DNA of 59,021 nucleotides, filler included, from Circinaria calcarea (lineage: Eukaryota): assembly GCA_051942165.1 (NCBI GenBank). It is 5 parts of 5 records of this genome, joined end to end, with 100 filler letters (N's around TTAATTAATTAA, not from the genome) between each part and the next. Parts side by side here need not be neighbours in the genome. Positions count along the whole stretch, not along the records: positions 35,481 to 47,202 come from JAVECS010000655.1; 4 more parts are not named here. One strand, given 5' to 3'. This document shows, in pieces, positions 1-59,021 of this stretch. Position 1 is the first letter of the stretch. The number at the start of each line of letters is the position of its first letter. Under the pieces are notes generated by a model that was not told the origin of the DNA, did not search any database, and saw only the letters and a list, made by a program, of their open reading frames with translations. A program made the translations under genes and the position numbers.

Positions 1-2835
1 TGCAGAGAGGAGTTGGCGTGACGGAGTTGTTCGGCGTAGGTGGATTTGTCGTAAAACATGTATGCCGGTTCGCTGGGGCGGGTGAGGGGGTTATCGATCG
101 CTAGGCTGAGGGGAGCGTGGGGATATGACTGATTGCGTGCTGGTGCGTTGGTGGAGTCAGTAGACGATTTGTGGGGGCTGGGCGGATTGGAGGTGCTTGT
201 GAGAGAAGAAGGCGTAGTTTGAATAGGTGTGCCAAGACTCTGATTGTAACTTTTGGGACCTATGGCCGGTGATTGTTTAGGAGAAAGGCTTCTTCTATAA
301 TTGCTGACTCGCGCAGAGGGAAAATGCTCGTGGCTGCCGTTACTACGCTCAATAGTTTGGCGCCAGGAGAGGATGCGGTCGGAGGAAGGATAAGTGAGGG
401 AGTCCCTGCGCGAAGACTTACTGTTGCGGGTTACAATGGAGGAGCTGCGGTTCAACATTTTCTTGGAGAAAGTGGAAGACGCATCCCAGCCGTCTGCGCG
501 GAGACGCTTCTTGTGCGCACAATCCTGGCGGAATACTTTGATTTTTCCCAAGTAGTCGGCAGTTATGATAATGTTGCCATCAACATGGCATGAGCGCGCC
601 AGATAAGCTGGGGTCTCTTCGGGCTTCGTAGACTTGGTGGTTGAGTCCGCCACCGGGGGAATTAGGTTACTTTCGTTTCGGCCATCTCCAAGCGGCGCTG
701 AAGAAGACGTGAAGGATTCTGTACGGCTGACTAGCGTCACTGGTGGCGGGTTGCAAATTTCGTACAGCGGATCTCCTGATGATTGCAAGAGCTGCCGAGT
801 CTTGACAGGAGCCATGATGGCATTCGTAACGATTGCCGAATGGGCTTCAAACATTTCCACTGGATGCTTCTCCTTGTCCACATCAGATGCCCCCGAAGTT
901 GACCAGATGTATGCTTTCCGGTCTTCGCTACCGCATATAATGTACCTGGCGTCGTCGCTGAATGTAGCATGGATCTGGCTGCAAGTATTCTGGTTACCTT
1001 TGAGCTTTAATTCCAAACCTTTATCCCGTAAGTTATAGACACGAATTCGGGAATCATTGGAGGTGATGAGCAGCTTCACTTCACCGTTGGGGTCTTGGGG
1101 TGGATAGTTGATCACTTGTATGCCTGTGACCTTGCTGCCTTTGGCATTTTTCCCCCGCGCGCTTTTAACGCTCATTTGGGTAAGGTACTTGAGGCCTTCG
1201 GTATCGTAGAATTGACAAAGCCCATGCAGGCATCCGGCAATGGACGTTTTACCATCAGGGGAAAAGGCAACCGCGGTAATTAAGTCTGGCAGCTGGCTCC
1301 AGTAGGCAACGCTCTTGTCCGGAATGCTCCACAACCGCAATTTCGAGTCCAGAGACCCGGCTAAGAAGAATCGATCATCTCGAGGATGGAATTGTATCGA
1401 GGTAACGAAATCGCTGTGCTTGAAAGAACACAGACACTCACTCCTGCTGATATGCCAGAGTCGTACTGTCTTGTCCATGGAAGACGATAAGAGAAAGTTG
1501 TTCTGGGGTCGTCAGCGGCCGTTGCCAATCAGACTCCTCATAACCAACCTTGCTCCAGCTCAGATCGAGCACCGTTGCAGTATGCCCATCATACTCTTGA
1601 ACCGGCTTCGCTTTGAAGACAGGAGCACTTAATCGAATTCGCTGTCCGTCTTTGGTAGCCACCTCCTCTTCCTTTTCGTGCGCTCGCCGGTCTGCCTCGG
1701 TCGAGAGGACCGCCCAAACCCTCACTAAATGATCATGGCCTCCAGCGGCTAGGAATTTCCCATCCTTCGAAAGTTCTAGCGCCCAAATTGCACTCCCATC
1801 CTTTGGGTTGCCCAATGTATTGGTCGAGGCACCCTTAACGGTTCGTCCACCAGCCTGTGCTATCTCCACGCCTGTTCGGCCCCTTAACTCCTGTGCCAGA
1901 AACACTCGATTGAAATCCTGCTCCCTCTTGCCACGTGACCGTACCTTGATGTACTTTGGTGGGGCAGGGAATTTGGGGATAAATCCAATCGGTTGCGAGA
2001 AGACATCCGCATCTGTCCCCTCTGCTCTCGTGTCTCCCGGCTCAGACTCACTTTCCCGTCCGTCCAGCGCTATGTCCTTCTTTTTCGACCCAATGAAGCG
2101 ACTGAGGAAAGAGACACCCTTCCTGCATGTGTTGTCAGTTTATTCCATCTGCATGCTGCATGCGCATATACGATCGGCACAAGGATGGTCGTTTCAATAG
2201 ACGAACATGCTGTCTGATTAGAGCGTCGAAAAAAGCTTACTTCTTATCTTTGGAAGAGGACTCGAAGGTGTTGGCTCGAGGAGCAATCGGTTCTGAGGGG
2301 GCTCGATTTGGCTGTTCCTCGGATGTCTCCGCCCCCCCTTCACTTGATACGGCAAGCAGCGTCTTCTGAGCAGTTATGTTCTCCGGATGTGTTCGTTCGA
2401 ATATGTGCTTTGTGATTGTGCAAGGTCAGTTGTCTGTGTCAATCCAGCTGTCGATGTAAACGTACCTGACTAAGCGGATCGATTGCGGTTTGCGATTCTC
2501 TCCTCCCTTCACCATTAGCGGTAGGGCCAACGCTCGTTCTCCCATGGCTGTTTGATAGCGTCCGGATAAGCTTGTTGGGGAATATCTTTGCACCCGGTGA
2601 TGGTCTTGCTTCGCTGTGGTGTCAGCAAACTGGATTTACTGGTAGAGCATAGCGGGGTCTAGAGCGCCATCGCCTCTGCTCACTCACTCTCGGCGGCGGA
2701 GGTGGACTTTAGTCGGCTCTCATCGGTGCCAGCAGGGCTGTCTATCGTTGGCAATTGCCCTGGCGGGTTGGCATGGAGGCTGTCGTTGCATGAGGGAGTA
2801 TCGTTTACGAATACCGCCGGTACGACCTCTGTCAT
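1..2835 (-). CDS. WD40-repeat protein, WDR44/Dgr2-like (multi-exon, 3' end runs off window)
   Basis: Spliced reading gives WD repeats: AIWALELSKDGKFLAAGGHDHLVRVW, GHTATVLDLSWSK|NNFLLSSSMDKTVRLW, HSDFVTSIQFHPRDDRFFLAGSLDSKLRLW, LLITSNDSRIRVYNLRDK. GT-AG introns are present (e.g. about 1505-1553). The start ATG at 2835 (MTEVVPAVFVND) is inferred. Confidence 0.85.
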
Positions 2836-4979
2836 TGTACGGAATCAGGACACGATGTTCCAGGGCGCTCAGCTGACTTTGTCGGGAAAGCATCGGCATG
2901 CAGATGCGTGAGGTTGCTTGGGAAGGCCCTGCTGCTTCTGGCTGCTCATGCTGCATGCAGTCCGAAAAAGCCCTCAGAGCTCAGGCAAGCAGGTCGGCAA
3001 ATTCGTCTAGAAATGCACGAAATATTGATTCCGGTGTCATGGATTTGTGCTGGGTGGTGGACGAACTACGGTAGATGATGATTTCATCCACACATGCTTG
3101 GTCAAACACAGTAGCTTTGAATGTCATCCGTGAGTTCCCGGGGAGTTACCCCCCTGGCAATGGCACAAGGCCCAGCCTACTCTCAAGGGGGGAATTCCCC
3201 TACAGACGGGACCCTTTCGAGCAATAGTCTCTATGGAGCCCATGACGCGCAGGTGTGCTCCGTGCTTCCCCGTATATGATACAGATCTTCACAGCAATTA
3301 CCGGTTGCTCCTTATAGGTTGCTCATCCCACAATCCTAGCTATCAAACGTCTTCTATAATTCCTCACTCTATCAACCAAGCAGCTGGGATACCAAGACCA
3401 GACGGCCGAAAGCCCGTCCTACCATGCGGATGCAGTATGAACGACACTGCTCCTGCACATGTACCTCGCCTGGCGGTTTTCGCGACACGGCTTCTATGCA
3501 TATTAATCAGCGGTCATGCTCACCGCCGAAAGGTGTACCTGGCCAATGATTTCGGGAATCATTGGACCGAGAAACGGCGGAAACTGGCTGTGCGACACAT
3601 CAAGAAGGTGGGTATGGGGATTGGAACGGATGTCTAATTTGAGCGCATCTAGAGAGTGAAACGAGTGGGACAGTCAGGGAAGCATGATTGCTGAGGAAGG
3701 GTTGCTTGGAAAGGTGGTGAGCCCCATATACTCCGTAGGAGGGAATGACTGCTCAACGGCCGCAGCTGTAGGTCCACGCAACTAGGCTAATAGGGTTTCG
3801 CATTTCGCATTCGCAGGCTTATGGTAGACGATCGCTGCATGGAGCGACGCGCCGATCCACATCCATCCCATACTGGCAGTACAAAGTCGGGAGGTGTCAC
3901 AGGATAAATCGATATCACGGCCAAGCGCTCCATCGCATGCGCGGAGGAGGCCGACAGTAATTAAGGTTACTCCGTAACAGGCGAGCAAAAGGCCGTTCAT
4001 GCTTACCAGTGGCTTGCATAATAGAGCTGCATGCTGTTCTGGCTCCAGATACGGCCTCATCGCAGTTTCATATACGGAATCTGGTCGATGCCAGCCTGCA
4101 AGTCTTCCTTTTAATCCCGCTGCATCGGGGGAGTGGAGGCTTGTGCTAATGTAGGGTCGTCGATCTTGGGTCCCGAATTGACGCCCGACCAACGAAAGGA
4201 CGACCGGCCCAGTGGTTTCGAGCAGGACGGAGCATATTGGCGAATGGAACTGGCGTATCAGATGGCTTGGTAAGCATAGAAACGGAAATTGTTGTTAGAG
4301 GGTCGACCGCCGGCGTGGGAAAGACAGTCGAGCGGAAGCTTGGGACGCTTGTGCCGTGTGAGGGGCTAAGTAGCTGTAGGCGTTGGAAATCTTGGATGCC
4401 GCGTGCTTAGCTCCACGCTGACTGGACAGACTTCCCCCGTTGAGACCATGGCTAACTCTCGGAATGACTCTCACTTTCTCACCACCGAAACCATTCGCTC
4501 GACTTGCGCGTGGAGAAAAAGTCTCGAGATATAAAAAACCACAACATGGTGTAGGAGGTTTTATTCGTGGATAGATCCTCTGCGCTCTCGAATGTCGCAA
4601 CGACATGCGCTTTCCAAAGCAATTAGCCTAGCCTGACCTGGATGGCCTCACCGAGAATCCTACAAATCCTACACGCTTGCTGACTGCCCCGGACCCTAGT
4701 CTACCTCCAAAAGCTCGAAGCACAAGATGTGAAGATCCACGCTTCGGCCTCACTGCAACCAGTTTCCCGGCCTGGTTCCCCGGCTCAAGAAGGTCGACAG
4801 GGTTCTCCGCGTTACCTTCCGCTTGGGCGCCACCATTTCGGATTCGGATGAATCCACAGTACATGAAGCTGGCGGATGCCAGATGCTTATCGCAACCCTC
4901 AATTGAGATCACTCGTTCCCACAATCCGGTCGCGCGTGAAGTTGCACTGCAATAATGGCAACCTCCGTGGCTTGTTGAA

Positions 4980-5759
4980 ATGCGGCTCGATTGGCACACC
5001 GTCCAGTCAAGCACAGAGCACAGTGCCTTCGCGTTTGTACCGGACATCCCTCCAACTTCGAGCTTTGTATTCCCCAAGGCACAATCACCTACATCGCAAC
5101 GGGATTCGCCAAAGCGGATTCGACCAAGGGCAGACGTTGATGGGGAAGGTTCGGAGGATGCGCAGAATAAGAAAAGAAGGCTCCGGCTAGACTTCATTAC
5201 CTCAAGGCTCAGTCGGCCATACGCATTGCCCACCACCCATATCGCTAGTCGAGGTCAACCTCGAATCGCCATGTGGGCTCGGCAGAAGGCTCCCGGGAAG
5301 AACGTGCTTTACAAGGCAGCCATCATAAACTCGATAAAGAAGAAAAGCTCGCCTAAGAAGAAAACGGAGAGCAAGGGTTCGACAGGTGCCACAAATGTCT
5401 ACGGTGAAGACGGAGGCGCCCACAGAACGATTTGCGAAGGCAGCGATGCGGTAAAGAGGCCTCGAGAAATGTCTGATGTACAATCCGCTCAACAGAGCCA
5501 TGGACAAACCCACTCCACACCCGTGGGACTCTCGAATTACGACGCGCTTGATCAAGAAGATCGCTATGACGATCTGTACCAGGACGATGAATCTGATTGC
5601 GAGTCAGTGTACAGCGATTTCAGCTATCGTGACATTGCAGATGATCAGTCTGATGACTATGATTTCTTGACGTCTCCCAGTCACACCACCAGCAGATATC
5701 TTCCTCGATCACCATCAATGGAGGAAGTCAACGAGCTAGTTAAGGATGACGACAAATAA
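4980..5759 (+). CDS. Fungal hypothetical protein, probably nuclear
   Basis: 259-aa ORF with a basic NLS-like block KRIRPR...KKRRLRLDFITSRLSRPYALPTTHI and an acidic C-terminal part (GLSNYDALDQED...VYSDFS). It resembles a conserved Pezizomycotina unknown family from memory only. Confidence 0.7.
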   Translation: MRLDWHTVQSSTEHSAFAFVPDIPPTSSFVFPKAQSPTSQRDSPKRIRPRADVDGEGSEDAQNKKRRLRLDFITSRLSRPYALPTTHIASRGQPRIAMWARQKAPGKNVLYKAAIINSIKKKSSPKKKTESKGSTGATNVYGEDGGAHRTICEGSDAVKRPREMSDVQSAQQSHGQTHSTPVGLSNYDALDQEDRYDDLYQDDESDCESVYSDFSYRDIADDQSDDYDFLTSPSHTTSRYLPRSPSMEEVNELVKDDDK

Positions 5760-5930
5760 AAGCGAGAGCCGGCTATTCGGCTCTAGCTCCATTTCTATGG
5801 CGAACAGTTTGGTGTTGTTGCCTGGTTCATTAGTATATGCGTATGATACCATGGGTACAATCAAAGAGCGGACATTCGGAGTTTGGGCTATTATCGGAGT
5901 TGGTAGTCGTTGACATGTTAAAAATTCGGT

Positions 5931-6590
5931 CTACGGACTTTGTTTGGCTTTGGCAGCTCGATCAGCCGCGATGTCGCATATGGCCTTGGGTTGATTCAGC
6001 ATCTGGTTGAGTATGGCCCGGAGTGGGAAAAAAGGGGGTGCAAACCTTAGTAGCCTCAGTTCTTTCGAGTCGAATGTTTGCTCTTTCAATGCGGGCTCGC
6101 ATGTCTTTGATGATGGTGCCCCTATCTCTCCCATTGACAAAGACGCTATGTTCACGGTGTCATTCATCGTCGAAGACTTTACGTGATTGGTGACATACAC
6201 ATATCTTAGCCCTGCAAACGTCGCCTCATACTCATCGTTCAATGCCATTAGCTCCGATTCGGTGGAGGTCCCTCCATCCTTTAATTGGGCTTGTTCCGCT
6301 TTGCTGTGCACACTATCAACCTGCTTCTCCCCCAGCCTCGGATGAGCCCCTAATATCCTATCCAGCCATTCCGTGTCACTTTTCGACTGCGATTCGGCCA
6401 GCTCAGTAAGAAGTACTCCAATACTAGCGATCATATCATTGTAAGATGGAAAGACTTGGCGTTGGAGGTAAGCCACCGCAAGGGTGTGAAGTTGCGTGCA
6501 TGGTTCAAAGAGCATGTCGAGAATAGCTGCACGTTCGGAAGCAGTAAGCTGTGGCACAGATGAAATAGGTGGTAAGCTATAGGATGTCAT
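5931..6590 (-). CDS. OHCU decarboxylase (uric acid degradation), 3 exons
   Basis: Motifs LGAHPRLG, S..EQAQL, LNDEYEATFAGLRYV|VFVNGR and CDIAADRA. Introns 6146-6198 and 5985-6045 have GT..AG ends. Confidence 0.88.
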   Translation of the reverse strand: MTSYSLPPISSVPQLTASERAAILDMLFEPCTQLHTLAVAYLQRQVFPSYNDMIASIGVLLTELAESQSKSDTEWLDRILGAHPRLGEKQVDSVHSKAEQAQLKDGGTSTESELMALNDEYEATFAGLRYVYVTNHVKSSTMNDTVNIASLSMGEIGAPSSKTCEPALKEQTFDSKELRLLRFAPPFFPLRAILNQMLNQPKAICDIAADRAAKAKQSP

Positions 6591-7183
6591 TGTGTAAGAA
6601 TGTCGTTGTTTGTTCTTTTGTGATTTCCATGCGCCTGCTAGATATGCTCAAAGATCCGAAGCGGTCCGAAGATATTCAATTAACTGCTTTGTCCTTTGAC
6701 ACGTTATCCAAGAAGGTCTCTACCAAAAGTACCCAGCACATGGCAATACTGTTCCTATCATCGAGCGATAAGGCCCCGTCCACTACCATAGCGTCTCGCT
6801 ACGCCGGGTGGATTCGTCCCGCGTCCGAAGGTACCTTGCATATCCACGTTCAGAGCGGACCACTCTACCTGACGCACATATCTGTGAGCCAAGAGTACTT
6901 TACGAAAGGTCAACCAGAGCAGAGCTACTTCATGTTCTGGCGAGAAGAACAGTACTATTTGAAGCAGGTCGGAACGGTGGATTGCGCTCTTATGGACTCG
7001 TGCGCTGCCAATTGAGGCGCCTGAGTGCAGCCATTGGCCCGTTTCTGCCTTGATCGACCTACTCCCCTGAATGCGGATTGTACGCCAATTGCCCTCAAGG
7101 GATGCTTGAAAATCTTCGTCAACTCACGGGCCTGAATCCGCAGGGAAGTCAGAAAGAGTATACGAGGCTTCTCAACAGAAATC

Positions 7184-10100
7184 ATGTCACTTAACGGACT
7201 CGAGGCCGAGAACATCAACGCAGCATACCAAGCAGTTCTGGGACAACCAGGCGGCTGGTTTTTACTTCGATATCTGTCGCGAGATGAGGTCCACCTCTTC
7301 AAGGAAGGAACCGGAGGATTCGCTCAAGCCAAAGACGCTGTCTCGGAATATGAGGACAAATCCCCGTTATATGGCCTCACTGAGTATAAAGGGAGGAAAG
7401 TTCTACTGAAATACATGCCAGATGGAACATCACGGTTGTTACAAGGTAACTAAGATCAAAGCACCCGTTAAGCATTATTACACATCAACTAACCGTCAAC
7501 AAATCAGTGCGTGTTGCTGTCCACCTACCAGCCATCATTGAAAGATTCCCGCATGATGCCATCCTTCACTTCATTAACCCATCGGAGTTGAATAAATCGA
7601 CACTCAGTTCGCTACTTTCATTACCCACAGCTACTGCGTCTATGAGATCATCAGATGACTCCTTGAGACAAAGATACCTTGGAAAAGTCGCCAAAGAGCC
7701 AGGTGAAATCCACGAGCAGTCGACAACAACTTTCAGCAATCAGGCCGCTGCAGTATCCTCACAGCCGCGTAATGAATCGGATAGCTCTGTGGTAGCCTTC
7801 AATGCAGACGCACTTTGCCTAGAAGACCGCACTTGCACCTCAACGGCATATCGAGATTTCGACACAATATTACCGCCGATACCAAGCGATGCCACATCTA
7901 CCATCGCAAAGGAGTTTGACGACCGCCCACTTGGTGGCAGATTGAGCACTGAGCGGCGTCCATCTTCACAATCAGCTAGACCCTTGACAGAAGATTCCGA
8001 CGGGGGATATGGCTACAGACCTAGAGTCAAACTTGGCCCTCGCCCCTCTCTTGATTACGATAGTAGACCAAACACTACTGCTTCACGTTTCCATCGGAGT
8101 GACTCCCGTCCCGTCGCCGTATTACCAGCTGGCGTGCGTATGACATCACGGAAACCAGTTCCTGTTGCGCATCAAGTTCAATCTGTGCCTAAGCACATAG
8201 AATCCAGCAACTGTTCCGCCTTACCAGCAGTCTTATCAAGTTCAACTCCCCATTTGAAGAAACCCGCACCGAAAGCTGGTAACACTGCTAGTATGCCTTC
8301 ATTTACGCCTCCGTCTGAATCAAAGCAACGCTCGACAACGTTGGAAAGGCAACGATTGATGAAGGCATTACAGATGCGACAGAGACAGATGGCCAAGCGC
8401 ATATCGGAGGATAACCACTCAAAACTCCCAGAGCCAACTGTTGAAGAAGACTTGAATGGGAAATCGGCAGATGATGAATCTGTACTGGTTGTCATGGGTG
8501 ATACCCCTTTGGCTGAGGATGAATCCGACATTATGCATCTTGTTACAAAAGATCTTGAAGATATGTCGGATGTACATTTCAAGGCATCCCCTATCTCAAT
8601 TCCAGAGCCCTCGGAAGGACCTTCTACTCAAACTTCCTCGATAGCGGATGCAGAAGAGCCTAATGTGGATGAGTCGTCTTCACCCAATATAGTTACTCAT
8701 GGACCAGTCGATTACACCCAAGAGTTAGCGTCTCCGCATGTTGAAATAGCGGACATACCAGTATTGCCTGATCAAAAGCCCGTGAACAAAGAGTTCGACT
8801 TAGCTTCAGACACCGGTCGACTGATTAGTGAACTGAAGACATCACCTGAAGCAGTTCCGCACGACCACCCTTCGTCGCCGGTTGACGAAGACACGGAACT
8901 TATATTTAATCCTCCTCATGAAGACAAGCAAGAGCATCCGGAGAGCCCAACCTCCATTCTAGTCTGCGAGACTAATCATCTATGTGCAAAACCTCGGTTC
9001 CTAAGCCATCTAACGGATGAAGATGGGCAAGTCCCAAGGATAAGACAATCAACCGCGGATACAACCGAGCTAAACATTACGGATTATCATAATAGGAAGC
9101 GTGGCATGATTGATCCCATACGAGTTGTAACAAATACGGAGCACTCCGATGATATCTTCCTCTCGGATGATTCTTTCATGGAGGAGCTTCAGAGTGCAAC
9201 TGTCCAGGAAGCTAAGCCGATGTCTGTGTCAAGGTCCCCTATTACCCCTGTTTTCCCGAAACCACCGAGGTCTGTGAGTGAGGCATCGAAGCTTTCCCAG
9301 ACAGCCTCCCATCCTCAAGCCGAAATCAGGGATCAAGAAAAAGCCCTCCTAAGTCCAGACCGCACGACCTACAGTTCCCACGATCAAAACTTATCCCACG
9401 AACAAGATCGTCTGCGTCTAGGGCAAAAAGACTTTAGTTCTCCAGATGACGACGTAGTACAAGACCATAGTATACTAATTCCAAAGACAGCTCCGCTAAA
9501 CCCTCATCAGAATGGTGTTCGAGGGTTGCCAAAGGCATTTGCTTCTTCTAGGGCTACCTCAAATCCTCTTGACTCTCAACCCCTACACTTGGAAATCCAG
9601 ATTTCTCCTAGAGCTACTAAATCTGCTTCGCGCAGATCTCTTTCAATTTCTCCCACACCAAAAGGTAAATTAGAAAATACGCCGGCGCCATTATCGAAGA
9701 AATTGGGCGTATCGACGGGAATATCGCAGAGGATCAAGGCTCTTGAGAAATTCACAGCGAGCGCGGACTCCCAGTCTTCTCCGCTCGCATCGCCTGTTGT
9801 TTCTCCATCATTTGTGTCTAGTCGCAAAACCTCTATTGGGACTTCGCCGGTTGCGTCAATTATTCCAGTAGGCAACGGTTGGAGCTTCCGCAGGAGGTTC
9901 CCATATCCTACGCCATCACCCTCCCCAAACACTAATACATTCGACCAAGGATCTAGTTTTCAGACTACACCAGGGAGCAGCGCCTCTACAAGGACGTCAC
10001 CAACATCGGTCACTGTCACGGCCAGAATTATACGAGATGTACCAGACCAAAATCCTGGTATTCCACTTGATCCTTCCGAGCCAGTACCGACGAATCTTCA

Positions 10101-11078
10101 TCACAGTCCTCTTATTGTCGAACATCAATCATCAGCCCAAGGATCCATGTTGTCACCCACGAAACTAAAGAAACCGAGACCGAGCAGTGTTGCATCTAAT
10201 CTATCTACAAGCGGTGATCCGAAGCGCGAAGCCCTTGTAGGGATGCGACGTGAGTCTTACGCAAGTGGACGCTCAACTTCGAGTCGTAGAGGGAGCGATG
10301 CCAATGCTGGAGCTACGCTAAGTGATGAGTCGTCAAATGGCGTTGATGGATCCGAAGGGTCGAAGGAGGAGAAAAGGGAATCTAAAAGGAATCGACTGTT
10401 CAGGCGAATGTCATCCATGTCGTCAGCGTCCCGCCGTAGTATTGTGCACGCTCTTAGTCCAACTGTGAAAGAAGAAGAACCCACGACTAGACGAAAACAA
10501 GGCAACATATCGGAAACTTTACCGTCCACGGTATATATCGGGGATGTCAACATACAGTTCCCCGATACTTTGGTATACATTCCAGGGACATCTTTCTGAA
10601 TCTAAGCGGCTAATTAATGGTTTAGCTGTGGAAGAGGCGTTGCATGAAAATCGACGACCAAGGATATCTGATTTTGGCGCCCTCAAAGGCCGACGATGTA
10701 TGGGCTCGGTCCCTCTTCACGCGCGTTCTGCTAACTTAGATCCCTGGCAGCATTCAAGAGTGTCAACTAAGCGTTATCACCTGTCCGACTTTCGACCACC
10801 ATACATTCCTGACCAAGACCGGCAAGAATTGCCAAATAGTGGGCCACTCATCAATTTCGGTTAGCGAGCAAGTTCTAACATTCACCTAGGCGTGATACTC
10901 GATTTTAACGATAGCAGTACACTCCAATGTGCTGCCGAGAATCACAGTGGTCAAGCCAAGGTCATGACAGGTAATTTCTGCTGTTAGGAATAGGACTGAT
11001 GGAAATGACTAACGAGTTCCGTCCCTCTCAGCACTTCTCGACGCCCACCGAGCCTACCACGCTCTGTACAACCGCTAA
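7184..11078 (+). CDS. Large protein with N-terminal ADF-H/cofilin-like domain, long S/P-rich disordered middle and C-terminal PH-like domain
   Basis: Exon 1 (MSLNGLEAENINAAYQAVL...GWFLLRY...SPLYGLTEYKGRKVLLKYMPDGTSRLLQ) splices into the 1030-aa ORF. Small terminal exons give GDVNIQFPDTL|LWKRRCMKIDDQGYLILAPS...RYHLSDFRPPYIPDQDRQELPN|SVILDFNDSSTLQCAAE...ALLDAHRAYHALYNR*. Confidence 0.8.
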
Positions 11079-11731
11079 GGCAATCGTTACTCAAGTGGTC
11101 TATTGACTAGACAGTCTAGAATTGACTAAACGAGGAAGTTTTAAGGCGCAAATTGCAACTTACTTACCTCCGAACTGTCTAGTGTACAAAATGGACGCCG
11201 CTGTCCCGTTCTCTTCAGCATCTTTATCAAAACATAGTTTTCAGAAACATGATCTCCACGAATTCTAACGAGCAAAAGTTTCCGATACTATTCCCAGGCG
11301 GTATTTTCCCCAAATGGACAGGCAGGAATAAGTTTATCGCCTTGTTCCTTGACGAGAGAGGGGGAATTCCCAGGAAAGAGGGATTCGGAGTGTTGGCTAG
11401 ATACCAGAGTGGATGTGTGATACCTTACGTCTTGAAAAAATCAGGTCGAATTTAAGGACCCCCTCGAGGAGGGAGGAGGAGGGGACTTTCTCCGGGACGG
11501 CGATGTTTGTACGCGAATTCAAACCAAAACTGGATAGTTGTGATTGTAATCTAGTCCCATGAACCCACGATCCGTAGTACCAATAAATGGAAACGATGAC
11601 GGATTTTGTTCAAGCCACACAAAAAGAGTTCTTCGTCTTCGCTGTTTTCGCCTGATCATTGAAAATCTCGTCGGTCGTAGGAGTGCGTAGATTGATGTTC
11701 TTTGATCGTGCGGCTGGTGTAGGAATTTCTT

Positions 11732-11831
11732 NNNNNNNNNNNNNNNNNNNNNNNNNNNNNNNNNNNNNNNNNNNNTTAATTAATTAANNNNNNNNNNNNN
11801 NNNNNNNNNNNNNNNNNNNNNNNNNNNNNNN
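11732..11831. other. Artificial contig linker (N44-TTAATTAATTAA-N44)
   Basis: Exactly 100 bp; the palindromic 12-mer has stop codons in all six frames; the same linker occurs four times. Confidence 0.99.
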
Positions 11832-14122
11832 GAATTGACCGAATTGGAATTTGACGAGGTCGATGAAGCTTTGGAGTGAGTGTGGACGTGATGGATACTA
11901 CGGATCGAGGATACTGACGATGATGTAGATTTGCGGCCACGGAGACCGGCAGACGAACGCCGGTAGGAAGAGCGAGGAGTAAGTGGTGCTGGTGATATGG
12001 AGAGCCGGTGGTTAGGATTCGCCACCTGAGAGCCAGGATTGCGTAGGGCGGGTGATTGGTGATCAGTTCTGATGGTGGCTGGAGAACCTTTTCTGAGGTC
12101 AGCACTAATAGGTGACCGTCGTGCCTCCGGCGAGGATTTCTCCGTAGGGAACTTAAGAGTAGATGCGTCGCTCTTCGTAGCAGGCGACTTTGCCCGCTTC
12201 GCCGAGTCCATAAACCATTGTTTGATGGAGGAAAGCTGATTGATGATGGCAAGCTGATGGCGTCTCTGAGGCCCACGCTTTGACTTCCCATTCGGCGGCG
12301 CAAGTAGATCGGGATTTGCAGAAACAAGCTGCAGGGTACTGCCCCTAGACCTCCGTCTTTCTTTGGGCGGCAAGGGCGGCCGGTGCCTTGAGGAGTTGCT
12401 AGAGCGGACATAGTCCTTCTCGATTGGAGGCGGAGGAGTGGCTGATGAGGGAGACTCTATGACAGCACCTTCGGGAAGACGCGGCAGTTCTGGCATGATA
12501 ATTTGGGCTATAGACAGTCAGCTTTCTGGAAAGAGGAGCAAACTGCAAGACGAAGTTTACGGTTTGGAAAGCTACGTCTTTCTCTCCGGCCTCTGCTCCG
12601 AGGGGGTTCTATCATGGGCGGTGGCCGACCTTCTTCGCCTACATCCTGAAGTATTGGCGCCAGGCGCTCAAGTCGACTACTTGCTGCACTGATTCTCCTC
12701 AAGCTCTTCGACTCAAGCTCTCTCTCCTTCTTTTTCCTCTCCCGTCGCTTCTCCTTGCGCTCTTCCTTCTCGATTAGCAAAGCCCACCAGCCTGCCAAAG
12801 CATCACATCGCTGTGCCAGCACATTTTCCATGACCTGGTCGATGTTGACTCCAGCGCTGCGCATACGCTCCAAGGTCTCCGTTTCTAACTTGGTAGTGAA
12901 GGGAGCTGGTTGAGCGACTTTTAATATTGCTTGCTGGACAGGAGCATGCTCGGCTAAAAATGGATTGGTCAGGATGTCTGTTATAGATGGCCTGATAAGT
13001 GGCCGCTTGGACAACAACTGTGCAAGAAGAGCTTTTGCCTCTGCTGGCATTATATCCGGATACTTGGGCTCATTACCAAGGATTTTGTGTTTTGTAACCA
13101 TCTCATCGTCATCATCGAACGGGAGCTCTCCGGTCAACAAGGCATAGAGGATAACTCCTAAGCTCCAGACGTCCACCTTCTCCGCCGCATATTTTTCACC
13201 CCTCAGCATTTCCGGTGCGCTGTAGCAGACGGTGCCGCAGAAGGTCTGCAGGTGACTGGTTTTGCCTTCATACTCCCGAGTAAAGCCAAAATCGCAGAGC
13301 TTGACGTTTTCGTGCTTGTCTAGCAGTATATTTTCGAGCTTAAGATCTCGATGGACGCAGGACTTATTGTGCACATGAGCAACGGCCCCAACGAGCTGGG
13401 TAAAGATCTTTTGTGCCTTCTCGATAGGAAGTGGGCCATTCCGGAGGAGATAGTTATAAAGCTCATCCCCTGTTTGGACGGGCATCAGGTTTGTGTGGAT
13501 TAGACCAAGTTCTATCGTACTTACCAGGACAGTACTCCAAGACTAACCAGACAAGGTTTTCTGTAACGATGACTTCGTATAATCGCGCGATGTGCGGGTG
13601 CAGGAACTGTCGGTGATGGTGGATTTCCCGCGCAAGGTTCGAATCATCCTTTTTCGCAGATTTGAGCACCACCTAGTTCAAGTCTCAGCCCGCCGCCTCT
13701 CTCGATGGCCTCGACGTTAGGGTAAGCTAGGCCCACCTTCGAGCCGTTGGTGAGTTTATGCGTTGCCAGATACACCTTTCCAAATGACCCCTTGCCTATA
13801 AGCCGGCCCAAGGTGTAATTGCCCACCGAGCGTAGATCTTTCGACGAGAACTCTCTGCACACGCACGGTGATCAGTGTTTGTTTGCCACGGTCGGCGGAG
13901 ACAACGTCACGTACTCCAGTAATTCATGGTAGGAACTCGCGAGCTGGTAGGCGCAAGTTAGCTAGCCTCTAGGACATTTCACGGCGCCGAAGGGCGGAAT
14001 GGGAGGATTGTTGAGAATGCCTCGCTGTGTTGCTGGAAGCTCTTTCCGAGCGAACGCACAAGGGGCTTCACCTTTGCTTTCTTCTGACTTTGCACCTCAG
14101 CCTTGGATCTGGCAGCCGGCAT
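11832..14122 (-). CDS. Ser/Thr protein kinase, CAMK group (C-terminus truncated at contig end)
   Basis: Spliced N-terminus MPAARSKAEVQSQKKAK|LASSYHELLE|EFSSKDLRSVGNYTLGRLIGKGSFGKVYLA. Catalytic motifs HRDLKLEN, DFG, YSAPE and DVWSLG, followed by a long Ser/Arg-rich tail. Confidence 0.93.
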
Positions 14123-15111
14123 ATGGCCCTGAGGCACCTGGGCAACCCTATCCGCACTCGACCGGGCGAGGGGGAATTGGTGGGGAAGGCACGGCGATTG
14201 TCGGAGTAGCTACACAGTCTGAGGGCTTGAGAGGAGAAGGCAGGATCATGGACAGCATTGATAGATCTATGTCTGGGACCTATACCGGGGCGTAGGCATT
14301 CGGCCGAGCTGATTGCATCCCTGGGACTTATGCGCTTCCGCAGACACTACTGCTACTACTGCGGTGCTGCAAATCTCTCGCAGCGCGGCATGGGAATAAT
14401 CCCTACTGTGAAAATCGCCTCCTCCCTGTCACCCAAGTCTTCGATTATGTGGTTTTGGCTTCCGTTTCAAGCTCCGTGCTCCTCCCCACCACACCAGCAC
14501 GTTACTCGGTACCGAACCCGAAGACGCTAGAGCCTAGACGAGATGGGGCAGTCGTTTCAGTTTACCGCTACGGTTGACCTTGCCGTCGAGGGCGTAGGGC
14601 GTAGGGAAACATAATTGTATACAATCCTGGGCGACATTGTTAAAGGCCCCAAGCTGACTTACTCAGTCAGATGAGGTACGGTCAGCACGTTAGACGTTTG
14701 ATTGGGAACAATGCCAAGCCTCATCAGTACCATAATTAACTACTACCTCTGCTGTGTCCGAACTAGCCGCCCCCTTCTTTTTTGCTGATGTGGTCTACTT
14801 TAACCTTACGAGCCGGAACCCTAAACCTTCAAAGTCTGAGCCAATGCTAACTGCCAAGGACTAGAGCGACTGAATGGGTACACCTCGGATGCTACCCGTC
14901 TTTCTTGAGGTTGTAGCCAGCTCCTTACCGACAACTGTAAATACATGCTAGAGGCCCGTGACCTCGGCGCCAAGTCGAGCTGAACTCGTAATCATAGCAT
15001 GGCTGCTGCAGATAAGGGCCAAGTTTTCTGATGTGCTGCGTGATAGTGAAAGACAAGGGGTAGCAATTTGGCGTGCCGGTTTCAGGCGGCTGAATAACTC
15101 GCGAGCGTACT

Positions 15112-16188
15112 TCACATGAAATCGTCGCCACTATCGAACAGTTAGGATACTTCAGTAGTCCACTTGCTAAGGCTTACTCGTCAAGGCCCTCTTCATAAAG
15201 GGTAGTGTCCGCCCGCGACGAAACATCTCGGTTGGCAGCCAGTGTTGCTTTGGTCTTTGCAGCTTTGGTCTTTTTCCCTCCCTTTTCCGCCGCCTTCTCT
15301 TCCTTCATCCTCTCATTAGAAAGCGTCGTTAGGCCACTAGCAATTTTCTTAATCTCCTCGCTAGATAAATCGGCGACAATTTGTTTTGTAAATTCCCTCA
15401 GGAATAATGTGTATTGTGCTTTCTTGGAGTTCGCAGTCAATATAGGACCAAGCGCCTCTCTTAGCTTCAGGAATTCCTCTTTGGTAGTTGGGTTGAATAA
15501 GGGAATGGAAGAAAGGTCAATGGCGCTGGCTGGGTCCGAAGGATCAGCTGTGACAACCGGCTTGGCGGCACTGCGATTCTTATTTATTCCGATATTTCCG
15601 AATAGATCTTCAGCGTGTTTGAGATCGGAATCTTGCTCAGTGCGTCGAAGTCGGTCTCGCTTCTCAGCTGCATCCTCGTCTTCACTGCTCGAGTCATCCT
15701 CCTCCTCCTCCATTTTCCTGCGCATATTGGCCATTCTCTTCTCTTCGATTCGCTGCGCTCTCGACTTCTTATTCGCGGCAGCTTCTGCATCCGCTTTAGC
15801 CTTGGCTTCCGCAGCCTTCTTGGCCTTTTCAGCCTCAACTTCGGAGTCTTCTGCGGCATCCCAAGAGTCAACCACCTACGGTCCTTTAGAAAGTGTAAAG
15901 CTTCGCAAAGTATCGGAAGTACCTACATCACTATCGTCCTCCTCGTCATCGAACTTTGAGCGGCGGGGGATCGCGGTAGCAGTTGGCGGAGAGGATGGAG
16001 GCGTGCTATCATCCTCGTTGTCTATGGAAGATGTCAACATCGTATCATCCAGTCACACAAAGTGAATAAGTATCGACAGCCTAACAAGGCCGGTGCCCTG
16101 TCAAGTAAGGCTAGAAGACAAGGAAGGAAGAGGGCGTTGGTTGGGTGTTGGGAAGGGGGGGTTTACTCCATCTGTTTGCTGGTGCCAT
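15112..16188 (-). CDS. HCR1: Eukaryotic translation initiation factor 3 subunit J
   Basis: MAPANRW|..RRSKFDDEEDDSD|VVDSWDAAEDSE..DSDLKHAEDLFG..SNERMKEEKAAEKGGKK..LDD|GDDFM*. Four exons and the typical DDFM C-terminus. Confidence 0.93.
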
Positions 16189-16634
16189 CTTTGAAATGTA
16201 GTATAGGACTGTGATTATGAAAGGGTGAGGAGAATTGGAAATGTGACCGACTTCTAACCAATGTAAAATTGGATGGGTGATTTTTAGTGTTCAGCGCACA
16301 CAAAGGATGACGATAACGGTGGGAGTAAGGTCCATAAGCCTCATTAGTGACTTTTGGGATCTAACTAACTTTAAAATAGCACAGACACGTGCTTAGGCCG
16401 TACGGTCCGAGCCCCCCCTTAGCCGCTGGCATGTCACGAATTTACGAAAGCCGGACAATAACTATTATTATCACTACAAAAGTTCCTCAAGCTATAGAAT
16501 CATGTCAACTGGGTCAATGTTCTGGACTGGTTCAACAGTCTCGTGTGTCTAAGGAAAAGCTAGTTACAGCAACAACTAAGCCTCCTTCAGACGCTCCCGT
16601 ATCTGAAGATCTACGATGCAGATTTCTTGGTCTC

Positions 16635-18365
<1,731 letters not shown>

Positions 18366-18848
18366 GTCAAGCAGCCAGAAAGCCGATTGATTATCTCCAC
18401 TGACCTTGTGATGGTTTTAGTTTACCTTCGCGAAGGATGTAGCCCTTATGGTTTGACGTGTACGTAGGAAGTGCGGATGGAGGAGTGTGTGGTAGGAAGA
18501 AGGACGTCAATCCTCGATACTCTCCGGTAGCGACGCTGGAGGGCAGGTGGGGCCCGCGGGGGATACTTGGTTGTCCGGAAAAGCAGTTTCTCCGTAGCGC
18601 CGTAGATCCAGCTAGTGGGTAGTGTCGACCGTCAAATGATCCGAGCTCCAAGGCGCTTTTTTATCTACCTTAGAGACTCTACCTAACTCTTCTTTTCTTG
18701 CTAGAGGCGACGAACCACGAGAAGGTAGAGGATCACTTCCATCACGTCTAAGAATCAAGAGACCACTTCCCAGCTCGCAATCAGAAAGGTGAAGGTCGAT
18801 TGGAGGTGAGGCTGGTTATACGCCATCAAGTCTGCTCTCAGTTTCAAA

Positions 18849-20384
18849 ATGGATGGGGCGTCGGATCCAGAGAGAGCCGATGCGCTCGAACAGTATAAGA
18901 AGAAGCTATTGGAGCTGCGGGAGTGGGAGGCCAAACTAAAGGCCCTGAGGTTGGACATCAAAGGCCTTCAGACCGACTTCGATACCACCGAAGACAACAT
19001 CAAAGCGCTGCAGAGCGTTGGTCAGATAATAGGAGAGGTGCTGAAACAACTCGACGAGGAACGATGTGAGATACATAACTCTGCCCGTGTCAAGAAGCTT
19101 CCGTGGTACTTTGCATGACAGGCATACTAACCCTCCTGGCAGTCATCGTCAAAGCATCTTCTGGCCCCCGATATGTCGTTGGCTGCCGTTCGAAAGTCGA
19201 CAAAGCGAAGCTCAAACAAGGAACGCGAGTTGCCCTTGATATGACGACGCTCACCATCATGCGCATGCTTCCGAGAGAAGTAGATCCTTTAGTTTACAAT
19301 ATGTCTCTTGAGGATCCGGGCCAGGTTAGCTTTGGAGGTATCGGCGGGCTTAACGAGCAAATCCGAGAACTACGTGAGGTTATCGAGCTGCCGTTGAAAA
19401 ATCCAGAGTTGTTCTTAAGGGTTGGTATCAAGCCACCCAAAGGAGTTCTGCTATACGGTCCCCCAGGGACTGGGAAAACTCTGCTTGCAAGAGCGGTGGC
19501 AAGCGGCTTGGAGACAAATTTCTTGAAAGGTAAGTGGAGAATACTGGGTGCGGGTTCGAGTAGGAGAAAGAAGATTAATGGGATTTAGTGGTGTCCTCCG
19601 CAATTGTTGACAAGTATATTGGCGAATCTGCACGGCTTATTCGGGAGATGTTTGGCTATGCCAAGGAGCATGAGCCGTGTATTATATTTATGGACGAGAT
19701 CGATGCCATCGGTGGTCGGAGATTCTCCGAAGGGACATCTGCAGACCGGGAGATTCAACGAACCCTAATGGAGCTCCTGAATCAACTGGATGGATTTGAT
19801 TACTTGGGTAAAACTAAGATCATCATGGCAACAAACAGACCGGACACGCTTGACCCGGCATTACTGCGGGCAGGGCGTCTGGATCGGAAAATTGAGATAC
19901 CACTACCTAACGAAGTTGGACGGATGGAGATATTGAAGATTCATGCTAGCGGAGTTGCATTGGAAGGGGAAATTGACTACGAAAGTGTCGTCAAAATGAG
20001 TGATCAGTTGAATGGTGCTGACCTGAGGAACGTGGTGACAGAAGCGTAAGTCATATCCAGGTATTTTGCAGAGATCCAGACTAAATTTCTTGAAGTGGAC
20101 TATTCGCCATCAAGGAATACCGCGACGCAGTGAACCAGGGTAAGAGCTGCACCTGGCTTGAAAGTGCTCTTACTGACCTGATGCTTATTAGATGATTTCA
20201 ACAAAGCAGTCAGAAAGGTTGGTAGCCATATCTTTCAACTGATGGAGATTGCTTACTGATATTCAACTCACTATAGGTGTCCGAGAATAAGAAGTTGGAG
20301 GGAAAGCTGGTAGGTTCCCACAGAATCCTGCTGGGAAGTTCTCGAATCTAATTTATTGTGCTCTAGGAATATCAGAAGTTGTAG
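18849..20384 (+). CDS. RPT4: 26S proteasome regulatory AAA-ATPase subunit Rpt4 (7 exons)
   Basis: [28 protein letters not shown] Walker [34 protein letters not shown]. Terminal mini-exons 20096-20139, 20192-20217, 20277-20309 and 20367-20384 end in KLEYQKL*. Confidence 0.98.
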
Positions 20385-20835
20385 CCCTTTGTGTGGGAGT
20401 CACCAAAAATAAGCAGCTCAGAGGTCATGTACTATTAGATAGATAGATTGCTGGAACAAGCTGGTGTAATAATTATTACCACTTCACAACATCGTATGGC
20501 TCTGTATGCGTGAAACTAGACATATGAAACCAACGCATATGATGCGCCCCGGCCGGACCTCGGCATCGTCGTCTGGCAGGAATTCTTTTGGTGAGGACAG
20601 GACATGAGCACGACCTCCGTATTCCACACTGTTAAGTGCTCAGAGTTAAGACATTGTGTTTTAATGGTGCTTCGTCCGTGAGTTTAATAACGCCTATAAT
20701 GAGATATAACGGGACCTCCTGAGAGAGATTTGTGTCCAAGCACCTTGAACCAGGAGAATTCGAGTTGACCCGCAGCGCCTATATGGCCCCTTTTGTCGCT
20801 AACATTGTGAGAGCGAAGCTTACCTAAACGGAGGA

Positions 20836-23179
20836 ATGTCCTTTTCCTTGCCAAAGAATGTGCCCAGCTTCGAGAGCTCACAACGATCATACGAGAACGT
20901 ATACTGGGGGAGCTCGGGGAAGACACGCCAGAATGGAAACACTGGCAACACGATAGGGAGTAGGATCGGTGGATTATTCGAGAACAACGACTTACCAATG
21001 TATAAGGACAAACCATACAGCTATAGCGCCTCAAGGCGGAAAACACCTTTACTCCGGCGCAAAAGGATATGGTTCGGATTTATCATGTTTCTGTTCGGCT
21101 GCCTTGCGTATATGGAGGTTTTTTCTCCGTTTCTGAGATTGAGGAACAAAAATAGCGGTCTTTGGAAGTGGTTCACCAGGCACGAAAGTGATCCTCTTTC
21201 AATCGATTGGGACGTTCGGAGAGAAAGAGTCAAGGATGCCTTCAGGTTAAGCTGGGACGGTTATGAACGGTATGCTTGGGGTATGTCTCAAATTGTCCTT
21301 CAAAAAAGGATCGGGGGCAATACTTGATATCAATTCTACACCGAGGGAGTTGCTGATTCTCCTGAACTACAACAACTAACACCGTGACTGTCAGGTTCCG
21401 ATGAATATCATCCCGTATCCAAGGAAGGGAGTCAGATCGCCCCTTCAGGTCTCGGTTGGATCATAGTAGACGCCCTGGACACCCTCATGATTATGAACTT
21501 GACTTCCCGATTATCACACGCTCGTGAATGGATTTCTACGTCGTTGGATTACAACCAGGACCATGAGGTTAATACTTTTGAGACCACAATCCGCATGTTG
21601 GGCGGTCTGCTTTCCGCTCATTATCTCTCTAAAACGTACCCCGAAATGGCTCCGCTAACCGACGACGATCGTGGCAAGCCAGGGGAAGACCTTTACCTCG
21701 AAAAAGCTGCGGATTTGGCGGATCGATTGCTTGGCGCTTTTAACACCGGGAGCGGCGTACCGTATGCGAATGTGAACCTTAAGACTCAACACGGTAGAGG
21801 ACCATATGTTGATGGTGGTGCATCTTCAACCGCCGAGGCCGCTAGCTTACAACTCGAATTTAAATATCTTGCTATGCTTACGGGCGAGGCCACGTACTGG
21901 GAGAAGTCCGAGAGAGTAATTCAAGTTATCGACGACAATGGTATGGAAGACGGTCTTCTGCCAATCTTTATCTATGCAGATCGAGGTAACTTTCGGGGTG
22001 AAAACATACGGCTTGGGAGCAGAGGTGACTCCTACTACGGTAAGTTCCACTCTACAGACTATATTCAGCAACTTCTAAATTCCTAAAGAATACCTCATCA
22101 AGCAATATCTTCAGACATCCAAGCAAGAACTAGTCTATCTTGAGATGTGGAATCAAGCTTTAGCCGGCGTCCGAAAGCATCTTATTACCTACTCGAGGCA
22201 CGCAAACCTAACTATTCTTGCTGAGCGCCCTGACGGGCTTTCCAAGAAACTGTTCCCAAAGATGGATCATCTTCTCTGTTTTATGCCTGGGACGATAGCC
22301 CTCGGAGCCACGGGTGGACTCACTGTCACCGAAGCTAAGAAGTCCAAAAGCTGGAGTCAGAAGCAGGACGACGATATAGAGCTCGCGCGCGAACTGACGA
22401 AAACCTGCTGGGGTATGTATAAAGCCAGCGCTACGGGGTTGGCCCCCGAAATAACCCACTTCAACATCAGTGATCCCCCGCGTTTTGAGGTTGACGGCCG
22501 GTTATCGTCAGCGGATATTTTATTCGAGAGTACAGCCAATGCCAGCTGGAAAGCCGACTACATCATAAAGTCCCAAGATTCACATAATTTACAACGTCCA
22601 GAAACAGTAGAGACTTTGTTTTACATGTGGAGGATTACAGGAGAAACGATGTATCGGGAATGGGGCTGGGAAATGTTCAAATCCTTTGTGAAGTACACTG
22701 CTGCAGCAGATGGATCGGGTTTCACGAGTTTGTCGAAAGCAAATCAAATTCCTCCGGTTATTAAGGATGATATGGAAAGTTTCTGGCTGGTGAGCAAAGC
22801 TTCTATAACCTCTCTTTATCCTACTCTACCGAACCTTGAAAGCGAGACTAATGCCACCGGCACCAAGGCCGAAACACTAAAATACTTCTACCTCCTCTTC
22901 TCACCAACCGACCTCCTACCATTAGACCAGATCGTCATCAATACGGAAGCGCACATTTTCCCACGTTTCGAACTCCAACGAGGCCTCAAGACAGGCTGGC
23001 ACCGCAAACCGAGGGATTCGAAAGGCCGCATCATCCCAGACGCACCAATGGACATTGCGCCGGCAAGACACACAGTGGTCAAGGAGAATGGAGGGACAAA
23101 GCCGGCGGTGAAGAGGGTTCAGGTGACAGACTCCAAACCGAACAGTGAGAAATTGGGGGCGAAGACGTTTTCCGGTTGA
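20836..23179 (+). CDS. MNS1: ER mannosyl-oligosaccharide alpha-1,2-mannosidase (GH47), 4 exons
   Basis: Type II TM anchor (IWFGFIMFLFGCLAY) and motifs SWDGYERYAWG|DEYHP, NTFETTIRMLGGLLSA, RLGSRGDSYY|EYLIKQY, QRPETVE, DDMESFWL|AETLKY and INTEAH. Confidence 0.96.
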
Positions 23180-23557
23180 TTTGTTCCAACCGGGCTTAGT
23201 TGTGTTTGGGTCTTTCTTCTATCTAATTCATCAATCCTGGTTGACATTAGTGGGTTTGGAAGAAGCATCAGCGTCGGAGCCTTCTTTATTGCTTGTCTGT
23301 TTTTTTGTTATTTTCTTGGGGGGCATCTGGACCGTTTGTGTATACCCAGGCATTTGGACGGTTCGGTGATCCTTCCTAGTGAGAGGGAAGAGCCAAAGGC
23401 CGGGAAGACATGTAAAACATGGATGACGAGTAAAGGTACCGTTAAATCAAAGCCCCTGTATGTGAAGAAAACCCCCTTCTTCTCCCCTCCTCCCACGAAC
23501 CAAGCCCCCGAGCCCCCGAGTGCAAGGCCTGAATCTGGCCAAACATCCTCAGATCAA

Positions 23558-23657
23558 NNNNNNNNNNNNNNNNNNNNNNNNNNNNNNNNNNNNNNNNNNN
23601 NTTAATTAATTAANNNNNNNNNNNNNNNNNNNNNNNNNNNNNNNNNNNNNNNNNNNN
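23558..23657. other. Artificial contig linker
   Basis: N44-TTAATTAATTAA-N44. Confidence 0.99.
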
Positions 23658-24776
23658 TTCATCACCGCGGCGGTCTTCCAACCCAGATGATAAATTTTCC
23701 TGGATGCGTTCATGCTCCCACCTTGCGAGCTCCACTTTACGTAGCGCAAATTCCAGTCGATCGAGTAGGCCCCATATCTGTGCATACCTTGTTGTGAGCT
23801 CAGACGGACTGAAGGAGACCGAGCTCGACAATGGTAACTTGGAAGTTGGAGTCTCTTGACTCGTGCTCTCCGAGGCCATAGAAGAAGGTTTCGAAGTTGT
23901 TGCAATAGTGCATAGTACTTTATCGTTACTTGTAGCTAGAACATGAGAGCCGCCACTTGGGGTCCCTCGCAGACCGTTTAGTATACCTATTGAACCGGTA
24001 TTGGTTTGTTCAGGTTGAGAATCTTGAATGCTTTTGCTAAGTAAGTCATTAAAGTCGCGCTTTGCTGTTTCGTTGGCAAGAACCAAGCTTTTCAATGTGA
24101 GGAGTTCATCTGCGTTGTCGATGTCGTTCCTAGTATCAATCTGGTAAGCACAAGGAAAACTTGATGCATAGCTTTGAAGAACCTACGCTGAAGGTGAGGA
24201 GACTCTATCGGCATAATTCAGCACTGCTAGTTGCAAGGTGATTGTAGACTTGAGGGATTCCAAATTCCCTCGCAGTAGCTGTACACGAGACTTGCGAAAG
24301 ATCCAGAGGAATTTCTCGATTCGAGGGAGAGGGATACCGGCATCTGAAGACACGCCATCTTTGCTGCTCTTCTTCAGAATCTCCTCAATCTCCCCGAAAA
24401 CATCCTCGCATTCCTTGACGATGAGAAGGCTGGTCTTGTATGCGTCTTCCCGATATAGCCTGGACTTTTGTCCTCTTCCCAGTGTCTTTCCCAGATCTTT
24501 GAGCACCGCCGAGAAGAGCGCGATATCTTTGGCGACATACTGTACGTCCTGTGGTAGGCTTGATCAGTTATAGCATCAAGCAGAGTTTCCACACTGCCTC
24601 ACCTTATTTGCCGATCCCACAGTCTCTGCAACCTTATAGAGCGTGATAGAGAGCTGAGCTCCAAGTTGAGCGATTTGTACAATGCTGGCAATAGCCGCAA
24701 TCTACCATAGGTGATCTTCATCAGTTGATCTTGCTTCTGACGACGACTCCTAGCTCAAACAGCATACCGCTTCCAT
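23658..24776 (-). CDS. Protein with fungal HeLo-like/STAND N-terminal helical domain (truncated at contig end)
   Basis: Spliced MEA|IAAIASIVQIAQLGAQLSITLYKVAETVGSANK|DVQYVAKDIALFSAVLKDLG...ECEDVFGEIEEIL...FLWIFRKSRVQLLRGNLESLKSTITLQLAVLNYA. Canonical introns join four exons. Confidence 0.75.
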
Positions 24777-25145
24777 AGTTTGCTGCCATGAAAGATAATT
24801 CGAGCCTATTTTCACAGTTCTGACATCTTAAGCCCATGCGCCGCTCGGTAGCCTGGTATATCTAGTGTTTGGGAACTTTTCAGGTTAATGAGTAGGCATG
24901 CATTCGTAAAATATCCTAATCCTTTGCCGCAGGTATATCTCGAAATTCTCCGATGTCATAAGCTATGCCAAGCACGTCCGTATCCCGCTACGCCAATACA
25001 GAATGCATTTTCATCCACAGCCTTGCATATCAACATCCTAAGCCCGCTTCTTCCCCAGATCCGTCTCCTCCCTAGCCAAGCCATCTCTCGCACGAACGTC
25101 TGCGTCGGAACAAGAAATATCTCTTTGTCGCTTCCACAGCCTAGC

Positions 25146-25802
25146 CTAGATCTCATCGACATCAACTTCCTTGTCGTCGCTGCTGTCCCGGTCTTCGTCA
25201 AACTCGACGTTGTCGTCGCCTCCTTCTTGACCGTATCTACATTCCCATTAGTATTACTTCTCCCAATCGTCTAATGGCAGATGACTGCACTTACGTATCT
25301 GTCTCGTTGATCTTTGCCGAAACGGGTAGCTCGCCATATGCCTTCAGACTCCTTGCCTCATCGGCACTGTATTTGAGTATGACGTCGCCTTTTTCATCTT
25401 GGTAGTCTCGAAGGGAAAGTAGAATTATGTCGCCTTGGTTGATCCAGACTTTCTTCCGCAATTTGCCGCGAATGTGTGCAAGCCGCTTCTCGCCGTCGAA
25501 GCAAAGAGCTTCGAGACGACCGTTGCCAAGCATTTTGATAACTTGTGCGTATTCTAGCGAGGAGGAATCAGTTGATGCTTGTGGACAAGAGGGATGTACC
25601 CAGGGCATAGCCGCCTTTGAGTAAAAGTCTTCTAGACTGTAGGTGTCCTACCTTGGCCTTCTTCCTTGAAAGTCAACTCTCTCTTCTCGTTGTCATTCTC
25701 GTTCTTGCCCCTCCTTCGGTTTTTACCTCCCTACAACCCAGAAGTCAGTAGACTCCGGGGACGCAAAAGATCCTAACTTACTTTGCCCTTATTCTTAGGC
25801 AT
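25146..25802 (-). CDS. TIF11: Eukaryotic translation initiation factor 1A (4 exons)
   Basis: [83 protein letters not shown], with an acidic tail ending VDEI*. Confidence 0.98.
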
Positions 25803-26975
25803 GGTGAAATCTGTTGAATCAACTGTGCCTTGGGGTTGTGTGTATGAAGTATTGAAATCAAAGAGTTGGATCGGTGTATTCTTTTTCGCTTTTGGACGCA
25901 GTGGGGAGATCTAGCGCTAGTGGCGGGGCGTAAGATTATCACGTGTTTGGTTGCATCCGCATTCGACCCACAGGTTTGGAATACGATTATGGTATTTATT
26001 TGATTCGGATTGAAATATACTCTACCACAGTTTACCACTCCTCGCCATCCATTCCAGTAAAACCGGTCTACAAATTGGCCTAGCTATCTAAACAGCCTCT
26101 AGAATACTCTCGTTAAGTATGCAAGTGCTCTCCTCTCGGTCTAAACCCCCGAAATTACCGGGGGTATTCGGTTCCTAGTTTGTGAGAAAGAAAATCTTGC
26201 TTCTATTGCTTTGTGTTTTTATCAAACATGGCACCTTAAAGGGTTATACTTTATTCACATCCTTCCTCTGGCCAGAGTCTCCTTGACTCATTCAGCTATT
26301 TCCCGTGCTTTTCTTCCTCTCGCATGTATTGTCGCATGTACCTCAGACCAAATAAAAATCCTCAACCCGAGATCAGTCAGTGCACATTCTACGGCTTGTT
26401 GAATGCCGGTTAGATCGTTTATCAAGAAAAGCCCGAGAAGCTCAAAGACACGATGTTGACACATGGATTTCCCGCTCGGGTCGCGTATATCTGTTTATCT
26501 CTGCATCTGAGATCTGGCAGTGCAACGTGTAAGCCCGGTACGGGATGTAAAGGAATTTCGATCAAGGGAATTGGTTTATAATAGGTATGCTTCATACCCT
26601 TTCTATGAGACTTCTTCTCCGCCAGTCCAACCATCAAACTCCGAAATTTCCTCCCCCCCCAAAAAGTTATCACTACGCGCAGCGACCATCCCAGCGGGAC
26701 ACTGAAAGTTCTTCAGCCATCGTGCGTGGACAGCTGTCAACCACCACTCAATACAACCGCCACATTTTAACCTGTTCACGCCTTGCTCCAACATGCTCCT
26801 CTATTCCGCCTCGCAACTCCTAGCAACATTGTTCCTCGCAGCCAACTACTCCACGCACGCATGGCGTAACAATACTGAGTATTTAATAGAGTTTGATTGA
26901 ATTCTCATTTGGTTTTAGTTCGGTTTGTACTCTACCTATCCCCTTTCCCCTTTCCCCGTATGGAAACTCCCCTCG

Positions 26976-27069
26976 TGAAGGTGAAGGTGTCAGTGTCAGT
27001 GCCAGTGCCAGTGCCAGTGGCAGTGCCAGTCAATGTCAGTGGCAGTGGCAGTGGCAGTACCAGTGCCAG
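26976..27069 (+). repeat. Degenerate hexanucleotide microsatellite (CAGTGN)n
   Basis: About 15 units of gtgaag/cagtgt/cagtgc/cagtgg in tandem. Confidence 0.85.
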
Positions 27070-27407
27070 ACGAAAAGGGGGAATTCCTCTTTCGTGAAAC
27101 AAAAGGAGGACGAGGAAAAAAGGGGGTGGGGAAAAGGGGGATTAGGAAATTTTTGTTTTTGGAGGCACCAAGGGGGGAGGTGGGTTCTTGTCGGTAAATA
27201 GATAAGCCGTGACATTTGGGCCGAAGGGGTTTTAATCATGAATGGCATGGCTGGTCAGCTACTTGAATGTCGGTTATATATAATTAACTCCTCAAGTTTC
27301 AATACTGTAATTTACAAATGAAGATACCACAACTCCCTTCAAGTTCCTGAAAGCTGACGTAGGTACATTTACCTTCGCAAAGCGCACACAACGAGGGAAA
27401 GTGACAC

Positions 27408-29213
27408 CTATGCTTTTACGGCTTTTTCCTGTACAACCTCTCCTCCCTGATCGGCCGGTGATAACCCCGCCTTGGCAGGACCAATGATACACACACCCTC
27501 CTTGCTGAACCGACTCCCATGGATCGGACAATCAAAACTATTCTCCGCCTTGTTCCAGCATAGGACCCCATGCAAATGCGGGCAAATGGCCGAAAACGTG
27601 TGTACGCCGCCTTTATTATCCTTGAAGACCGCAACGGGCTTACTCGTCTTCGGGTTCAACACACCTCCCGAACCCAAGGGCAGACTCTCAATGTCGGGAA
27701 TGTCGCTTTGGGCGAATCGTTTGTATTGCGCGTTGATTTGGAGGTCGTGGCTCAGCATACTCGGGAGACTAGAGATGGGAGGGAGACGTTTCGGGTTGTA
27801 GAGCTTGCTCCATGAGTTATCAATCCCTTGGATCTCATCTGCCAGAAGTCGACCGGCTAGAACCCCGTGGGTAAGGCCGTGGCCTGTATCACCGGTGACA
27901 ATGTAGGTATGACTCTTGCCTTGGTTCAATCCGATAAAAGCCACTTCATCAGTCGAATCGAAGATTTGGCCGGACCATTTATAGTCGACGGATCCAGCGT
28001 GGGTGAATCTATCTCTGACCCAAGCTTCGAGCTCTGCATATCTTCCGTCTTCTTGTTCCTGACCGACCTTGTGGTCACCTCCCCCAATAACTAGATAGTC
28101 ATCTTTGTCGTCACAGGCAGTAAATCGAATGTAATGGTATGGGTCTGCCTGATCGTTGATGAGACAATCTTCGATCATGCCTTTCGGGACTCGGATCGCG
28201 ATGCAGTACGTTCTGAAGTACTCCAACTGCGCAACAACGCTCAACTTCTGGAGTGGTACGCAGGTCGCCTCGATTGCATTTTTGCAAGTGATGGTTTGCC
28301 CGTCCAAAGTACCAACACGAACTTCCTTGGACGACAAAAGACCACCTTTCTCCTCAACTGATGTCATCCGAGTACGAGTATAGCATTCAAAATTGGGTTG
28401 CTTGGCAAGCCATTTGAGGACACCGACAATATATTGCGTCGGGTGGAAGGTTGCATTCTGTTCGAAGATGGCGACATCCCTTTGATCTACCTTGCCATCC
28501 CAGCCCCTGATGGCATATCCTTCTTTGTATGATGTCGGGAGGCCTAATTCCTGTGCCTTTTGCGCATCCGCTTTCATCATCTCCACCTCTTCATTATGCT
28601 TGGGATGTCCCTTTTCGTATTGCGAGATTTCATAGTCGGGCAAATGGCGGTATTCACACTCGATACCCAGGTCCTTGGAAACCTGACCGACACGATTGAG
28701 AGCCCAAGTGTGACTCTCTGCGGCGATCTTAGCACCACTTTGCCCGTGCTTCTTGGCTATATCGACATAGCTAGCGTCCAGTGAATTGGAGAGATGTCCA
28801 CTTGTTCTACCCGACTCGCCCGAGACTGCCTCACGAGCTTCAATCATGGCCACCTTGACGCCGCGTGTAACAAGCTCATAGGCACTCGAGACACCGGCGA
28901 TGCCCGATCCAATGATGCACACCTCGGTGTTGATGTCTTTGGTAAGCTTTGGAAACTGAGGACGATTGGAATAGGGTTCTAGGTGGACCCAAACAGCATC
29001 GCTATCACCAGAGGTCTCCATTGTGTGCTGCGGGGGGGCTAGGGGCGCCAAAGTTGCCATGGTGGAGCGCTGTGTGTAGATAGCTATGGAAGTTCTTTGG
29101 TGCACAGAGACGCGAATGAAGGCAGCCTGGAGACGGAAGCCAGAGATAGGGAGGACCTTCTTGATTGATGGACGAGCGGATTGTGTAAGGAATCGGAATG
29201 ATGAAGGTCTCAT
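27408..29213 (-). CDS. FAD-dependent oxidoreductase (DAO-like) with C-terminal Rieske [2Fe-2S] domain, YhfW-like; intronless
   Basis: VCIIGSGIAG dinucleotide-binding motif, SGESGRTSGHL, ATFHPTQY, GDTGHGLTHG, and Rieske ligands CPHLHG..FDCPIHGSRF. Possible starts are 29213 (Arg/Ser-rich presequence) or 29060. Confidence 0.92.
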   Translation of the reverse strand: MRPSSFRFLTQSARPSIKKVLPISGFRLQAAFIRVSVHQRTSIAIYTQRSTMATLAPLAPPQHTMETSGDSDAVWVHLEPYSNRPQFPKLTKDINTEVCIIGSGIAGVSSAYELVTRGVKVAMIEAREAVSGESGRTSGHLSNSLDASYVDIAKKHGQSGAKIAAESHTWALNRVGQVSKDLGIECEYRHLPDYEISQYEKGHPKHNEEVEMMKADAQKAQELGLPTSYKEGYAIRGWDGKVDQRDVAIFEQNATFHPTQYIVGVLKWLAKQPNFECYTRTRMTSVEEKGGLLSSKEVRVGTLDGQTITCKNAIEATCVPLQKLSVVAQLEYFRTYCIAIRVPKGMIEDCLINDQADPYHYIRFTACDDKDDYLVIGGGDHKVGQEQEDGRYAELEAWVRDRFTHAGSVDYKWSGQIFDSTDEVAFIGLNQGKSHTYIVTGDTGHGLTHGVLAGRLLADEIQGIDNSWSKLYNPKRLPPISSLPSMLSHDLQINAQYKRFAQSDIPDIESLPLGSGGVLNPKTSKPVAVFKDNKGGVHTFSAICPHLHGVLCWNKAENSFDCPIHGSRFSKEGVCIIGPAKAGLSPADQGGEVVQEKAVKA

Positions 29214-31122
29214 TATTCCCCGCAAAAGTGGAAGAGGTAAACGATGATTAAGAACCAAATGAAGGTGAATGGCTGAAGTGAATTGGGTGCAGGTCTTGTG
29301 ATTACCGTATCTGCCTGGCCGTGCAATGTGCATTACATCACCATAGCTTTCAACTGTCCACTGTTAGAGCAGCAGCTGAGATCTTGTTAGGGCTCCTAAA
29401 TCATGACGTGACCCAATGCGCGTTTCGCGGAGACATCTCCGTTCCAGACAAGCAGTGGGGCGCGGATTCCAACCTTTGTAAGCTTGCATAACTCTCTGAA
29501 GTGAGTCGAGGGCTACGGATTATCCTTGGGTCTCAAGAGGCTTGCAGAATCTCCTCTGCTGAATTATAATGGCCGTTTTGCGGAAAGGTTTGAACATCTG
29601 CTATCGATAGAGTACCTCGTATTAACGAACTCGGCGTAAAGCATTACGGGGTAGGAACGTGCCACACTAGCCTACCCCATAATTCGGCTAATGGTGGCCG
29701 CTCTGGTGCAAAGTTGGGCAACGGTCCGGATTCCACCGTAGTCAATTTGTCGTCAGAGAATTTGTTGGGAACAGACTGCATCTTTCATTATGACCTTGAT
29801 AAGCCATCGTCGGACAGATTCATTTAGTAGCAGAGTTGTCCTGCTGTACTGAAGCTATTCAAGGAAGGTAAATCCTATACTCTTGCATACAGTCTTCTAA
29901 CGGCAATTTGAGGAAGAATCCAAGCATGATTCCCGTACTGGTCCAGTAACACATCATAACCATACAATAGGGGTGATTTCCCACCATATCGTTTCCAAGA
30001 TTTTCTGAGATACTGGTTGGCGAATCTACTTTCTCCTATACCGTATCAGTTCAAGACATTACACTACAGCAGGAGATATCGACCAAGGAAATAGAAGAGG
30101 TCCTAGCTTAGCAGTGCTTTTCTCAGCTGTTTCCCTTCCGTCCCCGTCCAGTGTGTCAACGCCGACTGCAAGAAGAATACGATGAATACATCTTGCATTG
30201 GTATCTTCAGGAAATTCTACGCCGGTGATTACCCCTCCGGTCTCTTGACGAGTTACAGCATACATATCGTGTCATCCGTCTGCATCTGGTCCAGTCTTCC
30301 TCACGCTACACCCAAAAAAGTCGCCGCTTCTCGAAAAGGTTCAAGGCAATATGTAAGTTTAAAATTAAATGATCGCCGCTTGACCAATCGGACAATCAAT
30401 AGCACCGGAACTTAATATTCGCGTGGGAAGAGATTCCTGCTCCCCCCCAAATGAAGTAGTCACGTGCTGTCTATCCGCTACGGAGTAGCTCCTCATCATA
30501 ATTTGTGGTGGAAGTCCTGCGGCGATACGCGTTTCAAAATTACCCCCTCTCCTTGAGTAAACAGTCAATCTTATTGATCCTCGGACTACTTGAACGCTTG
30601 AACGCTTGTACGCGCTCTGTGTGACCTCGAGAGCAGAGCTGCCGAGTAAGGTGGACTTGCAAGTGAAATTCTTAGCCCGCGCACCGTGTTAATCAAACTC
30701 ATCCCCCGTTGGACGCTCGGGGATTTTCGTGGCTGACGCTAATTCCCCATTTGCTTCCCACAAACGGGCACCGGCAGGGTTAACGTGGAGCGACTCCGCA
30801 ACAGGGTCCACGAATATTGATTCCTGCCCGACGCCACGGGAAATAATTTGAAAAACGCCCTTCACGCTCCCTTCATCTTCATCTTCATCTTCGTGTGCGC
30901 GTCCGCTCCTATGCTCTCCTCATAGCGCTTTCATTCCTTTCCTCTGACGCCGTCTTCAACAACACTCGCGCGAAACGAAACATCTCCTGGCCAGGACGGA
31001 GGAACCATCCCCTCTCGCGTCGCTCACTTGTTCACACACACCTTGCTCACACCAATTGCGCGCGCAATCAATGCCGCGCTAGGGCTTCGATCGCTGTCTC
31101 TGAATAATCTGCTAGATCCAAG

Positions 31123-34100
31123 ATGCCTTTCTTTTCGAGCATCTTCAAGAACAACAAAGATACGGCGTCGAAGAAGAATGCAACACAGAATGGTTTCACA
31201 GAGGTTGCGCTACAAAAGCCACGATGGGAGGACGCATGGTTACGAAAGGAGGTCGAACCCGAAGAGGTCCAAGAACTTCTTCGAGAATGTACACAGGAAA
31301 TGAAAGCACGTGGTATGGCTCACAGTTCCTGCGCTGTGTCTGTACAATTACGGCGTCATCGGACAGCATTGCGGATGCTAATTGTGACCTGCCACAGCGC
31401 TCGATATGCCGTTTCTCCTCTTACCATTCAGATTAACATCAGACCCTAGCGCAGCTCGGACTTTTATTCGTAATTTCTTCAGTTCCGCAGCGGAGAATGG
31501 CAAACCGTTGGAAGGGGAACGCCTGAAGCAAGAACTTCGCCTGACGGAACCAATGGTATGGCTACATACGAAGACTGCCGTGCTTCGCTAACCGCAGCAG
31601 GTTTTATGTAGTGTGATGAAATGGTGTTGGAGTAGGCTCCCCGGCGGCATTGTTACGTGGGAAGCTTATGAACTCTTTCGAATTGGAGAGCAAGGTAGAC
31701 TTTCTGTCTCCTCATTCGGAAGGGCATGCTCATCTAGTCTGCAGATTCCAACAATGCGCGGGACGCCTTTGCAACATTCATACCTATAAGCGTGGTATCA
31801 GATGCGCGAACCAAAATCATCTTTGACTTTTTCGACCTGCTTGCGGCAGTTGCGGCACATGGGAAAAATAATGGAATGGGGGGTCGGAAGCTATCCCGAC
31901 TTGGAGGATGGTGGGCTTTCGAACATATTGATACAGAGGGTGGCTTCGACGGGGGTTACAGAGCTTGGGAAAGGTTCGTCCGAGATTAAGAATATTGTCA
32001 GAAACATACTAAGCCTACTCAGTGCTGCTGATGCTACCAGCCATCTCTTTTTCGCATACCTGCGTTCTCTGTCTCCAGATTCCGTCAAAGGCTTGAACGG
32101 CATTTCCGCACTTCCGATTTCGTTACAAAATCTATTACAAGCCACAGAGTATCCTCCGGAAAGATCGGCCCTTATGCAGACGCCGACCACCAAAGTCGCA
32201 ATGATCGTGGGCAAGGTTTCAACTACTCCATTTGCACTACTCCGCCGTGCCAAGCATTTTGAGTACAGGGACGACGATGAAGCGCTGCAGCAGTTTTCCG
32301 ATTACGACGATCCGCTTCACGCCTTGACTGATGAGTGTCGACGCGTTCTGAAGAGCATCTCATCTGCGAACGATTCATCAGTGTCGAACTCAAAGCAGTC
32401 TACGGGTCTGCGTGATGCTTCTTGGTCCCGTTTCCAAGACATCGGTTTCGGTGCATTGGCGGACGATTCTGATAATGACAATGATGTTGATGGATCAGCT
32501 CTCGGAAGAAAGCGTCCAAAACCTCAGGGCCTTAGGTCCGCACCTTCATCTAAGAATCACTTGGGTCGACCAACAACTCCTTCCTGGGCCGATTTTCTCT
32601 CGTCTGGATTCGTAGATGAGTCTGGGACCCCGGGACCAAGCCCGTTACTGCTTCCGCCCGACAAGATATTGCCCCCAATCAATACTCGGGGTGGAAGCTC
32701 CCAGTCTAATGGACGTACGCCAGCGGACGAATCCCAGCTTGAACCAGGCGAGTTGGCAAGCATTACCAATCTAGATCTTGACGACGCATTCTGGTGGGTT
32801 TGGATCTCGAGTCTCGCAGGAGAGGAACCCACCGAAAGGAAGGCGGCCTTTGGACGATGCGCACTCATAGAGACGAAGATTCAGGGCGGTAAATGGCTGG
32901 TTATGGAGGAGATTTTAAAAGGTGCTGCACCAGAACCAGAAGCTGGGGCCTACATTGCGGAGAAAAAAAGCAGATTTGGCTTTAGTAAAAGAAGTCGGCT
33001 TACAAAAAACAAGTCGTCGGGCATCAAGCCAATCCCTCCGTCAAAATCAGAACCCTATCAAAGAAGCACCCAGGCCTCACCAATGAGTAAGTCCAGTATT
33101 GCTCCCGACCAGCATGCCAGAATTCAGGCGGCAGCGGCCGCACTGCAACAAAAGCACCAACTACAAGCTGCTGAACCGGCAAGTCCTAGAAGAGCAAGGC
33201 ACGGGGATGCCACGTCAACTAAGACAGCCAGTGTATTCACCTTGCAGCCTGTCATTATGAACGAAGCTGGTCCCGCTATGAAATGGGCCAACAGCTATGA
33301 CAAGAGTGCTATACGGGCTGCGTATCTTGGTAATAATTTTACAGGAAAGGGCTCATCCACCGATTTGTTGAGTCCTGAGGGCCCAAATCATGATATGACA
33401 CCAAACACGAACGGCGTTATCACACCTATGGCACCAGCCAAAGCTGACTTGCCTCGAAATGAGTCTTATGGTTTCCCTCGACAAGCATCTGGTATGGCGG
33501 AGGAAACAGTCAGGAGAATGATGGGCCAGGATCGTGGCCTGCCAGCTTTGCCTCAAGAAAGACTAGGAACACCCGCTCGTGAAACTCCTGTTCTTAGTGA
33601 CCATACCCAGGTATACAGTCCTGCTCCACTTCCAGCAACCCCTGGCGTAAACATGCGGAGAGCGAACAAAGATGCTGCCGAAGCGGCTAAGATAGAACCC
33701 CCTTCGACTACTCCCATGGAAACCCCTCGCTCAGTGGAAAGAAAGGCTGTACCCCCAAGGCAGGAAGAGCAAACACTCACAGCTGCAAGGGAACCAGAAT
33801 ACATTGTTGTGGAACCCCAAATTCCGGGTCATGAAGATGCGAATGGCTACGGCATTATAGACTCAAGCCCAGAAAGCATGAGCCCCGACTTGAAGAAGCT
33901 CAAGAAACGAGGTGCAGGCACAGGCGCTTTCAAGGGCTTGTTTGCTAGCAAGAAGAAATCCGACGTTCCCATTCGGCCTGCGCTCAATTCTCCTCCAAGT
34001 AGCACCGCAGCTGTGGCAGCCGCTCGTGCGGCCTTACAGCCGAAGCCTTACCAGAGCCAACCGCAGCTCATGACTCCACCCTCCAAAATGACCCGTCGAT

Positions 34101-34770
34101 TTTCAGGCGTTGGTAGGAAGAAGGTACCTATTGCCACACCCATCACAACACCGGAAACCCCTCTACCCAACCATGACATCCATGAGGAGCATTCCGTTGC
34201 TGCGGCAGAAAACACACCAGTTGCGACCCTACCATACTTACCACCTCATGATAGTTATACAGAATCTCAGACTAGCATTAGTCGCGTTGACACGAATGAG
34301 CAACGTCAAGCCGACCGGGAGTTTCGCACTTTTGACCAGGGTCCGTTAGAAGATCAGCCGGCTTTCGTGCCGGACGACTCACCAACCCGGATTACACCAG
34401 TGTTCGACAAGCCAGCTGAAAAACAGGACACGCCTCAGGTTGTTGATGACGAACAACAAGATCATGTTTCTGAGAAGTCGATTGACCTGAGTCGGCAGAT
34501 GTCCCCTCAAGATCGATGGGCGCAAATTCGCAAGAATGCTGCTGAGAGAGCTGCAAGGCAGAGCGAAGAACAGTCGAAGCGGACGGACAAACCCGACGAC
34601 GGCGAGACCAGCGGAGAAGAAAGTAAGTGCCTGCGCTCGAAACTGCATTCTGAGAAGGACTGAAGTGGTTAATCTATGTTGCAGCTATTGAGTCACGTGT
34701 CGCTCGTATCAAAGCCCGTGTCGCAGAGCTTACAGGAAACATGGAATCCCCAAGCTCTAACCGCCGCTGA
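31123..34770 (+). CDS. Msb1/Mug8-like morphogenesis/polarity protein
   Basis: EEVQELLRECTQEMKAR|ALDMPFLLLPFR, VLCSVMKWCWSRLPGGIVTWEAYELFRIGE, NGMGGRKLSRLGGWWAF, DDAFWWVWISSLAGEE and terminal IESRVARIKARVAELT. Multiple GT-AG introns. Confidence 0.87.
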
Positions 34771-35380
34771 TCTCTAACCTGGGCTCTGGCTGCCATCATC
34801 GTTTCCCAGAATTTGCTATTACTTGGTATATTTGCACACTTTCGAGCCCCGCCCAAGCTCTGTCGATATCTACGAGTTTCCTTAACCTTGATACCCCTCT
34901 CGTTTAATAATCTTGCACATGCAGTCTCAATTGCCAGTTTGCCTTCCCTTCACCCATCAATACATTTTGCTCTCATATGTAATCCTCGAGCCAAGCGATC
35001 AAGCGGGCGTTGAAGATACCATTTTGCCACGGGGTGCATGCTTCCCTTCGTAACCTCATCAGAAGAGATAATGTCGTGGCGGATTAAGGAATCATTAATG
35101 GACAGGAGGATTAGGAGCTTTGAGGAACATGCTGGTCGATGATGAGATGTCATCAACGGGTGTACACAACACGGATTGTAATCAACCTGGAAAGTACCAT
35201 TGTTCAAGTCATGTCTTCTCGTCCCGCCACCGCATCATCCATCGAATTGAAGCGCCCCATGCATACGGCCCTTTCCACCCTCTTTCCATTCCTACGACTT
35301 CTCTCTCTTCTACCCTATTTCTCTCTTCTACCTCCCATTTCCTCTTCCCCATCCCATCCTCATCCCCACCCCTCCAACCT

Positions 35381-35480
35381 NNNNNNNNNNNNNNNNNNNN
35401 NNNNNNNNNNNNNNNNNNNNNNNNTTAATTAATTAANNNNNNNNNNNNNNNNNNNNNNNNNNNNNNNNNNNNNNNNNNNN
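35381..35480. other. Artificial contig linker
   Basis: N44-TTAATTAATTAA-N44. Confidence 0.99.
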
Positions 35481-35915
35481 TCCTGCGCTTAATCGGCAGT
35501 GACTTCGTGCTTGAGCAGCAGAGGGTGAAAAGGCAACGTTAAGAAGGGTTGGCATATTTTTTCTTCTTTTATATATGGTGCAACTATCTAAGCTATGACT
35601 GAAGGGGAAAACGTTAGATATTGTGTGTGAGTTGTTAAGCGTTGACCCAAGTAGACCAGTAAATTACACATGAACTCAGCGAACCCTATGCTTTCTTATT
35701 AGAATTCACGAGATTCCTGCTTGGATCGAAGTGTATCTTGTGTGAGTAGCCTTGGCATCGAAGTGGGATGGCTCCAGTGTCATTTATACGGAATACCTGG
35801 TGGCTACGAAAGGTAATTATATTCTGGGTGTAATCACGGCCTGCATATATACAGCGTCAGAGATAGTGCAGCCACTTGGGGTTAATAGCTTCCCAAAGCC
35901 CTAAATAAACTGTGG

Positions 35916-37289
35916 TCAGCCGTGAGCGCCCCGACATTGTCGCACATCCTCATGAGCTACAACTTTCTGCCAGGTGCAGCTCTGGACTTCCTTGACGGGA
36001 TTCGAAGCATCCGGGAACTTTTCGAATTGTTGAAACAGAGAAACGTTGACGGTCGGAGGGAGTGCGTGCAGAGCAAGGTCGCCCTGTGGTTTGTCCTTGC
36101 CTCCCGATCTGTCTCTGCCTCGCCCTTTGTCTCTCTTCCGCCGACCGCCGATATTTGAGAGCGCTTGGTGTCCATAAAATGCTCTCCCACCGACTGCGGT
36201 CGCGAGGGGGTTGTTGACGCAGATTTCGATCAGGTCCTCCACAGCTGCGAGTACTTGTTTCCATGTCAGGGTCACAGACGTCGATGCGGATATGCCGATA
36301 CTGCAGGTGTCCGCGGCAAAGAATTTCGTCGTTCCTGCTGTCAACGAAACGCTGTCCGCGAGAGACTGGAGCTGGGAATATCGCAAATGGCTGCAGTCGG
36401 CCTGCCGGGGGTTTCCAAGCTTAGCGTCACATTCATAGGTCATCGTGCTATCCCGGGTCGTCTCTGTACGGTCCCCAGACGGACCAGACCCTTCCCACCA
36501 AGTACCACCATGACCAATTTCGCGTTGCATTCGGCCCCAGTTGTAACCAATTCTCTCCGCCGTATTGCTCAAACTATTCCAGGTTGGACTGTCGCGACGC
36601 ATATTTAGAAGTGCCCCATGGAGCGAGTTGAAAATCGCTCCTCCAATAGTGGGATCAAAATGGCCTGGACTAAGAATAGGAGTAGTTCCAGACACGGTGA
36701 CTGTAAAGAATGTCGCCACCAAAGCTGTCGTCGTCCAAGGCAAGCATTAGTATTAGATCCAAGAAAGTCGAGGAATGGACCGGTTAAATCATACGGTATG
36801 TCCGCTGGAAGTCCAAGTTTACGATGGGCGATCCTAGGTAATCTATCGTATTTAAAATGCCCCAAGTGATAAATCCTCCCGTAAAAGGGGCGCCTGCCAC
36901 GCATTCGTTGATAACCCAACCAGCCATTTCTCGGAACCTGTCTGGTGCGGTATCAAATGACGCAGATCCTCGGTACGCCTCCGCTGGGTCAACAAGATCA
37001 ACTGTGATCTGACATGTCCCTATTAAACATCTTAGCCTCTGAGAAATTTAAAAAGACCTGATGCACTGCCGCCACCCTCACCATGTCGATACACTAGAGG
37101 GAATTGGAAATGCGTCGGTATATGGTTATAATTAACATAGTGAATGGGATGGATACCCCGTGGCATCAAAGCTTCTGCCTGGAAGCAGTCGTGAGGTGAT
37201 TGAATGGCATTGTCACCGCCATAAGTGTAATACGGGTCGCAGAAATGGAAATCAGGTCTTACAGGTGCTACTGCCAATAAATTGGCCAT
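35916..37289 (-). CDS. Cys-rich 413-aa protein with two repeated KP4/Ecp2-like modules
   Basis: Exons 37082-37289, 36795-37019 and 35916-36724 splice in frame (introns 37020-37081 and 36725-36794). A C..DC..C.I...I..CV..GG pattern occurs twice. The gene model is solid; the fold assignment is inference. Confidence 0.7.
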
Positions 37290-37804
37290 TCCCGACGATT
37301 CAAAGGGTTGAAGAACGGTAGCAGGTACTAACGAAGTTAGTACAGATGAGAATGAAGACAGTTCATACTTTATGAGACCCTAATCGCGGCTATACCAAGG
37401 GCGATAAGGGTGTTTGGGAACTTGCGGAAATAAGTATCGAGTGAAACGTGATAGCTGAAACATTTAATCCCTAAAAAACCTATTCTAGTACTGTTATCTT
37501 TGCGATATTTTCCCTTCTTCATGCGTTTTGGAGTTCGCGCGTGGGAAGAAGTGTTAATCGCTAATTTGACAGAGAATGATCGTTGAATAAGAGGTGAAAT
37601 ATAACAAGAACGGCAATACGTTTGAAAGTTCACCAAACAGCCTTGATACATCAGTACTTGGAAACCCTAGGGCACTATGAGATCACTAAGCGGACATCTA
37701 TTATCAAACAGATACAGAGTGGCCTTAAAAGAAAGGGACGAGAACGCAAGTTATATATTGATGACAGTCCTTTTCGATACTCTTAAAGTAGCCTTAAATA
37801 CAAT

Positions 37805-38776
37805 ATGACAAACAGTTTCAAGTTAATAAAGTATTTGATTCTACCATTTTTCTGTCTTGTCTCTTATGTTATCGGCCGAGCAACGATAATAGCTGTCGCC
37901 AGCAAGGAAGATATATATGATGAAATAAAAGCGCAAGAGCAGTCGCTAAGAAACACATATCCCCGGTTAGACTCTCTAGCACCTACCAGCAGCTCGACGT
38001 CAGTACCGAATCATGGTGCAAGACAGGATCCAGCAATCTGCTAACGCAGCCACAGAAATATATCTTTGGATCTCTCTGTCTTTAATAGCACAGGGCACGA
38101 TATTTCTGACAGCTTCCCCATCCTCTACCACCGGCAAACAGCCCCCTCCACCAAGAGCCGCAAACGAGACCGTACTGTCCCTTCCCGCCCTATAAACGAT
38201 TGCCCTAATAATCATGACTTCTTATATTCTCTCTGCTCGCCAAATCACAGTCCTCGCGCTTGGAGCCTTGTCTGTAGAGCACGGGCAGGGGCGGGGGTTC
38301 AGCAGAGCAGCATTCTACACTGGGGCGAATGTAAGTCGACTGAGTTCTGCGTTAACGGCCGATCAATGAGAGCGGTACGAAGTCACGGTTATGTCGAGTC
38401 AACTGCTTGGTGCGTCGACATTGAGAATCATATTGAGATCGCCGGGATATTAGCGGGCGGTCAGACGGGAAGATCGAAATCGGTACAAGTCGATTTCAAC
38501 GCGGCAGCGGGAAAGCTGGGATCTATTGAGGCGGTGTTGACAACCCCGGACAGACGCTCTTCGATCAAAGCCCGTAGCATGGAGATTAAGGCTCAGAGAG
38601 CTGATATTATTGGCAATGTGCAGTCGTGGCGGACGCTCAAGGCCGGAGATCACCATTGTAGTAACTGTGCGAGAGTGGGAATCGTGAATGTTCCCATTGG
38701 AACGCAGAGGATTAGGGCGCATGTCGAGTTGATGCCGCAGACGTTGAACGGATTGCTAAATCTAGTATCTGTTTAA
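37805..38776 (+). CDS. Secreted Cys-rich 293-aa protein, FOLD/SIX-effector-like, Kex2-processed
   Basis: Signal peptide (KLIKYLILPFFCLVSYVIG). A 90-nt intron at 37966-38055 (GTTAGA..GCTAAC..CACAG) removes the in-frame TAA. Pro-region ends in KSRKR, followed by 6+2 Cys in the mature part. Confidence 0.75.
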
Positions 38777-39218
38777 GAGTAAGCTTCAGGATGTCCTGAT
38801 TTGGCTATCTTAGAGATTAAAGCTATATGAATGGACAACGTCGAATGTCGGGCGCTTTAAGTTATATAAACTGGATCATTAGATTTAGAATGAGAGTCAT
38901 CAGGTACGCTTTGATCTCAATCTAGTTGCTTGATATACGCAGATAGCAACTGGAATGAGGACTCGAGAAGATGCCTTACTAAAGTCAAGTTTAAGTGGTT
39001 ACATAGTAGAAGCTGCAAATATCAAGTGGGGAAAGTAGCCTGGCTATCGGCCTTATTGAAATATGGATATAAGGCTTGAAAGAAAAGTCTTTTGACAAAA
39101 AGGCAAGATGTACGTCCGGGAGCCAGCACAATACGCCTCCGCAGGATTGAAGCCTCTTGAAATGATGATTAGAGACGCCGACTGGGTCGTCTAACTTTCT
39201 GAAAGCTAAACTGCACAG

Positions 39219-39268
39219 AAAAGCGGATGGTGGGTTTTAAAAGCGGATGGTGGGTTTTAAAAGCGGAT
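39219..39268 (+). repeat. 20-bp tandem repeat x2.5 (AAAAGCGGATGGTGGGTTTT)
   Basis: Exact copies at 39219-39238 and 39239-39258, partial copy at 39259-39268. Confidence 0.9.
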
Positions 39269-39516
39269 ATTCCGTCAAGATCGACCTTCACCTTAACAAC
39301 GAAGAAGTATCTCTTTGGAACTAGTAGAATAGATCACGGTGGGCAAAAAGAATTAAGGAAGCAAGAGGACGCAAATGTGAGGGGGCCTATCGAATGGCCT
39401 CAAGAGAGAGTCAAACCCTGCTTCTCACAAAGACTAGCTGTTACATACAACAATTGTAGCGTAGCTCATCGCTGAATCCCGGTCGGAAGCTCCCATCCGC
39501 ATGTAGGTACTAGATA

Positions 39517-42500
39517 CTAATTATTTGTGAGGCTTTCCTGTCCTATCTGGGGCTTGCCTTTTGGAGACATTTGCTCCTCGACGGACTTGCCTAAGCCAAC
39601 ACCGATCGTGTTAGTTGATACTGGAGAGGTAGAGAGTGCTGGAACGATTATAGGATGAGTTTTGTGCACCGGCTCACGATCGGAAGTTTCTGTGTGAGCA
39701 CTATGACCCGTCTTTGCTGGTGTAATAGATAGAAAATCGGCCGCAGTACTCGTGCCTTCTGGCATTCTCGCATCTTTAACTAAGCCATCCTCCTCCGCGT
39801 GTGTTACATGCCCCAAAGCACTCGGAAAGTTGATATCGTCGTCTTCATCTTCCGTGTTATCTTCGAAGAAACGGTCGTCCCATGTAGCACTCTCTTCACG
39901 AACAGCTTGAGGTCTTCGAGAACGATTGCTTAGCATGCTATCTGTCGGCGTCTTCAATTCTTCGACATGGTCTTCTGATTCTCGCAGCTCGGGAATGTTG
40001 GAAGGTTTCGGCTCCTTCTGCCATTTTTCTAGCAGTTCCTCGCCATGATCGCCAACCCTTTCCTCTATCGGTTTTGCACGCTCTTCACTAGGCTCTTGTT
40101 GATCTGCTGTTGTTGCAGAGTAAGTGTAAGCAAAGTGAGTGTCAACCAGGTGTTTGATCACGGGCCACCCATATGCATTGGAAAACATGCGACGGACGAC
40201 TATGTTGTTATGGGCATCTGGTTCTAACCGGACCAGTACTTTCCTCCATGACAAATCGCGGTGATACGCCCGCGCTATTTTCTCTTCAACTTTCATGCCA
40301 TCTGTCTTCTGATCCTCGGAGCGTTTGTAAATCGTGTCAGCACGAGGAATATTATTCTTCCCATCACCTGAAAGAGATCTCATAAAGCTTGAACGCCTCT
40401 TGAGAGGCGGAGGTTGAGGAATGTCAATAGCGTGGTAGATTCGATCATGGAAAATAGTACGTGGGCGGCTGCTTGGATCGGTGAGATACTCTTCTGTTGG
40501 TAACGGTGGGTTCAATATATCTCCGGCAGACTCAAAAAAGGTTGTCTTAGGCGGTGCAAAGAGGTTTTCTGGATCTTCGAAAATCGAATTACCTCGGGTT
40601 ACTCTTGGCCGGCCATTTGAAGGAGACTTTCCAGATGCTTCCGAGAGTTGGTCAGACTCTTCGCTTTGTTCACTTTTGACCGTTTGACTTCTTCTATAAA
40701 CCCTGGTATCTTTCGCTGGATGATGGTTGGGTTTACCTGCACTATTCGGTCGTAAGAAAGAAAGAAGCGCGCTTAAGGGGTGAGATGGTTGGGCCGGGGA
40801 AGATTCTTTGGACTTATTTGCATCATAATCCTCGTCCTGGAATTGCTTTTGATCTGCTTTCATAAACCGGTTGGATGCCGGATCTCCTTGCCCCTCGACA
40901 GTAGTATCGTCCCTCGTGGCATTTTCAGTAGGCTGAGGTACCGTGTCTCCATCCCCTTGCCGCGTAGGCGTATTACTCCCCTCATCGCCGCTGTTCTCAA
41001 TCTGCAGGTTGGATTCCCTATCTGTTGCTTCGCGAATTGTTCGATGTGACGATGAATTTGCGCCAGTAAGCTCAGCCCATCCCCAACCAGCCATTGTGCC
41101 CACGAGACCATTCTCTCGCCTTGCCTTTTCGACTCGACCTAGGCCGCGCCAATCAAGAAATAGGAGGCAAGAGGTTCGTAGCGGGACAATACCATCATTG
41201 ACAACGTTAGAGTATACGGTCCGATTTGTAAACATCTTTAGGACTTGGTGTGCTGGCCCTGTAGGCAGTATCCGAAGCAGAGGTTTAGCCCCTGGATCTA
41301 CCTGCCTATGAGCTCGTTGACCTTCTGTTCCTATACCTGCAATTATCGCACCCCATCCGCTTCGAACTACAGTAGGGGGCCTCCATGTTAACCCAAGGTC
41401 CTGCCCCGTACGACCTACTAGACCTATCTCCCAGTTAGCTTCATATGCACGATTCTAAAGGCGCTCGGCAGAACTACCAAAATCAAGCGCGAACTTGACA
41501 TAAATAGGATTTTCGTTACTCAGTCCTAGAAATGGGCTGGCGAGGGCCACGAAGTTGATCGGCTTTATCACTTCAAAAAAATGGGGCGAATGTTTGTGAA
41601 TGTAGGCTATAGCATATGTCTGAGTCAGGCCACCGAGAGAATGGCCAATAAAGCTGATGCTAGTGATCTGATATGCTAGGTCTGCTGATGTAGCCGAGTC
41701 TTTAGGTACGCTGCTATTGTTGTGAGAGGGTATTCCTGCATGCACATCAGGCCGCTCCTGGCCTGTCAGTGCTCGTGATAGACTCTTTGCCATTGACTTT
41801 TTAACTGGAAGGTATGGCTGATCAGGGTACGTCATGTAGAGAACGTATTTGGCAAGTCTCTTGCCAAGGTACTGTATGCCACGCTCTGTCCGTATTACAT
41901 TCCCAGAGAATCCGCGTACGACAACCTCCTCCTCATCACTCCCATCATTATGATCATAGTCTTTTCTCCTCAGATCTTCTTGCCTACCCGATAACGGGCC
42001 GGCAGACGTAGTATCTTCAGATTTCACCTTGTTGAGCTCTGGGTGGTCCATCGGATTGTGTGGTATCGGGGATCGTCTCATTTTTCTAGAGTCTAGGCGT
42101 GCTTGTTTGGCTGCGGAATCGATACTTTCCTTTAAGTAAAGCATATCCGACCCAGTGTTTGAATGGAGGCCATGCGTCAGAATGACAAGATGGATCTTTT
42201 TCCGTTTCTTGACCCTCGATCTACCTGATGTACGAGCCAGGTACTCCTCAGAACCATTATGCCCTGGGTCACCGTGTTGTGGAATCTGTTTCTCTTTTGG
42301 ATTGGAAGACTCCCGTTTCTGATCCCTTTTTTTAGCCTCGTCACCCCACTCAGGAAATGCAGGCTTGTTCCACAAGCTTGCTGTATCGTCCACTACTAGA
42401 GCTATAGCCCCGGAATACACACCACTAGCTTGAGCAGCGCCATGTCCATCCTTGTTCCTTTTCCCCTGTTGGTGATCCTGTAACCGTCCTGGGGTGATCT

Positions 42501-43051
42501 TTGTACTTCCGGCCAAGGCATTGAGCCCAAGCTCTATTGACTTTTCATCCCTTCCCACGAGTAGCTCAAAATGCACCACGGCCGAGGTAGAAAAGATAAC
42601 CTGAGAGGAGATTTCTATTATCCATGTGGAGCTTGGTATTCCCCCACTGATGGTCCTCCGTACATTAGCCTTCCCAGCAGTTTCCCTGATATTTTCCGGC
42701 ACAGCGAGTTGTGCGTTCCAACTCCCACCAGCTTTCAAGTTCGGCTCGAATTGGGGTACACCATGCCGGTCATGCCTTTCATCCTTGACGTTTGGATCAA
42801 ATGTTGATGGGTAGCAGGCCGTGTAAAGAGTGTAAGGGCCATGGAGGTAAGCTGCTCTGAGAGCGATGGTAGAGGTGTTCTTGATCCTAACGTATAGATG
42901 GGCAGGGGATGGAAGAATACGGTCATGGGACGGCGTATATGTGAGGGTATATCTACCACGTATCAGCCTACAGCTCGACAGAGTGTACGAGAACCGTTTA
43001 CCGAACGACTTCCCCTACCCTCACACTGCCTGTTTGATGCACAAGCAGCAT
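39517..43051 (-). CDS. Putative lipase/serine esterase (DUF676, Rog1-like), 3 exons
   Basis: MLLVHQTGSVRVGEVVR|YTLTYTPS..RAAYLHGPYTLY, HLVILTHGLHSNTGSDMLYLKE, nucleophile elbow SFIGHSLGG, YSNVVNDGIVPLRTS and DAHNNIVVRR. Confidence 0.9.
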
Positions 43052-43572
43052 CCTCTGGGCACACCGGATAGTAGTAGTAGAGGCTGCGGTCCAGCTGGTC
43101 GCCGGATCATACAGTAACTTAGGAAGAACTGTGGATTGATTGCGACTTGTCTGAGCTTGACGGTGAAGCCGTGGGGTGACTAACATCCGAGTTGCAGGAT
43201 TCCCGGGTCCCAGGGCATTAGGATGAGGCTAGAACGATGATGCAACACTGTCTCGGCACAGTCTCCATTCCCGTTATCCAGACTTCAGGATTGTACCTGA
43301 AGACCCCGAAGCGTGGGTGTTTATCAAGACCAGTATGACTGGGATACTTTGCACTCCATCTCCTTTTGGCTACGGGTAGGTGCATTAAACGTTGCGACAG
43401 TCACGGGGCGCTAGAGCATGATAGCGGCTCTTATCCACCCGCATGCCTTAGCGTTGAGCTGTGACCTCGACCTTAAAGTTTATATCGAATACCTACTATT
43501 GGGCAGTGTCATGTATATGTCTGTTCTCGAACTCACAAAGGCATCGCATTACTACAGTCAACTTACGTGAAG

Positions 43573-44589
43573 ATGGCCGAACCCAATTTACAGGAGATTC
43601 ATGATTTCCTGATAGGTTTAGCAAAGAAGGCCGGCGTGATGATCACGTCGGCACACCCCTCAACAGCTACTACAGACACGAAGAAGAACTGTAACTGCTC
43701 AAAGCACCGCTGGCTAATGGTCCTGGGTTGACCCTCTCTCAGCGTCTGATCTTGTCACCGAGACAGATCAAGCAGTTGAGAACATGGTCTCCACCACTCT
43801 CAAATCACAGTACCCAGAATATGAGTGAGTGAACAGCGCAATACATTTCCCTCCCTTAGCTGTGCACTTCCAAAGCTGATGTTCCTTAGTTTCTTGGGTG
43901 AAGAGACCTATCACCCAGGTCTACATCTTACCGCGGCTCCTACCTTTGTCGTTGACCCAATTGACGGAACCACAAACTTCGTCCATGCTTATCCTTACGT
44001 TAGCATATCTCTAGCTTTTGTCAACAAACTTGTTCCGCTTGTCGGTGTCGTGTATAACCCTTTTACCTCACATCTCTATCATGCGATCCGAGGTAATGGT
44101 GCTTACCTAACAAACAACGATAAATCGCACGAGGAAACTCAAAAACTCCCACCCTGTGGATCGCCTGAGCCTCTGCGTGGCCTCAATCAAGCTCTGGTAG
44201 CTATAGAATGGGGCAACGAGCGCAACGGCAATAACTGGTCTGTGAAAACGGCAACCTTTGCCGCACTAGCCGGCTCTCCTGACACTGGTGGCGCAATGGT
44301 GCATTCTCTCCGTTCTCTTGGCTCCGCGGCCCTAAATCTTTGCGCTGTAGCTAGCGGAACTATAGACGCATATTGGGAAGGTGGGTGCTGGGCATGGGAT
44401 GTTGCTGCCGGATGGGTGGTGTTGGAGGAGGCTGGTGGGATGATGGTTAGTGGAAACAGGGGGGACTTCAAGCCGAAGATCGATGGCAGGGTTTACTTGG
44501 CCGTAAGGGGTGCAGAGAAAGCTGACCAAAAGAGGTTCGTGGAGGAGTTCTGGGGTCATGTGAAGGGGAAGTTGGAATATGATGTGTAA
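43573..44589 (+). CDS. Inositol monophosphatase (3 exons)
   Basis: MAEPNLQEIHDFLIGLAKKAG..|SDLVTETDQAVE..|FLGEE, DPIDGTTNFVH, RSLGSAALNLC and WDVAAG. Confidence 0.95.
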
Positions 44590-45195
44590 GGCCGATTGAC
44601 CAGCCTAGCACTATATTGTTGACCAAAGGTCCATTGTATTGTTTGAAATTAGACCTTGGAGTGATCATAGGATCATGAAATTATGCGTATTGAATATATC
44701 CTAGGTATCCGTTCACCCTTGATAAGCGAACTCACTTAAAGTCAATGTCTTGGTTGATTATCCATGGTTTCCGTGTGCGACGAGTAATAGACCCCTCCAG
44801 TCCCGATAGCCCCTTTCCCGACCAACTAGACCAACAAGCGGGTTTATCATAGGGCTTGCAGGGTTGTTTACCTTCAATAATATATCGTAGATCAAATCGG
44901 TTTCCTCGATTAGCTTTTGGAATGTTGGTCATGCATTGCATTGCATTTCTCGATTTATATTGTTGTTAGTCGGAAACCGTCAAATCTGCTGGAAGGCGAT
45001 AGAAGGCCATCTGGCTTGCTCTCATTGGTTGCATCACATGTCGCAATTTATTTGCAGGACGGGCTTCCCATTTACCAAGTCGAGGCACTAGGTTGAGGCT
45101 GTCTAGATGGTGCACCAAGCGGTTGATGCCACACTGATGAATTATTGACATCTCTGCTCAATCATCCGATCCACGGCCGCAGCGAACATATCAAC

Positions 45196-47202
45196 ATGGC
45201 ATATGCCTCCTCATCCACCCCACCAAACCGTATCCGACCCTCACATAGGCGCATGCCAACCTCTCGAGAACGCACTCTATCTGCCTCTAGCACCTCGTCC
45301 GAGGAGGCGAATTCCCAGAAGCCAACTGTCGAGGACATACGTCGTATTCGTGCCGAATATTATAGCAAGCAGCCTGAAGACCGCCGTAAGGACTCCGAGA
45401 AGCGAATGACAAAAAGGGTCGCGCATATAAGGGCTACTGAGCTGGGTGAGAGACCTACGAAGGAATCAACGGTTTCAGTCCGAGAAGTTCGGGCTACCAA
45501 CCATGCTGGACACCGCCACCGTCGACATAAATCTGCAAGGCAGGAGAGTCACGATGATACGGTTTACGTGTATAGATATCTCGATGAGGAGAGGGAAGAG
45601 ACCAAGTCTACTTCAGTACGACCCTTGAGACCGGCAAATCGAGGCACTGGGTCAAGTTTCATATCGGATCGGCTACGAGCGTTAAGAGCACCCACCTCTC
45701 GGGCACCAGGTCAAGTTCTAGAGCACAGGCATGGAGTACGACAACGAGACAGAGGAGACTTGTCTGAGCGGAGGCACTCATATCATGCGGCAGGATCCCC
45801 CTCACCAACGAGGACAACTGGAAGAATAGACTTTGATCGTCCGCCGAGCGCCACTACCAGTCGACCTACAACAAGGAGGTGAGATTTTTGGACGTGAGCG
45901 ATTAGCAAATACTAATAAGTCGTAGGACTACCTCGGTGAGAGAATCTCGACCACCTTCGACCTCGCGCCCCAACTTAGCAAGAAGCCAGACATCTGCCAG
46001 CAGAAGACAACCGGTACCTATTGTTCAGCCTGATCAGCCACATATTGACACAGACTCAAACAGCGTATCTTCTTCGGTTAGGAAGGTTGAGCGCGCCCCT
46101 AATCTGTTCGGAGCCATCTTCGGACCTCCAAAATCTGCAAAACCTGTGAAGCCTCAGGAGCAGTATGTAGTACAACTTGTCTCCTATATTCTTACCCTGC
46201 TTTGCTGGGGTAGCGTTATTGGTCTATTATTTCCTTTACGCTAACCTAGCATTAGGGTTCAATGCCTCACCTGTCTATCCGAGGATATTCCCATATCGAA
46301 ATCCGCAAAACTATCCTGCGGCCATCGCATGTGCCACACCTGCCTTCGGCGCATCTTTACAATGTCCGTTACAGATCCCGCCCACATGCCACCTAAATGT
46401 TGTACTGCAGACCACATTCCCCTGAAACACGTGGATAAGCTCTTCGACTTGAAGTTCAAGGTGAAATGGAATCGGAAATATCAAGAATACACGACGAAGA
46501 ATCGGATCTATTGTCCCGCAAAGGGCTGCGGCGAGTGGATCAAGCCCGCAAATATCCACCTTGATACTTCGGGTGGAGTGAATGGCGGAAGAAAGTACGG
46601 TAAATGCGGTCGCTGCCGGACGAAGGTCTGCGTGATGTGTAACGGAAAATGGCACACCAGTCGGGAATGTCCAAAAGACGAAGCGACCGCACGGTTCGCC
46701 GAGATCGCAAAACTGGAAGGCTGGCAGAGATGCTACAACTGCTCGGCGACGGTGGAGCTCAAGGAAGGCTGCAACCACATGACGTGCCGATGCCAAGCCG
46801 AATTCTGCATGATCTGCGGCGTGAAATGGAAGAGCTGCGATTGCCCGTGGTTCAATTACCAAGCCGTCGAAAACGACCGCTTAAACCACATGAATATCCC
46901 GCAGGTCAGAAGGGGAGCAGCGCCACGGGTAGCCGACATGCCGCGTGGGTACAATGAAGAGTTGGAACAACGCCGGGAGCAAGAAAGGAGAGATGAGGCC
47001 TTTGCCAGAAGGATGCAGGTCCTCGGTCTGGACGACGACGCTGATGCGATGCACAATCTTCAAGGGGCTTTCTTCGCGGTTGGGAACGCCGCGGGGCATT
47101 TTCTGAACGAGCGTTTTATGCGCCAAGAGGCAGTCCCGGAACGTTATCCACCGCCACCACCTCCGCCTCCACTAGTTCAAGCCGCAATGCCACCTCCACC
47201 CC
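45196..47202 (+). CDS. RBR (RING-IBR-RING) E3 ubiquitin ligase, truncated at contig end
   Basis: RING1 CLTCL..SCGHRMCHTCL..PPKCC, IBR YCPAKGC..CGRC..CVMC..H..C and RING2 CYNC..GCNHMTCRCQAEFCMIC. N-terminus is disordered and Arg/Ser-rich; introns lie near 45879 and 46164. Confidence 0.92.
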
Positions 47203-47302
47203 NNNNNNNNNNNNNNNNNNNNNNNNNNNNNNNNNNNNNNNNNNNNTTAATTAATTAANNNNNNNNNNNNNNNNNNNNNNNNNNNNNNNNNNNNNNNNNN
47301 NN
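47203..47302. other. Artificial contig linker
   Basis: N44-TTAATTAATTAA-N44. Confidence 0.99.
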
Positions 47303-47416
47303 AAGATAACCATGTACCTTCACAATTCCCGAACCCCCCCACCCCTTTTTTTTCCAGCCCAACTAGATAGACTAACCCTGGGTTCTGGAAAGTGCCCTCC
47401 ACACCAGAAGAGCCTC

Positions 47417-47500
47417 GCATCAGCATCAGCATCAGCATCAGCTAGGTAGTACAGTCCAGCTATTGCTACCGTATCCCAGCTTTAGGCTTTAGGCTTTAGC
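47417..47500 (+). repeat. Short microsatellites (GCATCA)4 and (CTTTAGG)3
   Basis: gcatcagcatcagcatcagcatcagc and ctttaggctttaggctttagc are read directly. Confidence 0.75.
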
Positions 47501-49833
47501 CATCATGATCATGACTAGAATGGTCCACACTCCCAACTCCTCGCTGGCTTACCCTTTTTTCAACCTTCCATGCAACGAAGCAACGAAATAACGCAAGGAA
47601 GGAGAACAATGGAGGAAGGCCGGGAAAGGTTTGGGAATGCCGAGGCTTTCTGGTTGGTTGTGTGGTTATTCAGCGTCCCCGGCCCTTCGTACTTTTGTCA
47701 ACCTGACTTAACCTCTATTCCAAAAACCCCAAATCCGGTCTTTGAAAAAAGAAAAGAGAAAAACTCAACAGTTGATTACAAATCCTTTCTCGGCGAGTTA
47801 GTCTATATTTATATATATATTCGGTAATATCTTCATGGTGGTTAATAGGATTTTACGTTCCATACCCTAGTGCCGGCCCGCTGAACTTGTGAGGACCATA
47901 TTCCCTCGAACTATCAGTTCCGTGTCGGTCCACGCAGGCAAAGGGGCTGAATAAAATAGCTTTTGGTAATAAGCCGCAGGGTAAAGGGTGGGTGGGAGTC
48001 AGCCAAGTCCGAAATAACAAACTCGGAGTTGGGATTCTGGAGTTCCTCCGAGGGTGCTGGGAAGTTCTACGAGCATGGAGAATGTTTTACTATGCTCCAG
48101 GCCCTGCAAATATTTGCTATTTGATCCGTGAAGTATTTTAAAAGAGGACAGGTAGATCTATATGTTTCCTTATATGGCCAATTCAAAAGCCCAATGCTCG
48201 GTGGATACTTGGATACTCATAAGCTTCCCTACCATGTTTGAAAGTCGCACTACCTGTTTCCTACTTTTTCATTGGGAGCTGTCCGAAATTGAGTAAAGCG
48301 ACTAGAATATAGGATTCGTCTTCCGGTTCCACTCATTTGTCCCCCACATCCTAGTAGATAGGACGCTCTATCCTACCGTTGTTCACCTTGACCGCGAGCA
48401 GAAACCACCAACGCTTCCATGGGCTATCAACGCCCACCATATGCCGCCCATCTTCAGCCGTTGAGTCGGCAGGCGCCGCGTTCTCTCGAGTCTTTGACCC
48501 GTGCCTCCCTCAGAAGCGATCACCTTCTCCCACATCACCCGCGCTCTTCAGCCTGAAGTTCTCCTCCTCGCCTCGTCTCCGACGCTTCCAATTCCCGCAG
48601 GAGCTTCGGTATGCTGTCAGATCTCGGCCAATTTCGGGCGAAGGAATAGCGGTAGCGAGCAAGGCCAGCCATGGCTGGGATTGGGTCGGCGATGGAAGAC
48701 ATCTCTTTGTTGGTGGGTGGAAGTCTAAAACGGTAAACGGGAGGAGTCTATACCGGAGGAAGTATTACCGGCAGCTTACTAGGTGTGCGAGCTTTTTTCA
48801 GAGTGGGCCTGGTAAATAGACTCGGGTGTGGGAGAACTAGGATGGCCTATTTGGAGGGAGGTTTGATATGTTATTGGGCGGTTGAAAGACAAAGTGTCGA
48901 GGTGAGTAGGGTCAGTGTGTCTGGGATCGTGGGTAGGAAGAATTAAACCAGTGGAGGAAGGTAGGAATGGACATGTAAAGCGAGATGAGGTTAGGTGTGA
49001 AGTAGACTACCGCAGTGAAGGAGGTGAAATCCAGCGAGATAATAAAATTGCTCTAACGCAACGACCGGGATGGGAATATCAGTCACTTGTAAAAATATAG
49101 TTAAATATGCTCGCTTTGAATCGAATTAAAATTCTGGCTAAACTCCACTACGTAAAAGTATACTAGGGGGAAAGTTGCGGGGCGTCAGATAAACGGCAGT
49201 GCGGGTAACAGTTTAAATTAATCCGCTGCACCGAATCATCGGATCGAGAATGGCCTTGCTGGGGTTCAAGGTTTGCTTATAGACTGCGGTCCGATGTATA
49301 ATTAACGTTCTGAACTGCAGTCCAAACTCGCTTAAGAAAGTGGTTGCCAAGCTTAGGACTCACACATGACATGCCTTATTAGGCTCGAGGCTCAAGTCAC
49401 GTGTAGATGAGGCTCAAGCCTGGGACTGCAGTCAACGCAGGCAAGGGCATTTCGTACACTATTTATGAAAGTTTGGTTTGGTGCTAGCTTTAAGCAATGT
49501 TCGCGTCCGGACTGTTCTCGACGCCAAACCGTACATCGAATCCAAATATGAGATGAGATGCTAAGCCATTCTATTTCATAAGCAGACCTCGGGGAATTCA
49601 AAATCCAGGATGCCCCAAAACGATATTATATAACTAACACAAACCCCTCCCAACATCGGTATAATGGGAATCTCAAGCGCAGACTGCCCCCTCTTTCTAT
49701 CGCTGATTCTATCGCAAAAGTTACCTCCCTTACCATGATCACAGCTTCTATTAGAAAAACTAGGCGAGCTTCTGTTGTCCTGGCTTGTGGTCCTACGACT
49801 GGTAGCTCGAAACGAGCATGATAAATCCCAAAA

Positions 49834-52356
49834 CTAAATTGGACCAGGTGATAGTCGATTCTCACTGGCTGAGCTTTTTCGGCTGTGCTGACCTGAACGC
49901 GGGGATCGCACAGTAATGGTAGGTTGCCCATTAGCAGGAGCTTGTTGTCTGCTGAGAATCGGAAGCGCGCTCGAAGATGAAGGATATGCGACCGGCGATA
50001 GCCGGGCTTCCTCATAGGGCGATCCTGGAATCGCCAGCTCAGGATCTCGGCGAACAGGCGTTTGCAGGGACAAACGAGGAAGGCGAACACCTCTCGTACT
50101 GGAGCTTTCCCTAAGCGAATCATCCTGGGCATTATTCAGGTCAACTCTCTTTTGCTCCACAATCCTCGTCAGCGTGTCCCAGAGATCAAGAGCAATGATC
50201 CTTGTACGTCTATAAGGATCCAGCATTTTTTCGATCAACTCCACTACCTCTTTGAAATGCTGTGCCTCACCATTCGAGACTTCGCTCTTCAATTCCTCAA
50301 TCCGGTGGTTCACAGCATCGCGGAGGAAAGGTCTGTTGTCTTCCGTCATCTGCCAGAACGCATCGTCTTCGAACGCATCGGTTCGAGATTCTGGATATCG
50401 TCTAGCCACTCTTTCAGCTGCAAAGCCTTCCACAGCTTCATTATTGAAGACGGCCCATATGACGAGCTCAAGAAACACACATCCAAGCGACCAGACATCA
50501 TAGGGTCGCGAGGTCGCGCCTTCACACTTGGCCTCGGGAGGCTCGTATGTTAACGTCCCATTTGGCGATCGAGTATTGACGCTGCCCGATCGATACGTGT
50601 GTACTTTGCCTGACCCAAAGTCAGCTATACAAAAAGATCCGTACTTTGCAGCAACATCTCGATAGTGTAATATATTTTCGGGCTTGATATCATGGTGCCA
50701 GCCGGATTTCCGTACTTCTGGACTTGGTGCGACTAGAGTGGACGGTGAGGTCGCGCTCCGCGTGTCAACGAAATTATGAAGATGGTGGAGAGCATGAGCG
50801 AGTCCAAGCAGTTGCTCTAAGAACCATAGCAGGCGTTCCTTATTCTGTGCATCAAAACATGTCTGTTTCATATATTCGCGGAGGTTGCACTGAGCATACG
50901 GGAAGAGCATGTAGTCCTGCTTCCCTTGTGTCCATGATGCAAGGTGGGTCACGATGCGGTCATGTCGGTATTTGCGCAGCTCGTTCAAGATTCTCATCTC
51001 CTGTTTAAAGTCTGATCCAGCTCGCAAAGGTCGATATTTGAACTCTTTCAGGGCGAAGTCCGCATCTGGATCCTGAGATCATGTTAGCGAGGTCAGGTTT
51101 GATCAACATCGTCAATTTACTTGAGAAAGCTTGTGATGATCAGGGTCCATCCTCACACGATACACCTCGCTGAATGCGCCGTGTCCACAATAAGCCTTTC
51201 GCTTCTCAGCATCGTCTTCGTTTATTAATGGCGGAGCTGAACCATTGCTACTTCCAGTTTCGTCTTCCGGATTAGCTCCCGTAACTTGCTCCCTGGGGTA
51301 GAAACGCAGTGGAACGACAACACAGGAGTGAAGGGCTTTATGTTCTCCGATATTATTGAACACTGGCGCCATGAAGCCGCCCTGCTTTTCCAGAAGATTC
51401 CGAAAATCGGCACTGCACTTTTGATGACAGCGGTCCCTTTCTTTGAGAGGTAAACTACCATCGGTTAGGCCGGCATCCATAAGGGTTCTGAGACAATCCA
51501 TCCCTAACCGTGCCAGGACACACATGGCGAGAAGCTTTCCGGCACGTTGCTGCACACCCTTGATGAAGCTTTCTTTCTCATTGTCACCTAGGTTTAGTGA
51601 TTCGTCCTCTAAGATGATCTGACGGATACTATCTGCCGAAGTCACTCTTATGAGGTCGATTCGAGGAATGTAAAATTTGAGGCTTGTTGAGGGTTTCATG
51701 AGGCCATCAATCTCGTAACGTTTCGTGCTTGAGAAAGAATCCTTCCCAAGAGCATGAGTTTGTAGAGTAAAGTAATCCCTGGAGATGACCAGCCGGAGAC
51801 TTTGATGACTTTGAGTCGTCCAGGAGTTGATTAAGGCAATGCAGACCTTCCTCCAATCCTCTTGCGACGTCAATGTGTGGATAGTCTCATAACTTCCATC
51901 GCTAACGATTTTACAGCTTCCGTGACGGAAGTTTAGCTCCCTAGAAGCGAGAGAATCTGGGTGTCTGTCTCTTAGTTGCTGCCCGGCGATTCTCTCAATC
52001 TGACGATAGCCGCTCCCATCGTTTACTAGGACCGTTCCTTCGATTACCTGTTGGAGTGGCTTTCCCTCGAAAGTAATATGCAGGGTGTATGAAACAGTTT
52101 CAGGGATAATGGGCCCTTCCGCAAGTAGAGTCTGATGACCGGGTCCATCACCGGGTTGAAGTTGTAGGCCTGTTAGATTCGGAGTCGCTTCGCCATTGGA
52201 GGAGGATTCATCTAATGAACGCGAACTGGCAGAGACCAATGTTACTTCTGATAAGGAGATGGAAGATTCTTGACCGTTGGTCTCGCGGACGACGATATTT
52301 GGAACCGAGTTATTGGGATCAGCCATGTTGGTGTCACCATGGAATTCTCCATGCAC
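49834..52356 (-). CDS. Atypical fungal Ser/Thr kinase with long N-terminal extension (2 exons)
   Basis: Intron 51073-51120 (GTAAAT..GCTAAC..CAG) joins GHGAFSEVYRV..SQ to DPDADFALKEF. Further motifs WHHDIKPENIL (non-RD), ADFGSGK, TYEPPE and DVWSLGCVFLE. Start is 52356 or 52326. Confidence 0.9.
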
Positions 52357-53169
52357 ATTGAATCTGGACAGATGCTCCCTAGTAACACTCGATATAGCTA
52401 CAGGTTTACCACCCGCACTAGCTTGCTCTAGAAGAAGTAGCCATATTAGCTTGCATGTTGGGAGTCGTGATTCAACGCGTCATACTTCTCTCGTCTTCCA
52501 TAAGGTAGTATTCAAACGTTTGATAGAGACCTTGATGGTTATAGCCGAAAGGATTTGACTTTTATTTTGAGAAAAATAATGATATTTACTGCTTCAATAT
52601 ACAGAACTGTGTGGAAATACTACATATGTGTAAATCAAGTATACAGTTTGTAGAGATATGTTGGACGTTCGCAAAATAGACTTGCCCTGAAGGGGGCGCC
52701 ATGATAAGAGGCATCATTATTAGGCAAACTTTGCCCTACAAGTTGAGGCTCTCTTTCCGGGCTGTGCCCTGCGCCCCCTCCAAGCAAAAGTTAATATTCT
52801 CATAGCGCAGAATTGCATAGCATGTCAGCACAGGTGGAACAATGGAGAGAATAAAGGATGATTGGATGTAACGTAAAATTGCGGATTTCATGATTGGGCT
52901 GGCAAGTACCAGTGTAGCAGCAGGGCTGTGCCCCGACGAACCTTGAGCGGCTGCAGATCGGGCACCCATGCGTTACCCAACAGGCTTCTCGCCGGTTCTC
53001 ACCGGTTCACCAATGGGAGCAGGGCCCCTTTGTATACTTTAGGGGCGTATTATCATTACCCTGGTAATAGGAAGCCTCGTAGAGGCAAATCATTGGATTG
53101 GCCAAATTTCTGCTCCATCGAGCATTTGTACGTGCTTAGTACGAAGTGCATTTTTGAGCATTCGATATA

Positions 53170-55242
53170 CTATCCCCAGGCAACAGGTGCTCTGGACTGT
53201 GCCATATCCGGATCTCTGTTTAATGCTCGTCTAGACCTTCCTTCTGTATGTCCAAGTCCTCTAAATCCCAGTTCCTCGACAATTTCCAGCGAATGTGTTC
53301 GTTGATTTCGATAAACTTTCGAGATTACCTTCCGAGCACACTCTTTCCATGTAATTGGGAGCATTTGACCAGCCTGGAATCGGACCAACAGCCACCAAGT
53401 AAACAACGTGCCTGCTGTTAAGGGAACAGAAATGGCAGCAAACAGCCATGCATTAGATAATACGACGACCTTAGTTAATTGTCCCTCCGTTTGCTGCTTT
53501 ACGAATTGTGTGGAAAAGAAATTCTGCAATTAGCTTAATCAGTACAGCATATCCAGTTAATAAAGTGCGTGGGTGACTGACAGATACCACTGTTGCGGGC
53601 AGATATACTAATGTGATAACTGTGAGAACTTTCACAGCAGCAGCATCTTGTGTACTTTTCTCTGTTAGTCCCCGCATCGCGACATTATCCTTCCGGGCTT
53701 CCTCCGCAAGTCGCTGGAGAGAGTAACCACTGCCGAGGCTTAGGATGTCGGAAAGCTAAATCACCGGCTTAGTGGTCTCCACAATGTAACGGGAGTCACG
53801 GTACCTTACTAAACTGATTGTTCCTTGAATCTTTGTGTGTAATGCTTCTACTTTCTTTTTGCTGAGGTGAGCCTCTTGTTGCTTCTCGCGAAGAGCCAAT
53901 TGAATCGGTTCAAGTTCAATGTCTGTAAGATCTTTCAAAGGACCATCAAAGTCACGGCAGAACTGCCTATGCTTCTCGATCATAGAAGCAATCGTATCTA
54001 AAGTAGAATCGAGTACCACGATAATACTAACAACCTGATCTTGGAAGTCCTTGAGTTCCTGGCGCTTTTCACTGTCTAAAGAATTCACTACGCTTCTTTC
54101 GTCTATAGAAGCGACTAGGATTCGATCAGACTATACCATGGTGAGCTTGACGTTCATTATCCGCTTGAAAATCATATGCGTACTTGTTCTGTGATCTTTT
54201 CGCTAAGATCAACAATATATGGCCTCCAATTGGCTAATGCCGTGTCTAGTATAATGAGATGAATCTCAAAAGGGTTGAGCGTAGCTAGGCTGTCAGAGCT
54301 CTTGATGTATCTATCTAAATGAAGCTGGGCACTTGTGGAGGCTGCAATAAGAACCCATGTAGAAGACTGCTGGTCTAACCTGTACTTGTGATACACGGCA
54401 GTTTGCCGTACAGACCAGGGCTTGCTCTCCTCTCGGTGATTTAGCTCGACATATCTCAAGGCATACGCACATTCTGAATCAGTCAGCAATGACTCCATAC
54501 GAACCAGGGCGGAATAGTACCAAAGCCAGTACAGGTTGTACGTTCACTGTTATCAATAGCCGCCACTAGTCGTCTGAACCGCATTTGTGGAGGTCCAACC
54601 TCACTTTCACCACATTTCGCCCCAAAAAGCAGGACAAACTCTCTAAATCGATGAAGTATAGAGAATTCAGACATCAAAGTTTCAAAAAGCTCCCTTGTTA
54701 CATAGAGACGACTATAGGTGTGTCGTTGGCGTATAAAACTATATCATGAGCTGCTAAAACACAGAGCATGTTTAAAATAGAGACAGAACAGTACCTACCA
54801 CATTCGGAAGCTGCGTTTGGATACCTCAACGTCGGAAGTGAAGTCAGCTCTGTGATCCTATACCACATACACACAATCTCACCTCTGCTATTTGCCTCAG
54901 CTCCTTGGGATCAGATATCTCATGGAGCTTCAGTCCGGGGGCCCCCACATAACGTGGTGGATCTGACCGTAAATAGTGGCTTTGGTCAATGGCTAATTCG
55001 GGCTCTCTAGGAGATGAACACGTCGATCCGGCTTCTGCTTCTGGAATCAAGTCCCATTTCGAATGACTTGGTCTTGTTCCAAACCGCAGATGGCCCGATG
55101 CCGGTGGCTGGATGTAGATTTCGACGAATGAACAATCCTTGTCGACCTGGAATAGTTTGCTCGACTTCTCCTCGTAGGATTGGTCAGTGGCAGGACTTTG
55201 ATTGTAGAATAGTATCTGGTCAAAATACGGGGAAGTCTTCAT
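53170..55242 (-). CDS. Fungal CorA-like domain membrane protein (multi-exon)
   Basis: Spliced FIRQRHTYSRLYVTRELFETLM..FVLLFG, ECAYALRYVELNHR..PWSVRQTAVYHKY, HLIILDTALANWRPYI, a coiled coil, then two C-terminal TM helices (DAAAVKVLTVITLVYLPATVVS|NFFSTQFV and WLFAAISVPLTAGTLFTWW). The 5' end is uncertain. Confidence 0.82.
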
Positions 55243-56596
55243 AGCGCAGACATGAGTCGTTCAGCACATGAGCCTTGAAGAAGTCCTGATCACTGTCCTT
55301 AAGGCTCGATCATTGACACGGCGTAGCTGTTAAAAAGACCTCGAGAGGCTCTTTTGCGGCCCAATACATCAGGGCTTCTCCAAACTTAGGATTGCATTGG
55401 TTGGACGCGGAAGAAGATGTCGCCATACGCCAGAGAGTAGGTTGCCTATTGCTCTATACCATTTTAGTAGTTAGGTACTGGCTTGTTGTACCTCGATCGA
55501 CGTACAATGTCAAGGTTCCTTGGTCTTGTCCTTGACGGGACTAGCCGGAGGGTGCCCGACAAGGCCGACCAACAAACATGTCACGCCACTAAGGTCCGGG
55601 ACTGCACGACTTGTAGCCTCGTTGTCATATGTGCCTCAGCCTGATATTCAACCAGCTTTCTCCTGCCGTTCATCATTCAAGGCCACCTACATCGACCTTG
55701 TCTACAGCCTGATTTCGAAATGGCGGTGCAGCAAATTATCGAAGACCGCTACATTGATCGGTACCGCCTGCTAGCCTTACTCGCCGAAAGGTTTGCTACA
55801 GGTACCTACTCCGCAGTGGTGTGTAGAACCCATTTCCTACCGTAACGATTTGCCCGACTCCTTCCGAGTAAGAGGAAGATAGTAAGCGCTCGCTACTTTG
55901 GACGGCCAGAAGGGGGGGCCGTTAAGTATTTCTGAAGTTTCTAGGCGTCTATTTCCATATTGGATATCAGGCAATGGAACTTTGGAAATACATAATCGAT
56001 GCCGAAGCGGAATCTCCTGCGCTTCAGGAGCCCATCTCTACAAGCCTGGCTGACACCCGCCTTTTTTCAACAGTGGAAACTTAATAGATGGATCATCATC
56101 GCCCCGGAAGCATTAACTGAGGTAAATATGTTGTCTTACCATCCTCCCTCAGTCTTACAATCATCCTTCCTGCCCCATTCCCAAGGCCTCCATCCCACTT
56201 CCGCTCTACCCGCTTAACAAGACCCTCAACGTAGGCAGAGCTTGACAGCCTCACCATTTAACCAACCAAAAAGAAAAGTCGAAAATGCAAGCTTAACCTG
56301 ACAAATCTACATTCGTTAGGCGGAGATCGAGAGCGTTGAGATCCCGATCCTTATTCAACGGTGACGGTGGTCGCAGGAAGGGTGGGGAAAAGAGTCTAAG
56401 AAGAGACATCAGGCTCGTGTGATGGTGGAGATTATTTGGACGGCCTTGGTGAGGTTACAAGGCAATCTTACAGCCTGACGGTTAGCAACTGAGATCATGG
56501 GGCATTTATCACTTAACTGATTGGTCTGATAACAATCAGGTTCTGAGTACATGAATGTCCTATCTTCTATAGATAGTACAGATTGCCAGCTTGCGC

Positions 56597-59021
56597 TCAA
56601 TACTCGTCCGAATCATCGTCGTCATCGTCTGGAATCAAGGCTCTGTACCTCCTCGCCGCCAAGTCACCTTCCACACCCCCTTCGGACTCGGGATCTACAT
56701 ACCCTATACGTCAGATTAGTCTTTTTCCTCTACAACCATCGTAGGAAACTGTCGACTCACCCTCCCCCCCAAGTAGACTCAATGCTACTGGTAAGAATAT
56801 CAAAGCATGTGTGGCCGCAAACGCCACCAATGCCAGCCAGATCCTAAAGTAGTACACCTCGAAGATCTTACTCCGCGTAAATGCCAAGACGCACACGCCG
56901 AGTAACTTCGTAATCGTGATGCCGCTGAACACGCTGCCGCCCACGTTCACCAATGCTGCCCAAGCCCTTGCATCTCTTCCCCGGAACTGATGCTTTGCCT
57001 TTTCCAACACACTCCGACTAGGGAACATGAAAGCCCGGGCGATGTGCGCGCAAAACTCAACGCTAATACCCACGCAGATCACCAGATTAACCAAGGAAAC
57101 AGCATTCAGAGAGACGCCCGCAAGAGCCATCGTGCCAATGATATCCGTGACAGTCATGACGACGGTAATCATCACAACAGCGCCTGTGGCCAATGAGCCA
57201 AGCAGCAGAGATGTGATAAAGAGGATAAGCACCAGCGCCGCGCCGAGGAGATTGCCGGTGAGATTCACAATATTGGCGTATTGGTCGAAGAAGATATAAA
57301 ATTTCGAATAAGGGAAAGCAGTTATCTGCTGCTCTCTGCTGATGTCATCGGCTATCCTTCGAGCCGAGGCGTAGGCTGAGATGAAGTCTTCTTGGCTGCG
57401 GAGTGGAGTGTGGCTTGTGCGGAAGTGACTGGCGGGGATTGTGGTGCGGTTAGTGTCGACTACAACTGCATTGCTGTAGGGAGCTTTGCCGCCAAGCAGA
57501 CAGTTTTCATCTGTTGGAGTATCTAACCATTTCTTCACGTAATGAATAAATTCTTCACCTTCGGGCATGCCGTATAGTGAGACACTCCAAGGGGGATCTC
57601 TACCTTCAAAGCAGGTCTTGCCATTCGAAATGCAGCAGGCATCATTGGTGGGATTCAGATAGTAGAAGAAATCATCGATCCAACTGGCCGTCGAGCCTGA
57701 GATATAGGAGACGTCTGATCGTTTAGATTCTTGCTCCAGTACGTTTGCCATTGAAAATGTGTTGCAAGTTGTGAACCGCCCGCAAAGTTCTTGCTGATGC
57801 TTTCTCGCGGTAACGTTTACGTCTCTGGTAACAAAGTAAACAGGCGGGCCGGTATCAAAGTAGTCATAGAGGTCATCAAAGTAAGGGATGAGGTACGAGT
57901 CGGCAGGAATGGCAATCCTCTGATCGAGGCCCAGGGCCACCTCAGGGGTGAGCGAAAGTCCAGCAGCGAAGAGTCCTATGAACCCCACCAGGATGGCTAC
58001 CTTCATCTTACGCCCAAGTAACGCTGGGGCGTACGTCTTGCGAATGAATCGTTGAATAATACCTTCATCTTCGACTCCGTAGGCGGAACCCCCATGGGCA
58101 TTTGCCCCATTCGCCTTCTTCACTTTAATGAAGGGAAAGCAATCTACTCGGTTACTTTCCACCCGCTTTTGATTCAGAGCCAAGACCGATACAAACATTG
58201 TGACTTGTAGTAAGGCGTTGATGAGAACCGCCCCGGCAGCATATATGGCAAAATTTCTAACGGCAGGCATTCCGACAAATATGCCCAAGGCGAATGCAAC
58301 AGTCTCAGTAGATGCCGAAAGTAATATACTTGGTCCCATTCGGCCCAGTGCTTTCGCAATCCTAGTGTCGATCTCCTCGTCCGGATGGACTAGATTGACC
58401 CGCTCGAATTCATGGACAATTAGGAAGATGTTATCAACACCTACGGCCAATACAAGGAAAGGAATGACTTCGGCAATGATTAGAGTGACTTTGACGCCTG
58501 CAGCCGAGAAGAGTCCTACAGATGCCGAAACAGACATCAGCACAATGACTATACCGCTGACCCCTAGAGAGAATTTGGACTGGACCAATGCACTGGCTGG
58601 ATTGTTGAGCAGTGATCTCACAGATAGTGTTGCGGATCCAAGCGCAATCGAAACATAGAGGAACATGACGATATAGCTAATCACCACTATCTTTGCATCT
58701 GTGTTTGTGGATTTGCTAAGTTCTTCTTCCAGGCTGATCTCGGTGGAGTATGATAGCCTTAGGCCTTTCTCTTTTGCTTCTTGTTGGACCAACCTGAGAA
58801 GGTGCTGGAAGGCCACTTCCCACATCATCGCCCTTGTCTCTCCTTCGGAACCTTGAGGATGATTGTTGACTACCCATGTTACAACCAGAGCTTGGGAGTC
58901 GAGTACATTGCCGCTATCTTCCCAGCCACCAAGAATGATACGCTTGTCCACAGGCTGCTGGAAATCGGGAAGACATTCAACCTTCCCAGGCGACTCTGAG
59001 CAGTACAGAAGCTTTTCCTGC
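56597..59021 (-). CDS. NCR1: Niemann-Pick C1-like sterol transporter (5' part outside window)
   Basis: Sterol-sensing domain IAEVIPFLVLAVGVDNIFLIV, GPPVYFV, the Cys-rich luminal loop, SLVNLVICVGISVEFCAHI and GSVFSGITITKL. The last intron is followed by GYVDPESEG..DSDEY*. Confidence 0.96.

What the first reader, a model, noticed from the sequence alone, without database searches (positions are those of the whole stretch)
35916..38776. Head-to-head pair of Cys-rich effector-like genes sharing a ~515-bp AT-rich bidirectional promoter
Seen: two unrelated Cys-rich proteins are transcribed divergently (ATGs at 37289 on minus and 37805 on plus). The spacer and both outer flanks look more AT-rich than the neighbouring housekeeping DNA. 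Established: co-operating fungal effectors can be arranged this way, for example SIX3/SIX5 and SIX8/PSE1 in Fusarium oxysporum, which share a promoter. Inference: this is a co-regulated two-component secreted module (FOLD-like plus KP4/Ecp2-like), perhaps for symbiont interaction or antimicrobial competition. Because the minus-strand partner lacks a clear signal peptide, a toxin/immunity or chaperone relationship is also possible. I do not know this pairing from the literature; it is the best candidate for a new system here.
Basis: partly seen in the sequence, partly recalled or inferred. Interest (0 to 1): 0.75.

Follow-up and report, generated by a model that had tools for sequence, protein, structure and literature searches.

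The report
Back-to-back FOLD and tandem-KP4 fungal genes
In what is probably a lichen fungus, a gene for a secreted effector-type protein sits back-to-back with a gene for an antifungal-type protein that has no export signal, and broken remains of the same pair in other fungal DNA suggest the two have travelled together for a long time, though nothing yet shows that they work together.

Summary
Both genes are real and diverge across a 515-bp spacer (39.8% GC). The plus gene encodes a 306-aa signal-peptide, Kex2-type FOLD protein (model matches SIX6, Z 11.3). The minus gene encodes a 413-aa protein of two KP4-like domains; its lack of a signal peptide is family-wide, not a missed exon. Both belong to expanded families in this genome (about 14 and about 50 genes), and all named relatives of the minus gene come from lichen fungi. 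Against an obligate module: 0 of 40 and 0 of 10 testable paralogue loci are paired, and one intact relative elsewhere faces a methyltransferase gene. For an old pairing: 4 of 10 metagenome loci hold a FOLD gene's 3' end on the opposite strand, abutting a KP4-like fragment of the same subfamily, as expected if a head-to-head pair lost its middle; their flanks differ from the window's. Best reading: an old, subfamily-restricted, probably co-regulated pair whose products act in parallel (0.45); passive linkage 0.3; true partner module 0.2. Co-expression and binding remain open. I found neither this pairing nor lichen FOLD proteins in print, and the scan had no look-alike on other DNA.

The parts
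35916..37289 (-). Gene for a 413-aa leaderless protein with two KP4-like domains joined by a helical hairpin; exons 37082-37289, 36795-37019, 35916-36724
   Evidence: Splice signals and open spliced frame; model of the 53%-identical homologue P0009 matches Zt-KP4; internal repeat, 4+4 conserved Cys
37020..37081 (-). Intron 1 of the coding region (62 nt, GT-AG)
   Evidence: exon frames join the homologue alignment
36725..36794 (-). Intron 2 of the coding region (70 nt, GT-AG)
37328..37395 (-). Probable 5' UTR intron of the minus gene (68 nt; a 41-nt alternative shares the acceptor)
   Evidence: Branch site and acceptor seen, donors; no RNA check
37290..37804 (.). 515-bp ATG-to-ATG spacer, 39.8% GC, mild RIP-type dinucleotide bias; candidate shared promoter
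   Evidence: promoter function is inferred
37260..37546 (.). Stretch with an 81%-identical decayed copy on contig C255, not next to a FOLD gene
   Evidence: 33 of 50 substitutions are C>T or G>A in the copy
37805..38776 (+). Gene for a 306-aa secreted FOLD (SIX6-like) protein: signal peptide, pro-domain, dibasic site, six-Cys N-domain, beta-sandwich C-domain
37999..38049 (+). Intron of the plus gene (51 nt, best of six frame-keeping options)
38162..38167 (+). Lys-Arg candidate Kex2 site before the N-domain
   Evidence: present in 12 of 12 family members with that region
35381..35480 (.). Artificial contig join; DNA to the left is not a true neighbour

Best explanation
An old gene pair confined to one subfamily of each of two expanded lichen-fungal families. 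A short AT-rich divergent promoter probably switches both on together. The FOLD protein goes through the ER and Golgi, loses its pro-domain at the dibasic site and acts outside the hypha, most likely binding wall carbohydrate or a surface protein of the algal partner or of other microbes. The tandem KP4-like protein has no signal peptide; it is kept in the cell or released non-classically or on damage, and most likely acts as an antifungal or lectin-type defence protein. They are co-deployed rather than obligate partners. Shown: gene structures, folds (as models), lack of a leader, family sizes, the relic pair. Inferred: lichen lifestyle, shared promoter, processing, localisation, targets.
For: Divergent ATGs 515 bp apart with the lowest upstream GC among 44 family loci compared. 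FOLD 3' end on the opposite strand 48 bp from a KP4-like fragment in L116-L119; the fragment is only 43% identical to the window's protein but falls in the same subfamily (UFBoot 87, 32 of 57 rows, excluding 18 of 18 other own-genome paralogues in the tree); no flanking gene is shared with the window. A uniform shuffle gives 0.035-0.053 such pairs per genome (gene number assumed). Purifying selection on the minus gene (pN 0.025, pS 0.088). Literature: KP4-fold proteins inhibit fungi (PMC12382754, passages) and are thallus-induced in a lichen (10.1101/2024.08.16.608140, section 11); FOLD proteins are proposed carbohydrate binders induced in symbiosis (10.1101/2022.12.16.520752, passages).
Against: 0 of 40 testable KP4-like and 0 of 10 testable FOLD paralogue loci in this genome are paired. 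The intact subfamily member in L110-L114 faces a methyltransferase gene. The only second case is a broken relic, resting on about 27 residues; with the full profile L116 and L117 score only E 0.28 and 0.15, and the tail-only profile was built after seeing the hit. An exclusive clade of relic plus window gene is unresolved (UFBoot 31 and 69). Invariant cysteines and a dibasic loop (94 of 104) fit a secreted protein better than a cytosolic one.
Confidence: 0.45

Rival explanations
1. Passive linkage: two members of large, fast-moving families landed side by side once and were inherited together without selection on the pairing; each gene has its own promoter and job.
For: Both families are large and otherwise unpaired; L110-L114 unpaired; secreted-protein genes lie near repeats in lichen fungi, which raises chance adjacency above the uniform estimate (10.64898/2026.06.16.732702, passages); one origin explains both the window and the relic; a decayed second copy of half the spacer could explain part of its AT bias.
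Against: The pair persisted while the KP4-like gene diverged to 43% identity and all flanking genes changed; exact head-to-head geometry in both cases.
Confidence: 0.3
2. Dedicated two-component system: the leaderless tandem KP4-like protein and the FOLD protein depend on each other, as toxin and immunity factor or as cargo and escort, like SIX5/Avr2-type pairs.
For: Same layout as known co-operating pairs (PMC10942635 and PMC12018790, passages); both genes were inactivated by one deletion in the relic; lack of a leader would suit an intracellular partner.
Against: About 50 leaderless paralogues do without a linked FOLD gene; the two products start in different compartments; known pairs join other fold classes and both partners are secreted effectors; single-step loss of both genes is also what adjacency alone allows.
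Confidence: 0.2
3. The minus gene has a missed upstream exon with a signal peptide, so this is simply two ordinary secreted effectors.
For: An in-frame splice acceptor lies 39 nt upstream of the ATG; conserved Cys and a dibasic loop.
Against: The start is conserved in position and sequence in P0009 and L110; 44 of 47 first exons in this genome carry a Met 3-34 residues before the first conserved motif, none with a strong hydrophobic stretch (max 2.13 against 2.6-3.0 for FOLD leaders); NCBI-annotated relatives also lack one; the only in-frame upstream extension is basic and polar, not a signal peptide.
Confidence: 0.05

Closest known systems
FOLD effectors (Fusarium SIX6, Avr1/SIX4, Avr3/SIX1; MycFOLDs of arbuscular mycorrhizal fungi)
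   Same: Signal peptide, dibasic pro-domain site, six-Cys N-domain, beta-sandwich C-domain; model matches SIX6 (Foldseek E 6e-8; Z 11.3, rmsd 4.2, 158 aligned), profile matches SIX6 by sequence (E 4e-7); family expanded as in symbionts.
   Different: 13-14% identity to SIX6; host is probably a lichen fungus, while the review read says FOLD members were found only in plant-interacting species; linked to a KP4-like gene.
KP4-fold proteins (Zt-KP4-1, UmV-KP4, Coprinus Y3 lectin, Gnk2/DUF26; secreted KP4-like clusters of Xanthoria parietina)
   Same: N-domain model matches Zt-KP4 (Z 7.3, rmsd 3.7, 107 aligned; tied with Y3, Z 7.2); four conserved Cys per domain; expanded in a lichen fungus.
   Different: Two domains in tandem with a helical hairpin between them, about 400 aa, no signal peptide, no KP4 or Hce2 Pfam match; Z under 8 is moderate and the model is of a homologue.
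Head-to-head effector pairs (Avr2/SIX5, SIX8/PSE1-PSL1, AvrLm10A/B)
   Same: Two unrelated Cys-containing genes transcribed divergently from a short spacer.
   Different: Those join a KP6-type (SIX5-like) protein with ToxA-like or other partners, both secreted, and the pairing is nearly systematic in that subclade; here FOLD plus leaderless tandem KP4, paired in a minority of loci.

Membership tests
FOLD effectors | Signal peptide and Kex2-type pro-domain | tested here: met
   Hydrophobic N-terminus (2.96); Lys-Arg at residues 103-104, in 12 of 12 members; cleavage itself not tested
FOLD effectors | Six conserved cysteines in the N-domain | tested here: met
   Cys 116, 127, 140, 159, 165, 186; profile matches SIX6 residues 5-93, E 4.2e-7; disulfide pairing not measured
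FOLD effectors | Dual-domain structure with C-terminal beta-sandwich | tested here: met
   Model pLDDT 71, pTM 0.68; SIX6, Avr1 and Avr3 among the top five Foldseek rows; SIX6 Z 11.3, next chain 7.8
FOLD effectors | Secreted and induced during host colonisation | not testable with these tools
   Needs RNA or protein data
KP4-fold superfamily | Alpha/beta sandwich fold of Zt-KP4/UmV-KP4 | tested here: met
   N-domain of homologue P0009: Zt-KP4 top in both searches (Foldseek prob 1.0, E 0.007; Z 7.3), then Y3, LDL, DUF26, KP4, Gnk2; moderate scores; second domain only by repeat similarity (E 2.8e-5, prob 74%)
KP4 (PF09044) or Hce2/Ecp2 (PF14856) subfamily | Pfam profile match | tested here: not met
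   No match in 5 exon pieces or 29 members; only a weak Atlas lead, score 0.81, Hce2 on 13% of members
KP4-like secreted effectors | N-terminal signal peptide | tested here: not met
   None in the window gene, 35 longer relatives or 44 first exons with a Met; hydropathy screen, not SignalP
KP4-like secreted effectors | Antifungal activity | not testable with these tools
   Needs an assay
Head-to-head co-operating effector pairs | Divergent genes with a short shared spacer | tested here: met
   515 bp ATG to ATG
Head-to-head co-operating effector pairs | SIX5/KP6-type member with a ToxA-like or similar partner, both secreted | tested here: not met
   Folds are FOLD and KP4-like; one lacks a leader
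Head-to-head co-operating effector pairs | Pairing conserved across genomes | tested here: inconclusive
   Relic pair in 4 of 10 metagenome loci, unpaired in 5, 1 uninformative; 0 of 40 and 0 of 10 paralogue loci in the own genome
Head-to-head co-operating effector pairs | Co-expression and physical or functional dependence | not testable with these tools
   Open; needs RNA and bench work

The most novel reading that the evidence does not exclude
A conserved, mobile two-gene module of lichen fungi in which a secreted FOLD protein and a leaderless tandem-KP4 protein depend on each other (self-protection or escort), a fold combination not described among effector pairs, sitting on top of a large family of leaderless tandem-KP4 proteins that secretome-based surveys cannot see.
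Probability: 0.2. Interest if true: 0.8.

Novelty: new variant of a known kind. Interest (0 to 1): 0.55.

Why it matters
Lichen fungi have few molecular handles on how they manage their algae and microbes. Two results stand even if the pairing is passive: about 14 FOLD genes in a probable lichen fungus widen a family described from plant-interacting fungi only, and a family of about 50 genes here (750 clusters at 50% identity in public data) encodes tandem KP4-like proteins without signal peptides, which signal-peptide-based effector surveys would drop. If the pairing is selected, it adds a new fold combination to the short list of co-operating effector pairs and gives a testable link between a secreted and a leaderless protein.

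Tried and rejected
RNA: no RNA holder was listed for the region; no evidence either way, so introns and co-expression are unchecked by reads. Complex prediction of the FOLD protein against the minus protein given as three exon pieces: no answer (score 0.19, mark 0.34, alignments not used, controls not folded); no evidence for or against binding. Pfam names neither protein; the Atlas gave nothing usable for the plus protein and only leads under 0.9 for the minus family. No relatives in viral or prokaryote collections; the FOLD alignment could not be used for a collection scan, so pairing was tested only from the KP4-like side outside the own genome. The second KP4-like domain was not folded alone; the wide search barely tested it. 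Rejected: that the 95% copy on C831 shows the minus gene moving alone; it is a contig-end overlap like several others and probably an allele. Rejected: a weak C831-L110 synteny hit (one 28-residue piece). Rejected: that the FOLD tail in L116-L119 is an antisense shadow of KP4-like coding DNA; 67 other loci give at most 8.6 bits. Rejected: the 38003 donor for the plus intron (wrong phase). No terminal repeats around the pair or the relic. Earlier notes of the scan: nothing alike; one unrelated head-to-head pair listed. Literature searches with no hit: lichen + 'Fol dual-domain', lichen + SIX6 + structural; two searches listed nothing on leaderless tandem KP4 proteins or a FOLD/KP4 pair (listings only, two of the listed papers read in passages). 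Six lichen genera are absent from the FOLD table of PMC10942635 (file 59); supplements of the bioRxiv lichen papers could not be seen and 9 of 21 supplements of PMC12382754 were not searched, so either family may be listed there.

Full report
Observation. The two start codons, their orientation and the 515-bp spacer are as described. The minus gene has three coding exons and gives 413 aa with 10 Cys; the plus gene has one intron, best placed at 37999-38049, and gives 306 aa with 9 Cys. The spacer is AT-rich (39.8% GC; 0.45% of 1,121 windows of that size are as low; lower than the upstream 515 bp of 43 of 43 unpaired paralogues). The flanks (43%) are ordinary intergenic values here. The window is a chain of contigs sorted by size and joined by artificial linkers, so the locus contig C655 begins 435 bp beyond the minus gene's stop and the DNA further left is not a neighbour. 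On the right the true neighbour is a DUF676 gene.

Plus gene. It has a hydrophobic leader, a pro-region ending in Lys-Arg (12 of 12 family members with that region), six N-domain cysteines and a C-terminal CxxC. A model from a 14-sequence alignment (pLDDT 71) matches SIX6, Avr1 and Avr3 (Foldseek E 6e-8, 1e-6, 9e-4; SIX6 Z 11.3, rmsd 4.2, 158 aligned, the only chain of 48,161 above Z 8), and the profile finds SIX6 by sequence (E 4e-7). These are the defining features in PMC10942635 (passages and section 7) and PMC12018790 (passages). It is a FOLD protein. Six protein searches of the own genome converge on 19 contigs, about 14 genes after merging overlaps (the merging is my judgement).

Minus gene. 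The spliced product could not be folded as such, so I modelled the 53%-identical full-length homologue P0009 (pLDDT 80). Its N-domain matches Zt-KP4, the Y3 and LDL lectins, DUF26, KP4 and Gnk2 (Z 7.3 to 5.6; moderate scores). The C-domain repeats the same strand-helix order and aligns to the N-domain as a profile (E 2.8e-5, probability 74%), each with four Cys kept in 97-100% of 29 sequences. So it is a tandem KP4-like protein, without Pfam KP4 or Hce2 match. The missing signal peptide is a family trait: the start is conserved with P0009 and L110, 44 of 47 first exons found in this genome have a Met 3-34 residues before the first motif and none is strongly hydrophobic, nor are 35 longer public relatives (many of those are metagenome gene calls that could miss an exon, but the NCBI-annotated ones agree). 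The family covers 61 contigs here, about 50 genes, and 750 clusters in public data. All 11 named relatives (2 of 32, 7 of 10, 2 of 10 clusters) come from genera I recall as lichen-forming Lecanoromycetes, so the host is probably one too (inference). Unexplained: invariant cysteines and a dibasic loop in the second domain (94 of 104) look like features of a secreted, processed protein.

Is the pairing more than chance? Against: I fetched 60 other KP4-like and 16 other FOLD loci of the own genome; none holds the other family, even at permissive thresholds; 40 and 10 of them had enough upstream DNA to tell (at least 1.5 and 2 kb). Three small FOLD-matching contigs found otherwise or later were not all fetched (C3351, C4859). 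One metagenome scan seeded with the minus gene's subfamily gave 10 loci. L110-L114, one locus in close relatives (91-99.7% DNA identity), carry an intact 47%-identical gene facing a methyltransferase gene, with no FOLD gene in 7 kb. L115 has no upstream DNA.

For: in L116-L119 (two versions, 89% alike over 1,020 bp) the KP4-like sequence begins abruptly at its second domain, and 48 bp to its left, on the opposite strand, lies the last 27 or so codons and stop of a FOLD gene. The full FOLD profile scores it at E 2.5e-4 in L118 and L119 but only 0.28 and 0.15 in L116 and L117. A tail-only profile, built afterwards, ranks these four loci first (25.4, 25.4, 15.1, 14.4 bits) among 15,433 frames from 477,844 bases of 71 loci, the next at 8.6. 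The L119 tail aligns to the C-terminal end of 6 of 18 FOLD sequences, the window's among them, at 63-70 against shuffle maxima of 37-45. This is the geometry left when a head-to-head pair loses both 5' halves and the spacer; both pieces are frameshifted. The relic's KP4-like part is 43% identical to the window's, in the same subfamily (UFBoot 87; all 18 other own-genome paralogues in the 57-row tree fall outside; the scan was seeded from this subfamily, so that is partly by design), though a clade of only the paired genes is unresolved (31, 69). No flanking gene is shared. A uniform shuffle predicts 0.035-0.053 such pairs in this genome (gene number assumed), more if such genes cluster (10.64898/2026.06.16.732702, passages). 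So the adjacency is old and survived rearrangement, but it is seen intact only once and one origin explains both cases.

How it most likely works. I favour (0.45) a co-regulated but non-obligate pair: the FOLD protein is secreted, matured and binds carbohydrate or a surface target (proposed for FOLD proteins in 10.1101/2022.12.16.520752, passages); the tandem KP4-like protein is retained or released non-classically as an antifungal or lectin-type defence (Zt-KP4-1 inhibits fungi, PMC12382754, passages; secreted KP4-like proteins are thallus-induced in Xanthoria, 10.1101/2024.08.16.608140, section 11). Passive linkage gets 0.3, a true partner module 0.2, a missed signal exon 0.05. Promoter sharing, localisation and targets are all inferred.

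Comparison and novelty. [quoted passage not shown] I did not find lichen FOLD proteins or this pairing in print, with the limits that subscription papers and the bioRxiv supplements were not searched.

Noticed in passing
window 11732-11831, 23558-23657, 35381-35480, 47203-47302: The gaps are artificial joins between size-sorted contigs (piece lengths 11731, 11726, 11723, 11722, 11719); neighbourhoods across them are not real.
   Followed up: yes
L032/L049 (C831:1-1636) and pairs C2772/C2222, C525/C2239, C909/C374, C721/C949, C2010/C3913, C5401/C128: Many family loci come as 88-95% identical pairs, several at contig ends, suggesting two haplotypes or strains in the assembly; counts of paralogues are inflated by this.
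   Followed up: partly
L033:1501-1784 (C255:14230-14513): Decayed, RIP-like copy of window 37260-37546 (half the spacer, the 5' UTR intron and first codons of the minus gene) between an MFS-like and a methyltransferase-like ORF.
   Followed up: partly
L116:1-5700: The relic in L116 lies about 2 kb from a block of 14-15% GC, typical of heavily mutated repeat DNA; L119 lacks that block.
   Followed up: no
L003:96-1067 and L004:2705-3667: A KP4-like paralogue lies tail-to-tail with an unnamed 320-aa ORF made of two similar halves, possibly another lineage-specific family.
   Followed up: no
L110:7923-9302; P0016-P0021, P0076: One subclade of the minus-gene family carries an extra Cys-rich C-terminal domain; it is the unpaired one in L110-L114.
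   Followed up: no
window 39219-39258: Exact 20-bp tandem duplication downstream of the plus gene.
   Followed up: no
A2/A4 family alignment, loop before the last strand of domain 2: A basic cluster is kept in 94 of 104 sequences in a flexible loop; it could be a processing site or a nuclear signal, which matters for where a leaderless protein goes.
   Followed up: partly
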